From a virus (Duplodnaviria; Caudoviricetes), in the IMG/VR virus record IMGVR_UViG_3300024187_000002, positions 1-64,000 of that record: DNA of 64,000 nucleotides, one strand, 5' to 3'. Shown here one piece after another: positions 1-64,000 of this stretch; positions within the stretch are counted from its first letter, which is position 1; each line of letters opens with the position of its first letter. Made by a program: the position numbers and the translations under genes. The notes beneath the pieces were generated by a model. The model was not told the DNA's origin. It ran no database searches and saw only the letters and a program-made list of their open reading frames with translations.

Positions 1-1521
1 CCAGATGATTATGCTGATATTAATTTAATCGGCGACGAAGAAACCGTAGGCGGCGAAACAATTCCTAAAGGTAAGTTGGTTGACTTTTTCCCTGACGGTC
101 TCTGTGCGGTAGGGCTTAACGGAATGGCGGTGGTGCTCGCTCTTTATCCTGAACGACATAAAGATCACATCGTTTCAGGAACATGGTTTACTCAGGCCCA
201 AACCGGATCGGGAAGAGGGCTGGCAGACTCGGTAGAGATTCAAAAACAGTTTAATACGCTAAACGGGCAAGCTGCGTCTTACATGAGTTCAACCCACACT
301 CCGGCAATTGGGTACGACAATCAGATCTGGACAGGAAGTAAAATGAAGTATCTCGGCACTCCGAGAACTAATATTCCGTTTGACCTAACGAAACTCCCAG
401 AGGGCCGGAAACTTCAAGACTCAATTTATCAGTTTCAACCAGCTTCTATTCCCGCGCAGTTTTTTGACTACGCCCAAAACTTTCTGAACGTGATGTTTCA
501 GAAAACGAGCATGGTTACGGATTACGATCAAGGCCAACCGGGAATCACCGCCACCAACACCACGGCGACGGCGGCAGAAATAGACCAAGGGAACGCGGAC
601 TCGATTAACCAGCCGATATTTCTAATTAAGGCTGATGCGCGGCGTAGAGGGTCAGAGATTACAATTAATCTATTTCGTCAACACTTTCCGATGAAACGAT
701 ACTTCGATTTAGGAGGAAGATACGGACAGGTTCAAGGGATAGAACTATCGAGCGCCGATCTTAAAGGTGATTTGGTGTTTGATGTTGTTCCGAACAGTGA
801 AATGCCGAAAGGCCCGTTCACTCGACAGAAGAACATTATGGGCTTTTTTAACGTGGTCGGTGGCGCTCAGGGTTATGCGATGATGAAGCAGTCCGATCCG
901 CAACTGACTAACGAGTTAGAGCAAGTCTTTGATGTGGATTTAGAGACAGACACTTTTGATTCGGTCGCAGAACTTTGCCGCAGACGTTTGAACCAGATGA
1001 AGCAAGCGGTTGATGTGGGGGTTGTTGACCCTGAGATAATTATTCAAGCTATTCAACCACCCGTCAGCACGGTAGAGCCGAATCTAACGGATAAGAGTAA
1101 ATGGTTCGCCAACTGTCTTGATTGGGACGAGCTGATCGAGTCTCCAATGCCGCTACGGCAGGCTGTGGAATTACTGGCAAAGGGCCAATTCCAAGGTTCT
1201 GTGGTTCAGCAAGCTAACATCGCAGCAGGACAAGGCGTTATTGAGGCCGCGCAAGCTGCGCCAGCGGCTTTAGGTGCGCAGGCTTTAGAATCTCAAGGGC
1301 AGAGTCAAGAGCAACCACAATCGCCCAGTCCTGATCAGCAGCTTGACGTGCAGGCTCAAGCAGCACAGCAGCAGCAAGACTCGATAGAGTCTCAGGCTCA
1401 ACGTGAGCATGAGTTGAAACTCCAAAAAGGCGAGAAAGAAATGCAGTCCGCTGACCACAAAAACAAGGTACAATTAGCACGCATGAAGCCTAAGCCATCG
1501 AAAGGGCAACCCGCCGAATGA
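1..1521 (+). CDS. Portal protein, 5'-partial
   Basis: Frame is open from base 1 (PDDYADINLIG...). It precedes scaffold and capsid and has a Q/A-rich C-terminal barrel-like tail as in P22-type portals. Call from synteny and architecture. Confidence 0.65.
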   Translation, partial: PDDYADINLIGDEETVGGETIPKGKLVDFFPDGLCAVGLNGMAVVLALYPERHKDHIVSGTWFTQAQTGSGRGLADSVEIQKQFNTLNGQAASYMSSTHTPAIGYDNQIWTGSKMKYLGTPRTNIPFDLTKLPEGRKLQDSIYQFQPASIPAQFFDYAQNFLNVMFQKTSMVTDYDQGQPGITATNTTATAAEIDQGNADSINQPIFLIKADARRRGSEITINLFRQHFPMKRYFDLGGRYGQVQGIELSSADLKGDLVFDVVPNSEMPKGPFTRQKNIMGFFNVVGGAQGYAMMKQSDPQLTNELEQVFDVDLETDTFDSVAELCRRRLNQMKQAVDVGVVDPEIIIQAIQPPVSTVEPNLTDKSKWFANCLDWDELIESPMPLRQAVELLAKGQFQGSVVQQANIAAGQGVIEAAQAAPAALGAQALESQGQSQEQPQSPSPDQQLDVQAQAAQQQQDSIESQAQREHELKLQKGEKEMQSADHKNKVQLARMKPKPSKGQPAE

Positions 1522-2060
1522 TAGAAGAATGGCGCGCCATTAAAAACCATAGAGGGTACGAAGTCAGCAATCTTGGACAAGTTCGCAGTATGTGGCCTGA
1601 TAGAGGTTCTAAGGCTGCGCCGCTGGAGCCCAAAATTATAATCGGCGGTTTCGACCAACGCGGTTATCGCCTAGTCGGGCTGAAACCGGAGACACTAATA
1701 TCAGGTCATCGAATTAAAACCCGCAGAGTGCATCGCCTCGTTGCTGAAACATTTATTCCCAATCCCAACCAATTACCGCAGGTTAATCATAAAGATGGCG
1801 ACAAGTTAAACAACCGCGCGGATAATCTGGAGTGGATTAGCAATGCTGACAATGCTACGCACGCTGCGAACAACAATCTATACGCCGCAGGTCTGCAAAG
1901 CGGTATGGGCAAGTGGCCCGATAGCATGGCGCGTTCAGTTAAGTGTCTGCTGGATGGCGGTGTTCGCCCTGTAGACGTGTCTCGTGTTTTAGGCGTTCCG
2001 ATGGGCTCTTTGTACTGGCTTGCCGGAGGACGCAAGCAGACATGGACGACCGCGCAATGA
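1518..2060 (+). CDS. NUMOD4-HNH homing endonuclease
   Basis: N-terminal EEWRAIKNHRGYEVSNLGQVRS (NUMOD4); HNH core VHRLVAETFIPNP...VNHKDGDKLNNRADNLEW. Confidence 0.92.
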   Translation: MIEEWRAIKNHRGYEVSNLGQVRSMWPDRGSKAAPLEPKIIIGGFDQRGYRLVGLKPETLISGHRIKTRRVHRLVAETFIPNPNQLPQVNHKDGDKLNNRADNLEWISNADNATHAANNNLYAAGLQSGMGKWPDSMARSVKCLLDGGVRPVDVSRVLGVPMGSLYWLAGGRKQTWTTAQ

Positions 2061-2266
2061 AAATGGAACCCAACCTTCAACTAGCCAAGGCCAAACTATC
2101 AATGCGATGGTTTGCCGAACATGGAACCGTGGATGAGATTGAAAAGCTACTATCTTGTATTCAAGAAGTGACGCCGCGGATTGAAGGTCGGATAAGGCGA
2201 GAAAAACTAATCCTTGCTAAAGACAAGGCTTTAACCTTACAATCCGAATTCGTGAGGGTTTCGTAA
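2057..2266 (+). CDS. Hypothetical protein (69 aa)
   Basis: ATG at 2057 overlaps the HNH stop (ATGA coupling). Confidence 0.55.
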   Translation: MKMEPNLQLAKAKLSMRWFAEHGTVDEIEKLLSCIQEVTPRIEGRIRREKLILAKDKALTLQSEFVRVS

Positions 2267-2371
2267 ACGGATTGACAATTTAGCTTTGTTCCTCAGTCGA
2301 GGAAAGGGCCGCATGAGCGTGAACCTATCAAGGATTTACGTTGATGCGGCTTTATTTTTAGCCGCAAAGGT

Positions 2372-3847
2372 ATGGAACTACAAACCACGGATGTATCTAG
2401 CGAGGGTGCTCCTCCTCCTAGCGTCTCTGCGGAGATGGTCAGTGCTCCGGCTGAACAAACTGGAAGCGAACCGCAACAGACTGCCGAGTCTGGCGCGGAG
2501 GCTGTTGTCGAACAACCAACTGAGCAGGCTGAGGCTGCATTCAAACTTCCTGAGAATGACGACGATCTCAAGGGGCAAGAAAATAATCCTCATGTACAGG
2601 CGGTTATTCAACTAAGACAGCAGCTGCGAGAGCGTGATCAGCGACTTGACGAGTTCAAACCGTTAACGGATTGGAAACCGATTGTTGAAAAGATTGGTAA
2701 TCCAGCTCAGGCACAAACGGCTTATGAACTAACCCAGTCGCTCTTTAGTTCACCTGAAGGACAAGAGTATTCAACTCTTCCGTTTCTTCAGAACGCCGAT
2801 AAACAGAGACCGGGGGTAGCTAATCAACTATTTCACGATCTTCTGACTTATCGAGTGCCTGACGAAAATGGAGCAGAAGATACGTTAGTGCGGCACATGT
2901 ACCGCGCTCACAGTCTTGATCCCGACCGGATTGAGGACTATCGAAACATTGACATGCTCCGCGCTTCGGGGGTCGTAACCGCTGAAGACCTCGGCAAAGT
3001 CCCTGAACAATTTCGCGAGGCTTTTAAGTCTCTTTCCAAGGATGGTCAAGACGACATTCTTGAACTGATCCGCGCCCGTGATGAGAATCCGCAAGCTAAC
3101 GCGAGTTTTGGATTACGAGCAGAGGAACACCTACGCAACGCCCAAGCTGCATTAGAGGCTAAGACGTGGCGAGAAAAAGACGAACAGACCAAACGAGAAG
3201 CCGCAGAACAGCAGCAAGCTCAGTTTCAACAGCAAGTTGCTCAAGCGGTAGAACAGGACATTGTTAGCGAGTCTCAGACGATGTATGACTCCATACACAA
3301 AAGTCTGTCGTCACAAGTGACTTTTTCAAGTGACGCGACTGTTAATTCTCTCGAATGCGACAAAATCTTAAGTGTTGTAGCTAACCTTCAAAGTCCATAT
3401 CCGATCTATCGCGACATGGCTGCTCGAGCATTAAAAGCAGTCGGGGTAGACGTGAACGGCTTTAGCGAGTTGGCGTCTCGTTTCGAGCATGAACGCGGGA
3501 AATATGTTGCGTTGAAAGCTGCGGGACAGGAAAACACTTGGGATGGTCAGGATGCTTTATCTAAATCTGAAACCGCAAAGCAACAGATTTTAGTAAGAGC
3601 TAACGACTATGCATTGAAGCTTGCTAAGGCGGGCGGTGAGAGAGCAGCAACAGCAGCGGCACAGACAGGAAGTCAACTTGAGACGGCTACGGCGCGTTTT
3701 GTGCCTTCAGGGACAGGACAGGCTCAACAAGGGAACGCAAACCCCTACATGAACAATCCGCATCCTGTAGGCAGTCAGGAATACTATAAGTTTTATCGCG
3801 ACATCGATAAAGCTAACGGCCTGAACAACGCGTCGGTATTCAGTTAA
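2372..3847 (+). CDS. Putative capsid scaffolding protein
   Basis: 491 aa, acidic low-complexity N-terminus, helical Q/E/A-rich; lies between portal and capsid genes. Confidence 0.5.
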   Translation: MELQTTDVSSEGAPPPSVSAEMVSAPAEQTGSEPQQTAESGAEAVVEQPTEQAEAAFKLPENDDDLKGQENNPHVQAVIQLRQQLRERDQRLDEFKPLTDWKPIVEKIGNPAQAQTAYELTQSLFSSPEGQEYSTLPFLQNADKQRPGVANQLFHDLLTYRVPDENGAEDTLVRHMYRAHSLDPDRIEDYRNIDMLRASGVVTAEDLGKVPEQFREAFKSLSKDGQDDILELIRARDENPQANASFGLRAEEHLRNAQAALEAKTWREKDEQTKREAAEQQQAQFQQQVAQAVEQDIVSESQTMYDSIHKSLSSQVTFSSDATVNSLECDKILSVVANLQSPYPIYRDMAARALKAVGVDVNGFSELASRFEHERGKYVALKAAGQENTWDGQDALSKSETAKQQILVRANDYALKLAKAGGERAATAAAQTGSQLETATARFVPSGTGQAQQGNANPYMNNPHPVGSQEYYKFYRDIDKANGLNNASVFS

Positions 3848-3859
3848 GGGAGACTCAAA

Positions 3860-5137
3860 ATGGGAGCAGTACAATTTTCTGAAATCACCGATCTCAAACG
3901 TCAAGCGGTTGAGAAGGATGTCCGGAAGTTCTATGATAACAACGATCCGGGCATGAGAGCCTTTGGTAAGGCGGTAGACAAGCCGAAACTTACCGAAAAG
4001 GGTTATCGCCTTCCTGACTACGCTCGTCGTCCTACTGGCATGACTTGGTTTACGCCAGACAACTCCGATTTCAATCAGGCAAATGGCCCGCAAACAGTTT
4101 CAATGTGGGTCTATCCGACCATGAGCGCGTGGCCGATGATCTGGGCCGGTTCTACCATCGAGTCGATGGAGAACGACACTGAAGATAATGTTCAGTCCTA
4201 CGATCAAGTCATGGTGCAGTACACCGAAACCTTCCGTAAGAGAATGAATCAATACTTCTATGGAACGGGCAATGCTGCGGTGGCTTACTCAGCAACCACA
4301 ACTACAGTTCTTGGCTCTCAATCGCTCTCAGGAACGACCACGGCAGCAACCACTCCGGGTCAGACCAAGGGAACAATGTGGCTGTGGGAAGGCGAGACGT
4401 ACCAAGCTATTAATGCGTCCACGGGAGCAGTACGTGGTGGGTTTGTCGTCACAACTGCCGGTACGTCATCTTGCACAATCAACATGCTGTACGGAACAGT
4501 ATCATCCGGCGATCCAATTGTGATTCAGGGGTCGTACCAGTTGGCAATGCGGGGCGAGGGTTGGCTTGTGAGCGACCAAAACCGTGTATTGCAGGGACTC
4601 GACACTTCGGTCTATACCGATTTGAATGCTCCGGTGGTTGACCTCGCGGGCGCGCTGCTGACCCCGGCTGCAATCGAGAACGCGAAAGCTCTGTTGCAGA
4701 CTCGTAACAACGCGGTCGATGCCAAGAACAACTTGACAGCCTTTATTACGTGGGGCCAATACAGTACGATTCGTAAGCAAGGCTACAACCTTGGCTATTA
4801 CCTGCGTGAAGATGCTGGATCGGACACCATGAAGGGTGTGCAAGGCGACTACACGGACGGCGACACTCGTTTCATTTGCGATACTGATATGGACGAGGAT
4901 CGCGTGTATTTCAACAAGACTTCAGATTATAAGATCTACGAGATGAAGCCCTACGGGAAGTACAACCGTGATGGCCTTGAACAGCGTATGTTGCTGGGTG
5001 CGAACCAAACTGGAAGTGACAATTGGCAAAGCGCGGTTGGGTGGAAAGGGAACCCTGCCACCCTATCAGGAAGAGGCTCGGCCTTCATCAAACGTGCGCA
5101 GTTGGCTTACGCGACTGCTGTAACCGCCGGACTATAA
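3860..5137 (+). CDS. Major capsid protein
   Basis: 425 aa, strong SD (AAGGGAGA), directly after the scaffold; size and position typical of HK97-fold/P22-coat-like capsids. Confidence 0.72.
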   Translation: MGAVQFSEITDLKRQAVEKDVRKFYDNNDPGMRAFGKAVDKPKLTEKGYRLPDYARRPTGMTWFTPDNSDFNQANGPQTVSMWVYPTMSAWPMIWAGSTIESMENDTEDNVQSYDQVMVQYTETFRKRMNQYFYGTGNAAVAYSATTTTVLGSQSLSGTTTAATTPGQTKGTMWLWEGETYQAINASTGAVRGGFVVTTAGTSSCTINMLYGTVSSGDPIVIQGSYQLAMRGEGWLVSDQNRVLQGLDTSVYTDLNAPVVDLAGALLTPAAIENAKALLQTRNNAVDAKNNLTAFITWGQYSTIRKQGYNLGYYLREDAGSDTMKGVQGDYTDGDTRFICDTDMDEDRVYFNKTSDYKIYEMKPYGKYNRDGLEQRMLLGANQTGSDNWQSAVGWKGNPATLSGRGSAFIKRAQLAYATAVTAGL

Positions 5138-5148
5138 GGAGAAAAATC

Positions 5149-5484
5149 ATGGCAACTAACACTTCAAACAATCCGGCATTTCTGTATGACAACATCACGC
5201 AGAATCCGAAGGTGGTCAATCCGTCAACCAGTTATACGGTTTTGTCCGACGATAACGTGATCGTATGTGGAGCTAACTCGCTTGCGATCACGCTTACGGC
5301 AACGAGTAATTCGCCCGTGTGGGTTACTTCGGTTGATGGTACTACACAGCGCACGGGCTGCACTGTCGTCGTTGGTTCTCAAGATTGGGTTATTGCGGAC
5401 AGCGGGGCGTCAGCTTTATGCGTCCGCGTCGGCCCTGCGAGCACTAACTTCTGGATGGTTGTCGGCGCAAAGACCGCAAGTTAA
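5149..5484 (+). CDS. Putative head decoration/fibre beta-sandwich protein
   Basis: SD AAGGAGA before ATG 5149. Beta-rich TSYTVLSDDNVIVC...AITLT pattern, similar to the N-terminus of 18431..19126. Confidence 0.5.
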   Translation: MATNTSNNPAFLYDNITQNPKVVNPSTSYTVLSDDNVIVCGANSLAITLTATSNSPVWVTSVDGTTQRTGCTVVVGSQDWVIADSGASALCVRVGPASTNFWMVVGAKTAS

Positions 5485-6416
5485 TGATTGAGGCTTACAA
5501 CAGGCCCGATCTTTGGGCGTCTCCGGGTATCTTTAAACGTCCTGAATTTGACGTGGAGGGATATCAGAGGAAAATCAACCGAATTGTGGGGGCATCGCCT
5601 AGCGGCGCTCCCATAGTTCAACTCGTTTGGGCGTGGGATGCGCGCAAGTGGGAAAACACAAGCTGGGACAGTTACGGCCTTGCTAAAGAGGGTGAATGGC
5701 GACAGAAGTACCGAGCCTTGTCTGTAGACATCGGCAACGATGATTATGTTGATATCTCTCCTCCCCGGTGGATTCTGGAAGAACGATTTGAGCCAGAAGC
5801 CTTAGCGATTAGTTGGGAACGTACTCGGTATCGACTGAAGATCGTTGAACCTGTTCCCGTGATGTGTCGGTACTGTCATAGTCCCGGCAGGTTCTTCAGC
5901 ACTCAGGAACTAGCTTCTATCTTCGCTAAGTGGGATGCCAGTCAGGTTAAAGACGGGAAGGTATTTGTTCATTGGGTAGATACGGATCGCTCAGAAGGCC
6001 ATATCCTTTGTTGCCGGTTTTGCAATGAGGACACGATTCTTAGAACAGTGAATGAAGATGTGTGGGGGCCAGTACCGCGAGAAGGTTGGTACAACATGCT
6101 TCCTCATATCGGAATCATCGCAGACCATCAAAATAAGTGCTGTGAACGAATCTGGAATGAGTCAAGAGAGATTTGTTACGGCACGTACAAAGAGCCCTCA
6201 GGGAAAGAATTAAAAAGACTCAAAAAGGGTATTGCGTTAAGAAATAAAGAAGCAGCAACCAATCCGCATATTAGACCCGAATTAGACGAGGTAGCCTTAC
6301 AGCAAGCTAAGGCGTGGGGATTGCAAATGATGGCCGATCAGAAGGTTAAGAAACGAAATGAGTTGGCTGAAATACGCCGCGCTCACCGTCCTTCAAACAT
6401 TCAAGTGTACGCATAA
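5484..6416 (+). CDS. Hypothetical protein with two CxxC motifs
   Basis: 310 aa; CRYC and CRFC; coupled to the upstream stop. Confidence 0.6.
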   Translation: MIEAYNRPDLWASPGIFKRPEFDVEGYQRKINRIVGASPSGAPIVQLVWAWDARKWENTSWDSYGLAKEGEWRQKYRALSVDIGNDDYVDISPPRWILEERFEPEALAISWERTRYRLKIVEPVPVMCRYCHSPGRFFSTQELASIFAKWDASQVKDGKVFVHWVDTDRSEGHILCCRFCNEDTILRTVNEDVWGPVPREGWYNMLPHIGIIADHQNKCCERIWNESREICYGTYKEPSGKELKRLKKGIALRNKEAATNPHIRPELDEVALQQAKAWGLQMMADQKVKKRNELAEIRRAHRPSNIQVYA

Positions 6417-6424
6417 GGAGAAAT

Positions 6425-7498
6425 ATGCAAGTAGCAGAACGTCAACAGATTAAGCCGGAAGTTTTTGATTCGGTTGGGTACTTTGATAAGCGCGTCGTCG
6501 GGGCGAATGTCGTGCGGTGGGTATTCTTCCCCGGCGATCTAATCGTACCTGAAAGAAAGGCCGAAATCTCATGGCTACAAGCTGGCGGCGAAGAAACTCC
6601 CAATCCTTGTCTTCAAAAATACGGACGAGGATTTGTTCCTCGCGGACGCGCTGCGCTACTGGAAATGGGTGGCGAGCCTATCCCTATGCGACATTTGGGC
6701 GACCTTCAAGCAGTAGCGTGGCAGGGCATCCCTTTGAACGAGGATGCTGTCAAGAACAAGTTTGGCTTCGTGCCAGTGTATCCCGGCGACGGATTGAGAG
6801 TGCTTCGTCGCTACTCCATGAACCCTATCCGCAAGGGGATGGATGAGATTAGCGTTCTACTCGGGAAAGAATGGGACGAGTGTCACAACGCAGAAGAAAC
6901 GGGCATTCTTGACGTGATTGAAACCGCAATGTTTGGTGATGGAATTGAGCCGACATTGAAAGGCTTGGAAGCGCAGATTAGCTCGGCGGTGATCACAGAC
7001 AGTCGAATCGACATTGGCAAATACAAAGCCGAAACTCTGCGCATGTGTGAAGAGTTCCGCAACTGGGCAACTCGCATGGTGAGCGTTGAGCATGGGCTGC
7101 TAAAAACAGGACACGTCGGGGAGTGGCAAGGTGGCTGGTCTTACTCGTATTCTCCGATTGTGGAAATGCTCATCACGCAGCTTGAGATGTCTCGGCAGGA
7201 TCAGCCGATGCAGGAAATGTCGAAGCTCGTGGCGCAATTAAGTTCTAATCAAACTCCGCAGCCAACGTCAATGTCTGCCGCCGATCTCGATCTAATCGAG
7301 CAGCGCATGGAAGCGCGGCTAGCTCAAGCGAGAGAAGCGGACGCGAAGAGAATTGCCGAGTTAGAAGCGCAAGTGAAAACTCAGACTGAACCCCAAGAAC
7401 TGAACGCGACTGATTTTGATTTACATGGTGAACGCCCCGCTGAAGTGCATTGGAAAACTTGGCAGAAATGGCGTCACAATGCCGGTTTGGGAGAATAA
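6425..7498 (+). CDS. Hypothetical morphogenesis-region protein
   Basis: 357 aa, SD AAGGAG, C-terminal coiled coil. Confidence 0.6.
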   Translation: MQVAERQQIKPEVFDSVGYFDKRVVGANVVRWVFFPGDLIVPERKAEISWLQAGGEETPNPCLQKYGRGFVPRGRAALLEMGGEPIPMRHLGDLQAVAWQGIPLNEDAVKNKFGFVPVYPGDGLRVLRRYSMNPIRKGMDEISVLLGKEWDECHNAEETGILDVIETAMFGDGIEPTLKGLEAQISSAVITDSRIDIGKYKAETLRMCEEFRNWATRMVSVEHGLLKTGHVGEWQGGWSYSYSPIVEMLITQLEMSRQDQPMQEMSKLVAQLSSNQTPQPTSMSAADLDLIEQRMEARLAQAREADAKRIAELEAQVKTQTEPQELNATDFDLHGERPAEVHWKTWQKWRHNAGLGE

Positions 7499-7989
7499 TC
7501 AGGATGTGATTTGGTGGTGCGCCGATTTTGGGCTTGTTCTTTTTTTGTGGCCCATCGGCAATTAGCCGCCCATCCTTGAGAAGCACAATGAGGACACTTA
7601 CCACAAGAATAGCTTCCTTTATTACGAATGCGATCAATTGTGTGTTCGGTGGTAGGTTTTGGCCCCATGTCGGCGTAAAACTGCTTGAAGCTACGCCAAG
7701 CTTGGCACAGCGTAATTCCCTTGCCCCCGTAGCGCGGATAGTCTGCAGCGGTCACGCGAAGAGCGCGGCTTCGCATAGCGATCCAAGATCGATACTCGGA
7801 ACTGAAGGACATGTAATGTCGTCGATGGCAACCGCAGCTTTTATTGGCCCCAGACTTCAGATGATCGGCTCGCACGACTATTTCTTTGCCGCACGAACAT
7901 CGACAATGCCAATAGTAGCCGCTCTTTCCGCGATGGGAAAAACTTGTCACAACCAGATAGTTGTAAGTGCTACCAGTCAAGTCCTTCAT
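7474..7989 (-). CDS. HNH homing endonuclease (antisense to late operon)
   Basis: WHCRCSCG...SCGC N-terminus; YRSWIAMRSR, YPRYGGKGITLC, TIDRI...NCRWAT..EQAQN. Confidence 0.88.
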   Translation of the reverse strand: MKDLTGSTYNYLVVTSFSHRGKSGYYWHCRCSCGKEIVVRADHLKSGANKSCGCHRRHYMSFSSEYRSWIAMRSRALRVTAADYPRYGGKGITLCQAWRSFKQFYADMGPKPTTEHTIDRIRNKGSYSCGKCPHCASQGWAANCRWATKKEQAQNRRTTKSHPDYSPKPAL

Positions 7990-8074
7990 AGCCGCATGTT
8001 ACCATGTTTCAACGGGTTACACAAAACGTGGGCGAAGTGGCGTAAGGACGCAGGGATCGAGTAGGGAGTAATGC

Positions 8075-8839
8075 GTGGCTTCAATTCAGTCAATGACCAC
8101 CGACGTTCGCATTCGTTGCGACGATCCGCTTCCCCAAAAAGCCAGCATGAGGCGAATACTGCTTGCCGTAGTTGACGCCCTCCAAACGTTTTACGCTCGA
8201 TTAGGCAACACCGGTCAGGCTTGGTCACTCAAGCCTGACTATCTTCTCAACGTCTCAGCCCAAGCCTCAGATTTCCTTCTTGCTGTAGATGATTCCTATG
8301 GGAAACCGATCCAAGTTTTAACTTACTATCCATCTAACCCGTCGTATGTTCAAAGGATTGTAGAATTCCGCGAGATTGCAGACATGAATTTTGACTGGGG
8401 CCTGCCGGTCAATATTTCATCTTACCTTTACACCGATGGCTCTAACTGCACAGCAATGCGAATGGCGTTCTACTATCAGGATGACGGATCGCGGTGGGTT
8501 AGAGTTTTGCCGCAGCCGGGATTGCAAGCTAGTTATTTAGTGACCTTTGCTAGTGGCGACTGGACGAGCGCGGCGGCATTAGAAAGCTCTGCTGTCCTCA
8601 CTCAATTTCATTCGTTAATCGAAATTTGGGCTTCTCAATCTATCCTTCCTTCGTGCCGATGGTGGGACGAAGAAGAAAAGAATATCGTTCATCGCAAAGA
8701 AATCGCCGCTGCATTGGAAAATGACAAACTAAGAATCAGTGATGAATTTGACCGTTACTGTAGAAATTTAATCCAAGACCACATGACCATTCGATCTTCT
8801 AGTATGGACGACGACGGGATCGGCATGTGGGGATACTAG
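8075..8839 (+). CDS. Putative head-tail connector/adaptor
   Basis: 254 aa, GTG start with GGAG SD; position between head and tail genes. Confidence 0.45.
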   Translation: MASIQSMTTDVRIRCDDPLPQKASMRRILLAVVDALQTFYARLGNTGQAWSLKPDYLLNVSAQASDFLLAVDDSYGKPIQVLTYYPSNPSYVQRIVEFREIADMNFDWGLPVNISSYLYTDGSNCTAMRMAFYYQDDGSRWVRVLPQPGLQASYLVTFASGDWTSAAALESSAVLTQFHSLIEIWASQSILPSCRWWDEEEKNIVHRKEIAAALENDKLRISDEFDRYCRNLIQDHMTIRSSSMDDDGIGMWGY

Positions 8840-8860
8840 AACTGTTAGCATTGTACCGCT

Positions 8861-9592
8861 ATGAGCGTTGCGACACATATTATCTTACGAGAGGCAGCGG
8901 TGAGATGCAATGCGCTTGTGGGTGCTACTGCTGCTGCGCTTGAACTGACCTACGCAGCATTGCCGCTCACTGATGCCGATTTCCAATCTTCGATTTTTCC
9001 CTTTACGGCGTTCTTAGATCAAGAGACGGGGAGCATCGCTCGCTTTGCGGATATTATTTCTAGCACCGGAAACCATCCGTGGCGATCTTTTGTAGGACTG
9101 ACAGTAACAGACACGCTGGATAGTGGCGATGTAATGCCCTCTGTTGGCACGAACGGCGATCCGATTATAGGTATCTACGGATCGGTTTTAGACGCGGACG
9201 ATCAAACGATTGTTTGCACTGAATACCCTGAACAAGTTATTAGGCGACGAAATAATAATTTAGCTATCTGGACGATTCCTGTCTATGGATTCAAGATGTC
9301 AGGGGATGGAATCGTCCACACTCGGCCTAATGGCGTAGCGGTTCAGGTATGCACGTTCAACTGGGATTCTATCGCCGCTATCGTGGCGGCAAACGGTGAT
9401 TTACCCTTACCTGATTCTCTCGCTAATGCAATTTGTTATGACATGGTAGGAGCATTGGTAAGAGACGATGAGTTTGTCACACAGTCGGCGATTTATCGCA
9501 AGTATGCAGACAATGCAGAGATGTCGATTCGGCAAGGATTAACTTCAGTGAGTGAACAATCAATAGCGGGGCCAACATTAATCAATTCGTAG
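8861..9592 (+). CDS. Putative virion neck protein
   Basis: 243 aa; synteny only. Confidence 0.4.
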   Translation: MSVATHIILREAAVRCNALVGATAAALELTYAALPLTDADFQSSIFPFTAFLDQETGSIARFADIISSTGNHPWRSFVGLTVTDTLDSGDVMPSVGTNGDPIIGIYGSVLDADDQTIVCTEYPEQVIRRRNNNLAIWTIPVYGFKMSGDGIVHTRPNGVAVQVCTFNWDSIAAIVAANGDLPLPDSLANAICYDMVGALVRDDEFVTQSAIYRKYADNAEMSIRQGLTSVSEQSIAGPTLINS

Positions 9593-9685
9593 TGGAGCAT
9601 TGCATGACTCAATCTGTTTTCGATAATAGCGAGCCAAGCAATCGCGGAATTATAGCATAAGCCCACAGGTAATTACGGTTTAATT

Positions 9686-10282
9686 ATGGCCTTCAGCTAT
9701 CAGACTTTGATCGATCTGGCGTTACAGCAAGCTCTTGCGGGCGGCGATCAGTTAAGGTCTGCCTTACTTGACGCAGACATGACAATGGAATCGCTGGTTC
9801 AGACTGTATTCCAAAATGTCGCGCTTCAAAAAGCCGCAGATCAAGAAGGGCGCGGCCTTTTACGACGAACCCACACGCTAGCCGTGACGAACGGTGTTGC
9901 AACTCTACCCGATACTGTGTTGACTCAATGTAAATACGGGGCCTCGATTTCTGATCCTGATAACATCGCGGTAGCGCAAGCTCAATCAATGGTGGAGTAT
10001 TGGCAGGACTTTGTTCAGCCTAGGGTTGGAATCTTTGCTCAGCCTGCATGGTGGATTATCAAGGGCGACGATGATTTCCACTACATCCAACCGAACGAGA
10101 ACTACGATCCGTCCACTGGATTTACAGGCAGTTTGGAGTTAACGATTGCCAGCGTGCCGGAAGTTCCCGCCGGCGCAAGTGACACGGTTGATGTTGTTGC
10201 TGAAGTGTTTAGTGATTTGGTGAGCGCGTTAGCAGTAGCGATTCGCGGGTTAATAGATCGACAACAACCGAAGGCGGCATAA
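9686..10282 (+). CDS. Putative tail tubular protein A-like adaptor
   Basis: 198 aa, helical-beta-helical layout, immediately before a large beta-rich tail protein. Confidence 0.45.
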   Translation: MAFSYQTLIDLALQQALAGGDQLRSALLDADMTMESLVQTVFQNVALQKAADQEGRGLLRRTHTLAVTNGVATLPDTVLTQCKYGASISDPDNIAVAQAQSMVEYWQDFVQPRVGIFAQPAWWIIKGDDDFHYIQPNENYDPSTGFTGSLELTIASVPEVPAGASDTVDVVAEVFSDLVSALAVAIRGLIDRQQPKAA

Positions 10283-12592
10283 GTGGGCAACAATCTTCCA
10301 ACGCGAACCATTAGACCCTCCGCGTTTTATCCAACGCAACCTAAATCGGGTAATGTTAATAACGACGTTCTTTACCGAATGGAAAACGCGATTATTCAAG
10401 GGAATCACCCGCTTACCTATGTTCAGAGCTATGCAGGTTCATTAAGCTATTCAGAAACGATAGCTACTGCTGATCTTACGGGCACTTTAACAGCCACTTC
10501 AGGCTCAACCACGGTTACGGGATCGGGAACGGCGTTTACTACCGAACTAAATCCCGGTCAATATGTGTTGGCGGTAAACACCTCGACACACGCATCTTAT
10601 CTTCTGGTAGTCCGTCGTATTGTGTCAGACACGTCTTTTGTCTGCTGGAAAACTCCGACAAGCTCAAAGTCGGGGATGACCGGTAAGAGACTACCGGTAA
10701 TTTTTACGGTAGACCAAGATCGAGGCACTCAGATATTCGGCAACACTATCAGGCTGGATCGAGGCACGCTGCTCTCCGCTGGGCAGGGCACATTTCGACT
10801 AAACGGATCGGCGTTAAGCGCGAGCCTGTCTGTGACTCGCGCGCCTAAGATTTCTCTCTACAACTCAGGTGCTGGGACGTATACCAATTTCCCGTTAGGA
10901 ATGAACCTTTCGTCCGTAACAATTTCTGCCGCGACTAATGCGGCGGCTGCGGTGCTGACGGTAAATAATCACGGGCTGTCTACGGGAGATGGCATAACAA
11001 TCTCAGGAGCAACAGGAAACTGGACGGCGATAAATGGTTCGTGGACAATTACAGTTCTAAGTGTAAACACTTTTTCAATTCCGGTTGATTCTACAGCCTT
11101 TGGGGCGCTGACTGGCACTCCGGTTTTCCCTTCACGACCTACGTTGGTAGCTGTAGCGGGTGGCACAAAAAACATGAGGGCGGGTCAGTATTCAGTTGTT
11201 ATCGCTCCGGCTAGAACTCAAACCCTTGGCTATAACAATCCATCTCAAAGAGCCGTTGTTACCCTTACGGATAATCAGCGAATTCAAATTACCTTTCCGC
11301 CAATGGACACAACCAACGGACAGAATGCTTGGCTAGTGGGAGTAACGCTGTTTGCGAGCACGTTAGGGGCCGATCTGAACTACTTGGAAGGTCCGTGGTA
11401 CATATTGGATCAATTCACAGGCAGTACGTCAGGATTTACAGCTTACATCGAATGGTACGATGCGGAAGTTGAACGAATGAATTTAATCACCTTCGACAAC
11501 GATCCGCCCCCGGCAGCTAATTTTGTGGTAATGCTGAATAATGTTCCTGTGTGGGTTTCCTGTCAGGGATTAAACGGATCGTCGCCGGGGCCGTTTATTT
11601 TCCCAGCTAAGCCGGGAAACATCGAAGCCGCGCCAGCAATATTGGCGTTTTCATCTTCACCGCCGGAAGTGATTCTTGGTGTTATCTCCGCTGACGGTAG
11701 AGCGTATTTACCTACTGCAAATAATCTTCTAATTTCTCAAGGCACTCCACAATCAGATGTGCCAGTTTTAATCAGACCATTTTGGTCTGTGGGCTTTACA
11801 GGGCCAGATCAAATTGTCTTTGTAAATAAAACTCTCTACGGCCATTCAGTGCAAGGCCCAACCCGCTCTGCGCCTGACGGTGTTCCCGGCTCGGAAGAGA
11901 TGGACTTCGCCATTCCGGTTTCTGAGATTACTGACAGTTGGATTGCCGGAGACGTGAAGGTTGCCTACGATCCGATTAACAATGCGGTGTGTTTTATTCA
12001 TGCCAGCGACTCGCTCAATTCATCTGGATTTTGGACGACAAAGGTTCTCATGTACGGATTGCGTCAAGAGGCATGGATCGGGAGTGTTGTGTTGTCTTCT
12101 ACTACTCAAGACATGATCGTCTGTGGCGCGGCGATGGTAAGCAACACTCTCACCTTATTGGTGGGCGGTAGGCAATCTGACGATTCTGTGAGCATTGGGA
12201 CTTACGCGTGGAATCAAGCAGCGGGTGCGGCTGTGGCTTGGTATGTCGCCACTAACTTTTCGGATTACGATGATGAATTGAGATCGCATACAGTTAAGCG
12301 ATTTCGCGTTACGGGCAAAACCACCAGCGGATCGGGGGGTGTTTTTGGAGCGCAGCCGTCGGAATCGATCCCTGTTGCGTCTTTGGAAGCGGGAAACTCA
12401 TCTAGTCTTACTGGGGCCGTGTCAATCGCCAACACTTCTACCGTAGCCCAAAGTCAGCAGTTCCAAGTCAACTGTCCGAACTTGGCGCAATCAGCTTTAA
12501 GAATTCAAGGCACGTACAACGGTAGCGATTCGGTATTGGATCGGGTCGATGAAATTGTCATTCAGAGCGCAGCGATTGGCGTAAGGATATAG
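10283..12592 (+). CDS. Putative tail tubular protein B/nozzle (P22 gp10-like)
   Basis: 769 aa, beta-rich, with an inserted small beta domain (ISAATNAAAAVLTVNNHGLSTGDGITISG...) common in phage tail proteins. Confidence 0.55.
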   Translation: MGNNLPTRTIRPSAFYPTQPKSGNVNNDVLYRMENAIIQGNHPLTYVQSYAGSLSYSETIATADLTGTLTATSGSTTVTGSGTAFTTELNPGQYVLAVNTSTHASYLLVVRRIVSDTSFVCWKTPTSSKSGMTGKRLPVIFTVDQDRGTQIFGNTIRLDRGTLLSAGQGTFRLNGSALSASLSVTRAPKISLYNSGAGTYTNFPLGMNLSSVTISAATNAAAAVLTVNNHGLSTGDGITISGATGNWTAINGSWTITVLSVNTFSIPVDSTAFGALTGTPVFPSRPTLVAVAGGTKNMRAGQYSVVIAPARTQTLGYNNPSQRAVVTLTDNQRIQITFPPMDTTNGQNAWLVGVTLFASTLGADLNYLEGPWYILDQFTGSTSGFTAYIEWYDAEVERMNLITFDNDPPPAANFVVMLNNVPVWVSCQGLNGSSPGPFIFPAKPGNIEAAPAILAFSSSPPEVILGVISADGRAYLPTANNLLISQGTPQSDVPVLIRPFWSVGFTGPDQIVFVNKTLYGHSVQGPTRSAPDGVPGSEEMDFAIPVSEITDSWIAGDVKVAYDPINNAVCFIHASDSLNSSGFWTTKVLMYGLRQEAWIGSVVLSSTTQDMIVCGAAMVSNTLTLLVGGRQSDDSVSIGTYAWNQAAGAAVAWYVATNFSDYDDELRSHTVKRFRVTGKTTSGSGGVFGAQPSESIPVASLEAGNSSSLTGAVSIANTSTVAQSQQFQVNCPNLAQSALRIQGTYNGSDSVLDRVDEIVIQSAAIGVRI

Positions 12593-12595
12593 ACG

Positions 12596-15412
12596 TTGGC
12601 TGATGTATACAACAACACGGATGTTCAATATGACTCTTATTTAGAGCCAGAGATAGATCCGTTTGTCCAGCAGATTCTTGCCACGACTGCAATCACGAAC
12701 CTCAACGGGATTACCGGCCCGATGATTACTTTAGCAGGCGGAACGTCCGGATTTTCATATGCACCTTCAGGCTCGACGATTACTTTGGTTGGGCCACTCA
12801 CAACTAAAGGTGATATTTATACCTACGGAACTGCTGGCACACGATTTGGAGTTGGCACTGACGGACAAGTATTAACGGCTGATTCTGCTTCTTCACAAGG
12901 GCTTAAGTGGGTAACGCCGGGAGCAGGAATAGGTACAGTCACATCCGTTTCGGTAGTCACTGCAAATGGCGTTAGCGGCACAGTTGCGAACCCGACTACA
13001 ACTCCGGCGATCACTTTAACACTAGGCGCGATCACTCCATCCAGCGTTGCGATTGGAGGCATAGCTGCGACGTGGCCCCTTTCAGTTCGGGGAACCACAT
13101 CAAACAATACCGCTGTCTTTGCCACAGATGATTTCGTCCTATCTAGTGTTGGCACGGCTCTCAATGTCGGTTTTGGAGCGTCTACAGGCAATACAAATGG
13201 TGCTATCCAAGCCGCGAGTAGTGGGGCGACCGCTAACGCTGCGCTTGTGCTCAATCCGAATGGCGGTAACGTTGGCGTTGGCGTAGTTCCAGCAACCTCA
13301 GCCATTCTAGAGTTGTCCTCGACTATGGGCGCGTTGCTCGTGTCCCGCATGACCACAACTCAACGCGATGCGTTAACGGCTGTAAATGGAATGCTCATTT
13401 ACAACTCGACGCTATCGAAGTTCCAAAGTTATGAAGCGGGGGCGTGGGTTACAGCAACCAATGCGGCGATAGTTCCAAATACCGCGCCTTCAGCCGGACA
13501 GATTCTAGTTGGCAACGCCGGAGGGACAGCCTACGCGCCTGTATCGATGAGTGGCGATGCGACGTTAGCCAGCACCGGCGCGTTGACTCTTGCTTCTGTT
13601 ATCACAGCAGGTGGCCCAACCGGAGATGCTACGCATGTTCCCCAAATCACTTACGACGCTAAAGGCAGACTGACGACGGTTTCCAGTATTCTCATTACCG
13701 GCACCGCACCGGGAGGTAGTGCAGGAGGTGATCTCAGCGGTACTTATCCAAACCCAACAGTTGCGAAAATCAACGGCGCAACTCTGGGAACAACGACAGC
13801 TACCAGTGGGAACGTCCTAATCGGATCGGGATCGCAGTGGGCAACTCAAGCTATTAGCGGTTCGGGCGCAACCATCACGTTAGGCTCCACAGGTGTGATA
13901 ACTATTAGCGCCATCGCAAATGCGAGTCTCTCAAATTCATCGATTACGATTAACGGTACGTCAGTTAGCTTGGGGGGCACTCGCACGCTGACTCTCGCAT
14001 CGTCTGACTTCGTTAATCAAGGGACTACCACGACAATCCTGCATGGCAACGCGGCGGGTAATCCTTCATTCGGGCAGATCGTCAACGCAGATATTACTAA
14101 TTCGACGATTGACCTGACTGCGAAAGTGACTGGAATCCTACCGTCTGCGAATGGTGGCTCGGCTAACGCTTTCTTCGCCGTGTCCGGGCCTGCCGCGTCC
14201 GTAAAGACCTTCACGTTTCCGAATGCCAGCGCCACGGTGTTAACTGACAATGCCGCGGTAACGGCGGCTCAGGGTGGCACTGGAATCGCGAGCTACGCAG
14301 TCGGCGATATTCTCTATGCCTCTGCCTCAACGACGCTAAGCAAGCTGGCTGACGTGGCAGCGGGAAGCTATCTTCGATCAGGCGGCGTAACAACTGCGCC
14401 CGTATGGAGCACGACCACGCTCCCGAATAGTGCCACAACCGGCGACATTCTCTACGCTTCAGCGTCAAACGTCTATTCAAATCTTGCTGATGTCGCAGCA
14501 GGTTCTTACTTACGATCCGGCGGAACATCGACTGCGCCTGTGTGGAGTACAACGACACTTCCTAACAGTGCGACGACTGGTGACTTGCTCTATGCCTCGG
14601 CTTCTAATGTTTACTCGAACCTTGCTGATGTTGCGGCTGGTTCTTATCTACGTTCAGGTGGTACGTCTACTGCGCCGTTATGGTCAACGTTGATCCTGCC
14701 GAACTCAGTTACGGCGGGGAGCATTGTCTACGGTAGCGCCACTAACACCTACGGACAGGACAACGCGAATTTGTTTTGGGACGGAACCAATCACCGTCTT
14801 GGTATTGGTTCGACCGCGCCCACTTCTAGACTTCACGTAGACGCGGCGGGCGGCACTACTGCCGATGAGATTGCGACCTATTTCCAGAGCGGCACGTTTG
14901 CGAATATCCGCGGCTCGATCTTGCACGGCGGTAACGCGGGCGGCTATTTATCGGTTGGCGGGTTGCAGATCATGGCGCAGGGGGCAGCCAACAGCGTGAG
15001 CGGATCGGGTGATATTAACTTCCTTACGCCCGTTTCAAACTCTGCTAATAACAGCACCGACGCTACGCTTACTCTGCAAATGAAGATAAGCAACGTCGGT
15101 GTCGTAAAGATTGGCGGCACGGCTAGTCGGGGCACGACTGAAGGCACGAATCAGTTGGCGATTTTCAATGGCACAGCACCGGCTGGAACATTGACTAACG
15201 GAGCATCGTTTTTCTGCGCGGGTGGGGAAATGAAGGTGATCGATTCAGGGGGGACGATTACTCAAATTTCGCCCCATGACTCTGACGGGTATTGGGTATT
15301 TGATTCCACAAACTCGGTTAAGCATACCCGTCTCTTAATTGACGTAGAGAAACTACTGCGAGCAATGAACGATTATTTAGGCACTGATTTTGTTCACGAT
15401 CTTGCTGCGTGA
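12596..15412 (+). CDS. Tail fibre protein
   Basis: 938 aa, G/T/S/A-rich, TTTQRDAL...GMLIYN knob-like motif, internal 46-aa repeats. Confidence 0.8.
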   Translation: MADVYNNTDVQYDSYLEPEIDPFVQQILATTAITNLNGITGPMITLAGGTSGFSYAPSGSTITLVGPLTTKGDIYTYGTAGTRFGVGTDGQVLTADSASSQGLKWVTPGAGIGTVTSVSVVTANGVSGTVANPTTTPAITLTLGAITPSSVAIGGIAATWPLSVRGTTSNNTAVFATDDFVLSSVGTALNVGFGASTGNTNGAIQAASSGATANAALVLNPNGGNVGVGVVPATSAILELSSTMGALLVSRMTTTQRDALTAVNGMLIYNSTLSKFQSYEAGAWVTATNAAIVPNTAPSAGQILVGNAGGTAYAPVSMSGDATLASTGALTLASVITAGGPTGDATHVPQITYDAKGRLTTVSSILITGTAPGGSAGGDLSGTYPNPTVAKINGATLGTTTATSGNVLIGSGSQWATQAISGSGATITLGSTGVITISAIANASLSNSSITINGTSVSLGGTRTLTLASSDFVNQGTTTTILHGNAAGNPSFGQIVNADITNSTIDLTAKVTGILPSANGGSANAFFAVSGPAASVKTFTFPNASATVLTDNAAVTAAQGGTGIASYAVGDILYASASTTLSKLADVAAGSYLRSGGVTTAPVWSTTTLPNSATTGDILYASASNVYSNLADVAAGSYLRSGGTSTAPVWSTTTLPNSATTGDLLYASASNVYSNLADVAAGSYLRSGGTSTAPLWSTLILPNSVTAGSIVYGSATNTYGQDNANLFWDGTNHRLGIGSTAPTSRLHVDAAGGTTADEIATYFQSGTFANIRGSILHGGNAGGYLSVGGLQIMAQGAANSVSGSGDINFLTPVSNSANNSTDATLTLQMKISNVGVVKIGGTASRGTTEGTNQLAIFNGTAPAGTLTNGASFFCAGGEMKVIDSGGTITQISPHDSDGYWVFDSTNSVKHTRLLIDVEKLLRAMNDYLGTDFVHDLAA
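14303..14716 (+). repeat. Three tandem 138-nt (46-aa) coding repeats in the tail fibre
   Basis: GDILYASAS..LADVAAGSYLRSGG..TAPVWST..LPNS units start at 14303, 14441 and 14579. Confidence 0.95.
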
Positions 15413-15467
15413 ATCGTGCTAAGAAGTGTTTTTACGATTTCAGATTTCCTTCACGGGCGGCGTAAAA

Positions 15468-15791
15468 TTGGCAAACATCGGCGGGACACAAATAATCGAC
15501 GCGGTAGCCGGAACAACGGTAACGATCACAATCGACGCCACGATTCCGCACACGGTTGCGAGATGGACTGCGGCACAAACTACCACGATAAATATCTCGG
15601 GTACGCCAGTTGACGGCCAAGAGCTAACGCTGATTGTCCTGAACGATGGAGTATTACCGCGAGTGTTGACGTTGGGGACAGGATTAGTAGGGATGGGGAT
15701 AATTACTGGAGTCCTCAGCAAACGAAGCGTGATACTATTTGTTGCTTCAGGGGGAGTCTTTTATGAAGTAACTAGGAGCGTTGGTCTATGA
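15468..15791 (+). CDS. Small beta-rich tail-associated protein
   Basis: Likely TTG start at 15468 within ORF 15426..15791; TITIDAT...TINISG...ELTLIV pattern. Confidence 0.5.
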   Translation: MANIGGTQIIDAVAGTTVTITIDATIPHTVARWTAAQTTTINISGTPVDGQELTLIVLNDGVLPRVLTLGTGLVGMGIITGVLSKRSVILFVASGGVFYEVTRSVGL

Positions 15792-16000
15792 GACAGAGAC
15801 GAGCACAGAAGCCAGACGTGGAAAAGCTGGCAATGGAAGCAAAAGCCAAGCGAGTTAAGGAGTGTGGCGATGCCGTCCAAAAGGTTTTGGCTCAGTATGA
15901 ATGCAGGCTATTCACCGCTTTAGGCGCAGGACAACAGCCAATAGAACTTAGAGACATTGCGGGACTACCAGTTTTAATCCAATTAGGTTCAACTAAGTGA
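15788..16000 (+). CDS. Hypothetical protein (possible fibre chaperone)
   Basis: 70 aa, ATGA/GTGA coupled on both sides. Confidence 0.45.
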   Translation: MRQRRAQKPDVEKLAMEAKAKRVKECGDAVQKVLAQYECRLFTALGAGQQPIELRDIAGLPVLIQLGSTK

Positions 16001-16497
16001 ACATTCGCAGGCTTGATCCAATTAAAGACCGGGGATGCTTCGTGGATGCGTGGCGTTGGGAGGCTCGTGCCCCTCGTTGGTTTCGCGATGCTGATAAAGT
16101 GTTTGGGCCGCAAACCTTTGAAGATTTTCTTGAAAGCTCTAAAGAGTTTGAACGTGCGACGTTCGGGATATTTGATGAGCATCTAGCGGGACTGATTATC
16201 TTCACTCTCAAGGGATCGTCGGTTGAAGTGGATTTAATGGCGCGGCCTAAAACGTCACGTGAAACCATTTTAATCGGGGCAAGTATTCTACGCGAACAAA
16301 TCTTTGCTGATTTAGACATTCAGGAACTATATGTATGGCTTCCGAGAAAAAACTACCCCACTAGAAAATTATGTGGCATACTAGGTTTCCGTGAGACTGG
16401 GTTGACATTAATTCGGGGAACATACCGAGAAAAAGTAATTGAATGGCTACACCTTAATCTCACACGAGAGGCTATAGCGATGCGATTAGCCGCTTGA
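15997..16497 (+). CDS. GNAT-fold protein (P22 gp14-like position)
   Basis: RimJ-like GNAT C-terminus (LYVWLPRKNYPTRKLCGILGFRETG); precedes an ejection-like gene. Confidence 0.7.
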   Translation: MNIRRLDPIKDRGCFVDAWRWEARAPRWFRDADKVFGPQTFEDFLESSKEFERATFGIFDEHLAGLIIFTLKGSSVEVDLMARPKTSRETILIGASILREQIFADLDIQELYVWLPRKNYPTRKLCGILGFRETGLTLIRGTYREKVIEWLHLNLTREAIAMRLAA

Positions 16498-16527
16498 TAA
16501 TTTAAGCTTTATCGAGTTGAGTTCTCG

Positions 16528-16577
16528 AAGGGCCGTGCGTAATCGATTAGATCGAGCGTACGGCCCTTTCTGTTTAT
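16528..16577 (+). terminator. Intergenic hairpin, terminator-like
   Basis: AAGGGCCGTGCG (16528-16539) pairs with CGTACGGCCCTT (16557-16568), followed by TCTGTTT. Confidence 0.5.
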
Positions 16578-17235
16578 GGGGAAAAAAACCACAAAAACGA
16601 CGCAGAATCAAACGCAATCGTTTAATAACGCTAATACGTACGGCCAGATTACGCCTCAAGACACTCAAGATACCCAGAACTTCCGCGCTTGGAATCCCCA
16701 GATTGATCCGGGCCTTGCTTCTCAGTATGGTAATGCAAAGAATCAGTTTACTTCTTCATTCAATAATCCCCTTGGGGGATATCAAACAGCGCAAACCCGT
16801 GACGCTCAACAGCGAACAGGGCTGCGCCAGTTGAATCAAGATGAAGCTCAAGCATTTAGAAGCGGATCGTATGATGTAAATAATCAGAAGGCCGGACAGC
16901 TAGGAAGTCTAGCTGCTCTTACCGCGCCCCGTATTTTGCAAACGGGAAGTAGCGGAAGCGGAACAGGTTCAGGAACATCAACTCAGGTTCAATCAGGAGA
17001 CTTGTTAGGTCAGCTTATTGGCGCAGGGTCACAGGTAGGGAGTGCCGCCTTGTTGACCCTTACGCTATGCTGCGGGCTTTTCGTTTATAGTAGGACGCTA
17101 GACAAGCGGCCCGTTGCTTATCGCGCCGCGGATCATCTGACGGCATCCGCTGCCAAAATCTGCGAGCAGACGCACGGCTGCAAATTCGACAATCTCGGCC
17201 ACCCCTCTTGCGAGGTTTTGTATTCTCAGGGGTAA
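16576..17235 (+). CDS. Putative internal virion/DNA ejection protein (gp7-like) with read-through C-terminus
   Basis: MGKKTTKTTQNQ start, Q/N/G/S-rich, ends in a GxLxGxGxG-like segment; the last ~60 codons overlap the antisense HNH. Confidence 0.6.
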   Translation: MGKKTTKTTQNQTQSFNNANTYGQITPQDTQDTQNFRAWNPQIDPGLASQYGNAKNQFTSSFNNPLGGYQTAQTRDAQQRTGLRQLNQDEAQAFRSGSYDVNNQKAGQLGSLAALTAPRILQTGSSGSGTGSGTSTQVQSGDLLGQLIGAGSQVGSAALLTLTLCCGLFVYSRTLDKRPVAYRAADHLTASAAKICEQTHGCKFDNLGHPSCEVLYSQG

Positions 17236-17752
17236 ATTCATGGCCGTGGTCACAGTGAGTTTTTGCGGCATTTGTAACGGCGAAGCTAATACCGCGCATG
17301 ACGTTTTCTTTGTTTGTTACGGGTTCTATGTGGACTGGATTGATACAGTGACGCACACGGCACAAATGATCGGATTGAAGCTCGGCAGGGATTGGCTCAA
17401 CAACCAACCCATAGAGAAACCGATGGACGTGCACTACGCGCCGAGCCACACGCAAGTGCGCATACCCCGACGTTTTATGAATTGCGCCCGCCCACAGCCA
17501 GCAAGGCGTACCCTTAAAACTTACGCCAGCGTCGATTTTAATTTTAGGGAAAATCTGCTTAATCAGCCCGCTAGTCAGCCGTGTCGGCAGAGGCGGTTTT
17601 GGCTGTTGAAGCAACATTTTACCGGCGACAGCGTGGCATTCCTTGCAAACTGCGCGCGGCTTGCCATTCGACTTGCGATAATAATCGCTAGTTGGTTTAG
17701 GAGTCTTACATTTACTACAAGGGGTGAGTTGAGTAGAATCGTCGATGGGCAT
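17060..17752 (-). CDS. HNH homing endonuclease with zinc fingers
   Basis: CSKC..CKEC; CWLWAG..GYA..HRFLY..DHLCRVRHCINPVHIEPVTNKEN; KTHCDHGHEF..CRIC. Confidence 0.92.
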   Translation of the reverse strand: MPIDDSTQLTPCSKCKTPKPTSDYYRKSNGKPRAVCKECHAVAGKMLLQQPKPPLPTRLTSGLIKQIFPKIKIDAGVSFKGTPCWLWAGAIHKTSGYAHLRVARRVVHVHRFLYGLVVEPIPAELQSDHLCRVRHCINPVHIEPVTNKENVMRGISFAVTNAAKTHCDHGHEFTPENTKPRKRGGRDCRICSRASARRFWQRMPSDDPRRDKQRAACLASYYKRKARSIA

Positions 17753-17825
17753 GATCTGAAGTTACCTTTCAGCTTGTGTCTTGGCGACGTAAGGCTACAA
17801 CCTTGCGCCGCCTTTTCATTATAAC

Positions 17826-18419
17826 ATGCACGACGCAATACAAAGAGCATTCAGCGAGAGTAACCGAGTGGCACTGTTGTGCTCGTTTGGGAAAGATAGC
17901 CTTGTGCTGCTGAGAACAGTTTTAGACATGGGGCACAAACCCACAATTATTTGGTTTCGCGATCATCTAAACCCTTTTGCCGCGAAGATTATTCGCGAAT
18001 GGGACTTGGAAGTGGTTGGCTATGCTCCGAGTGCAAGGTATCAAGTTGAGAATACTTTGGTTTCTGAATATGCAATCGGAAACGCAAGACTACCTTTACT
18101 TCAGGACATTTCCGAACAAGGTCAACCCGTAAATAAAGTAACCACTCCACGATTTGATTACGGGTGGGACACTACCTTATTTGGCTACCGCAAGTCGGAT
18201 AGTCACCCATTAGTTCCCGTCACCTTTGAGCCGGAGTTTCAGCTAGGACCCACCAAGATGATCGCGCCGCTTTACGATCTTTCAGACAGGGAAATTTTCA
18301 GACTCACAAACGAGATGGGAATACCCCGCGAAACAATTTGTGATGACGTATTACCGAGTGAGTTTCCGGTAATATCTACTCAGTTCTTTCAAGAACGATT
18401 TGGTTTTCAGGTTCATTAA
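17826..18419 (+). CDS. PAPS-reductase-family (PP-loop) protein
   Basis: LLCSFGKDS PP-loop and FGYRKSDS motif; lacks a C-terminal catalytic ECG-type Cys. Confidence 0.75.
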   Translation: MHDAIQRAFSESNRVALLCSFGKDSLVLLRTVLDMGHKPTIIWFRDHLNPFAAKIIREWDLEVVGYAPSARYQVENTLVSEYAIGNARLPLLQDISEQGQPVNKVTTPRFDYGWDTTLFGYRKSDSHPLVPVTFEPEFQLGPTKMIAPLYDLSDREIFRLTNEMGIPRETICDDVLPSEFPVISTQFFQERFGFQVH

Positions 18420-18430
18420 GGAGAATCAAC

Positions 18431-19126
18431 ATGCCTATTCAAGATATTAGCCGCAACAGTAATACGATCAACATCAGCGCGGCTTACACCCTAAAAGACC
18501 CAAACATCGGGCAGGTCATTGCCAACTGCACAAGTGCAGGGTTCACGCTGACAATTTATGACGATCTGGATAGCGGCGCATATCACCGCCTAGTAGTCAA
18601 GATTAGTGATAGCGACTCGTCAGGAAACACGCTGACCATTGTGAATGCTGGGGCGACCTTTAGCACCACGTTGGCGTCTACGAGCGCGGCAGTTGAGTTG
18701 GAAACAGACAATGAAGGTAATTGGCTGGCTGTTGCGTCGTTCCCTACCCTCGACGCGAATACGGCAATCTCTGCCGCGGACTCGGCGGGACTGCGAGCGT
18801 CTGACGCTCAGTCTGGTGCGGACTCCACAGCCTTAACAGCTAGCACTACGGCGTCAACTAATAAGTCCACTGCCGCCAGCGCGACGCTCAGCGGCGTATC
18901 AGCGGCAGAGTCTATCGCGGCAAGCGCCACGCTAAGCGGGGTGTCGGGTACAGCGTCCACGGCTACAAGTCAAAATGTTTCTCAGTCGCAAAATATTTCC
19001 ACCACAGGATCGATAGCTGCGAGCGCTACTTTGAGCGGAGTATCCGCGACGGCAAGCGTAGCCACCTCACAGAACGCATCCCAGAGCTTGAATGTATCTT
19101 CAGCGCTGAGTTTGGCGTCTAGCTAA
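18431..19126 (+). CDS. Beta-sandwich protein with serine-rich repeat tail
   Basis: SD AGGAGA. The last 118 aa contain 33 Ser and 16 Thr, no aromatic residues, and three AASATLSGVS repeats (18872, 18917, 19016). Confidence 0.75.
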   Translation: MPIQDISRNSNTINISAAYTLKDPNIGQVIANCTSAGFTLTIYDDLDSGAYHRLVVKISDSDSSGNTLTIVNAGATFSTTLASTSAAVELETDNEGNWLAVASFPTLDANTAISAADSAGLRASDAQSGADSTALTASTTASTNKSTAASATLSGVSAAESIAASATLSGVSGTASTATSQNVSQSQNISTTGSIAASATLSGVSATASVATSQNASQSLNVSSALSLASS

Positions 19127-19127
19127 A

Positions 19128-20171
19128 ATGAAAATCTGCCATTTCTCTGCTTTCAATTCTTCAGGGATGCACAAGTGCGCTGAGACGTTAATGCGCGCCG
19201 AGCGCAAGTTGGGTCTCGATAGTCATCTGGTGAACATCCACGAAGTACCGTCTGAACAGTGGGACAAGTATGCGGATGCGGACATTTTCGTTCCGCATAC
19301 TCATTTCCCTAACGAGATGAGAAAGAGGCTGACGAAGCCTCTCAAGATGGTCTTCCTTGGTCATGGTACGCCTGAATATATCTTTCGGTCTTCTGTCGAT
19401 AGCGCCAAGCAAGGGTATGGGCATGGTGATGGCTTAATGCTCTGGATGTATTGGATGCAGAACGCGGATGCTGTCTGCACGTTCTGGCCGCGACATCAGG
19501 CGATTATGCAGTCGATGTGTGACAAGAACACGAGGGTTCACTTAATCCCGCTGGGGTTAGATTTGGACTTCTGGAAAAGCGGGGTAAGCAGGGGAAAGTT
19601 TGCCGGAAACCCTTCGGTGATGATCTGCGAGAACAGCCACTTTATGAAGTGGGCTTACGACCTGTTTATTGCGTGGCCGTGGGTTTACAAAGAGATACCT
19701 GACGCCTGCCTTCATGCTAACTACCTGCCGGTGGATCAGCATCGCTGGTTCTTCCCGCTGGTAAACCGAAACGGGGCAAGCTACGGCGCTCATATTTCTC
19801 CCTTAACGTTTGCACATGAAGAACTAAGAAACGTACTCAAGAGCGTCGATGTCTATGCGAACCTCGTACGTTACGGGGATCACAACCGCATGGGGTTAGA
19901 GGCGAGTATCAGCGGCGCAAAAGTAATCAGCTATCGCGGGAATCCCTACGCAGACTTTTGGATTCAGGAAGGCTCTCAGGTCGGCATGGCTCAAGAGTTA
20001 ATTCCTATCTTAAAGGGGGACGTAACCCCGCGAGTTAAGGAGACTATCGCCTCAGATGTGGAAATGGCTCAGGCGATGATTGAGGTTTACCACGAGGTTT
20101 TGAACCGAGGAATTATGCCGATAAAGGCGAAACAAGAGGATATCTTAGACGCCGCGGAGATAACCCTATAA
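19128..20171 (+). CDS. Glycosyltransferase, GT-B/GT4-like
   Basis: MKICHFS..SG N-terminus; C-terminal DVYANL..GLEASISGAKVIS resembles the GT4 donor-binding motif. Confidence 0.78.
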   Translation: MKICHFSAFNSSGMHKCAETLMRAERKLGLDSHLVNIHEVPSEQWDKYADADIFVPHTHFPNEMRKRLTKPLKMVFLGHGTPEYIFRSSVDSAKQGYGHGDGLMLWMYWMQNADAVCTFWPRHQAIMQSMCDKNTRVHLIPLGLDLDFWKSGVSRGKFAGNPSVMICENSHFMKWAYDLFIAWPWVYKEIPDACLHANYLPVDQHRWFFPLVNRNGASYGAHISPLTFAHEELRNVLKSVDVYANLVRYGDHNRMGLEASISGAKVISYRGNPYADFWIQEGSQVGMAQELIPILKGDVTPRVKETIASDVEMAQAMIEVYHEVLNRGIMPIKAKQEDILDAAEITL

Positions 20172-20725
20172 TGCATCAATTCTCTAACAACGCATTCAAC
20201 TTTGTGGACAAGACGGCGACGATAGGTCAGAACGTCACTATCTGGCACTTCGCCGTCCTGTTAGCCGACGTGAAGATTGGCGACAACGTGTCAATAGGTT
20301 CACGGACGGAGATTGGCCGAGGATCTACAATCGGCGATAACACGCGCATTAGTTCAGGGGTGTTCTTACCTTCAAACAGCATCATAGGGAAAAATTGTTT
20401 CATCGCTCCGAACGTGACGTTTACCGATGATCGTTACCCACGTGCCGGGAATGATTCGTACCACGCGGAACCTCCGATCCTTGAAGACGGCTGTTCCGTA
20501 GGGGCCGGCTCAGTCGTCCTTCCGGGCGTCACAATCGGCGCAGGGGCGCTTGTGGGGGCAGGGTCGGTCGTCACTAGGAATGTTCCGCCCAAGGGCCACG
20601 TACGGGGCGAGCCAGCACGAGAAAAGGCATACTCAGGGGTTCACCGAGAAGAGTTCCACGAGCTTGTAGCTCCAATCGTTATTGAACATTTCAAAAAGAC
20701 GGGTAGGCACATTCTACCTTCGTGA
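20171..20725 (+). CDS. Hexapeptide-repeat sugar acetyltransferase (WbpD/FdtC-like)
   Basis: IGQNVTI/IGDNVSIG/IGKNCFIAPNVTFTDDRYPR/IGAGALVGAGSVVTRNVP left-handed beta-helix. Confidence 0.9.
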   Translation: MHQFSNNAFNFVDKTATIGQNVTIWHFAVLLADVKIGDNVSIGSRTEIGRGSTIGDNTRISSGVFLPSNSIIGKNCFIAPNVTFTDDRYPRAGNDSYHAEPPILEDGCSVGAGSVVLPGVTIGAGALVGAGSVVTRNVPPKGHVRGEPAREKAYSGVHREEFHELVAPIVIEHFKKTGRHILPS

Positions 20726-20735
20726 AAGGAAGGCT

Positions 20736-21062
20736 ATGGCTACACAAACCGACTTCGCGTTTATCCCTGTCACGATAACAGCAGGGGCGATAGCGTCCTC
20801 CGTTTATGATTTGCTAGTTGCGGGCGGTTTAACGCCAACCGGATCGTGTGTAGCACTGCGAATCGCCCTCGGAGCAGACACGTACTGGGGAAACGTATCC
20901 ACAGTAACCGACTCGTCCGGTGCCTTAGTTACTTCGGGAACCGTAATTACCGACACCGCAACCGGCGCGAGTAGTAATGCCATTCCAATAGCCCAAATGT
21001 TTATTTACAAGAAGGCGTCGGGCGACGCGACAGGCACGATTTATGCGCGCTTTACTCCGTAG
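20736..21062 (+). CDS. Small beta-rich structural protein
   Basis: SD GAAAGGAAGG, ATG 20736, 108 aa. Confidence 0.5.
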   Translation: MATQTDFAFIPVTITAGAIASSVYDLLVAGGLTPTGSCVALRIALGADTYWGNVSTVTDSSGALVTSGTVITDTATGASSNAIPIAQMFIYKKASGDATGTIYARFTP

Positions 21063-21079
21063 GAATCGCTTAGTTAAGA

Positions 21080-23527
21080 ATGATCGTATCTCTTTCATCG
21101 TTCCAGATTTACCCTGCCGCCAATGCCGGGTACGATCCTGATAATCTTGAGGTGCGTTGGTGGTATAATCGAGGCTACATTGATAGCAGCACAGTCTTTG
21201 TTCAGGGCGGAAATGGTCAATCAGGATTCTACATAACGTCGCCTTGTACTGTAGACGGTGACGGAATAATTTCTGTTCCATCCACCGATCTGTTTTCGAC
21301 TTTAGACGCAGCCGATCCCAACCCTCAAAGCATTCAAATCTTTGGGCGGCTCTACAGCAACAACACTGCCAAGCAATATGTTACTGCCTATTCTTCGACG
21401 CCTACGGGTTGGGTGGTACAAAACTCTAGTCCGCTTACCTATGAAGATTTAGTCTTAGAGAATCAGTCGATCGTCCTCGCGAATCCATCGCCAACTTTCC
21501 CGACGTTCGCGCAGATGATTGCCTACATCAACTCGCTCACGCCAACGCCTTTAGCTAGCGATGTGGTTATAGGGCGCTCCCGTTTCCGCACCGCGCCCAC
21601 TGACGCTCTCGACCCTATAGCGGTAGAAGATAACGATCCTCGCGTTAACGCAGTTTACAATATTAAGACCTATGGAGCAGTGGGTGACGGCAACTCGTCG
21701 CTTTCATCTGCGCCGTGGCGTGCTCAATTCGGTATTCCATCGTCTGTGCCTAATGCTTACCTAGGTGGAACTACTTTCGGGACACTGACCTTTGTGGACG
21801 GAGTTGACACCAAAGATTACGTCGCAATGGCCTATGCGGTTTACTTATCAGGGCAGAATCGGGGAACGTATGTTCCCGGTTCAGGGGTGACGTTAGTTGA
21901 GTCCATTGAGATCATCATTCCTCCCGGTACTTATAATCTTAACAAACTGATTGGCTTGTACTCGTCTTACTACGTGACAGCTACCAATGCAGTGTTAGTG
22001 AGAAGCGGCGCAGGGCCGATCTTCAACATTCTTGATCCCATCAAGACCGTCATCTCTGGTATCCAGTTTCAGGGCGGCACAAATGCGATTTTAGTCGCAA
22101 ACGAAAATATCGACGCGACTGAATTGGATGTTACTCGTAACACTTTCCAAGGTCAGACTGATTATGCAGTTCGCGGCAGCAGCACGGCGACGGCAATGCC
22201 CAAGGCCCTGCGTGTTGTTGACAACAAGTTCATTAATACAGCAGGGGGCGTCTACAACACCAGCAACCAAGCAATTATTGAGAGCAACTGGTTTGAAATG
22301 ACCACCACAAATCCGCTGCTTTATAACGATGGTGGTCAGGCGTCTTTTTCTAAAAACCGGATTACCGCCGGAGCAGCCTCCCCACCTGCCGACTGGATTA
22401 TCAACGCCGGACAGTTAAGGGCCGAGTGGAACATTATCGGCGGGGAAAGTCCTGCGGGTAAGAGATTCCTGCGTGTAATTGCAGGTGCGCAATACACTTC
22501 AGTCCAGCATAATATCGTCCACTCAGATACTGACTCTTACAACATTCAATTAGACGTATATCCGATCAATGTGTTCATTGAGCATAACTGGTTTCAGTCA
22601 AACAATGGATTTATCGTTAACGATAATTACGTTGGGGCCACCGCGGGGGCGACAGCGAGCATAGGCGCGGCACTTGGCACAAGTAACAACACCTTTAAGC
22701 ATAACCAGCAGGGTAATTCTGCCACGCCGGTACTACCCTTTATCGCCTTCAAAAACGGCGGGCTATATTTCACCTTTGCGGGCACTGGTCTAGGCCGTAC
22801 TGCAACCACGAGAGAAGTAGAGGTCGTTTGGCCGGGAACTGATTTTACCAACTTATTTCCTGATGCCTCTGAGGGGATTTCCGGGAGTTGGACGGCCAGC
22901 GGAGTGTCCTTCAGCAATAACGCGGTAGTTGCCCCAGACGGCTCTACAACCGGCAGTAACATCGCTGGCAACGCGTTTGGCACACTGGATAGCACGAACA
23001 TTACTACAGTCGCTTTAGGGGGCGCAGGGGCTTACACCTTGTCTCTGTATGTGCGGAACTATGCCGCGGCGAATATTGTTTCGGTTTATAACGTAACTGA
23101 TTCTGTAGTCGTAGTTGCTCGCCCGCTTTCGGTAGGTACGGAGTGGATTCGGGAAATCATCTCGTTCTATGCGGCCACGGGAAAGACTTATATTGTTCGA
23201 TTCAACCTTGTCACAGGTGGATCGTTGAATGCGTGGGGATTTCAAATTAACCCCGGCTACCATGCGGCACCGTATTTGTATCGCGGAACGAGCGCTAAGA
23301 GCAGTGCGTTTCCTTTTGTAGGGCCAGAGCGTCCTGTTTATTATTCTGCGGCAATGCCCTCAACAGGTGACTGGAAAGCTGGTATGACCGTGTTCGCAAC
23401 TGCACCAACCGAGCAGGGAACGGCATTGAGTAAATACATTCTTCTAGGCTGGCGCAGAATAACTACCGGGTCAGGAAATGTTTTGAATACTGACTGGTTA
23501 GAGATGCGAACATTGACAGGGAACTAG
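21080..23527 (+). CDS. Tailspike/depolymerase (right-handed beta-helix, C-terminal CBM-like domain)
   Basis: YNIKTYGAVGDG pectate-lyase-like start, N/I-rich beta-helix coils, C-terminal NLFPDASE..GSW jelly-roll-like region. Confidence 0.82.
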   Translation: MIVSLSSFQIYPAANAGYDPDNLEVRWWYNRGYIDSSTVFVQGGNGQSGFYITSPCTVDGDGIISVPSTDLFSTLDAADPNPQSIQIFGRLYSNNTAKQYVTAYSSTPTGWVVQNSSPLTYEDLVLENQSIVLANPSPTFPTFAQMIAYINSLTPTPLASDVVIGRSRFRTAPTDALDPIAVEDNDPRVNAVYNIKTYGAVGDGNSSLSSAPWRAQFGIPSSVPNAYLGGTTFGTLTFVDGVDTKDYVAMAYAVYLSGQNRGTYVPGSGVTLVESIEIIIPPGTYNLNKLIGLYSSYYVTATNAVLVRSGAGPIFNILDPIKTVISGIQFQGGTNAILVANENIDATELDVTRNTFQGQTDYAVRGSSTATAMPKALRVVDNKFINTAGGVYNTSNQAIIESNWFEMTTTNPLLYNDGGQASFSKNRITAGAASPPADWIINAGQLRAEWNIIGGESPAGKRFLRVIAGAQYTSVQHNIVHSDTDSYNIQLDVYPINVFIEHNWFQSNNGFIVNDNYVGATAGATASIGAALGTSNNTFKHNQQGNSATPVLPFIAFKNGGLYFTFAGTGLGRTATTREVEVVWPGTDFTNLFPDASEGISGSWTASGVSFSNNAVVAPDGSTTGSNIAGNAFGTLDSTNITTVALGGAGAYTLSLYVRNYAAANIVSVYNVTDSVVVVARPLSVGTEWIREIISFYAATGKTYIVRFNLVTGGSLNAWGFQINPGYHAAPYLYRGTSAKSSAFPFVGPERPVYYSAAMPSTGDWKAGMTVFATAPTEQGTALSKYILLGWRRITTGSGNVLNTDWLEMRTLTGN

Positions 23528-23528
23528 C

Positions 23529-24032
23529 GTGAACGAAGATAAAAGCCACGCACAGGAAGCCGCCGATCTTCTCGGCGCAACCGAATCAGACCGACTGGCA
23601 GAGACGGCCAGCCTGCTGTTGTCTTACAGTTTTCTGTTTAATAATTGGAGTGAAGGCCCCGATGCAAACCTGAAGGTAGACGGCGAAACGGGGCGCATCG
23701 TTGCGGTAAATAAGCAAGCTGCTCCGATGTTTGGCTGTCACGCCACGAAGATGATTGGCACCTTGGTTGAGGACTGGATACCGGAACGACTAAGAGAACA
23801 ACATAAGAAACATCGCGAAAGGTATCGCGCATTCCCAACCAACCGCCCTATGTCATACGGCCAGCAGTTAGTCGCGTTACGCGCCGATGGTAAAACTGAG
23901 TTCCCTTGTTTTATCAACCTGATCTTTCAGTATGACGCTGAGAGACTAGTTGTTGGGGTTACTATACGACGGCTTGATCCGGCTGGCGTGAAAATGCCTC
24001 CAATGCAAACAGGGGGCGAGACGGTAGAGTGA
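23529..24032 (+). CDS. Stand-alone PAS domain protein (FixL-like)
   Basis: DANLKVD..GRIVAVNKQAAPMFG..MIGTLVEDWIPERLREQH..ERY..RPM..LRADG..FP aligns by eye with FixL-type PAS; no output domain. Confidence 0.85.
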   Translation: MNEDKSHAQEAADLLGATESDRLAETASLLLSYSFLFNNWSEGPDANLKVDGETGRIVAVNKQAAPMFGCHATKMIGTLVEDWIPERLREQHKKHRERYRAFPTNRPMSYGQQLVALRADGKTEFPCFINLIFQYDAERLVVGVTIRRLDPAGVKMPPMQTGGETVE

Positions 24033-24487
24033 AAGAGTTGCTTCCCTATGTTGGGTTATTGGCGCTGGCGCTGTCGATAGCTAACACCGTTTATCAGCGG
24101 CGCAAAGACGTGCAAGGTGATTGGCAAAAAAAGATCGATAAGGCAGTTGAGCCGTTTGCGGGACTACCCCAGATGGTGACAGAGATCGCGGCAGATTTAG
24201 CGGTCGCCAAGAAACAGTTGGAAGTGTTTTGGAGGGGCGTGAGTTTTTCATCGGCACAGGCTTTACATTCGCCACACACTAAAGAACTGGACGTGTTACT
24301 GGAAAAGTTCCAACGTGATGAGATTCAAAGTGAAAAGGACTTGTTCAAGCTTAAGGAAATGCTAAAAGATGTTGCGGAGAATGACCCTGAGCCTATGCGG
24401 AAGAAATTCGCACTGGATATTCTCACGCTGATTCATGTTCGATTTGAAATAGGGGGCGACTTGGTAGAATCGTTTCGACAAACATGA
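24029..24487 (+). CDS. Single N-terminal TM protein with coiled coil (holin/antiholin-like)
   Basis: LLPYVGLLALALSIANTVY TM helix; GTGA overlap with the PAS stop. Confidence 0.6.
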   Translation: MKELLPYVGLLALALSIANTVYQRRKDVQGDWQKKIDKAVEPFAGLPQMVTEIAADLAVAKKQLEVFWRGVSFSSAQALHSPHTKELDVLLEKFQRDEIQSEKDLFKLKEMLKDVAENDPEPMRKKFALDILTLIHVRFEIGGDLVESFRQT

Positions 24488-24560
24488 AGCAACTGAAAGA
24501 GAATCAAATCAGTAAAGGTTCGTCGCCTATGCAACCGCACCCGATGATAATGGTTACGAC

Positions 24561-24992
24561 ATGAGCGCCAATGCACCCGTTAAGTCCATACGCGAAGTCT
24601 CCCAGAATGGCTATAAACCGATTGGTACTATGCCAAAATCGCAGCAAGAGCCATTTGTGGAACGTATCAGGCGCATCCTGCCCCACCGAGAGGACATTCA
24701 GATGAGCGATGGCCGACAGATTAAGGGTGGTATTGTGATTCATCCGATTATCGCCACGGCGTTGTTGGGCGCAGTCATTGCTATCGGCCTCAGCGTTCGG
24801 TCGGAAATGAGTTGGCAACACGATCAAATCGTGAAGATAACCACCCAAAAAGAAGACGCGGAAAAGCGCGACGCAGAGCGAGCCGAAGAATTAAGCAAAC
24901 GACTTCAGAATATTGACGCGGTACAGATCGCCTTGGGGCGTGATATAGTTCGCGCTCAAGAAATACAGAAGGCTAAGAATTCCAGAAACTAG
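24561..24992 (+). CDS. Single-TM coiled-coil protein
   Basis: IVIHPIIATALLGAVIAIGLSV TM followed by heptads. Confidence 0.6.
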   Translation: MSANAPVKSIREVSQNGYKPIGTMPKSQQEPFVERIRRILPHREDIQMSDGRQIKGGIVIHPIIATALLGAVIAIGLSVRSEMSWQHDQIVKITTQKEDAEKRDAERAEELSKRLQNIDAVQIALGRDIVRAQEIQKAKNSRN

Positions 24993-25002
24993 GAGAAACC
25001 CG

Positions 25003-25320
25003 ATGAGCAACGGAGACCCCGATCCGATTTCAGGTGCGCCTTACATTATCATATGCGGGGGCCGTACCGGAGTCGCGCTCGCAACTACTTACGATGAAAA
25101 GGTTATTGCGGCAACTCAGTGCTCGGCACAGTTCGCTGCGTTCATGGGAATGGAGTACGGCGACTCTGACGACTTCATTTCAGACCTGCGACCTATTACA
25201 ACCATTCAGCATCAGTTAATGAACCACGCTATCGGCGTCCATAAACTCAGCCACGATGAATTGGATCAGAAGTTTGCGGATCTATTCGCGGCAATGGCGA
25301 CGATGGAGGGCGAGTATTGA
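25003..25320 (+). CDS. Hypothetical protein
   Basis: SD AGGAGA, 105 aa. Confidence 0.55.
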   Translation: MSNGDPDPISGAPYIIICGGRTGVALATTYDEKVIAATQCSAQFAAFMGMEYGDSDDFISDLRPITTIQHQLMNHAIGVHKLSHDELDQKFADLFAAMATMEGEY

Positions 25321-25612
25321 ACGGAGTTGTCATTGCTCGCTCTAAAGTCCATCCGCGTTCAAGCCTAGATGCGAGACTTTGCTTCTTACCGCCTAATTCA
25401 CGCGACCAATCGCTGATAACCTGAGTGCGCCCTTTCCACGTAATCCAACGATTATTGCGCCTGTTGCGTTGCTGCTCGTGGTTGGTAGCCCAGCGGCAAT
25501 TCGACGGTTCATAGTTTCCGTTGTTATTCTCTCTGTCGAGAGAGTGTTTAGGACTTGGCTTTGATCCCATATCGACCAAGAAGTTTTCGGCAAGCTTCCA
25601 CCGTCAGACTTC
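25247..25612 (-). pseudogene. Truncated HNH endonuclease
   Basis: ENFLVDMG..KHSLDRENNNGNYEPSNCRWAT..QQRNRRNN. The upstream frame reads GEV*RW where such enzymes usually have C-D/E-R-W; the N-terminus is missing. Confidence 0.75.
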
Positions 25613-25726
25613 ACCCGATCTTAGGGAGTCCGACCCCTATCGGCTTTCCGTCGAGCTCTTAGACGGAAAAACGCCCCAAGCCGCTTGCAACGACTCAGGG
25701 CGTTAACGCTGAAAGGAGATAACAGC

Positions 25727-25810
25727 ATGAACTGTTATATCCATCGGAGCTGGGTGATCGTCGTTGTCGTTTACGGTGACGTTACGATCATCCTGTTAGT
25801 GCCAATATAG
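25727..25810 (+). CDS. 27-aa hydrophobic peptide MNCYIHRSWVIVVVVYGDVTIILLVPI
   Basis: Strong SD AAAGGAGA just upstream; followed by a CUUCGG hairpin and a terminator. Too short for the ORF track. Confidence 0.55.
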   Translation: MNCYIHRSWVIVVVVYGDVTIILLVPI

Positions 25811-25832
25811 GGCTTCGGCCCTATGTTGCTGC

Positions 25833-25860
25833 GGGACGGGTCGAAAGGCCCGTCCTTTTT
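25833..25860 (+). terminator. Rho-independent terminator
   Basis: GGACGGGTC-GAAA-GGCCCGTCC followed by TTTTT. Confidence 0.85.
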
Positions 25861-25980
25861 GTCAAAGATAGCGTTTTGGATTACGTGTATGCGCTTCGCG
25901 TTGCGTGGATGTATGCGTTGATGTATGCGCCTTATATACTTACGCGGATGTTACTAACTTACGCGTAAGTATACTCAACG

Positions 25981-26009
25981 TTATTACTAAGTGCTTGAAC
26001 GATTGTCAA
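25981..26009 (-). promoter_or_regulatory. Sigma70-like leftward promoter
   Basis: TTGACA (26009-26004), 17-nt spacer, TAATAA (25986-25981). Confidence 0.6.
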
Positions 26010-26495
26010 CCACTAATTCACTAGTGAAACCGCAAGTGAATCACAAAACGGCTTACAGATAACTTTAAGTAACTGACCGTAACCCTAAGCAACTTTAGGT
26101 GATTAGCGTGTTACCCCTAGCGCAACCTCTAGTCTTACTTGTAAGACATTTTCTTAACCTAACAAAGCAATCCGTAACCGTTAAGGTCATCGACAGCCCA
26201 GAAGCGCGAATTCAAAGAACTATGTGCTCGAACGCGGCTTAATTATGATGCTGATTTACCGTGAAGAGTCACACGGTGTCACTTGGCAACACTATCACAG
26301 TGGAGCACTACCAGATGCTGAGAACTATACGCCTAGTTTTCACTTGTTGCAAGCACTTTGTTGTGCTATCTTCTGATTGTCCATTCGTACGGAGTCAGAC
26401 ATCCAAGATGCACTTGCGCCTCGACTCAAAAGGTTGGGGCGTTGGTGTCTTTACGCCACAAAGAGCGTAGACAACTCTAACAGTTCAGGACTACA

Positions 26496-26807
26496 ATGCC
26501 TCTTGAGATTATGGCGACTCTGCTGATTACCGTCTTAGCTCTGGTCGCTGCAAACTCAGTTCTACTTTGGCAACTCAGGAAGGACATCAAGAAAATGGCT
26601 GGAACAATTCTCGATCTGCAAAACGAAGTTACCGCACTAACGACCGTTGAAGAGAGCGCGGCTAAACTTTTAGACGGCCTCTCTCAACAACTGAAAGACG
26701 CGCTCGCGCAGAACGATCCCACCGCAATTCAGAAAGTCATTGACGATTTGGATGCAGGGAAAGCAAACTTGGCGGCGGCGATTACAAGGAACACGCCAGC
26801 AGCGTAA
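26496..26807 (+). CDS. Membrane-anchored helical protein
   Basis: N-terminal TM plus TVEESAAKLLDGLSQQL..DP..LAAAITRNTP, a pattern I recall from small phage proteins; TAGACA-18-TACAAT at 26468-26497. Confidence 0.6.
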   Translation: MPLEIMATLLITVLALVAANSVLLWQLRKDIKKMAGTILDLQNEVTALTTVEESAAKLLDGLSQQLKDALAQNDPTAIQKVIDDLDAGKANLAAAITRNTPAA

Positions 26808-26821
26808 CCAAAGGAGTTCAC

Positions 26822-27046
26822 ATGCTTCTCTTACTCACAGGCGGCTTAAGCCTTAGCGCGTTGCCGTTGCTTTTGGTCTACCTGTTAATCATCCTGATCG
26901 TCGTGTCAGTGATCTATTGGTTGATTAACTCGTTCGCGCCAGAGCCGATCAAGCGTTATGCGATTGCTGTAGTGGTCGTAATCGCGGTGATTTGCTTAAT
27001 CTATTTTCTACTTCAATTAGTTGGCGGCGCGTCGCCGCTTCGCTAA
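26822..27046 (+). CDS. Two-TM small membrane protein (holin-like)
   Basis: 74 aa, two hydrophobic helices, SD AAGGAG. Confidence 0.65.
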   Translation: MLLLLTGGLSLSALPLLLVYLLIILIVVSVIYWLINSFAPEPIKRYAIAVVVVIAVICLIYFLLQLVGGASPLR

Positions 27047-27060
27047 AAGGAAATCAAAAC

Positions 27061-27243
27061 ATGAAAATCAAATGGTTTCGTAGTGTTCGATTTAAGAATG
27101 ACTGGGAATTGAACTTCATTGGCAGAGTGTGGAACTTTAGAATCGGGCGTAGTCAATTCGCCTCGTGGCGCAACTACGAGCCGATCTTCAACCTCTTCCG
27201 CGACCATGGAAATGGCACTTGGAGTTTGCCGTTCAGCGCTTAA
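27061..27243 (+). CDS. Aromatic-rich small hypothetical protein
   Basis: SD AAAGGAAA, ATG 27061, 60 aa. Confidence 0.5.
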   Translation: MKIKWFRSVRFKNDWELNFIGRVWNFRIGRSQFASWRNYEPIFNLFRDHGNGTWSLPFSA

Positions 27244-27394
27244 ATACAAATCAGAAAGGTTTGCGGCGGGTCTTTCGGCCAATGTTCTTTGATGAAGAGA
27301 GCAGCTCGTTTGACAGGAAACAACGACCACGTTCAAGTAGCTACGCGCTTTGCGCAACCGGCACTGACTCGCCTTCGTCTCTAGGGGATAATTT

Positions 27395-27886
27395 ATGCAC
27401 AGACGTTCATTCATCCAAAGCACCACCACCGGAGCAGCCAGCATGGTTGCGCTTGGCATGTCCAAGTGCAGCAGTCCAAGTGTCAAGGGGTCAGTTACGA
27501 TCATCACTGGCGCGGTCAGTGAGCTTCAGATTCTTTTCCCTAACAACTCTGCGCTTGGCAAGATTGGAAGTCTCGCTAATGACTTCTCAAAAGACTGGTC
27601 GGCAGGCAATTTCGCTTCAGCCCGAACCGCGTTCGACAACCTCGACACTTTAATCAATCAAGTCATCACAGATTTGGGACTGAATGCGTCAACGAGAATC
27701 AAGCTAATTCTCGCGGCTTTAGGAATTGGTCTGAGAGTGCTTGCGGCGATTATCGCAGAACAGGGAAGCCAGAATACTTCTGCTTCAAGGGCTGCGAGAG
27801 TATCAGCACCATCGACAGTAAACCGGATAAATCAACTTGCTGATCCGGTTGTGGCGGATAGGTTGCTTAAGAGTTTGAAGCCGTAG
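27395..27886 (+). CDS. Putative Tat-exported lipoprotein
   Basis: MHRRSFIQ twin-arginine motif, hydrophobic stretch, Cys at ALGMSKC (atypical lipobox). Confidence 0.55.
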   Translation: MHRRSFIQSTTTGAASMVALGMSKCSSPSVKGSVTIITGAVSELQILFPNNSALGKIGSLANDFSKDWSAGNFASARTAFDNLDTLINQVITDLGLNASTRIKLILAALGIGLRVLAAIIAEQGSQNTSASRAARVSAPSTVNRINQLADPVVADRLLKSLKP

Positions 27887-28064
27887 TGCGGGGTTACTTC
27901 CCGACTAGCCAGACAAGAATCTTAGCGAGCGTATTTCCGTCCATTGCTTCGCCGCGCTCAATTCGGGATAGAGTGCCGTGAGATATGCCGATTTCTTTTG
28001 CGGCTTCACGTACGCCGATATCAGACATTCTGCGCCACTTCTTTAATACTTCACCAAGTTTCAT

Positions 28065-28601
28065 TTACTTACTCCGGTCTTTTTCGGCTAATCGGCGACG
28101 TTCATCCCACGAGAGTTGCGGCCCCATTCTTACGCCGTCAATGACACGGGAAGCGGCGTGCCACCTATCGTACGATTCAGTTGTCATCCTGCTAGGCAGT
28201 TCGTCTTCGTGGATCAAGGGCGTTGTCCACGGCGGCGGTTCAACCGCAATAAATTCACCCTCACAGTTTTCTAGCTTAAACGTTCGCTGATACCCGACAG
28301 CGGACACCCACGGACGCTCAATCTTGACTACTTCTGGCTCGAAATCGTCGTTGAGGCGATACCAGTAATAACCGTCCGGTAATCCGTTGTTGTTAGGACG
28401 CAACACCCATGTTTTAGCTTCCGTGCGACAATAGCCGCGCGAATCATCTTGCGGGTGTATGCGAAAACTCCGCGACTTGCCGCACATCGGACATTCTAGC
28501 CATTCAAAGTATACGTCATGCTCATCGCAGACTTCTCCCTCATGGCTAACCATCGTCGGACAGTTAGAAGCGGCGCAGGGGTGTATCGGCGGATAAAACA
28601 T
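28065..28601 (-). CDS. Hypothetical protein with CxxC
   Basis: 178 aa in the leftward operon. Confidence 0.55.
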   Translation of the reverse strand: MFYPPIHPCAASNCPTMVSHEGEVCDEHDVYFEWLECPMCGKSRSFRIHPQDDSRGYCRTEAKTWVLRPNNNGLPDGYYWYRLNDDFEPEVVKIERPWVSAVGYQRTFKLENCEGEFIAVEPPPWTTPLIHEDELPSRMTTESYDRWHAASRVIDGVRMGPQLSWDERRRLAEKDRSK

Positions 28602-29155
28602 CTACAGTCTCCCTCTTAATTGCGCGTCCCGGAACAATATCGAACCGCGTGATCGTGCTTACAATCATCGCAGATAATTTGATTGCAAACTGGACACGGG
28701 AAAAAATACGCCCAGCTATCGTCAACCGTTGCACAATTTGGACATCTCATAGCTTCTCGCTTTAAGCCGTTTGATTCACGTCGCTCGACATTCGCTCTTT
28801 TAGCCAACCATGTGAATATCCAATTTCTTCCCACTCTTCATGTTCAAGTTCTTCTAGTAACAGCCGTCGCGCCGTTGCGCACAGTCCTGAAATACCCGCC
28901 CACGGATTACAGCGACGGCACGAAACGCCGTGAGCTACAAGCGGTGAAGTATTCCTCTGGGAAGCCATCGTAAAAAGTTACCCGCATCTGGGAAAGGCGG
29001 CGGGTCTGCCCGATACGATCCTTTATTGCGGCCCTCGTATCAGTCTCCGCGTGGCTACTAGCCACAAGCCAACCGTATCACAACTAAGACGCTAATTCAA
29101 TATTCCATTTCGTGTGAGCATTCATGCCTACTCCAATACTCAACACAAAGTAGCT

Positions 29156-29923
29156 TCAGCCGAGTTCGCGAATCTCTACACGAACGAAATAATCTCTTTT
29201 ACCAGTTGGCACCTGATTGTATTCAAATCTGATTCGCGCCGTGTCGCCGTCGTCTACCTCAAACCAATCCGCGATGGAATCTTGAACGTGTTTGAAACTA
29301 CCCGCGAGATTGTCTGTATCTAGTGCCTTTGCGCCGTAGCGGGTGAGCGAAACATGACACGGTAAACCAATCGGACTCTTACCATGCAAACCGCAAGGAA
29401 TACCAGCGGCCATTAATGATACGGCTGTCACTTCTTGCTGTTGTTTCTTTCGCCGATTCTTAGCCGTCCAATGTTCTCGCATATTAGCTTCGCTAACCGT
29501 TCTGACCGGAATCGTGAATTCTACTCGCCCTGACCGCCTCTTCCTACCGCCATTTACGCGCTTTTGAGGCTGGCTAGGCGCAATCCCCTCTAAAGGCTCT
29601 ACGGTGGCACTTGGCCGGATCGGACGCTCAGGGGTCAAATCTAGCGCCCACGGGCACGGTGGCGGAATTCGCTCTTCTGGGCTTAGGCATGAATGAGGTT
29701 CAAAGTGGTGCACTTTATCCTCTGCGATTGGGTTACGAGTCCACGGTTTTGCATGGACGGCTCTTTTCAACACTCCGCAACCTTCACGGTGAACCATTGA
29801 AGGCGCGCCACGTCGTAGACGAGTCACAACATAATACTTCACTGGCGGTTTCTCACGATGTACCCGTAGGTGGGGATTATTGGCTATAGCTTGGGCTAAA
29901 TCAGATGGAGTCCATCGAGTCAC
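29156..29923 (-). CDS. RusA-like Holliday junction resolvase with N-terminal extension
   Basis: FTIPVRTVSEAN..HW..K; LDTDNLAGSFKHVQDSIADWFEVDD matches the RusA D-x-D-N..K..D pattern. Confidence 0.7.
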   Translation of the reverse strand: MTRWTPSDLAQAIANNPHLRVHREKPPVKYYVVTRLRRGAPSMVHREGCGVLKRAVHAKPWTRNPIAEDKVHHFEPHSCLSPEERIPPPCPWALDLTPERPIRPSATVEPLEGIAPSQPQKRVNGGRKRRSGRVEFTIPVRTVSEANMREHWTAKNRRKKQQQEVTAVSLMAAGIPCGLHGKSPIGLPCHVSLTRYGAKALDTDNLAGSFKHVQDSIADWFEVDDGDTARIRFEYNQVPTGKRDYFVRVEIRELG

Positions 29924-30306
29924 GCCAACCTCCCGGCGTAGAGCGGATCGTCAATCAGCGTTTCAGGGAAATCCTCACCGTTCGCCTTGCACCAGTCCCA
30001 AATGGTATCGAACTGCTTAATACTCACGTCGCCCTCTGGATACCATTCGCCGCGACTTAGTTTGACAAACTTCTCTTCTTTCAATCCGGTCAGCTTTTCC
30101 AGATGACCAGCGAGCCAGTTATGCGCCCACGAATCGCACGAGTAGAGTTTGCCGTCCGGCGTTAACCATCCGTTCCGAATGTTCTCAAGATCGCGCACGG
30201 GTATTAGCCGCTTGGCGAGTGCCGCTGCTTCGCGTTTATCTTGCCGTTCCATTGCGCTAGCCCAAATCACCTCATCCACCCCAACCACTTCAACACAGAA
30301 CGCCAT
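29920..30306 (-). CDS. Hypothetical phage protein
   Basis: GWLTPDGKLY..H motif; coupled to its neighbours. Confidence 0.5.
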   Translation of the reverse strand: MAFCVEVVGVDEVIWASAMERQDKREAAALAKRLIPVRDLENIRNGWLTPDGKLYSCDSWAHNWLAGHLEKLTGLKEEKFVKLSRGEWYPEGDVSIKQFDTIWDWCKANGEDFPETLIDDPLYAGRLA

Positions 30307-30526
30307 TTAAGCGCGGGGCTGTCCACAATAATACACAGTCCAGACTTAGATAAGATTTCATCTACAGGTAATGTAGGGCGTTGATTAGGCTCGCTGAACG
30401 GCTTCCACGACTTACCGTTTATGCCAATCCATTCTCGCCAACTTTGGGCCATGCGCGCGAGTTCGATATCGGCACGAGTAACTTTTGGTTCCTCTCTGGA
30501 TGCGATTTTTAGTTTGTGTTGTGGGT

Positions 30527-31063
30527 TCATGTTGCCTCCGGCTGCGCGGTTCTGCCGAGTTGTCTTCGTGTCCATGCCAGCACTTTCTCGTAACGATCCT
30601 CTGGCGTGATCGGAACCCACTGTTTAGGCTTTTCTGCGGGCCAACGATACGGCCCTTCGGCCCGAACGAGTGTGCACCCGTCAAGCTGAACGTCGTTTAG
30701 TTCGACCACCTTCCACGCAACGAGACGGGGCATTCCTAACTCCATGCCAATTTCCTCCATCTCCCCGTCGCCTTCAAGCTCGTCAACATCGCGGTCGATG
30801 CCGATTTGAGCAAGTTGTTCGCGAGTCTCCGCAATCAGATTGCGGCCCTTGTACTTTGCCAGCGCGCCTATGGCGCACACTTCGCCGTCTGCGTCAACCA
30901 TCTTTCCTGCGATCAGTCTCTTGTCTGGTAACGCGAGAAGCGCGGCCTCAAGTTCGCGCAACGCCGATTGCCCCGCCTTGCCGTGAAGCGAACGGCGGCA
31001 GTTGGCTTGCCACAACTCAAATTGACCACCAAAATCTTCGTCTTCCGAGTAGCTGATTCTCAT
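30527..31063 (-). CDS. Hypothetical phage protein
   Basis: 178 aa, ATGA coupled, SD AAGGAGA. Confidence 0.6.
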   Translation of the reverse strand: MRISYSEDEDFGGQFELWQANCRRSLHGKAGQSALRELEAALLALPDKRLIAGKMVDADGEVCAIGALAKYKGRNLIAETREQLAQIGIDRDVDELEGDGEMEEIGMELGMPRLVAWKVVELNDVQLDGCTLVRAEGPYRWPAEKPKQWVPITPEDRYEKVLAWTRRQLGRTAQPEAT

Positions 31064-31563
31064 GTGGATTTCTCCTTTAATCGAGCTAGTTCATTTCGCA
31101 GCCCAACGCGGATAGCTAGAAGATCAACATATTCAAGTCTAGGATTTTCTTTGGCCATGAGCTCGATTTGAAACGTGACGCCAATGCCGTATTTAAGAAA
31201 CATGCTATCCCGATAAGATTTCGAGTTTTCGTTATGCGCTTTATTGTGAAACGAGCATTGGCCGTTGCAGTTTCTTAAATCCCACCGCAGACTCAAAACT
31301 TCTCTCTTGATGTAGTGGCCGACTTGCAAACCTTCCGTTGCTACACAGTCGAAGATGACGCATTTGCTGTCGCGGAGCTTGAGAATCTGGCGTACCAACT
31401 CGTCACAATCATCGCGGATTTCTCGCTCAGAATCCCCATCAACTGACGGCTTCTTATTGAAGCGCGGCTTGATCCTTTTACCGCGATTCATCTGAGAACG
31501 CTTCATTGGTCGATGGGCGGCTTTTGCCTCAGCGTAAGATTTCTTGAAACTCATTGTAAGCAC
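31060..31563 (-). CDS. ninG: NinG/Rap-like HNH nuclease
   Basis: RDSKC..C..GHYIKR..LRWDLRNCNGQC..HN. Confidence 0.78.
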   Translation of the reverse strand: MLTMSFKKSYAEAKAAHRPMKRSQMNRGKRIKPRFNKKPSVDGDSEREIRDDCDELVRQILKLRDSKCVIFDCVATEGLQVGHYIKREVLSLRWDLRNCNGQCSFHNKAHNENSKSYRDSMFLKYGIGVTFQIELMAKENPRLEYVDLLAIRVGLRNELARLKEKST

Positions 31564-31699
31564 AAAAGAATTAACTCTGCGGCCTTCTTAGCGCGGCAGT
31601 AGCACCTTGCATACGCTAGGAACACTCCATCAAGATACAAAGCATAAGTTAACGGTCTTTCACCGGAGTGTGTTGGGTAGAACTGGTAAACAATTCTGA

Positions 31700-32665
31700 T
31701 CATGCTATCGCAGCGAAGATGCTGTCTTGTTCTGATTGTGGTTCATCAATCGCCGCGAGATTTTTGATTGCCTGTCGATAATATGAAGGTTTTAACTCAA
31801 TACCGACACTCTTACGACCCGCACGAACCGCTCCATAAACCTCTGAACCTACGCCCATAAACGGCGTCAACATTGTCTCATTTGGGTTTGACCACAAAGC
31901 TAAAACACGGTCAATCACGTCAAGCTGTAAAGGGTGAACATGTTTCTCGTCGTCCTCATCTTTAGAAGCTTTGAAAGGAAGAACCCGACCTAGCCGAATG
32001 TCGTCCCAAAAGGCCGATGCGTATTGCCTCCAGATCCAGTGTGAATATCTATTTTTTGTTTGGTCGCCTTCGTATCCCCGAAAGCGCAATAATTCCTTAG
32101 GAATCTCACGCTCTCCTGCGTATTCCAACAAGCCAATAGGATGCACGATAGGAATAGTGTTTTCGCCCTTGCGTCGAAACACTAACAACCAATCCGCAGA
32201 TGCAACAGAACACCGAGAAGAATCTTCGACAATGGTTTTATGCGCGAGGTTCTTTGCCATTGTGCGATTACGAACTGTTAGAGGTTCTTTCCAGACGGCA
32301 TAGCGGGCGATATAGTGAAAACCTTCTTTCTCGTGTAATCGAATTATGTCGCCGGGAAAGTCGATCAAATGATCACGGCCACTGTTTCCGCTTGGCACAT
32401 CCATACAATGAACGGCAGTCATTCGCCCCGGCAGCGTCAGGCGGCAAATCTCACGCACAACAAAGGCATAGTGCTCAAAGAACTGCGCGTAATCTTTGCA
32501 GTTGGAAAGGTCTTGGTCGCTGGATGAATAATGATATAGACCCCCAAACGGCGGGGAGTATAAAGACAAGTGAACGCACTCGCTTGGCAGCGTAGCCATT
32601 GTTGCGACGCAATCACCGTTATAGAGAGCATACCTGTCAGTTATACATTGGTCGATTACAGCCAT
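31700..32665 (-). CDS. DNA N4-C/N6-A methyltransferase (beta class)
   Basis: SPPF catalytic motif N-terminal, HPLQL, TPFMGVGSE SAM motif C-terminal. Confidence 0.9.
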   Translation of the reverse strand: MAVIDQCITDRYALYNGDCVATMATLPSECVHLSLYSPPFGGLYHYSSSDQDLSNCKDYAQFFEHYAFVVREICRLTLPGRMTAVHCMDVPSGNSGRDHLIDFPGDIIRLHEKEGFHYIARYAVWKEPLTVRNRTMAKNLAHKTIVEDSSRCSVASADWLLVFRRKGENTIPIVHPIGLLEYAGEREIPKELLRFRGYEGDQTKNRYSHWIWRQYASAFWDDIRLGRVLPFKASKDEDDEKHVHPLQLDVIDRVLALWSNPNETMLTPFMGVGSEVYGAVRAGRKSVGIELKPSYYRQAIKNLAAIDEPQSEQDSIFAAIA

Positions 32666-34020
32666 GAAGGTAGTACCTCCGCTTGGGTTGGGCGAAATCC
32701 ATTGCGCTTAATATTCATTGCGTCCGTCATGTATTCGACAAGCACCGCAAACATATTGTCGGCAGCTTCCGCTTTTCGCTTAAGATTAGCCATTACCATT
32801 TGCTCGCCCTCGGTAGTTACGATATCAACTTTAACGGGATTTTTCTGACCAACCCTCCAGCACCGTCTGACTCCCTGATAATACTGCTCGTAGGAATGTG
32901 ACGGGAAAAAAGTCATGTGCGCACAATGTTGCAGATTCAATCCCCACGCGCCGATCTTTGGCTTGGTTATTAGAGTTCGGATTTGGCCCGAGATAAACGC
33001 GAGAAACTTTTCTTCTTTTGCTTCGTCTGAATCCTTGCCTGAGATTTGCATGCCGTCAGAAATCAATTCCTCCAAAAGATCCCCTTCCGGATTGAGTTGG
33101 CACCATACCAGTGCCGGTCTGTCATGTGAAACCAGCTCCGCAACTTTCTCGCATCGCTCTTTTAAGGTTCGCCTTCGCTCGTCGCGTTGCTCTTGAAGGT
33201 TTCGAGCCAACGGCATAAACAAACAACCGTCAGGCATTACAGTAGCGGCAATTACGTGATCCTTTTCTATTAGCGGTGGTAGCACGAACGAGGCATCGTC
33301 AAATCCTAAATCTGACGGTTTGCGCATTGCTCGCGCCCACGAGGACACCCACCGCCAAAAAGGTTTTTCAGCGTGACCCTTAAACCTCCACTTAATAACC
33401 TGACCGTGCATTCTTCCGGTTGCGGAGTTGTTTTGGTCGTTCTTGAAAAACCGATTGAGCATGTCCATATGCCCAAGTTCGCCTAACGCCTCAGATGACG
33501 TGCCGAGTTCAGTGTAATCATTTGGCGCAGCCGTCGCCGTCGCAAGCAAGCGATAAGGCAGCTTGCGCATAAACTCAGTGATTGCTTTCCGAGTTGAACC
33601 GTCAAACGATTTAAGGATGGAGCTTTCATCACAAACCATTCCCGCAAAGTCGTTAGGGTCGAAAAGGTGTAGCCGCTCATAGTTTGTGACAGTGATATTC
33701 TTTTGCGGCTTACCGTCGCCTGACCGTTTACAGTCAATTCCGAACTTATCAGCCTCTCGCACAAACTGATGCGACACGGCTAACGGAGTGACGATTATTA
33801 CCTTCTTGTTTGTGTGACGAATGACGTTTTCGGCCCAGACAAGAGCTTGAGGACTCTTACCTAAACCACAATCTTCGAATAATCCGGCTTTCCCCTTGCG
33901 AATACTCCAATCAACAAGTGACTGCTGGAAGTCGAAGAGAAAATCAGGCATCCAAATAGGCTCAAAACCTGAGTATCCACCTATCTGAGACTTGTCCTTT
34001 AGGAAGTCCTGATAGCTCAT
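32656..34020 (-). CDS. SF2 (SNF2-like) helicase
   Basis: DCGLGKS Walker A, DESS Walker B, TAT, GLNLQ, QGVRRCWRVGQ. Confidence 0.88.
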   Translation of the reverse strand: MSYQDFLKDKSQIGGYSGFEPIWMPDFLFDFQQSLVDWSIRKGKAGLFEDCGLGKSPQALVWAENVIRHTNKKVIIVTPLAVSHQFVREADKFGIDCKRSGDGKPQKNITVTNYERLHLFDPNDFAGMVCDESSILKSFDGSTRKAITEFMRKLPYRLLATATAAPNDYTELGTSSEALGELGHMDMLNRFFKNDQNNSATGRMHGQVIKWRFKGHAEKPFWRWVSSWARAMRKPSDLGFDDASFVLPPLIEKDHVIAATVMPDGCLFMPLARNLQEQRDERRRTLKERCEKVAELVSHDRPALVWCQLNPEGDLLEELISDGMQISGKDSDEAKEEKFLAFISGQIRTLITKPKIGAWGLNLQHCAHMTFFPSHSYEQYYQGVRRCWRVGQKNPVKVDIVTTEGEQMVMANLKRKAEAADNMFAVLVEYMTDAMNIKRNGFRPTQAEVLPSWL

Positions 34021-35117
34021 ATCCGCAACTTCCCTTGAACGTAGGTAAACGCAAAAGGCAGCGGTTCTTTAGGTGTGAACTTCAACGCAGAATGGTTCGC
34101 GCTTAACTCCCAAACCATATCACCTTTAACTATCCGAAACAGATCAAGTAATTGCACGCCGTCTATCGCGATAGGTAGCGTATCGCCATTAAGTGTTGGA
34201 CAGTCAAAGGCTAACTGCTCATTCGCTTCGCCGTTGATGCTTTGACTAAATAAATCTGATTGACCGTTCTTTAATCGAAAGTCCACGCGAGCGCCGATAC
34301 GGTTTCGGTCACTGGCTAGCAACACTCGCTTGAGCGCGGGTAAAAGAATTTCAGGGTTGATGTTGATTTGATGTTCGCACTTCGCTTCAACAACCGGAGA
34401 CCAATCGCCCCACTTATGGCTTGAGAGTTTGAAGGTAGCTTCGTTTTCACCGAACCGCGCCGTCAGTACGTTTTCAGAAAGAAACAGCGTTACAGTCTCG
34501 GAATTCGCCACAAACGCGGTTAGCGCCGACACCGCCTTGGCCGGGAGCAACGCATAGAATTCTTCACCTTTGTACGGAATGCTTGTTGTGGCCGCGCGTG
34601 GGCCACACATGCCTGTTACTTGAAACCTGTCCCCTTTGGTGCATAACTCAAGATTCTTCCATGATTCTTGACCATTAGGGTTGGTTTCCATTGCGATCGA
34701 CGCAGCTTTCAGCATTCCCGCGAGAGTCTTACCCTCTATGGCGATCTTTTCGTCTGCGGCTACGTCGATAAATCGAAATTCTTCTTTCGGGAGATAAGGC
34801 AATCTGTGTTTGGCCGTCTCGGTCTTGACCCAAACCTGATCATTCTCTGCCGTGATTACCACGCCACCCGACAGTAGCGCCATCAAGTCGGCAATCTGTT
34901 TGGCCTTAACGCAGAATGCGCCCTCTGTTTTGATTTCAGCGGGGACGTGAAGTGAGATGCTCATGTCCATATCCGTGCCGGATAGTTTCAGCTTGCCGGC
35001 TTGAGCCTCAATCAAAACATACGAAAGCCACGGTAACGTTCCTTTAATCTCCGCAGAATTCAGCACGAGATTCAGAGCATCTGACAGGTCTTTAGCGTTT
35101 ACAGTAAATTGAGTCAT
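34017..35117 (-). CDS. dnaN: DNA polymerase III beta sliding clamp
   Basis: MTQFTV..L..AL..TLPWLSYVLIEA..LKLSGTDMD..EGAFCVKAK; about 366 aa, three-domain length. ATG 35117. Confidence 0.88.
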   Translation of the reverse strand: MTQFTVNAKDLSDALNLVLNSAEIKGTLPWLSYVLIEAQAGKLKLSGTDMDMSISLHVPAEIKTEGAFCVKAKQIADLMALLSGGVVITAENDQVWVKTETAKHRLPYLPKEEFRFIDVAADEKIAIEGKTLAGMLKAASIAMETNPNGQESWKNLELCTKGDRFQVTGMCGPRAATTSIPYKGEEFYALLPAKAVSALTAFVANSETVTLFLSENVLTARFGENEATFKLSSHKWGDWSPVVEAKCEHQININPEILLPALKRVLLASDRNRIGARVDFRLKNGQSDLFSQSINGEANEQLAFDCPTLNGDTLPIAIDGVQLLDLFRIVKGDMVWELSANHSALKFTPKEPLPFAFTYVQGKLRI

Positions 35118-35297
35118 TCGTGAACCCCACACAAATCGCATTCGTCACAATCTCGAACATCATCGCGATATTCTGAGTTGTCAGCCAGCGTTTCAACTTG
35201 ACGCGCTAACCATTCAATCTTCTCTGCGTCAGTATTTAGCCCTAGATGCTTAGGCCAGTACCCGGTTAATGTGCCGGTTGCTATTTGCCTCAGTTCG

Positions 35298-35453
35298 TCA
35301 GCGTCCATGATTACGCCCCCTCGGTTTTAAGTGCACCTCAATGGCGATAGTGATCTCGGCATTAACCGTGCGCCGATTCTTCTCGGCAAGCGCCTTAAGT
35401 TTGCGGTAGATATCTTTCGGAATATAAAGGTGCGCCTCGTGTTTCTCGCTCAT
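35298..35453 (-). CDS. Arc-like ribbon-helix-helix protein
   Basis: HLYIPKDIYRKLKALAEKNRRTVNAEITIAIE; translated manually. Confidence 0.7.
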   Translation of the reverse strand: MSEKHEAHLYIPKDIYRKLKALAEKNRRTVNAEITIAIEVHLKPRGRNHGR

Positions 35454-35497
35454 ATCCTGTGATAGTATCTGAATGTCCTATCGAAGTCAATAGCGAA

Positions 35498-35719
35498 TTA
35501 CGCCGCGATATACACTCTGCGCCTGAGTGCGTAACGATCCAGCTTATTCTCTGCATGCAGGTCAGCCAAAGCATCACAAAGCTGGTCTATCGTAATATGC
35601 TTATTGATTGCCAGTTTGATTTCATCTTGAGTACGCGCCCCGCCTTGTATTGCAGATAAGACTTCACCTTTAGGTTCTGGGATGTTTATCTGACGCTTTT
35701 TGTAAACTCGTTTTGCCAT
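35498..35719 (-). CDS. Small winged-helix-like protein
   Basis: 73 aa, basic, HTH-like. Confidence 0.45.
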   Translation of the reverse strand: MAKRVYKKRQINIPEPKGEVLSAIQGGARTQDEIKLAINKHITIDQLCDALADLHAENKLDRYALRRRVYIAA

Positions 35720-35856
35720 TACTCGCTCTCAACCTCGCAATCCAGTTCGTCCATGAGTGCGCTGATCGCTTTCTCATATTCGTCGGACGATAAGTTCTGC
35801 CTCTGAATCGCCGCCTTGCGTCGTTCGTATTCTTCCCAATCAGTTTGCTTGCTCAT
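35719..35856 (-). CDS. 45-aa phage protein
   Basis: MSKQTDWEEYERRKAAIQRQNLSSDEYEKAISAL; translated manually. Confidence 0.5.
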   Translation of the reverse strand: MSKQTDWEEYERRKAAIQRQNLSSDEYEKAISALMDELDCEVESE

Positions 35857-37171
35857 AATGTTCTCCGGTTAGCTGTGGTCTCATTCGATAAGTAACGAGT
35901 TCGCCGTTGAATGCTAATTCAGTCCTAAACAGTGGGCCTTCCCTTTGCTTGGCACATTTGAATTGTCGCCCGAAAAACTTAGCGCCCTCTTCTGGCTCAT
36001 CGCCGAACAAAAAGAATACGGTGTCCGCGTCTTGCTCGATCTCGCCAGAGTCTCGTAAGTCTCTTAATTCCGGCTCTCGTTTTTCCTTGGCGAAGTTTCG
36101 GCTTAATTGGCTGATTGCAACTATCGGGATGCGGTATTCCATTGCTAACCCTTTTAGGCCGCGAGACACTGATCCAACTTCTTGATTACGGCTCTCTTTT
36201 CGGCTGCCCTCTAAAAGCTGGAGGTAGTCAATCACAAGCATTTCTACAGATTCATTTCGTCGCTGATACTCAGCGAGATAGGCGCGCACATCAGCAAGCG
36301 ATGTGCTTACGTCGTCAAGAATCATCGGACGGCTCGCGAGTCTTATAACGCCTTGGACGATGCGCTTGTAATCGGACTCGTAAATGCGCGGGCGAATCTT
36401 CCATCGCTCAACGTCGGACTCCACAGCGACAAGGCGATCAAAAAGCGACTCGCGCGACATTTCTCGCGAAACGATATAGACCCTGTGCCCTGTCTCTGCG
36501 ATGTTCGCGGCAATGTCTAGCCCCAAAGTCGTCTTGCCAAAACTTGTAGGCGCGGCCAGTACGTACAAAGCAGATGGCACTAACCCACCACCTAAAAGAC
36601 GCTCGTCAATCTCACGAAACCCGGTCGGCAGCGCATCGCTGACGCCCTTGAAGAATAGTTCGTATCGGTTTAATTGGTTATCTGCGAGTTCTTCTAAACT
36701 TTGAGCCTTGCGTTTCTCGCTTTTGTAGTTTCGGACTTTATCAAGTTGTTCAATAGCGACCGATAACACGCCGTCAAGTTCTTCGCCTTCATCGCCAGCT
36801 TGAGATAGCAAACGGTCTGCGAGTCTCATTAATCCTCGACGCCGCGCAGTCTCTTTAATCGGGCCAATGTAGCACTTAAGGTTCGCTACATGCGGTAACC
36901 CAAAGTCAAGATTCGACAAAAAGACGATTCCGCCAACCAGATCAAGACTATCTCTTTTGCGGAGCGTATCGGCCAGCGTTACCGAGTTCACGGGTTCTCG
37001 GTTCGTTAAGAGGGCAAGCATGGCTTGATAAATAGCTTTGTGTGATGGAACGTAAAACCACTCCGCAGGAAGTTCGCGCCGCGCTTGTTCAAGCAAAGTC
37101 GGATCGAGCAACACTGAGCCGAGTAGCGCCCGCTCGGAATCCGCGCTATGTGGTAGTTGGTCGATAGACAC
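35840..37171 (-). CDS. dnaB: Replicative DNA helicase
   Basis: LPHSADSERALLG, AAPTSFGKT, IDYLQL, ISQLSR, LRDSGEIEQDAD. Confidence 0.96.
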   Translation of the reverse strand: MSIDQLPHSADSERALLGSVLLDPTLLEQARRELPAEWFYVPSHKAIYQAMLALLTNREPVNSVTLADTLRKRDSLDLVGGIVFLSNLDFGLPHVANLKCYIGPIKETARRRGLMRLADRLLSQAGDEGEELDGVLSVAIEQLDKVRNYKSEKRKAQSLEELADNQLNRYELFFKGVSDALPTGFREIDERLLGGGLVPSALYVLAAPTSFGKTTLGLDIAANIAETGHRVYIVSREMSRESLFDRLVAVESDVERWKIRPRIYESDYKRIVQGVIRLASRPMILDDVSTSLADVRAYLAEYQRRNESVEMLVIDYLQLLEGSRKESRNQEVGSVSRGLKGLAMEYRIPIVAISQLSRNFAKEKREPELRDLRDSGEIEQDADTVFFLFGDEPEEGAKFFGRQFKCAKQREGPLFRTELAFNGELVTYRMRPQLTGEHYEQAN

Positions 37172-37895
37172 GCCCAGCCCTCCTTGCTAGTTCTGCCTGT
37201 CGCGCATGCCATGAGGCATCATGCCCATTGCCGTTCATCGGTTCATCTACGGGTCGAAAAGGTTGTTCAATGCGGTTCAGCCACGATACGAAGAACTTAG
37301 GGGTCAGCTGGCGACGGTTCACCGAACACCAGCGTTCAGCTTTCCGAAACTCAATCGCAACATCAAGACGTTCATAAGCCGGATCGCTTTGAAGGTCAGA
37401 AATAAATGCCGTACGGCCTTCTTCATCGTTCTTCTTCAGTATGTTCTTCTTACGGTCAATGTCGTTGACCTTGTTTAACACGCGGGATTGACCTTGCTGC
37501 TTGTTTTGTTGACCTTGCTCAAGGTCAATATCTTTACCTTGTTCTGAATATCTTAAAGCGTTTTCGCGCCAGATATCCGCGATGCTGATTTCGTGGTAAT
37601 CTTGTCCGCCTTTTGGGTTGGCCCGTTCCTTAACTGTGATTAACGCCTTCCCGTTCAGGTCTGCGCGTGGCCGTGAAAGTAATTGCTTCGCTTTAATGAT
37701 TGTCGGGACGCTGACGCTGCATTTTTTTGCTAGCGTGCGTGTAGACTGAAAACACTTTCCGCCGTTACCGGCTACGCGCTTGAGATAGGAGTAAAGTAGG
37801 AACTCGTAAGAGGAAAGCCCGATGTCGAATACGATGTTTGGAATCTGCGTCCAGTAATATCGAGGATCGCCCGCGTCGTCTATTTCATGCTTCAT
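37146..37895 (-). CDS. Phage replication initiator (N-terminal wHTH)
   Basis: QIPN..LSSYEFLLYSYL..CFQSTRTLAKKCSVSVPTI; immediately upstream of dnaB. Confidence 0.75.
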   Translation of the reverse strand: MKHEIDDAGDPRYYWTQIPNIVFDIGLSSYEFLLYSYLKRVAGNGGKCFQSTRTLAKKCSVSVPTIIKAKQLLSRPRADLNGKALITVKERANPKGGQDYHEISIADIWRENALRYSEQGKDIDLEQGQQNKQQGQSRVLNKVNDIDRKKNILKKNDEEGRTAFISDLQSDPAYERLDVAIEFRKAERWCSVNRRQLTPKFFVSWLNRIEQPFRPVDEPMNGNGHDASWHARQAELARRAGRVYRPTTT

Positions 37896-37905
37896 TCAGG
37901 GAAAC

Positions 37906-38064
37906 GCCTTTCAGGGACAGGCGCTAGAGACAGAAAAACGGCTCTAGCGAACCGCGCCGCATCGGCTACGCCTCTCTACCCTTCCCCAAGGCCAGAAAGA
38001 CGCTATAGCAAACGCGGCTCACTAGAACCGTCTGGGGAAGGATTTTAGCGCCTCGCCGAAAGGC
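37906..38064 (-). ncRNA. Highly structured 5' leader of the initiator gene
   Basis: Nested 7-, 8- and 10-bp stems plus an interleaved 18-bp helix; see findings. Confidence 0.6.
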
Positions 38065-38097
38065 ACGTCAAATCACAAAATTGTCAAAGACCTAAGC

Positions 38098-38126
38098 ACG
38101 ATAATCTCAATTCGCCTTTGCGTCAA
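38098..38126 (-). promoter_or_regulatory. Sigma70-like promoter for the replication operon
   Basis: TTGACG-17-TATCGT. Confidence 0.55.
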
Positions 38127-38140
38127 CACCCTTTTGCGAT

Positions 38141-38434
38141 TTACTTTTCCACCGTATCTAATCGATACCGAGCTACTCGTTTACCTAATGCTGTAACGTG
38201 TGTTTCTGTTTTAATCTTGTGGCCCTCACGTCTCAAATCCCAAATTCTTCCACCAAGGCGTAGCGTGCCGAATCGATCTAATGCCTCAAGTGGGGTCAGT
38301 GCGTGTCCCTGCTTCAGCCAGTTCAGGATAGCTTGGTTCTGTGATGTAGTTTTGTTCACTGATCTGCCCTCTGATAGCGAAACACTGCTCTGCGTTCTAA
38401 TCGAGTTCGCCGTGCTTCTTGCTTTACTTCGCAC
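38141..38434 (-). CDS. Phage HTH DNA-binding protein
   Basis: SQNQAILNWLKQG..LTPLEAL..LRLGGRIWDLRREG..I..YRL. Confidence 0.75.
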   Translation of the reverse strand: MRSKARSTANSIRTQSSVSLSEGRSVNKTTSQNQAILNWLKQGHALTPLEALDRFGTLRLGGRIWDLRREGHKIKTETHVTALGKRVARYRLDTVEK

Positions 38435-38812
38435 ATTGGTCTTGGATGGCCGACCACTTGCCCGCTTTGAAGCTTTATGTATTGACTTGGGGCAGGTGAC
38501 TGCGATGTGAGCGCATGGTGCGAACGTGGCCGCAGGATGCGATCCTTGCTTCCCCTGCGTTCGCGTCGCTTTTGCGCTTCGTCTTGAATCTTGGTTATGC
38601 GCTCCGGTTCGCTCGCTTGGTTGGCCGTCAAATACGCTTCTGACCCGCCTTGAGTGGCGCGACGGTAGATATCCATCAAAGCTGAGCCGTAACCCGTTTT
38701 CTCGGAATTCGCCGTGGCACGTTTGCGCCTGAATTGAACTCGTTTTTTGTGTTTACTCATATATCCATTCTCCCTAGAAGTTAATCCCGGGTTGTCTCCC
38801 CGAGTTACGTTT

Positions 38813-39031
38813 TCAGATCACCTGTTCGGCTTTAACTGTCGCTTCGTTGCCGCGTGATATCCCATCACCACCGCAAGCCTGACAACGGCGATACATGAAC
38901 ATCAATTCGTTACCAGTTCCGTCGCACCGTTCGCAGCGCATGGTTGGCTCAACCGCGGCTGCGAGGTAGTTGTCAGCCTTTACACGCGGATCGTTCTTCG
39001 GATTGATAACGATCACTCGTCGCACTTTCAT
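38813..39031 (-). CDS. DnaJ-type CxxCxGxG zinc-finger protein
   Basis: CERCDGTG and CQACGGDG. Confidence 0.6.
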   Translation of the reverse strand: MKVRRVIVINPKNDPRVKADNYLAAAVEPTMRCERCDGTGNELMFMYRRCQACGGDGISRGNEATVKAEQVI

Positions 39032-39083
39032 CGCGTCTCCTCCATTTCAGACTCATCAGGGCATTCAGGGAACGAAGTGCTAA

Positions 39084-39707
39084 TCATGGTTTTGTGAAAT
39101 CCTTTGTCTTGAGTTTGACGATTAGCCTATGGCCCTTTTTGTCGAATAGCGTTTCCGCTGTGCGGCCCACAAGCCCCTCAGCTCGCGCCTTCCCTTCGCC
39201 AAGCAGCGACGGAAACCCTCTCTTGACCATTGCCGTTGCGTCATCAAGCGTCATCTCTCCGATGAACGGAACAACCTCAAGATTCAGCCTTCGCGCTACG
39301 TCGCAAGTGTTATCCCAACTCAGCCACCATTTATCGTCAACGAGCACATCGAACACGATGAACCGTTTGATAGGCGAATAATCGCCGCCCTTCTGAATGC
39401 CCGCGCCGTAGCCTTCGCCGTAAATAACAGCGTTCGTGTCGGGGAAGATTTCAGCCATCTTCGCCGCGCTCACGGACTCGTAAAGGTGCTTGATAAGGTC
39501 GGCGTGAATCTGTGCGTTATCAGTCTTACCGCCAAAGGTCAACGTGCCGTTCTTCCAGATGCAGCGGATATTCGTGCCGTCAACTTTCTCCGTCCATTGC
39601 CACGTCTTAATCAGCGAGTAGGTGGCGTTCTTGAGCTTCGACGGATCGACCTTGAACGTGTCCATATCGCGTTCGTATAGAGTTTCAATCTTGTGGTATT
39701 CGCTCAT
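39084..39707 (-). CDS. ATP-dependent RNA ligase (Rnl2-like, nucleotidyltransferase domain only)
   Basis: EKVDGTN motif I, IYGEGYG, FIVFDV, EGLV, VKLK. Confidence 0.85.
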   Translation of the reverse strand: MSEYHKIETLYERDMDTFKVDPSKLKNATYSLIKTWQWTEKVDGTNIRCIWKNGTLTFGGKTDNAQIHADLIKHLYESVSAAKMAEIFPDTNAVIYGEGYGAGIQKGGDYSPIKRFIVFDVLVDDKWWLSWDNTCDVARRLNLEVVPFIGEMTLDDATAMVKRGFPSLLGEGKARAEGLVGRTAETLFDKKGHRLIVKLKTKDFTKP

Positions 39708-39719
39708 CTTTCCCCCGCC

Positions 39720-39893
39720 GCTTCAGCGGCCCACACTCTTTCAAGAATCGGGCGTCTCAAGACTCCCTTTGCTCTGGACACTTAAGAAATTATTCCGAGC
39801 CGATTGCTTTCCCAGAGTTTGTGTCCAACCGAGACCCCGCTACTGCGATAGAGCGTTTCAGTAGTCGAAATCTCACTCCTCAACCGGCTCGGC
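39720..39893 (-). ncRNA. Candidate pseudoknotted RNA upstream of the RNA ligase
   Basis: 12-bp stem 39892-39881/39806-39795, nested stems, 7-bp pseudoknot 39827-39821/39781-39775. Confidence 0.5.
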
Positions 39894-40236
39894 TGATCTT
39901 CTCCGACTTGCCAAACTGGAGATTTCAGGCCGCTCTCGCGAGCGTCTCGTGGGCCAATCCAGCCCCGGCAATGAGCGCGTTCATGGCCGCATTAATGTCG
40001 CGATCATGGCGAGCACCACAGGCTCCGCAGTCCCATTCCCTTACCGATAGACCTGTCCATCCGGTCGGACCAGTCAAAGCCCCGCACGCTGAACAGGTTC
40101 TAGTGGAATTCTTGGATTCAGGTTCGACGTAGATTCCAAGGCCGTCTGTACGACACTTGCTCTTGTAGGCCAACATCGAACGTAGTTGATAATGACTTGA
40201 CGACGCGACACTCTTCCCAAATCGCCGGACGCAAGC
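39894..40236 (-). mobile_element. tnpB: IS200/IS605 tnpB 3' remnant with right-end hairpin (omegaRNA region)
   Basis: RRFGKSVASSSHYQLRSMLAYK..STRTCSACG..REWDCGACGARHDRDINAA; hairpin ending ATCA at 39894; no upstream RuvC-I/II. Confidence 0.8.
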
Positions 40237-40644
40237 GCGCTCTTCCGGTTTCGTTCTCGCTGAATTTCACTAATCGTTCTCATGGCTGCAAACTTGATTT
40301 CAAAGGGAAGCTGGCTCATCGCCACGCCGATCTGCCGTCGCTTTCCGGTCGTAACCGTTGGGCTGTTTCACGGTCGCTGCTTCCCTTTATGGCCGAAGTA
40401 GATTCTTAATCAATAACCGCTATCCGTTCTTGAGCCTTAAGCTTTCTCGTCATATGGCGGTTTACCCTTCGGCTAATTTGATTCAAAGAACGCTGCGCGA
40501 CTCTTCACAGCCTCTCTTTCGAGGTGCTTATCGCTTCGGCTCCAAGCCGCGCAACCTTGAATTGCCGGACTGTCGCGCCCCAAGAAAGGAAGTCAGGGCC
40601 ACGGGTGTTACCTATTCACCGTGAGTCCGGCAAAGTGAAAAGAA

Positions 40645-41225
40645 CTAAAGTGCAAAATACTTCTGGGCAAATGATAGTGTAATTGAGTGGGGCGGTAATC
40701 CCTTTTTCATACAGTTAATCGCTTGGCCGAGAAGATAGCGGCCCATACGCTCTCGTGAATTGAACCACTCTGGTTCATGTCCCGCATATTCATTCTCGCT
40801 GTATCCCGCGGCTATTAGCCGATCTGCGACTGCGGCTGAATCCCAAGCCACATCAACATCGTCGGCAGGCTCAACGATCTCTACCAGCCAGTATACTAAG
40901 GCGTTTAGATGGTTGTCAGCCCGTAGAATCTTAGGAAGTGCCTCAACGCACGAATCGAGTTCTACTTGCTTGCGCTTTACTGTTTCCGCGCGTTCCGCCG
41001 CGGCCTTACGACCCGCGGGAGATTCGCGGTAGGCGCGTTGACGGTCGTCTAAAAGGGACTGCCACCGCGCAACGAGAACACTTGATTGATCGTCCGGCAA
41101 CACCCGTAACGCGATGTCGTTAAACTTAAAACTCACAGGGTTACCGGACTCTTTTGCCAACCCAATCGCCTCATCGCACGCTTTTGTGATATGACTACCG
41201 GCTAACGGTTCGTATGTTTGCATTT
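40645..41225 (-). CDS. Hypothetical phage protein
   Basis: SD AAGGAGA before MQTYEPLAG. Confidence 0.55.
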
Positions 41226-41952
41226 GTTCTCCTTGCGCGTTTACGCGCTCCACGAATCTAACCAGTAACCGAGTCCCTGAGAGTTCCCGTGGCTTCACCT
41301 TCTAACTGCTTAACGACTTCCTCTCGTGCTTCCAACAGACTCACCGCACTAATCAACGCATCAACCTCGCGCGAAACAGGGAGTTGATGTAAGCGCGCAA
41401 CTAGCCATTGACTAGCCGTCCGCGCCTTGTCCAAAACTTCTTTCTCAGCAATCGCCACGAGGTCTAGCGTCCCGTCTCGTTGTGCGCGTTCTGAATTTCC
41501 AAGTGTGCGGATTGGATAAATAGCAGACCACCCACAAGAACCCTTTGAGCATTTGAAAGTGATGTTGCGCTCATTCAGTTCGATTAGATGGTGAGCACGG
41601 CACCGCGGACAACAACCCGCCTCAATCCACTGCTTGAGATTCTCGGCGTGAGCTGCGAGTGTTGCTTCGATTCTCTGATCCATTAGTCGAAAGTCGTGTT
41701 CTGTTTTCACGCTTCACGCTCCAGTCTGAAAGGTAGATATCGACGCCCACCGCCGACATTGACATATCTCAACTCTACTTGATCCCCAACACTTCTAGTT
41801 TCAAGTGGAAAGTCTGAAACAGGAAGTAGTAGGCGCGGCATCTCCGGTGAATCAGTATATAGCCAGAAGTAGTCTGTTGTTTTCCAACTGCTGCCAGCTA
41901 CGAGTTCTTGAGTACGTTCTGTGATTAGTCCGACCATTAACTCTGTCCTTTC

Positions 41953-42360
41953 TTAGAACGGCGGGTCTGTGTCTGGATCTTCTTCGCCGCTAGTCTGGTT
42001 ATTGGTCTGTTTCGGCGCAGACTGTCCGCGGTCATTGCCGCCGATAAATTGCATGTCCGTAGCGTTTACCTCTAGCGAGTATCGCTGCTTACCCTCTCGG
42101 TCGATGTATTCCTCGACTCGCAAGCGCCCCTCGATGTAAACCGGACGCCCTTTAGCGAGGTATTGCGATGCGGCCTCAGCTTGTCTGCCCCAAAGAGTTA
42201 TCTTGAACCACGTGGTTATATCTTCGATTTCCCCTCCGCGCCCTTTACGCTTCTCGTTCGTGGCGAGACTGAAACCGCACACCGGCGTTCCCTGCGGCGT
42301 ATATCGGAGTTCAGGATCGCGGCCCAGATTGCCAACGATGATAATTTTATTGAAACTCAT
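41953..42360 (-). CDS. ssb: Single-stranded DNA-binding protein
   Basis: FNKIIIVGNLGRDPELRYTPQG; acidic DPPF tail. Confidence 0.96.
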   Translation of the reverse strand: MSFNKIIIVGNLGRDPELRYTPQGTPVCGFSLATNEKRKGRGGEIEDITTWFKITLWGRQAEAASQYLAKGRPVYIEGRLRVEEYIDREGKQRYSLEVNATDMQFIGGNDRGQSAPKQTNNQTSGEEDPDTDPPF

Positions 42361-42977
42361 TTGTTTCCGTTCCTGAGTGCGGCTATTTTTGCCTCGATTT
42401 CTGCGTCAAACTCTATTATGGCTTGCTCGATTTTCCTGATTACGTGATCGTCGCGCTCGATTCGCTTTCTCCAGTATTTCAACTCTTCCGGCATGTCAGG
42501 ATGATAGGCTACGAAGTCCCACCACTTACGCTCTGAACACGCCATTCCAAATTGACACTGATAAAGATAGGTGGTATCAACAATCCCCGTTTCAATCATG
42601 GCTAGATGTGCGCCAGCGTCGCAGCACTTAATTTCTAATCCACCATCATTGCCTACCAGACCGTCCGGCGACGCGCCAGCACGATCGATGTGCGGGTGCG
42701 GGATAAATCCGACCTCTACAACGTCATTCCCTGTATAGAATTCGTAAGCACTGCGGGCTTCTGGTTCCATTTCCAGCCGGTTATTAAGGCTGTAGACATA
42801 ACGACTGGTGCGTCTACCTGTGAGCCTTTGGGCCAGCAGTTCGTTGAAATAATTCTTGCGCGACGCAGCCCACCCGCTCTTAGTCGTTGCGAGCATGTCG
42901 CCTACGCGAGACGCGCCGATCCATCCGCATTTAAGCTGATTCCATTCGGGCGTGTTTTGGATTACCTCGTCGCTCAT
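42357..42977 (-). CDS. YqaJ/lambda-exonuclease-like nuclease
   Basis: IGASR, GASPDGLV, LEIKC, YLYQCQFGM. Confidence 0.9.
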   Translation of the reverse strand: MSDEVIQNTPEWNQLKCGWIGASRVGDMLATTKSGWAASRKNYFNELLAQRLTGRRTSRYVYSLNNRLEMEPEARSAYEFYTGNDVVEVGFIPHPHIDRAGASPDGLVGNDGGLEIKCCDAGAHLAMIETGIVDTTYLYQCQFGMACSERKWWDFVAYHPDMPEELKYWRKRIERDDHVIRKIEQAIIEFDAEIEAKIAALRNGNK

Positions 42978-43711
42978 TTAGCCGCCTCGCGTATTTTCTT
43001 AGCCAATCCCGCAACCGCGTTCTTATACTTGCTCGCGGGTAATTGTTCCAACGTCTCGCACTTGAAGTACTTACACAGACGCGCTTCTTGTTGATCGTCG
43101 ATTTCTTGACACATAGCGCGCATGTCCGCGACTTGCTTCTCGGTGATGAATTCTTGAGGCTCATTTCCGTCCGTGTCGTCCTTATCGACCAACATCGGAA
43201 TGTTCCATATCATCTTGGCGAGATTGCGCATTCCGTAGGACGTGCCGGAGTTCACGGCTTGAGGCTTAGTCATCACACCGCCGCCCTTTGGCCCTTGCCC
43301 GTCAATAGGCATTGGTGTGCGATAGCGGCGCTTGTGACCGCCGACGTGGATTAAATCGCAGCACAGCATGGCCATATCCGGCGTTGGCCCTGCTTCGGTG
43401 TCCCAACTTTGCGTAAACTGGTACTTAATACGGATCGGGCGCAGCATCTTATCAATCTTCGGATAGCTTACGTTCCGGCTATTCTTTTCTTGATTGACCT
43501 TATCCCACTTCAATATTTGCACTTCGGCCTGAGCTTTAATCAGCGCGGCGTCAAATTCCCTTTCGGCTTGGCGATCTTCTGCCTGAAATTGCATGTCGGC
43601 CAACATCTTGACCTTTTCAATCGGCACTTCAGGATTATTAACAACCTCGCGCAGTATTTCCATGAATGAAACGGCGGGTTTGATTGGCTCTAATGATTGC
43701 TGTTCGCTCAT
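42974..43711 (-). CDS. erf: ERF-family ssDNA annealing protein
   Basis: ALIKAQAE..Q..SGTSYGMRN..DDTDG. Confidence 0.8.
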   Translation of the reverse strand: MSEQQSLEPIKPAVSFMEILREVVNNPEVPIEKVKMLADMQFQAEDRQAEREFDAALIKAQAEVQILKWDKVNQEKNSRNVSYPKIDKMLRPIRIKYQFTQSWDTEAGPTPDMAMLCCDLIHVGGHKRRYRTPMPIDGQGPKGGGVMTKPQAVNSGTSYGMRNLAKMIWNIPMLVDKDDTDGNEPQEFITEKQVADMRAMCQEIDDQQEARLCKYFKCETLEQLPASKYKNAVAGLAKKIREAAK

Positions 43712-44166
43712 CTTTTCCCTTTCGGCTGCTGATTTCGTTCGTCAAAGTAAACTTCCGGCGATAGCACAACAATTCCACAGAATGAGGCTAAGAATTCAGC
43801 CGCGCGATCCAAATACTCTGCAAATTCTGCCGTGTCCATGTCGTGTGTCGTTGGCCGCGCTTCGTCTAGAATTTCGCCGGTCTCTTTGCTGATGATGTCC
43901 TTAACCCCTAAAACCCTTTTAACCAGCGCGTCATGCGCCTGCTCTGCTGTGATCCAAGGCTCGCCACTCGCTTCCCTTAACCATTCCAACCAAGCGGGTA
44001 TATAGGCACTCCAGTAGTACGCATTAGCATTCAAAGACCGCGTGCGCTTGCGTTGGCGCATCTGGAATTCCCAGATACCCCTGAGAGTCCCGATCTTTGA
44101 CATGAGACGCTGCTTGTTATGCAGACTGTTCATGTCTAGGACTAATGGCGGCTCTTTAATGCGCAT
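43708..44166 (-). CDS. ninB: NinB/Orf-like recombination protein
   Basis: RTRSLNANAYYW..TTHDMDTAEFAEYLD. Confidence 0.72.
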   Translation of the reverse strand: MRIKEPPLVLDMNSLHNKQRLMSKIGTLRGIWEFQMRQRKRTRSLNANAYYWSAYIPAWLEWLREASGEPWITAEQAHDALVKRVLGVKDIISKETGEILDEARPTTHDMDTAEFAEYLDRAAEFLASFCGIVVLSPEVYFDERNQQPKGKR

Positions 44167-44211
44167 GTCTGCGTGTTTCGCTATAGTGGATGCCGATGTT
44201 GGTCACTGTTA

Positions 44212-44691
44212 TTACTCGACTACTTGGCCGGTTCGGATTACATGAGTAAGATAACGAACGGCTACCTTAGCCTCTTCCATGCCCGGTTCTGCTTCGGCGA
44301 ATTGAGTAGCGAACGGCTCAGGCCACTCGCCATCGATCCAACTAGTGAAAATCTGATCTTCACTTGTGTTTCTGTCTAGTCCCAACAACGCAGAAGCTCT
44401 ACCGGCAATAGTATTGCGTCGCGTGCGCCACAGCAAAGCTAATCCTTGTTTCGCGCTGCGTTCAGAGCAGATTAACGCTTCTCCCGCTAGGCATGCTTGC
44501 GTGCCACATGGAGCGACTGATGATTTTTGTTTCCAATAACCTTGATTGTAACTTTCAGGCACAGCAGCAATTCGGTTGCGCACCTTTACCCAAAGAGGGA
44601 AGTTAAGCGGCGGCTTGTCGGCGGCTTTGCGCTTGGCGTTGATGTTCTTCCACCGTGCTCTAAGTGCTGACGTAACGGTTAGTGGCTTCAT
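44212..44691 (-). CDS. Hypothetical protein
   Basis: 159 aa, CGTQACLAG motif. Confidence 0.55.
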   Translation of the reverse strand: MKPLTVTSALRARWKNINAKRKAADKPPLNFPLWVKVRNRIAAVPESYNQGYWKQKSSVAPCGTQACLAGEALICSERSAKQGLALLWRTRRNTIAGRASALLGLDRNTSEDQIFTSWIDGEWPEPFATQFAEAEPGMEEAKVAVRYLTHVIRTGQVVE

Positions 44692-44725
44692 TTCTTTGCT
44701 CCATTTCTCTTAGCGGGTTTCGCCG

Positions 44726-44854
44726 CTACGATTTCTTCGGTTCTTTGTAGTCTACTCGCTTACATCGGGGACACTGGACGGGATTTTTCTTTCGCGCTCC
44801 CCAGTCTGCGCCGCACTGATTACAGTGTTGCGGATATGACGGATTCTTTTTCAT
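44726..44854 (-). CDS. 42-aa zinc-ribbon protein
   Basis: HCNQCGADW..NPVQCPRCKRVDY; translated manually. Confidence 0.55.
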   Translation of the reverse strand: MKKNPSYPQHCNQCGADWGARKKNPVQCPRCKRVDYKEPKKS

Positions 44855-45344
44855 CAACTATTCCCTCTTCGGAGACGGTGTATTTGTAGCCCTCATGCTC
44901 GAACGCGATTAAGTAAGACTTGTCGTTGATAAATCGCTCCACTTTCAGTAGTAGCTTGAGGCGTTCTACGCGCGCCAGTCGCGCCTTGTATTCAATGTCA
45001 CGCTGGCGATCTTCGTCTCGCCGCCGTTGCCGGTTCTTTTCCGCGCTCTTTGCGTGTCCGGTCTTAAATTCTTCCATCGCCGCCTCGAATTCCGCTCTAG
45101 AACCGCAGCGACCGCAAAGACTCCACCCCTCAAGTTCGGACACTGCCTTAGTAATGCCATTTCCAAAATAGTGCTGGAACTCGATAGCCCGACCGCATTC
45201 AGCCAAGGAGCGAAAACTGCCGTTTTGCGTGCACCGTTGCCGCGCAATATGAAGCGGGCCGCGCCCCGTCGCCGGATTGTAAACCCACCCAATGCGCGGA
45301 TATGGTAGGGCGGTAATTTTGGTGATCGCGTGTTTGGTTGCCAT
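44820..45344 (-). CDS. Hypothetical protein with its own promoter
   Basis: ATG 45344 lies 7 nt after TTGACT-17-TATTAT (45380-45352). Confidence 0.55.
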   Translation of the reverse strand: MATKHAITKITALPYPRIGWVYNPATGRGPLHIARQRCTQNGSFRSLAECGRAIEFQHYFGNGITKAVSELEGWSLCGRCGSRAEFEAAMEEFKTGHAKSAEKNRQRRRDEDRQRDIEYKARLARVERLKLLLKVERFINDKSYLIAFEHEGYKYTVSEEGIVDEKESVISATL

Positions 45345-46808
45345 GTTAGTAATAATAAACAGGCGTAATAATAAAGTCAACTGTCAATTTGACTTGTTTA
45401 TTTTCCCGCAAGGTCTACAAGCGTAAGTGCGGCGTCTTTGTTGAATTTAGAGAGTCGGGGGTTTGGGGATAGCCTCAAAGTTGCGTTGGGAGGCTTCTCG
45501 CTCGTGACGGACTTGTTCTGCGCGTTGAAGCCACGCCTTGCGCTTAATCCCCGTGGTGAATTCTTCTCTCGCCTCGTCATTTTCTCGTTGGTAAAAATCC
45601 AGCCAGTAATTATAAGCAGCGCGGATGTGGCTATCGTCCATTTGCGCGACGCGGGTGCGGTACTCGGCGATAAGATCGCGCTGTCTATTTAATGCAAGTT
45701 CGTTCCCGTCATGTAATGCTAACTCAAAAGACAAGGAACTTGGCCCGCGGCCTAGAGTGGGTTGAAGCACTGACAGTGCTGCGTCTTTTAATTCGTTTGT
45801 GGTCATTCTTCACCATCCATTGTTCATTAGCGAGCTTGGCGAGTCGATTCGTTAAGAGATTGTTTCTGCTTTTCAATAAACGGCTGACTGGCTTCGTCCC
45901 ACTGAGTTTCGGCGCATCGAATTAGAAAGTCAGAGCGAGTCTTTTCCACTCCGCGTTCAGTGAGCATCCGGCGTAGTACCTTGATTGCTCTTTTTCTGAG
46001 CAAGTGTCGTTTCGGATGCCGAGCGTAGGTTTCCACCATTGCGTCGTAGCCGATTTTGATTAGGTCTGTGTCAGTCAGCATTGAATTTAATTGGCCGGAG
46101 TCACTGCGGGAACTGGATTGCTATCCGGCCTAGTCGCCGCGTTCGCCCGCTACCCTAGCCATTGTTTCAGGTGGGTTCTCCCGCGATTTCGCAGCATTTT
46201 CTTGTTGCTCCCATGAGCGATTTCTGTTATTTTACCACCGCTACTCTAGTATTGTGATGAATCAATCCACGCAATCAAATAAAGCAGCAAATACCGTCAG
46301 CGAAGTAAAGCATGGTTCTTGTCGTTCGCTGAGTATCCAGATCGCGAAAATCAGCGGAGGCCAGATGACGGCTGGCGACGTGGGAGCATGGAAAGCACCC
46401 GTGGAACAACGCGCCACGGCGAAGGGCATGCACAGTTGAGATAGCCAGTTCCTATGACTGAGTTCAAATCACTCATAGTCTTTCCGGGTAATCGCAGACG
46501 AACAGTGAACCCGGCCCAAAACGCCCAGAGCAGATTATCGCTTTGTTCAAAGAACGTGTCTTGCTTGCAGGGCAAGACTTTGGGTTAAATCTCAACGAAC
46601 CTCGTCACAAATAATATCGCTTCGCTAATAGCCCAAAACGGCATGCAACCTAGAGCCTCTCACTCTTATAGGCGCGCAGAAGGGATAAGGTTCGGTACGC
46701 TCTAGTTCCCAAACAAGATCGGCCAGAAATAAACATAGAAAAGGATAATAGACAAGACAATCAATCCCTGCCCTGTTACAGATGACCAGCTTTGGATTTT
46801 AGACTTCA

Positions 46809-47021
46809 TCACTGTTTGCTCTTTCCGTTACTTCGACCTGACCGTTGCATATTTGGATTGATTATCAGCTTAGCCAGCACCCCGCGCTTAATGCGGACAC
46901 TTGGTATCGAGACCTCTTCAGTGGCGAGCTTTCCGGCTTTAATTGCCGCCCAAATCGCTTGCCGCGTCACCCCTTTAATGGACGCGGCCTCGTTCACGGT
47001 TAATAGATCGCTTGCCTTCAT
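46809..47021 (-). CDS. HTH (excisionase/MerR-like) DNA-binding protein
   Basis: LLTVNEAASIKGVTRQAIWAAIKAGKL. Confidence 0.8.
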   Translation of the reverse strand: MKASDLLTVNEAASIKGVTRQAIWAAIKAGKLATEEVSIPSVRIKRGVLAKLIINPNMQRSGRSNGKSKQ

Positions 47022-47029
47022 CGACGCTT

Positions 47030-47100
47030 AAGATATACTATCTAAATTTCCTTGTCAACGACAAATAATACTTGACATCGGCAAATAATGAGCGTAGAGT
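47030..47100. promoter_or_regulatory. Back-to-back divergent sigma70 promoters (early control region)
   Basis: Left: TTGACA(47058-47053)-17-TATCTT. Right: TTGACA(47072-47077)-17-TAGAGT. Confidence 0.75.
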
Positions 47101-48742
47101 GTCCCTTGTTAGTTTGGTTAGTTCTTCGACAAGCAGGTGGTTCGCAGAAAGGTAAGGCCAAAAGATGTTGACAATGAAAGAAGTCGGAGAGGCTAACACC
47201 CTCTTTCGCAAGTATGTCTCAACGCGTAGGCCGTTTAACTTGTTAGAGCTTTATGGCTGCGTTCGACGGGAGACGCGATTAGCGGAGCGCGGAGAAATCA
47301 GGGTGACGCGAGAATTGCTAAGAGAACTAAGAGCGGATCGCGCCAAGGTCGGGCGATTGGCTCACGAGGCGATAGGGCGAGCAGAATTAAAGAATCCGTG
47401 GCAACCATTCGCCAACTACGTGGAGTGGATGTTGAACAGCTAACTTCTAACCGGCGAATACCTGTTTGACTGAGAACTAGCCAGAAGGGGGAGCAAATGA
47501 AATTAGGCGATTACCTTAGAAATAAAGAGCGCGAGCATCGTAACGAAGAAGAGCGGTGGAAATTGATCCGTTTACTCGAAAAGATTCAAGCTGCTTATGT
47601 TGACGATCCGGGCACCGCTGATCTTTACGACGAACAGCCGGTGAATGTCCGCCTCACTCTTGGAGACGTTCGATTTGTGCGCGAGATTATGCGCTAAAAC
47701 AGGGAGCAGCCAATGAACAAGAGATACAGAAATCTACTTAACAACTTTGCGGCGCGGATGGGGCGCGAATGTCCGAAATGTGGGCGGATGGAAACGCCAC
47801 AAGAAATCGCGAACTGTAGGCCGATTAAGTTTGGTTCGGGACGGGCGAAAAAGGTGAATTTTCGCGGGAACGGGGAGAACGAAGATGCCGCCCAAGACTG
47901 AATGGACAATAACCCAACTCGCTGCAATACGTGAAACCTTGCTGGACGTGATTGACGATGGCGCACCGTGGCAAGGTCTTGGCCGACCGTGGACGTTTTA
48001 CCCGACAGAGGGATACTGGAAAACAGAGACACAGGCTACAAACGCTGACCGGCTAGACTTTTGCAGCGAACTACAGCGCCGACTAATGCAAAGGTCTGAG
48101 TAGGGCGTGATTCGGTGAAAGGTGGGTGTAATGGCAATCAAAGTTGACGATTTGGTTCGATGGTACAAAGCGCAAGAACTTGTTTACGCTTCTCAGGGAG
48201 TCCGCGGCGACGATAAATATCACGTCCGCCTGACCGTTTCGCGCTTCAGCGACTTTCCAACTTGTACGGTCACGCGCCGTAACATTTTAACACTCAAAAC
48301 AAAAGAGCTTTACCACGGGACCTCTGTGGATGCGGCGGTACGAATTTACAACGATGCGATTGGCGAGTAGCTATACACCGGAGAGCGGAGCGAGCGGAGA
48401 ACGGATTTGAGTCTCAAGGCAAAGGGAGTCTAACGGCGTTCGTTTCAATAGAGAGTGTGAGCCGCCCTGCGGCGCGGGAGAAGCAAATGAATTATCCAGT
48501 AGTTGTCTTTCAGGTTGGCGAGAAGTTATACGCGCCTTGTGGTTTGTGTGGCGGTAGCGGGAAGCGCACGGAGTACACGTCATCGAGTGACTATCCCGGC
48601 ACTCGGTACGGGAAAGAAACGCGATTCAACTGCGGCGGATGCAAAGGCTTGAAATACGACAAAGGGAATCCTGTTCGGATCGCAGTGATAAGCGAAACGA
48701 AGCCAAAGCGGACGCCTTAATTAACCCCATGGTCGCGCACAA

Positions 48743-49186
48743 ATGGAAAGTGAGAAGCAGAATATGAATCAGGGAGATGAGAACAAGAATCCTTCAGGCG
48801 CAGAGTTGTTATCCCCGCTTGACGCGCTGGCGAGATGTCCGTTTTGCCACGCGATACCCGAGCCGCCTTACACAAATAATGTCGGTGAGACCTACGCGAG
48901 AATCAGGCATCAGGCGGATTGCATGTTGGCGATCGCCGCCCCTCGCGATCAATGGTTGCATAGCGGAGTATTCGAGAAGTGGAACACTCGCCCCTCTGCA
49001 TGGCAAGCAATAGAAACCGCGCCACAGAATTACAGTTGGATTCTCGGATTAACACCGAACCGTAGATGCGTGGTTGTGAGATGGGGCGGCAGCCACTGGG
49101 AAGATGACAACCAACTATTCCGCGACATTAGGCTGTGGATGCCACTACCTCCCGCACCTGAACAGAAAACAGAGGAGACGAAATGA
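48743..49186 (+). CDS. Lar-like CPFC zinc finger fused to DUF551-like domain
   Basis: LARCPFC..WNTR; WQAIETAP..WMPLPPAP. Confidence 0.65.
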   Translation: MESEKQNMNQGDENKNPSGAELLSPLDALARCPFCHAIPEPPYTNNVGETYARIRHQADCMLAIAAPRDQWLHSGVFEKWNTRPSAWQAIETAPQNYSWILGLTPNRRCVVVRWGGSHWEDDNQLFRDIRLWMPLPPAPEQKTEETK

Positions 49187-49560
49187 AGAATCAGAATCAG
49201 GTTAATGAGGACAACAACACGCTGACGAACAGGGCCAGTTCCCCGAGTCCCGCGCCGGTTAGGCATTCATTGGCACCGTGGCGAGCGCAAGAACGACTGA
49301 GCGGCTCGGAAAACCACAAAGGCTGGCTGATTTTCAGCGGACTAAACGGCGTGGTCGCGGAAGTCTACCCGCTCAACGAAGACCCGACGCCCGACGCAAA
49401 AGGAAACGCTCGATTAATTGCCGCCGCTCCTGCGTTACTTGAAGCCGCGAAGTTTGCCCTGTCTGTAATCGAATCGCTACCGCCGATGGAATTAAGCGAA
49501 ACGATGGCCGAGGACAAGTTGTCCGCTGCTATTGCTTCAGCAGAAGGGAATCGGGAGTAG
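49183..49560 (+). CDS. Mosaic phage protein
   Basis: HSLAPW..NARLIAAAPALLEA motif. Confidence 0.6.
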   Translation: MKNQNQVNEDNNTLTNRASSPSPAPVRHSLAPWRAQERLSGSENHKGWLIFSGLNGVVAEVYPLNEDPTPDAKGNARLIAAAPALLEAAKFALSVIESLPPMELSETMAEDKLSAAIASAEGNRE

Positions 49561-50840
49561 TCATGGGTGAAGGACTAGCAACAGCAAGACCGTGGGATGG
49601 TCGCAATGACGGCCTCGTTGCGTCACATGTTGGTAATACGCGGTTCATTCTTCGGATTGAAAAGCACGGGCCAGCAGCAACTCTGGATGACGAGGATCGC
49701 GCTTGCATGGGTTTGGTTTTGCGCGCAGTCAATGCCTACGACGAAAACCAAAGGGAAATAGAACAACTAAGAGCGGCGCTGGTGGGACTGCTAAACGCAA
49801 TCCCTGAGATTGCGTCAACCAAGATGGAGAAAGCGGTATCCTTGGCACGTGCTGCTCTTACCCCAAGGAGGACGCAGTAACCAATGAGTGAATCCAGCAA
49901 ATCAAATGCAGAAGTAGCGGCGTACATCGCTTGGAATTGCGGAGCGCAAGAAGGCGAGTCGCCGGATGTGCTCACCTTTAATCGCGGACTACTGGTCTCT
50001 GAGATCGAATCTGCGCTTTCGACTGCTCAATCTAACCTTGCACGAGAAGTGCTGAAAGACGTTCATCGGAATCGTAACTGCGCCGCACATACTATCGAGA
50101 CTCGGCTACGTGACTTATTCACGCGGTTGAATATTCAAGTGGAGGAGTAGACGAATGGCAACAAAAAAGCAGATTGAAACATGGAAGCGGCGACGGCGTG
50201 AAGTCGGCAAGTTGCGTGACGCGATCAGCCAAGACATCGAGGAAATGGAACAGCTTGCGGAGTGCTGCGACAGCGCCGCCGATAATATTCAAGACGCAAT
50301 CGACGCGCTGAGCGAGCTCGCGTGAGCCAGAGGTTCAATAGTGAGTAAGCCAACCAAGCGTCACAAGTTTACCGTGAAAGACCTAGGCGTTAAGGATCGC
50401 AGCCGCACGCTGGAGGTTTCGTGGCCGTCTACGCAGCCGTTTGAGCACGAAGCGGTCGGTGCATATTTGGGTTAGTAACGGTCGTGCAAATTGTACGGGA
50501 TGCTCAAGTGCTTTGCGCGGCATGTCTGGATCGTGCGCCCACGTCAAAGCAGCCAAACGATTTTTAGAAAGGGAATCCAAGTGATGACCACTAACACAGA
50601 CGCCAGCATGTATGAACTTACGTCTACGGACTTAACCAACCTGGGCGGCCCAATGGGGACTGAAAGCACGTCGGAGAATTTTCATAAGCTGTTCGCGTCG
50701 CTTGAAAGTGCCAAGTCAGCCGCAGAGCGCGACTACAACCAATCCCGCGGGCCTATCAAGTGGAAGCGTAATGGCCGAGGATGGACAAGCGGCGATTTGG
50801 GATACGTTATGTATGACATTGAGAAAGTAAGGGTTGAGCC

Positions 50841-51923
50841 ATGAACACAACCACAGAAGGAAACCAGCAGCCAGCCAAGAGACCGTGTAGAGAGTGCGGA
50901 GAGAACGATTTCCACGCACTAGTCTGTCCGTTGAATGAAGGGTTGATGGGAAGTTCACCCGTGTCGGATTCTGAGCGCGTCCCTGAGCCAGTATCTACGC
51001 ACGAGTACGATCCCGGTGCTGGCGACGTAACCTGCGGGTGTCCATGTCACGCCCACAAAGACTTTGGACGAATGGCTCAAGCTACCGCAGAGAGTGATGA
51101 TCGCCTTCCGCCGTGGGCCGATCCAAATTGCGGATCATGCGGCGGCTCTGGCTATACCAGTTTAGGCAGGTGTTACGTGTGCCAGAAACGCGCCGCAGAG
51201 AGTTTAGGAGTTGAGGCGCAGAAGTGCTTAAAGTGCGGCGCGACCGAGGGGTTAGATAACGGCCAGTGCATTGAAATTCTGGGAGTTGAATGTGAATTCG
51301 CAGCACCCACCTCACCCCAAGACTCGCAGAAGTCTATTCGTGCTGACGATACGAACCGCTGCGTAAAATGCGGTCATCACGTAGAGGACTGGAACTCAGA
51401 AACGGGCAAGTGTGAGTATCGGGAGGAGATAGCTTGGTGCGGTTGCCGTTGCAGATTCCCGCCTGCTAACTCACCCGCTGCCTCAGTCCAAGTAGGGCCG
51501 GAACTGCCGGAGGATTGGACGATAGAGTGTGCTGATTGGATCGTTCGCGGTCAGCTATCCGCAGCGTCTAAAGTGCCGTTAGGCGAATGCTTGAAACTGA
51601 TGGTGATGCCTATCGCTCGGATAATTTCACGCGCAGCGGCCAGGGCTACTCCTACACTAACAGAGCCAAGTGTAGAGCAGTGCTTGAGTGAGGCCGTTGA
51701 GTTGTTTCCACATGCAGATATTGAAGTTACCGCTAGAGCAGCTTCATGGTCGCCTGAGTACGTGAACATGGGCGACCGCTCGTTAGAAGAAGTTGAGCCG
51801 CGACGTTACGACTCGCCCTTATGCAGAATTGAAATCGACGGATGCGGCTTCTCTGGGACTACATTGGCATCGGCTATAGCTGCTGCGAGGGAGTTCGCAG
51901 CAAGTAAGGAGAAAGAGAAGTGA
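50841..51923 (+). CDS. Cys-rich mosaic protein with several small zinc-finger modules
   Basis: Multiple CxxC units. Confidence 0.55.
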   Translation: MNTTTEGNQQPAKRPCRECGENDFHALVCPLNEGLMGSSPVSDSERVPEPVSTHEYDPGAGDVTCGCPCHAHKDFGRMAQATAESDDRLPPWADPNCGSCGGSGYTSLGRCYVCQKRAAESLGVEAQKCLKCGATEGLDNGQCIEILGVECEFAAPTSPQDSQKSIRADDTNRCVKCGHHVEDWNSETGKCEYREEIAWCGCRCRFPPANSPAASVQVGPELPEDWTIECADWIVRGQLSAASKVPLGECLKLMVMPIARIISRAAARATPTLTEPSVEQCLSEAVELFPHADIEVTARAASWSPEYVNMGDRSLEEVEPRRYDSPLCRIEIDGCGFSGTTLASAIAAAREFAASKEKEK

Positions 51924-52267
51924 GCAATCCGTTCAACGTCAAAAGAGCGCGGAAGAGTTTGGGTATAAATGATATTCAGGAGTCCGCGCTTTTTACTGAC
52001 TTTTGTAACCGCTTCAAGCCTTTCGGGACACGCCGCGAGGCGGACTTTAAGAATTCATTGCGCCAACTCTGCTTAGAGATATTCAGCCTCGGCTACGAAG
52101 AGGGCGTGGCAAGTAAAGCGGAGATTGGAGCACGCAGGCTTGGGAGCCGCGGAGGATTGAAAGGTGGCCCTGCGAGAGCTAGAACACTTTCACCTGAGCG
52201 TAGAAAGCGAATAGCCCAAGATGCAGCCAATCGAAGATGGCACCCAAAGGAGGATCAACTCAAATGA
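51920..52267 (+). CDS. Basic protein with GxxGGxKGGxARA..LSPERR motif
   Basis: GSRGGLKGGPARARTLSPERRKRIAQDAANRRW. Confidence 0.6.
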   Translation: MSNPFNVKRARKSLGINDIQESALFTDFCNRFKPFGTRREADFKNSLRQLCLEIFSLGYEEGVASKAEIGARRLGSRGGLKGGPARARTLSPERRKRIAQDAANRRWHPKEDQLK

Positions 52268-52851
52268 CAGACAATGAATCACCCGCAGTGCCAGAGCGCC
52301 GGATTACCGCAGAGCGGCTAGTCGATCAACTGCGATTCTTCTTGCCAATCACCGAGGCCAACGTAGATGGTCTGCGGGAACTATTCAATACCGCAATCGT
52401 CAACGCGAATGCTGATGGCCGTGATAACCGCCGCGTCCGCTCCGCTCCTGATACTCGTGAAAGAATCGGACAAGCAATAGACAAGGTGAGATTGTCAGGT
52501 GATTCCAAGACTGGTGCGATGACGTTAATGCGTGAGGAATTGATAGATGCGCTGGTCGCGTCCGCTCCTGATACCGCAGAAGTAGCGAAGATTGAAGCGC
52601 GATGTTTAGCTGACCATCCGCACGTCGGGCGCTCTCCTGGCATTTTTGGCGGCAGGTGGATCGTGGGTGGAATTCGCATCGCTGTTACCGACATCCTCTG
52701 CTACTTATGGCAAGGGCACGATGTCGCGTACATCGCTAACGTTTATGGATTATCTGAAGTGCAAATCAAGGATGCCATCGCTTTCGCGCAAGACTTCATT
52801 GAACAAAGCGATAATCGAGGAGCCGAACTCGTCAGCGATAAGGAGAAATGA
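52264..52851 (+). CDS. DUF433-domain protein
   Basis: PGIFGGRWIVGGIRIAVTDIL..L..G....IA..YGLSEVQIKDAIAF; ATGA-coupled start. Confidence 0.8.
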   Translation: MTDNESPAVPERRITAERLVDQLRFFLPITEANVDGLRELFNTAIVNANADGRDNRRVRSAPDTRERIGQAIDKVRLSGDSKTGAMTLMREELIDALVASAPDTAEVAKIEARCLADHPHVGRSPGIFGGRWIVGGIRIAVTDILCYLWQGHDVAYIANVYGLSEVQIKDAIAFAQDFIEQSDNRGAELVSDKEK

Positions 52852-53473
52852 AATGGGATTGCATAGTGCACTCAGTCGCTCGCCCAAAGGCTCATGGCGA
52901 TTTGCTCTGTGGCTTTTAGGGTTCGTGGTTCTCATCCTTTTGATACTCGCGATTGTTGCGCTGAGGGGTTAGATCGAATGACTAAACCTACCGCAGAACT
53001 CACCAGCGTTGCTACTCCCGATGCAGATGATGAGGAGAAATGAAATGAGTGCCCTTGAAGATCGACTAGACAGGCGAAGCATTGTCGAGCAACTGCTCCG
53101 CGTCGAACCGGGAAACGCGAACTATTCAATGGTCGCGTTAGACGAAAGAGTTCGTCGCGTAGTCAACCGTCTTATCAACGCAGAATCCAGCGCGAAACCT
53201 ACCGCAGATGATGAAGCACGCACGCAAGCCGAGTCGCTGATTAAAGATACACTTTCGTCCGCTGAGTGGGCGGGCGTCAATCTCATGGTGACGTTTAAGA
53301 AAGAAGTCTTACTCGACGCCATCGCATCTGCTTTGACTCAATCCCGTCAGCGAGCTATTGAAGTCGTAGAAAGTTTCATGACGATACACGAGGAAGTAGT
53401 GAGCAACGAGGACTTGGTATTGAATGCGAAGTTGCGAGAAATCGTTGCGGCGCTAGAAGGGAGAGAGGGTTGA

Positions 53474-54172
53474 ATGAATAACACGCGCCACATAAGTCCG
53501 CGAGATAGTGCGTACTGCCCTGAGTGTCGTCGCAATCCCCAACAGGAACGCACTCGCAATCACGGCGAACGGCTCTGCTCGGCGGGCCATGTGTTCACGC
53601 TGAAAGAGTCACGAGAAGCATTCAAACGAGACCATCCTGAACCTGTGAACCAACTAAAGGACGAATGGCGACAACATCACAGCGTTCTCAAGAAAGACTG
53701 TGCCTCGTGCTTACAAGGCCACGCCGCCCGAATGGAAACAGGAGTGCGTGAACCTGAGTCGGAAGTTGCAGTGTTACGTGCTGAGAATGAAGAACTGAGA
53801 CATCGAGATCGGCTGTGGAATTCAGCCTTCGGAACATCACAACTTACTCACGCGAAGGCGCGACTAGAGGCCGCTGAATCCAAAGCGGAAAGACTTGAAC
53901 GACAGGTAGCAGAAGCCAAGCAAGTCTCTGTTGATGAAGCACGTCTAAAGGCTATTAGAGAACGAGTAGATAAAGCGACGCCCGGCCCGTGGATTCACAT
54001 TGACGACGAGCCGGTTCACGGTGACGACTATAACGTGTTCTCTGGTGGCCCAAAGAAGATGATGGGCGGCAATCCGATTCCAGTTGCAACGTTTGAATGG
54101 GAGGAGGACGAGGCGTTCGCCTGCGCTGCCCGTGAGGACATCCCCTATCTTCTCACCTTACTTGACCCTTAA
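53474..54172 (+). CDS. Ead/Ea22-like mosaic protein
   Basis: RLKAIRERVDKATPGPW..AAREDIPYLL. Confidence 0.6.
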   Translation: MNNTRHISPRDSAYCPECRRNPQQERTRNHGERLCSAGHVFTLKESREAFKRDHPEPVNQLKDEWRQHHSVLKKDCASCLQGHAARMETGVREPESEVAVLRAENEELRHRDRLWNSAFGTSQLTHAKARLEAAESKAERLERQVAEAKQVSVDEARLKAIRERVDKATPGPWIHIDDEPVHGDDYNVFSGGPKKMMGGNPIPVATFEWEEDEAFACAAREDIPYLLTLLDP

Positions 54173-54400
54173 CTGTTCAATAGCTCCCCAAACATAAGGC
54201 CGCGGCGTCTTAACTCCGCATTCCCAGTTTGAAACTGTCTGTTTTCTTGATAATCCCAACGCTTTAGCAAATTCAGATTGAGACATACCTAGAGCTAATC
54301 GAGCAGCTTTAATACGTTGACCAGCATTCAGATCAGAGAAAGATTCTGGCGGATTTGATGTAGATTTCGGCGGGTGTTTTGCGTTATACTTGGCAGACAT
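54158..54400 (-). CDS. XRE-family HTH regulator
   Basis: RIKAARLALGMSQSEFAKALG..TVSNWECG..P. Confidence 0.88.
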   Translation of the reverse strand: MSAKYNAKHPPKSTSNPPESFSDLNAGQRIKAARLALGMSQSEFAKALGLSRKQTVSNWECGVKTPRPYVWGAIEQLRVK

Positions 54401-56238
54401 TTTGGATAGGTTCCTTCTCTGAGTTGAATGCTGGTTCTTTGAAAATTACGCATATTTTGCCTGTAACCGCGCAAGCTCACGTCGTTCTTTTGCTTCGGTT
54501 TCAGCTTGACATGTAGCGGTTGCGGCTTCTTCGCGCGCCCGAACTTCTGCGGCATATTCATCTTTTAGTAATTGCAAGGCCGCGTTTAAGTCTTCATCCA
54601 CCATGTCAAGAATGGTTACAGGGAACGAAACGTCATAACGATCTGTGTCGCCTGAGTGATATTCATCCCACTCAGCGGTCACTCGATCGGTGTCCGAGTC
54701 GTATGAATACTCAAAGGCGCTCGCTTGGCTCGTGTTCCAGCCCCGTCCGCGAATTACGGCGCACACAATGGAAGCGGGAATGGAGTTGATTGTTCTTGTG
54801 GCGGCGGCTCGATCCTTAAAAGCTTGCCGTATCTCTGTTGATGTCATGATGTTTTCTCCTTAGCGAATTTCAAGAAATCTCACGGCAAAGCAGTATATAG
54901 AGGCTCTGCCGTCAGAGTTCTTTAGCGAGCGAGTGGTATGTAGCCGCTTCCGATTTCACATTCATGGTCTTGTGAGATAGCGTATTTGTCACCCATTTTG
55001 AAAAGTCGCAGGAAGTACAGAAGGTCAAGCTGCTGAACCACGTAATACGTGCCTTGATCTTCCCAGAAGTAGAGAATGTTTTGAGTCGATCCTATCCATT
55101 TTTGAATCGCCTCAGTGACTTCGGTTGGTAGTTGCGAGTTGTTGGAATTTGGCATTTGTTTCGTGCTCTTTCCGGCTTATTCAGCCTAGCTGCGAATAGG
55201 GTTTAGTAACGGATTAGTTAGCGCGTTCGCCCGCGTGATCCTTAAGAATTCGACTCGCTTCTTGTTGGCCTATGCCGATTTTGTCTAAAGTATTCAGCGG
55301 CGATAACGCACATGCAGTCAATTCCCTTTCGGCGTTTGGTGGTACAGTCCGAGTCGTGAATGCGAAGGCCACAGGCAGAACAATGCGACCACGACACGCC
55401 ATTGGTTCTCTTGCTGCAATCGTGCCTCATGTGGCCACCTCTTGCGCGAAGAACGGTAGCTCGCCATTACAGATCGCGTCACGCTGAGTGCGACCTGAGA
55501 AGTTAATTGACCAGTCGCCAGAGATTGCGCCATCAGCAACGCGCTTGCCGAAAGTGACGTTTTCAGCGCCGCTAAATTTTACCCAAGCTGGCCCGTTCGT
55601 GGCGAGCATGTCATACAAACCACTACGACCACGGCGCGGAGTGTAGCCAACTAAAACCTTGCGACCATCAGAATGAATTGCAACTAATTCATATCGTGTT
55701 GAATAGTTTTTGATTCTGGCGAGTTTTTCTTGGAGTGTCATTTCGTGCCCTTTCATATCGGCTGCGAATGTTCTAACAAGGATTGATAAAACATCGAAAC
55801 GCATCTCGCGGATGCGCTTCAGGAATTATCAAGCGTTAACCGCGTGCTTGTTGAGCCACGTTTCAAACATCTTCGCTTTGCGAGCAATGCGCCGGAAGTC
55901 TTTCAACTTGAAAGTGGACAGTGACCACACATACCCGTTCACGTCCAGTTCTTTGCGTGAAATGTAATTCTTTTCATCGAGTTGGCCGATATTCTCAACA
56001 TGGCCTAGTCGCCTTACTAAGGCGCGATCATTGTCAAGTAATTGGTCAATGCGAAAATAACTCCCAGTGGATCGGGCTAACCAGACCTCGTTAACTTGTG
56101 GCGTGCTTTTCATTCTAGCTGCGCTCCTTTGAGTGATTCGTTCTAACAAGACAGACTATACATGAATGTTACCCGTAGCGCAACATACTATTTCGTATAT
56201 GTACAGAAATTGCGGAATTTGCTACCTTCTAGCGGTGA

Positions 56239-56892
56239 ATGAAGTCACTAAGACCAGAAAGAGCGCAGAGATTCGCCGCGAAGTATGTTAGGAATGGATT
56301 TAATCCGGTTCAGGCGGTAGTTGATTGCGGCATCACGCGCAATCGTAATTCGGCTCACGTGATTGGCTGGCGTCTGTTACAAAATGTTACAACCCGCCAA
56401 GAAATTCGCAAGCATCTTACGAAGATGATATCTAACGACGTAATGACCGCTCAAGAAGTCCTACAGCGGCTTTCTAAGCACGCTAGAGCCTCTTTAGCTG
56501 ACGTTCTCACAGATGATGGCCACTTCGACCTGCAAACCGCAAAAGATAACCATTCTGACGATTTACTCAAGAAATTAAAGGTTCGCAGATTAAAGGATGG
56601 CTCTGTAGAACATGAATACGAGATTCACGATCCTCAGAACGCTCTCGTGCAAATGGCCCGTGTTCACAAGCTATTGACCGATAGAGTTGAGCAAACCAAC
56701 ACTTCTGAACAATCTCACATAGTAGAGCAAACTATCCTAAAACGTTCTGAGAGAACTGGTGAAGATGCTGAATCTATTGCACTTAGCCTGCTAGAATCAT
56801 TTCAGGATGAGCCAGAATTCTTACAGCCTGAGTTGTGGGGAAAGTTTGCTTATGTGCTGGCTAAACCGTTGGAAAGCAAGGAGATACAGTGA
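56239..56892 (+). CDS. terS: Terminase small subunit
   Basis: QRFAAKYV..FNPVQA..SA..G.RLL..EI; AQEVLQRLS. Confidence 0.8.
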   Translation: MKSLRPERAQRFAAKYVRNGFNPVQAVVDCGITRNRNSAHVIGWRLLQNVTTRQEIRKHLTKMISNDVMTAQEVLQRLSKHARASLADVLTDDGHFDLQTAKDNHSDDLLKKLKVRRLKDGSVEHEYEIHDPQNALVQMARVHKLLTDRVEQTNTSEQSHIVEQTILKRSERTGEDAESIALSLLESFQDEPEFLQPELWGKFAYVLAKPLESKEIQ

Positions 56893-57020
56893 CGCGAACG
56901 GCTGCAGGGATCGCATTATTGGTTAGCGGCATATCAGTGATAGCCGTGTCCGTTGTGCGTCTGTGTCAAATGTGGCGAGCTGAAACGCTGCGCCGCGCTA
57001 ACTACTATAAGAATGAATAG
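56889..57020 (+). CDS. 43-aa single-TM peptide
   Basis: GTGA-coupled to terS; AAGIALLVSGISVIAVSVV. Confidence 0.4.
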   Translation: MTRTAAGIALLVSGISVIAVSVVRLCQMWRAETLRRANYYKNE

Positions 57021-57124
57021 CTTACGCCAATTCTACCGCCAGAAGCGCGTCGGTAAGGGCAAAAACGGAATGGTGTATAGACATTTGCTATGCGAAGTGC
57101 TATACAGTAGCTAGCGGTTCCCTC

Positions 57125-57234
57125 TCGTGGTTGCGTGAGTGGCTGAAACGTGACGCCAGCAAGATCGGAGATGCGATTGAGGCGCTGGATTGGCCGATGC
57201 TATCCGACCCGGGGTTCGACTCCCTCACCGTGAG
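57125..57234 (+). ncRNA. tRNA-like element (class II D/T arms, oversized anticodon region, no CCA)
   Basis: Acceptor TCGTGGT/ACCGTGA; D arm CGT-GAGTGGCTGAA-ACG; T loop TTCGACT; promoter TAGACA-17-TATACA at 57078-57106. Confidence 0.6.
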
Positions 57235-57258
57235 AAATGGGGCCGCTACAATTTATTC

Positions 57259-57714
57259 ATGGCAAAACAGCAATTCAACCGACGACTATCAGATGAGGCG
57301 ATAACGGCAATTAGCTGGTGGGCGAAACAAGACTCAACCCCGGCGCGGAAAGTAACTGATACAGAGATTGTAGAGCGAGCGATTGCGCTGTACGACCAGA
57401 TGCGTGCGAATGGCGGGGGAGTTCCTGAAGCCGTTCCGGTTATTCCCGAAGCGCAGCGAGTTGAATCTCGACCATCAACGGGGCGGATAACAAACATTTC
57501 CGCTAATGCGGGTTTCGACCCTGCGACTATTCCCGGCGTCTCGCGTGGTGTTTCAACAAACTTCACCTGTCGCTGTATCCATTCAGGGTGCAAAGGATCG
57601 AAGTTTCAGGGAGCATCGAAGTATGCAAATCTTTGTCCGGCTTGTGGCGAGTCTGGACATTCGGGCGATCCGCGAAGCTGTCAGGAATGTTTTAACGATA
57701 TGGGGCCAGCATGA
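57259..57714 (+). CDS. Possible RHH-like regulator with C-terminal Cys cluster
   Basis: QFNRRLSDEAI..TEIVERAI; CRC..C, CPAC, CQEC. Confidence 0.45.
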   Translation: MAKQQFNRRLSDEAITAISWWAKQDSTPARKVTDTEIVERAIALYDQMRANGGGVPEAVPVIPEAQRVESRPSTGRITNISANAGFDPATIPGVSRGVSTNFTCRCIHSGCKGSKFQGASKYANLCPACGESGHSGDPRSCQECFNDMGPA

Positions 57715-59229
57715 GCAAGTGGAGTATTGCGTGGCGAACGGGGCTGATTTTTGCCTTAGGGTTTTTCGCCGCCGACCAAAGTGAACGCAAGATTTCCCGG
57801 CAGCCTTTCGTTCTCTTGGTGGAAACTGGCGGGTGATTGCCTTTTGGCAGCAACGTTGGGATGGTCTTTGACAATAGGAGAATCAAATGAGCGAACTAAG
57901 TGAGGCGATTATAGCATGTGTTGAGTCGTCTGGATTGAACGATGACGACCAACGGAGTGCAATCGGAATGGCGCGGACGTGGGTAGACAAACGAGAGCCT
58001 ATTAAGTGGAATCCTGAGCAGGTTCACTACGAGAAGCGCGACCAGTTAGCCGCAAACCTTGTAGCGATCATAGAAGCGAATCCCGCGGAAGATGAAGAGT
58101 ACGTTAAGGCCCTACAAGCGGCACGTGCCGTGGTCAACGCGCCATTTCAAGTAGAAACACATGGCGGGGCAAGATTAGGAAAGCCGGGAGAGAAGAAGAA
58201 AGCACGTGAAGTGGCGACAGAAAGGTAAGGAGTAAGATGGACGGGGAGTTGCGTCGCAGGCTTAGCTTCTTCTTTTGGTTGTTATACCATTATTGCCATT
58301 ACGAATATTGGCATACTTGCGATTCTACTCGCGCTGATCATTAATTACCGCTAGAGAGGAATCAAAGTGAGCGATAGCGTTGATAAACTAGGAACGGTAG
58401 TGGTCAAGCAGTACGCTAGTGGATCAGAAAATCACGAACCTGAATTGGCGCTCATTTTCACTTCTTGTGACGCTCCGACATATGGATTACGTGACGCCGA
58501 AAATAATAGATACCATTGGCGACAAGACCTGACTCGACCAGCGACTCCGGAAGAAGCCGTAAGGTATTGGCAGCAACGAGCAGAGAACGCGGAGCATCTA
58601 TTCGAGAAAATGAACGAACTGAACATAAAACTCAGTGACCACAATGATAAATTAATAGAACGGTTATATTGCCTGCCGGTGGATACGCCAAAATGAGAAC
58701 CCTGTCTGACGCCTTACGCCGAGCGGCAGAGTGGTTAGCGCATCTCTGTGGATATTATCGATTCGGGTCGATAGACAGTGAGGGCAGCAAAACTCGGCAA
58801 TGGATTGATGAAGCATCTTTTGCTCGTTTGGAGCAACGAGTGCTGAGCCTTGACGAGAAATCCAAGCCAGAGTTTTTGAGTTGGGCGCGGAGCTATTACA
58901 ACAACGGATGCGATCCCGTGAAATTGAAATGGGCGGTTGCGATTATTGGCACGTTAGCGCCTGAAGAATTAGATGACGATGAAAGTATTTTGGACGCGGA
59001 GATTCTGGACGCATGAGAACAATTCAAGACGCCTTAGATCGTGCTAAATCTCTCCGAGACTTCAAAGCAGCAAGTCCAGATAGGTTTGAGAAGTGTAACG
59101 ACTTTCAGGACTTAGCTACTTTGGCGGATGAAGTTGAGAGATTAACTCACGCGATCAACGACGCCGCGGGAAATACTCTCTTGAACAATTCATTTACTTA
59201 CCTACAGCATAAGAGTTAAAGTCTCTTCC

Positions 59230-60705
59230 GTGATCAACGTAGATGCTCTTGAGGTAGAGATACGGCAAAAGTTCGCTAAACTTCGTAATCGGTTCCAAGC
59301 CGAGATTCCCGACACTTCCAAGCATCCCAACCAGCACGCCTTCGTCCACAGCACAGCTAAGCGTAACGTGATTCGCGCGGGCCGTCGCGGCGGGAAAACT
59401 TTTGGCACTGCTATACGTGCGGTCACTCGCTTTCAGCAAGGGGCGAGAGTGTTGTACGCTGCGCCGACTCAAGACCAGCTAGATCGATTCTGGGTTACGG
59501 TCTGCCGGTGTTTACAGAAGTCGATTGACTCGAAACAGATTTACAAGAACGAGACTCGGCACATCCTAGAAGTTCCCGGTACGGAGCAAAGGATTAGAGC
59601 TAAGACGGCGTGGAATGCCGACTCTCTCCGTGGTGATTATGCAGACGAGTTAATTCTTGATGAGTGGCAGCTAATGAACGAGGACGCGTGGAGGCTTGTG
59701 GGCGCTCCAATGTTGGCTGATAAGAACGGGAACGTGACGTTCATTTACACTCCGCCGTCCCTGCACTCGCGCTCAGCGTCTAAGGCTGACGACCCCCAAC
59801 ACGCGGCCAAGTTATTTAAGCGAGCCAAACAAGATACTACAGGTCGATGGGCGGTGTTTCACTTCTCTAGCCGAGAGAACCCCTACATTAGTCAGGACGC
59901 TATTGAGGAATTAGCACAGGATATGACGGCTTTAGCTTATCGGATGGAGATTGAAGCTGAAGACGTAGATCAGAATCCGGGCGCGTTGTGGACGCGAGAA
60001 GTTATCGAGAAAGGACGACTCGGAGAGAACGACGTACCCGACTTGGAAAGAATCGTGGTAGCCGTAGACCCGTCGGCTACAGCTGACGGTGATGAGGCCG
60101 GGATAACAGTTGTAGGCAGCGCTAATGGTCACGGGTATTTACTAGCGGATGTGAGCAAACAAGGTAGTCCTGCTCAATGGGCTGAAACAGCAATTTCAAC
60201 GTTTCACTATTACGATGCTGATCAGATTATCGCAGAATCAAACAATGGCGGTGAGATGGTCAAGCTAACTCTAAACACGGTCGATCCTCGCGTGCCCGTC
60301 ACGTTGGTTCACGCCTCAAGAGGGAAACAGACCAGAGCGGAGCCAGTAGCGGCACTAGCCGAACATGCAAGATTGCACCATGTTGGTAAATTTCCGTTGT
60401 TAGAGGACGAACTGTGTTTGTGGATGCCAGGGGATGATTCGCCGAATAGGCTAGACGCTTTTGTTTGGGGAGTGTCGGCGTTGAATTTATTCAAATGGCA
60501 AGAGAACCCGCGCAGTCGAAAAGAGATGATTCACCGTGCTATTCCAGATAAGTATAAACCCGAAACACTGCAAACGAATTACTCCCACGCTCAAGAGATG
60601 GCGGTGAGATTTCAATATGAACAAGCCAAGAAAAAGGTGCAGACTTCACGGGTATATGAGTTCAACGAGTGGCTTGATCCGGTTGAAGAACGAGACGAAG
60701 GCTGA
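59230..60705 (+). CDS. terL: Terminase large subunit
   Basis: AGRRGGKT Walker A, LILDE Walker B, VAVDP and NRLDA RNase-H acidic residues. Confidence 0.95.
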   Translation: MINVDALEVEIRQKFAKLRNRFQAEIPDTSKHPNQHAFVHSTAKRNVIRAGRRGGKTFGTAIRAVTRFQQGARVLYAAPTQDQLDRFWVTVCRCLQKSIDSKQIYKNETRHILEVPGTEQRIRAKTAWNADSLRGDYADELILDEWQLMNEDAWRLVGAPMLADKNGNVTFIYTPPSLHSRSASKADDPQHAAKLFKRAKQDTTGRWAVFHFSSRENPYISQDAIEELAQDMTALAYRMEIEAEDVDQNPGALWTREVIEKGRLGENDVPDLERIVVAVDPSATADGDEAGITVVGSANGHGYLLADVSKQGSPAQWAETAISTFHYYDADQIIAESNNGGEMVKLTLNTVDPRVPVTLVHASRGKQTRAEPVAALAEHARLHHVGKFPLLEDELCLWMPGDDSPNRLDAFVWGVSALNLFKWQENPRSRKEMIHRAIPDKYKPETLQTNYSHAQEMAVRFQYEQAKKKVQTSRVYEFNEWLDPVEERDEG

Positions 60706-60749
60706 ACTTTGCTATTTACGTTTACGGTCAATAAGCATATGATTCGCCC

Positions 60750-62033
60750 ATGCCTGACGGATTGTCATCGACTGATTATTTCCGCGCTAATCTGCCTCAA
60801 GTAGAAGCCTTAAAGAAGAGGCAGTTATTTGACGCGATGAAGAACGCCGCACCACAACCTACAGGTTCACGAGTAGGTATTGGATCGAATGGAAGCTTAA
60901 CAGGGGTGAAGATGCCTGACGCGGACGTGATGAAACCGCTAACCACTCCAACTAGTCCAGTGATTAACGTTCCAACGCCTGACACCTCCAGTTTAGCCGA
61001 GCGCCAGCCGGTGCGTATGGGCATAGACTTGTCTGGGTTGAAAGGTTCTGATCGCGGGTTAGCTCAACTTCAGGCGATGCAGGATGCGGACAGTGAAGGG
61101 TTGAATACCAAGACCGCTGGTGATTTTGTAGAAACACAAGCGCCGCGGCCTATGCATTTAGGACTGTTGGAACACCTGAAGAACGCGGGGAAAGATTTAG
61201 TCATCAACATGGGCCAGTATGCTAAAACCCATCCCGGTGCAAGTACGGGAGAATTGCTAGGTGCTGGCGGTGCTGGTGCTTTAGTTGGCGGGATCAGCCC
61301 TGACGCTGGTGATGTGCTGAATCGAAAATATCAAATTGAGCAGCAACAAGGCGACGTGGCGAATCAGCTAGGGATTGAAGGCCGACAAGCTCAAGTAGTC
61401 AACGAGCAAAATAAACCGTTAGTTGACTTGGCGAGAATTAAGGCACAAACAGAAAAAGCAAGGGCTGACGCCGAGAGAGAGGATGCAAAGCTCAAAGAGA
61501 CGGCGCAGTATCATAAGGATACGATTGCCGAACGTACAAACAGGACGCGAGCAGAACGCGCGCCGCTATTACGAGAACGGGAGAATGGAGACGGCACGAA
61601 GACAACGCTGAAGTCTACGGACAATGGCGCGACGTGGGCTGAAGTTCCTGAATTAGCGTCATTGTCTAAGCCAAAGGACACCCAAGACTACGCTCAGCTT
61701 CGCGATTGGAATTATAAGAAGCAGAATGAAGCAGCCGCAGCCGAGAAGGACTTACGCCAACAAGCTGATGCGATTAAGATCGTAACTGTAGACGATGAAG
61801 AGAAGAAAAAGAACCTCATGTCTCGTGCTGACGAGGCCGCAAAGAATGTTTTGAAGTATCGAGACGAGGGAGATAAGGCGGCAGCTAAGATTAAAATGCA
61901 ATCTGCTTCAAGCGTGCCGTCACCATCTACTCATGTTCTGAATAAGAAAGCGTGGTTACAATCTCACGATCTTAAGGACTGGCCTAAAGCAGTAGCAGCA
62001 GCTAAGAGTGCGGGGTATCAGATAGTGCAATGA
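60750..62033 (+). CDS. Putative DNA ejection/internal virion protein
   Basis: 427 aa, helical, G/A patch LLGAGGAGALVGG, long coiled coil; promoter TTTACG-17-TATGAT at 60715-60743. Confidence 0.5.
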   Translation: MPDGLSSTDYFRANLPQVEALKKRQLFDAMKNAAPQPTGSRVGIGSNGSLTGVKMPDADVMKPLTTPTSPVINVPTPDTSSLAERQPVRMGIDLSGLKGSDRGLAQLQAMQDADSEGLNTKTAGDFVETQAPRPMHLGLLEHLKNAGKDLVINMGQYAKTHPGASTGELLGAGGAGALVGGISPDAGDVLNRKYQIEQQQGDVANQLGIEGRQAQVVNEQNKPLVDLARIKAQTEKARADAEREDAKLKETAQYHKDTIAERTNRTRAERAPLLRERENGDGTKTTLKSTDNGATWAEVPELASLSKPKDTQDYAQLRDWNYKKQNEAAAAEKDLRQQADAIKIVTVDDEEKKKNLMSRADEAAKNVLKYRDEGDKAAAKIKMQSASSVPSPSTHVLNKKAWLQSHDLKDWPKAVAAAKSAGYQIVQ

Positions 62034-62305
62034 CAGACTGCCTTAATCCGACGTGTAGTCATCCACACGACGATCATTTACCCGTTTGTGTTCGTTGTGC
62101 GTGTGCCCGGTTTGTCTTTCCATCGCTGAATGCGCCCGTGACCGACTGCGGCGGTGGCGCTCTCACGCGAGAGTGGGCGATCGAGAATTTGACCACTGCC
62201 GAAGCTCAATATGAACGCAACCCCTCTTATGCTAACAAGTGTCGCATTACTGCGTACAAGATGCTCTTGCCACTCTTTATTGAAGAATCCGATGCGGTTC
62301 AGTAG
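62030..62305 (+). CDS. Small Cys/His zinc-binding protein
   Basis: C..TCSH..H..C..CAC. Confidence 0.45.
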   Translation: MTDCLNPTCSHPHDDHLPVCVRCACARFVFPSLNAPVTDCGGGALTREWAIENLTTAEAQYERNPSYANKCRITAYKMLLPLFIEESDAVQ

Positions 62306-64000
62306 ATGCCTGACGATCCTAACGACATTCTGTCTGGTGGTTTGGTTCCTCGTACTCCGCGTTCAATAGACCCGTCAGAACGTGTTAGACAAATTGCGTC
62401 ACGCGCCCAAATCTCGCCTGACGTTGCGGATGACTACCTGAAAACAACTCAAGTTGAATCGGGCCATAACGTAAACGTTCGTGATAGCTCCAAGGGGGCG
62501 CAGGGCTTTGGGCAGGTGATGCCGGATCGTCCGGGCGGCACGATTCGCACTGTGGGTGGCAGGCAGTACAATCTCCGAAATCCCGATGAAAACATCGAGG
62601 CGGGCTTACGGTATTTCAACGAAGGCGGCCCCGATCCGGTTAGTCGAAGGCTCTATTATTTCGGCGGCCCAAAAGCTAAACGCCACTATGAGAGCACGGG
62701 ACAGATACCAAATATTTCAGACGGAAATATGTCCGCCGCGCAATACGTAAAAGCTACTGGCGGCAGTGTACCGAATAGACCTATTCGCGCCCAAGAGCCA
62801 TCAATTCTCAGTGGGGGATTAGTCAGTAAAAGCCCTGCGTCTAAAACTGAGACGCCTGACATTCTCTCAGGTGGATTAGTTGAGGCAAGTCCGTCCAGCC
62901 CGGCAAGTCCTGACAATTCAGGACAAGTCCCGGCAAGTCCACCTCTGACTACTAATGATGCTGCATGGCACTTTGGCACGACGCCGGACGAAGCGAGACG
63001 ATTAACGCCCAAGGCCCAACAGATATTAAGTGAAGCAGTCGCGGAAGATCAGCGCAAGAAAGCAGCAGGCCAACAAGTTCAGCAACCGTCTCTGAAGTAT
63101 CAGAACGATATGCGTAAGGCGGCAGGGCTAAGACCGTTAAAGTACAACATTGTCACTGATGAGACCAAGACTGCGCCTTACTACCAACCAACCACAGTTC
63201 CCTTCATGCTGAAAGAGAAGGCCCCGATTCAGGTCAAGCCGCGCCCGTTTACTTTCCAATCGCCAAGCGATGAGCAAATAAAAGAGTCGATTAGACGAGA
63301 GGTATTAGCATCAGCGAGACAAGATACACATCTGCATCCTGAGGCGGGTAACGATATCAACCAGACTGACATTGAAAACATCGTCAACCAACGATTCGCG
63401 GATTACAAGGCGAACCAAGCGAGCGAAACGACTGCGGCGCAGCTTGGGCCAAGTATGCAAGCGCGTCAACGAGGCATCGGAGAGCGCGTCAGCGAGAAAT
63501 TAGGTGATGTCGCTACAAGTCTGAATATCGACACTCCGATGGGACTGAAGACGGACGTGTTAAGAGGCGCAGCCAAAGGTCTATTATTGCCTGTCCCGTC
63601 ACGCACGATTTCACCAGAGGAGAAGTTAGTCGATCCAAGTGCTGAGGCGTGGCAGAAGTCGTTCCTTGGGCCTGAATCAGTCGGAGAGTTGGCGACCGCG
63701 TTCATTCCTTACGTTGGTGCAGGGAAGCTTGTTTCTAAGCTGGGCGTAGCGAGTCCTGTATTGAGAGACGCACTAACGTTCGGAGTTGTGGATGCGGCGA
63801 AACAATTCTCGCAGACGGGAAAGATTGACCCGCAATCCGTAGCCGAATCGCTATTGATGGGTGGCGCGATGGGGAAGATTGCGGGACTTGATCCAAGTCT
63901 AAAGCGTAGAATAGTTGCGTATCTTGCCCCTCAAGTAGCCGTAGGATTGGCAAAGGGTCAACCCGCGTCGCAGATAGCTCAGGGTGCTGTTACTAATTTA
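62306..64000 (+). CDS. Large internal virion protein with lytic transglycosylase (SLT) domain, 3'-partial
   Basis: Runs off the window (565 codons), so absent from the track. QVESG catalytic Glu-Ser, GAQGFGQVM, NIEAGLRYF. Confidence 0.85.
   Translation, partial: MPDDPNDILSGGLVPRTPRSIDPSERVRQIASRAQISPDVADDYLKTTQVESGHNVNVRDSSKGAQGFGQVMPDRPGGTIRTVGGRQYNLRNPDENIEAGLRYFNEGGPDPVSRRLYYFGGPKAKRHYESTGQIPNISDGNMSAAQYVKATGGSVPNRPIRAQEPSILSGGLVSKSPASKTETPDILSGGLVEASPSSPASPDNSGQVPASPPLTTNDAAWHFGTTPDEARRLTPKAQQILSEAVAEDQRKKAAGQQVQQPSLKYQNDMRKAAGLRPLKYNIVTDETKTAPYYQPTTVPFMLKEKAPIQVKPRPFTFQSPSDEQIKESIRREVLASARQDTHLHPEAGNDINQTDIENIVNQRFADYKANQASETTAAQLGPSMQARQRGIGERVSEKLGDVATSLNIDTPMGLKTDVLRGAAKGLLLPVPSRTISPEEKLVDPSAEAWQKSFLGPESVGELATAFIPYVGAGKLVSKLGVASPVLRDALTFGVVDAAKQFSQTGKIDPQSVAESLLMGGAMGKIAGLDPSLKRRIVAYLAPQVAVGLAKGQPASQIAQGAVTNL

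Follow-up and report, generated by a model that had tools for sequence, protein, structure and literature searches.

A stand-alone heme-type PAS protein encoded beside a phage-only membrane protein in an uncultured phage: a candidate sensor module

Genes at the PAS locus

The locus lies in a 64,000-nucleotide stretch (positions 1 to 64,000 of IMG/VR record IMGVR_UViG_3300024187_000002; hereafter the window) of an uncultured phage of 72 kb. All three open reading frames (ORFs) of the original prediction were recovered as described, at 23529-24032 (167 aa), 24029-24487 (152 aa) and 24561-24992 (143 aa). They are listed here with the neighbouring features; the basis of each entry is given in brackets.

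21080-23527, plus strand: 815-aa ORF, tail-fibre/spike-like by position only, outside the module (ORF list)
23529-24032, plus strand: stand-alone heme-type PAS protein, 167 aa (profile, fold and alignment)
24029-24032, plus strand: GTGA overlap of the partner GTG start and the PAS TGA stop (sequence)
24029-24487, plus strand: membrane-tethered partner, 152 aa, N-terminal transmembrane (TM) segment and helical domain (homologue alignment, model and topology prediction)
24561-24992, plus strand: third gene, 143 aa, central hydrophobic segment at about residues 58-76, then a charged stretch (ORF list)
25003-25320, plus strand: fourth gene, 105 aa, acidic (common to related locus L002 only)
25833-25856, plus strand: terminator-like hairpin, 10-bp stem and T run (sequence)
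26496-26807, plus strand: 103-aa protein, N-terminal TM segment, remainder helical (ORF list, homology)
26822-27046, plus strand: 74-aa, very hydrophobic small membrane protein (homologue in L001)
27395-27886, plus strand: 163-aa protein, twin-arginine-like N-terminus (ORF list, homology)

The PAS gene begins with a GTG codon located 1 nt past the TAG stop of the 815-aa ORF. The original prediction placed it right after a tailspike gene; the adjacency to the 815-aa ORF stood, but the tailspike identity did not, since this ORF had no Pfam, PHROG or PDB match. Its N-terminal part was 31% identical to a 626-aa ORF in L002. At the other end of the PAS gene, the predicted overlap of its stop codon with the GTG of a TM gene was confirmed as a 4-bp GTGA sequence, which was also present in L001, L002 and L003. 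As judged from this arrangement of start and stop codons, translation of the partner is coupled to the PAS gene.

The 24561 gene, originally described as a second TM gene, does encode one hydrophobic segment, but it is not a conserved member of the PAS-partner module: it had no Pfam or PHROG family match, and the one similarity detected was a weak one to L002 (25% identity, E = 8e-4). Its candidacy as an i-spanin was dropped, as there was no family match and the product of the next separate gene, 25003, is no lipoprotein. The 25003 gene was 64% identical to L002:11419-11724. The hairpin at 25833-25856 probably ends the late operon that carries the PAS and partner genes.

Beyond the hairpin, a promoter-like site was seen at 26468-26497. 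In L006, L008 and L010, the gene that directly precedes the PAS gene encodes a homologue of the 26496 protein; the partner itself was rejected as a homologue of this protein on comparison. The 26822 protein is holin-like in size only and had no holin family match in Pfam or PHROG. The L008 homologue of the 27395 protein carries a lipobox-like ITAC sequence and is located upstream of the L008 PAS gene. No direct repeats or tRNAs were found in the window.

The PAS protein and its predicted heme ligands

The 167-aa protein consists of a PAS core (approximately residues 43-150) preceded by an N-terminal helix with an invariant LSYSFL motif. A PAS fold comprises a five-stranded antiparallel sheet with flanking helices, and the AF2 model of the protein had a PAS fold: its secondary-structure elements run E E H H H H E E E, and the pLDDT was 72-84 in the core, with a mean of 64.6. 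Foldseek matched this model to PAS domains down to E = 6e-8, the best matches being FixL, 10jx and EcDOS. When a profile of 14 phage PAS homologues was searched against PDB sequences, every match with E <0.4 was a heme-PAS protein. These matches were led by FG214, the heme-PAS domain of a one-component HTH regulator from Fimbriimonas ginsengisoli (PDB 10jx; 10.64898/2026.03.15.711900), at E = 1e-13 over approximately 90 residues, and by RmFixL at E = 2e-6, followed by BjFixL and EcDOS/DosP. The single 167-aa sequence did not reach the gathering cut-offs of the Pfam PAS families PF24820, PF08448, PF13426 and PF00989 (best scores of 24.8 bits for a cut-off of 28.1 and of 21.9 bits for one of 23.1); precomputed PF13426, PF24820 or PF08448 matches were present on several of its homologues.

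That 23529-24032 encodes a real PAS domain is beyond doubt from the family profile and the fold. No HTH match was found in the Pfam scan. In agreement with the original prediction of a nearly PAS-only protein lacking a kinase or DNA-binding output, it is a stand-alone PAS protein of the FixL/heme type without an output domain.

The protein was conserved in at least 20 phage contigs, and the 21 homologues that were aligned had lengths of 136-207 aa. The dN/dS was 0.02-0.2, with dS saturated; strong purifying selection acts on both the PAS and the partner genes. The closest cellular relatives (26,269 matches) were multi-PAS sensor proteins of 350-3500 aa that carry 2-13 domains of the same subtype. 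The LSYSFL helix and His71 were absent from these relatives and are phage-specific. A search of 185,579 prokaryote species genomes with the PAS profile yielded no more than two PAS loci, both distant and bacterial, one in Sediminibacterium and one in an Anaerolineales MAG, and thus gave no clue to the host. Neither the region nor the PAS protein or partner was matched in 50,697 deposited phage genomes by blastn or tblastn.

His92, which sits in PERLREQHKKHRERY, had been placed by eye at the position of the FixL proximal heme His. HMMER aligned it with the His of ...PEP.R..H......RY in RmFixL and BjFixL and with that of IPERFREVHQEHRAAY in FG214, showing that the by-eye alignment was correct. 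Both His92 and Met108 were invariant in 21/21 phage PAS proteins, at a divergence down to 37% identity, and aligned with His156 and Met172 of FG214, respectively. These two FG214 residues are heme ligands by mutagenesis and crystal structures, with Met172 serving as the alternative distal ligand and His175 as the main one (10.64898/2026.03.15.711900). Among 614 PAS domains from 149 cellular relatives, the position equivalent to His92 was His in 574, and that equivalent to Met108 was Met in 359 and Ile in 137. Two positions count against heme binding: that of FG214 His175 is Gly111 in the phage protein, and that of FixL Arg220 is Gln112 (Arg in some relatives). Overall, the proximal ligand is predicted to be His92, with Met108 as a predicted distal or alternative ligand, and the phage PAS protein probably binds heme.

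The membrane partner and its pairing with the PAS protein

The partner has one N-terminal hydrophobic segment (residues 4-22), which is followed by helices in the model; the helical domain contains an invariant LHSP motif (His80-Ser81-Pro82). Nearly all of 25 homologues have 3-6 basic residues after the TM segment and 0-1 before it, while two homologues with long N-terminal extensions have four before it. By the positive-inside rule, the predicted topology is N-out/C-in, with the domain in the cytoplasm.

The 152-aa protein belonged to no known family in Pfam or PHROG; it matched no holin, antiholin or releasin family in these databases, and 25 homologues matched no holin family there. With Foldseek, no structure in PDB or BFVD reached E ≤0.001, the VIA wide fold search yielded generic helical bundles only (Z ≤7.2), and the ESM Atlas feature search returned only unnamed clusters (scores ≤0.83). 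No homologues were found in the 185,579 prokaryote species genomes and, on the evidence of that scan, the partner represents a phage-only protein family without a known fold. The holin-like character originally proposed for it was not borne out: there was no holin family match, and the predicted N-out/C-in topology would give it a cytoplasmic domain, whereas the T/RI pair of T4 is periplasmic.

A survey of PAS-TM synteny in phages, which had been suggested as a check, found the PAS gene directly upstream of the partner gene in 11/11 distinct related contigs with DNA, and the two genes were also adjacent in two further contigs known as gene lists only. The pair was present in the Mu-like phage L003, which has a different backbone. 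No PAS-partner fusions and no longer or fused forms of the partner were found, which is weak evidence. The window partner was 74-78% identical to the partners of L006-L010; the window PAS protein was only approximately 41% identical to theirs. PAS and partner subtypes are therefore shuffled between phages, which counts against a tightly co-evolving interface. On balance, it is somewhat likely that the PAS protein contacts the partner.

Lysis context, proposed function and comparison with known systems

The original prediction located these genes at the position of a lysis cassette. No endolysin family was found among the 91 ORFs of the phage, no endolysin or holin family was detected near the pair (Pfam, PHROG), and the only exception anywhere in the phage was an SLT domain carried by a giant protein of 2349 aa. 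The claim fared better in three relatives. In L003, a GH19 endolysin, a 99-aa membrane protein, an Rz-like spanin and two ORFs are followed by the PAS and partner genes, terminase genes and Portal_Mu; in L006 there is a holin (phrog_9752, E = 6e-10) five genes upstream of the pair, and in a 66.7-kb contig a Phage_holin_10 gene three genes downstream. In addition, distant partner homologues that lack a PAS gene adjoin LysM-transglycosylase and NlpC/P60 genes. Across ten related loci, 1/84 neighbouring ORFs matched a holin family, in Pfam and PHROG searches that were almost all blank. The link to lysis, which is drawn from gene neighbourhood in three relatives and from the distant partner homologues, is suggestive, and a role of the pair in lysis is possible, if somewhat doubtful.

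The preferred reading, held tentatively and a little short of an even chance, is that the genes form a phage-only, two-gene heme-PAS/membrane sensor module that would tie a late membrane event to host respiration or redox state. The first of the two genes, both expressed from the distal end of the late operon, would yield a PAS protein that is soluble, cytoplasmic and of the heme-b-binding FixL/DosP/FG214 class. If FG214 is a guide, the heme would be held by the proximal His92, with Met108 as a switchable distal ligand, and a change in redox state or gas ligand (O2, NO or CO) would alter the conformation of the PAS core and the LSYSFL helix. Coupled translation of the second gene would give a TM-anchored protein whose cytoplasmic helical domain lies within reach of the PAS protein. 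This partner may act as a membrane-tethered cytoplasmic effector that resembles the Mu releasin in architecture, not in sequence, and its most likely job would be in a late membrane event, for which lysis, by way of its timing or licensing, is the most plausible candidate. The most specific version is doubtful: a genuine heme gas or redox sensor whose sole output is a novel membrane-tethered cytoplasmic protein, licensing or delaying lysis according to host respiratory state. Such a module would be a cytoplasm-facing, cofactor-based lysis timer with no relation to holin-antiholin pairs or to the Mu releasin.

Since the nearest proteins in cells are multi-PAS sensors with the same domain subtype, PAS domains commonly dimerise and the phage protein has no output domain, the PAS protein could instead be a host-takeover decoy that heterodimerises with host multi-PAS kinases or regulators and silences or hijacks a redox or oxygen response, with the partner localising or sequestering it. 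No link to lysis would then be needed, which suits a lysis context that is thin, with most neighbours unannotated. Such a decoy is unlikely, however. Expression from the end of a late structural operon would be late for host takeover, the phage-specific LSYSFL helix and His71 are absent from the cellular relatives, no host target can be named, and the strict pairing with a phage-only membrane protein would be left unexplained.

It is quite unlikely that the PAS protein has lost heme binding and, with or without a different small ligand, acts on the membrane partner as an adaptor or in its assembly. A His at the FixL proximal position is found in many PAS domains that bind no heme, neither FG214 His175 nor FixL Arg220 is conserved, and the confidence of the model is moderate at the mean pLDDT given above. 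Nevertheless, the profile matched heme-PAS proteins exclusively, and the His and Met ligand positions were invariant across 37-100% identity; this combination is hard to explain without a cofactor.

A superinfection-exclusion or membrane-protection module, in which the PAS protein regulates a partner that blocks DNA entry or the holin of another phage, is very unlikely. Exclusion is a frequent role of small phage membrane proteins that have cytoplasmic domains, and the module is mobile between phage backbones, but the absence of the partner from the prokaryote genome scan means that it was not seen in prophages, the typical setting of exclusion genes. The module is also placed in a late operon and had no family match to known exclusion proteins in Pfam or PHROG. 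Lastly, although a single domain that lacks an output and scores below the Pfam cut-offs might be a decayed piece of a host kinase that was captured and has no function, this reading is exceedingly improbable, being contradicted by the spread, invariant residues, conserved length and low dN/dS of the family, which likewise excluded the lone, unconserved kinase fragment against which the original prediction had cautioned.

No description of a phage module that pairs a heme-PAS protein with a membrane partner was found in the literature searched. Known lysis timing depends on holin accumulation, proton-motive force or periplasmic antiholins. If the sensor-module reading is true, a heme sensor encoded by a phage would be a first example of a virus that directly reads intracellular oxygen, NO, CO or redox state, and it would allow one to test directly whether host respiration in soils and sediments influences when lysis occurs. 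The constant coupling of the PAS protein to the partner suggests that these phages may monitor host oxygen or redox state late in infection, possibly for the timing of lysis. The phage-only partner family comes with a clear candidate binding partner, the PAS protein, which, being small and stand-alone, offers a simple model for heme-PAS signalling to a separate protein. It may also be a possible biosensor scaffold, as shown for FG214 in proof-of-concept experiments.

Among known systems, VqmA of vibriophage VP882 is a PAS-HTH quorum-sensing receptor that binds the autoinducer DPO and acts on the lysis-lysogeny switch (PMC8284805). The likeness lies in a PAS sensor, encoded by a phage, through which a chemical cue bears on a lysis decision. 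VqmA has a DNA-binding output, whereas the phage PAS protein is of the heme type and lacks an HTH; its homologues are all within the short length range given above. It is also expressed late, and the data on the phages that carry it show no sign of lysogeny. The lysis inhibition of T4, with its holin T and antiholins RI and RIII, shares the concept of signal-dependent lysis timing by a small sensor acting on a membrane protein. The signal for T4 RI is sensed in the periplasm, as is the part of T to which RI binds located there; in contrast, the phage PAS protein and its partner are both predicted to face the cytoplasm. No homology of the module to Phage_holin_T or RI was found in Pfam or PHROG.

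The Mu gp25 releasin (DUF2730, PF10805) has one N-terminal TM segment, an N-out/C-in topology and a cytoplasmic domain, with no periplasmic part (PMC9239132). From the positive-inside analysis of the 25 homologues and the helical model, the partner has the same predicted architecture and, in L003 only, the pair lies between endolysin/spanin and terminase genes, the site of gp24/gp25 in Mu. Unlike the partner, gp25 has 99 aa and no sensor partner. Homology of the partner to gp25 was rejected (hhalign probability of 1.2%); no member of the partner family matched PF10805 at E ≤0.5, including P0234, which carried a precomputed match. A 104-aa protein of L003 was considered as Mu gp26, and no similarity was seen.

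By profile and fold, FixL of B. japonicum and S. meliloti and EcDOS/DosP are of the same PAS subtype as the phage protein, and they carry their proximal His in the F-alpha helix at a position equal to His92. They differ in being fused to kinase or c-di-GMP enzymes; in FixL, moreover, the O2-binding Arg220 is replaced by Gln112 in the phage protein, and Ile is found where the latter has Met108. The closest likeness is to FG214, the best sequence match and among the top fold matches. The two have in common the motif IPER.RE.H..HR..Y...P..R.M, the residue pairs His156/His92, His159/His95 and Met172/Met108 (FG214/phage) and a similar hydrophobic motif on the helix preceding the PAS core. They differ at the main distal ligand, His175 in FG214 and Gly111 in the phage protein, and in their output: FG214 carries an HTH on the same chain, whereas the phage PAS protein has no output of its own and is paired with a membrane protein.

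Genome context and reading frame of the PAS gene

The source contig (72,321 bp, of which the window covers bases 1-64000) is a tailed-phage genome. Large and small terminase genes were detected, and a long block of large ORFs in one orientation, from 1 to ~25.3 kb of the window, presumably comprises the structural genes. A replication block on the minus strand encodes DnaB, SSB, the DNA polymerase III beta subunit and a YqaJ recombinase. The late operon is interrupted by two antisense ORFs, which are most likely the two homing-type HNH endonucleases; Pfam analysis placed two HNH_3 members among the ORFs of the phage. The giant ORF that runs past the window end probably encodes an ejection or internal virion protein, and its counterpart in the related contig L001 is 1741 aa long. 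The hexapeptide acyltransferase is common to the window and the related contig L002.

Features of the phage genome
17060-17752, minus strand, antisense ORF
19128-20725 (within), GT4-like glycosyltransferase inside the structural operon, weak match
19128-20725 (within), hexapeptide acyltransferase inside the structural operon, E 6e-31
23529-24032, plus strand, PAS gene, 167 aa
24029-24487, plus strand, membrane-tethered partner gene, 152 aa
24561-24992, plus strand, third gene, 143 aa
25003-25320, plus strand, fourth gene, 105 aa
25247-25579, minus strand, antisense ORF
59230-60705, large terminase, Terminase_6C
62306-69355 (starts inside the window and runs past its end in the longer contig record G000/L004), ORF of 2349 aa, SLT lytic-transglycosylase domain at the N-terminus

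The window DNA had no match among 50,697 deposited phage genomes. By large terminase (59% identity across 74% of its length), the nearest deposited relative was Methanosarcina virus MetMV (MK170447, 67.8 kb), which also encodes a giant ORF (~3000 aa) and has neither a PAS nor a partner homologue. Genes of bacterial type in the window phage (SLT domain, DnaB, SSB, beta clamp) call for a closer look at the archaeal host that is stated for MetMV, or at the kinship itself.

The three ORFs of the original prediction were all found as described. A GTG one base past the TAG stop of an upstream 815-aa ORF opens the PAS ORF, whose TGA stop does overlap (GTGA) the GTG with which the next gene begins. 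Pfam analysis of the single PAS sequence gave only sub-threshold matches (PF24820, 24.8 bits against a cut-off of 28.1; PAS_4, 21.9 against 23.1). A search of 5.8 billion proteins yielded 14 homologue clusters (58-100% identity, each 149-207 aa); several of these came from contigs 21-114 kb long, and JGI names two of them 'PAS domain S-box protein'.

Kinship of the PAS protein to heme-PAS proteins

A PAS profile was built from 14 homologous sequences and searched against all PDB sequences. The significant matches were exclusively heme-binding PAS proteins, led by FG214, the heme-PAS domain of a Fimbriimonas ginsengisoli HTH regulator (10jx, E 1e-13), followed by FixL of S. meliloti (E 1.8e-6) and B. 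japonicum (E 5.6e-5 and weaker); EcDOS/DosP scored E 0.02-0.4. The AF2 model, which was of moderate confidence (mean pLDDT 64.6, core 72-84), had the PAS order of secondary structure preceded by a long N-terminal helix. Its top Foldseek matches were FixL (8js5/8js6, E 6e-8), 10jx, 1d06, BjFixL and EcDOS, with non-heme PAS domains ranked below these.

The by-eye alignment of His92 with FixL was correct, since HMMER sets His92 on the histidine of the FixL motif. In FG214, the proximal heme ligand is His156 and the main distal ligand is His175, with Met172 as an alternative distal ligand in a dithionite-soaked crystal (10.64898/2026.03.15.711900). FG214 residues His156, His159 and Met172 aligned with phage His92, His95 and Met108, respectively; His175 aligned with Gly111, and FixL Arg220 with Gln112. 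When divergent homologues from related loci were added (21 sequences, identity down to 37%), His92, Met108, Arg96, Arg106, Pro85, Pro103, Asn105 and His71 were invariant. The N-terminal LSYSFL motif was invariant at five of its six positions and nearly so at Ser34.

An exhaustive profile search returned 26,269 relatives, the best of which were almost all multi-PAS sensors, 350-3500 aa long, that contain 2-13 copies of a domain of the same subtype. In 614 PAS domains of these multi-PAS relatives, the His92 position was His in 574; at the Met108 position, 359 had Met and 137 had Ile, as FixL does. Compared with these cellular domains, the N-terminal helix motif and His71 were confined to the phage proteins. 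We conclude that the PAS protein belongs, as a stand-alone protein of the His/Met type, to the heme-PAS class, and we infer that it binds heme; a rival reading is that it is a non-heme adaptor.

The membrane partner and its pairing with the PAS gene

Homologues of the partner, 83-213 aa long, formed 77 clusters, and many were located on contigs of 58-114 kb. The partner has a single hydrophobic segment (residues 4-22), with 0-1 basic residues before it and 3-6 after it in nearly all of 25 homologues; the exceptions were two with four basic residues before the segment, both with long N-terminal extensions. An N-out/C-in topology was therefore predicted, which would place the remaining ~130 residues in the cytoplasm. 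The AF2 model (pLDDT 76) was all-helical, with a loop carrying the invariant His80-Ser81-Pro82 and then a confident C-terminal three-helix unit. The partner matched no Pfam or PHROG family and no deposited phage, was not found in a scan of 185,579 prokaryote species genomes, and gave only generic helix bundles among solved and viral predicted structures. The core LHSPH...LD.L[LI]EKF was kept in distant homologues that lack a PAS gene.

Distant partner homologues without a PAS gene
L013:5962-6462
L014:2873-3655
L015:5782-6309
L016:5836-6366

The related contigs with DNA numbered 11 distinct ones (L001-L003 and L005-L011; L012 is the same contig as L005). The PAS gene lay immediately 5' of the partner gene in 11/11, usually with a 4-bp overlap, and in the same order in two more contigs represented by gene lists. 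At least two phage backbones carry the pair, the 63-76-kb type of the window and a 114-kb contig with a Mu-type portal. The second TM gene (24561-24992), which had been counted with the PAS gene, had a weak match in L002 only, and the fourth gene a homologue in L002 only; neither belongs to the conserved module.

Between the window and L006-L010, identity was 74-78% for the partner and only ~41% for the PAS protein; against L001, it was 62% and 87%, respectively. The two genes have recombined relative to each other. The exchange of PAS clades and partner subtypes took place in or close to the 4-bp junction, and the two genes stayed adjacent throughout. Purifying selection on both genes is strong (dN/dS 0.02-0.2 where dS was estimable; dS was saturated elsewhere).

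Lysis genes near the pair in relatives, and comparison with known systems

The pair runs in the same direction as the presumed structural operon, and three genes preceded by a promoter-like site lie ~2 kb further on.

Features downstream of the pair
25833-25856, strong terminator-like hairpin, apparent end of the presumed structural operon
26496, TM-plus-helix protein
26822, 74-aa very hydrophobic protein
27395-27886, twin-arginine-type protein, signal-like HRRSFIQ

Homologues of 26496 directly precede the PAS gene in L006, L008 and L010; L008 also has, 5' of that gene, a 27395 homologue that bears a lipobox-like ITAC. These genes thus move together with the pair. The twin-arginine-like signals (HRRSFIQ in the window, NRRTLLK in L008:4338-4835), together with ITAC in the L008 copy, suggest that these two proteins may be Tat-exported lipoproteins of the membrane-gene cluster close to the pair.

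Support for the proposed lysis-cassette position came from relatives and not from the window: recognisable lysis genes were found near the pair in three relatives, but the 91 ORFs of the window phage included no endolysin or holin family, and neither did the ORFs neighbouring the pair (Pfam, PHROG). The Mu-like contig L003 encodes, 5' of the pair, a GH19 endolysin, a small protein with several TM segments and an Rz-like spanin; the pair lies between them and the terminase genes, the position of gp24 and releasin gp25 in phage Mu. L006 has a holin gene (phrog_9752, E 6e-10) five genes 5' of the pair, and a 66.7-kb contig has a Phage_holin_10 gene three genes 3' of it. On high-GC contigs, PAS-less distant partner homologues adjoin genes for a LysM-transglycosylase, NlpC/P60 and small TM proteins. 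Against this, only one of 84 neighbouring ORFs (ten loci) matched a holin family, and the association of the pair with lysis genes is no more than suggestive.

The L003 endolysin (2116-3042) has a hydrophobic segment near its C-terminus, an unusual placement of a membrane anchor for an endolysin. In L003 (6358-6672) and L007 (6507-6833), a ~105-aa protein with three hydrophobic segments (51% identity) is encoded directly after, and overlapping, the partner gene; its size and topology resemble those of a holin, yet it matched no family.

As further rivals, the module may act as a decoy for host PAS kinases or in superinfection exclusion. The most economical reading is that the PAS protein and the partner are a split sensor-effector pair. 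Iron redox state or a ligand would change the conformation of the heme-PAS protein, as occurs in FG214 through His/Met ligand switching (10.64898/2026.03.15.711900). This change would alter how the protein contacts the partner's cytoplasmic domain, and the membrane-tethered partner would then act on a membrane process late in infection. The T4 RI/T model of lysis control, which operates in the periplasm, is inapplicable because the PAS protein and, as predicted, its partner both face the cytoplasm. Mu releasin, a membrane-tethered cytoplasmic protein required for SAR endolysin release (PMC9239132), is alike in architecture but has no homology to the partner.

No description of the partner or of the PAS-partner pairing was found in the literature searched. 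The PAS protein is a new, phage-borne representative of a known heme-PAS class; the only phage PAS sensor known from that literature, VqmA of VP882, differs in having an HTH output domain and in binding an autoinducer (PMC8284805).
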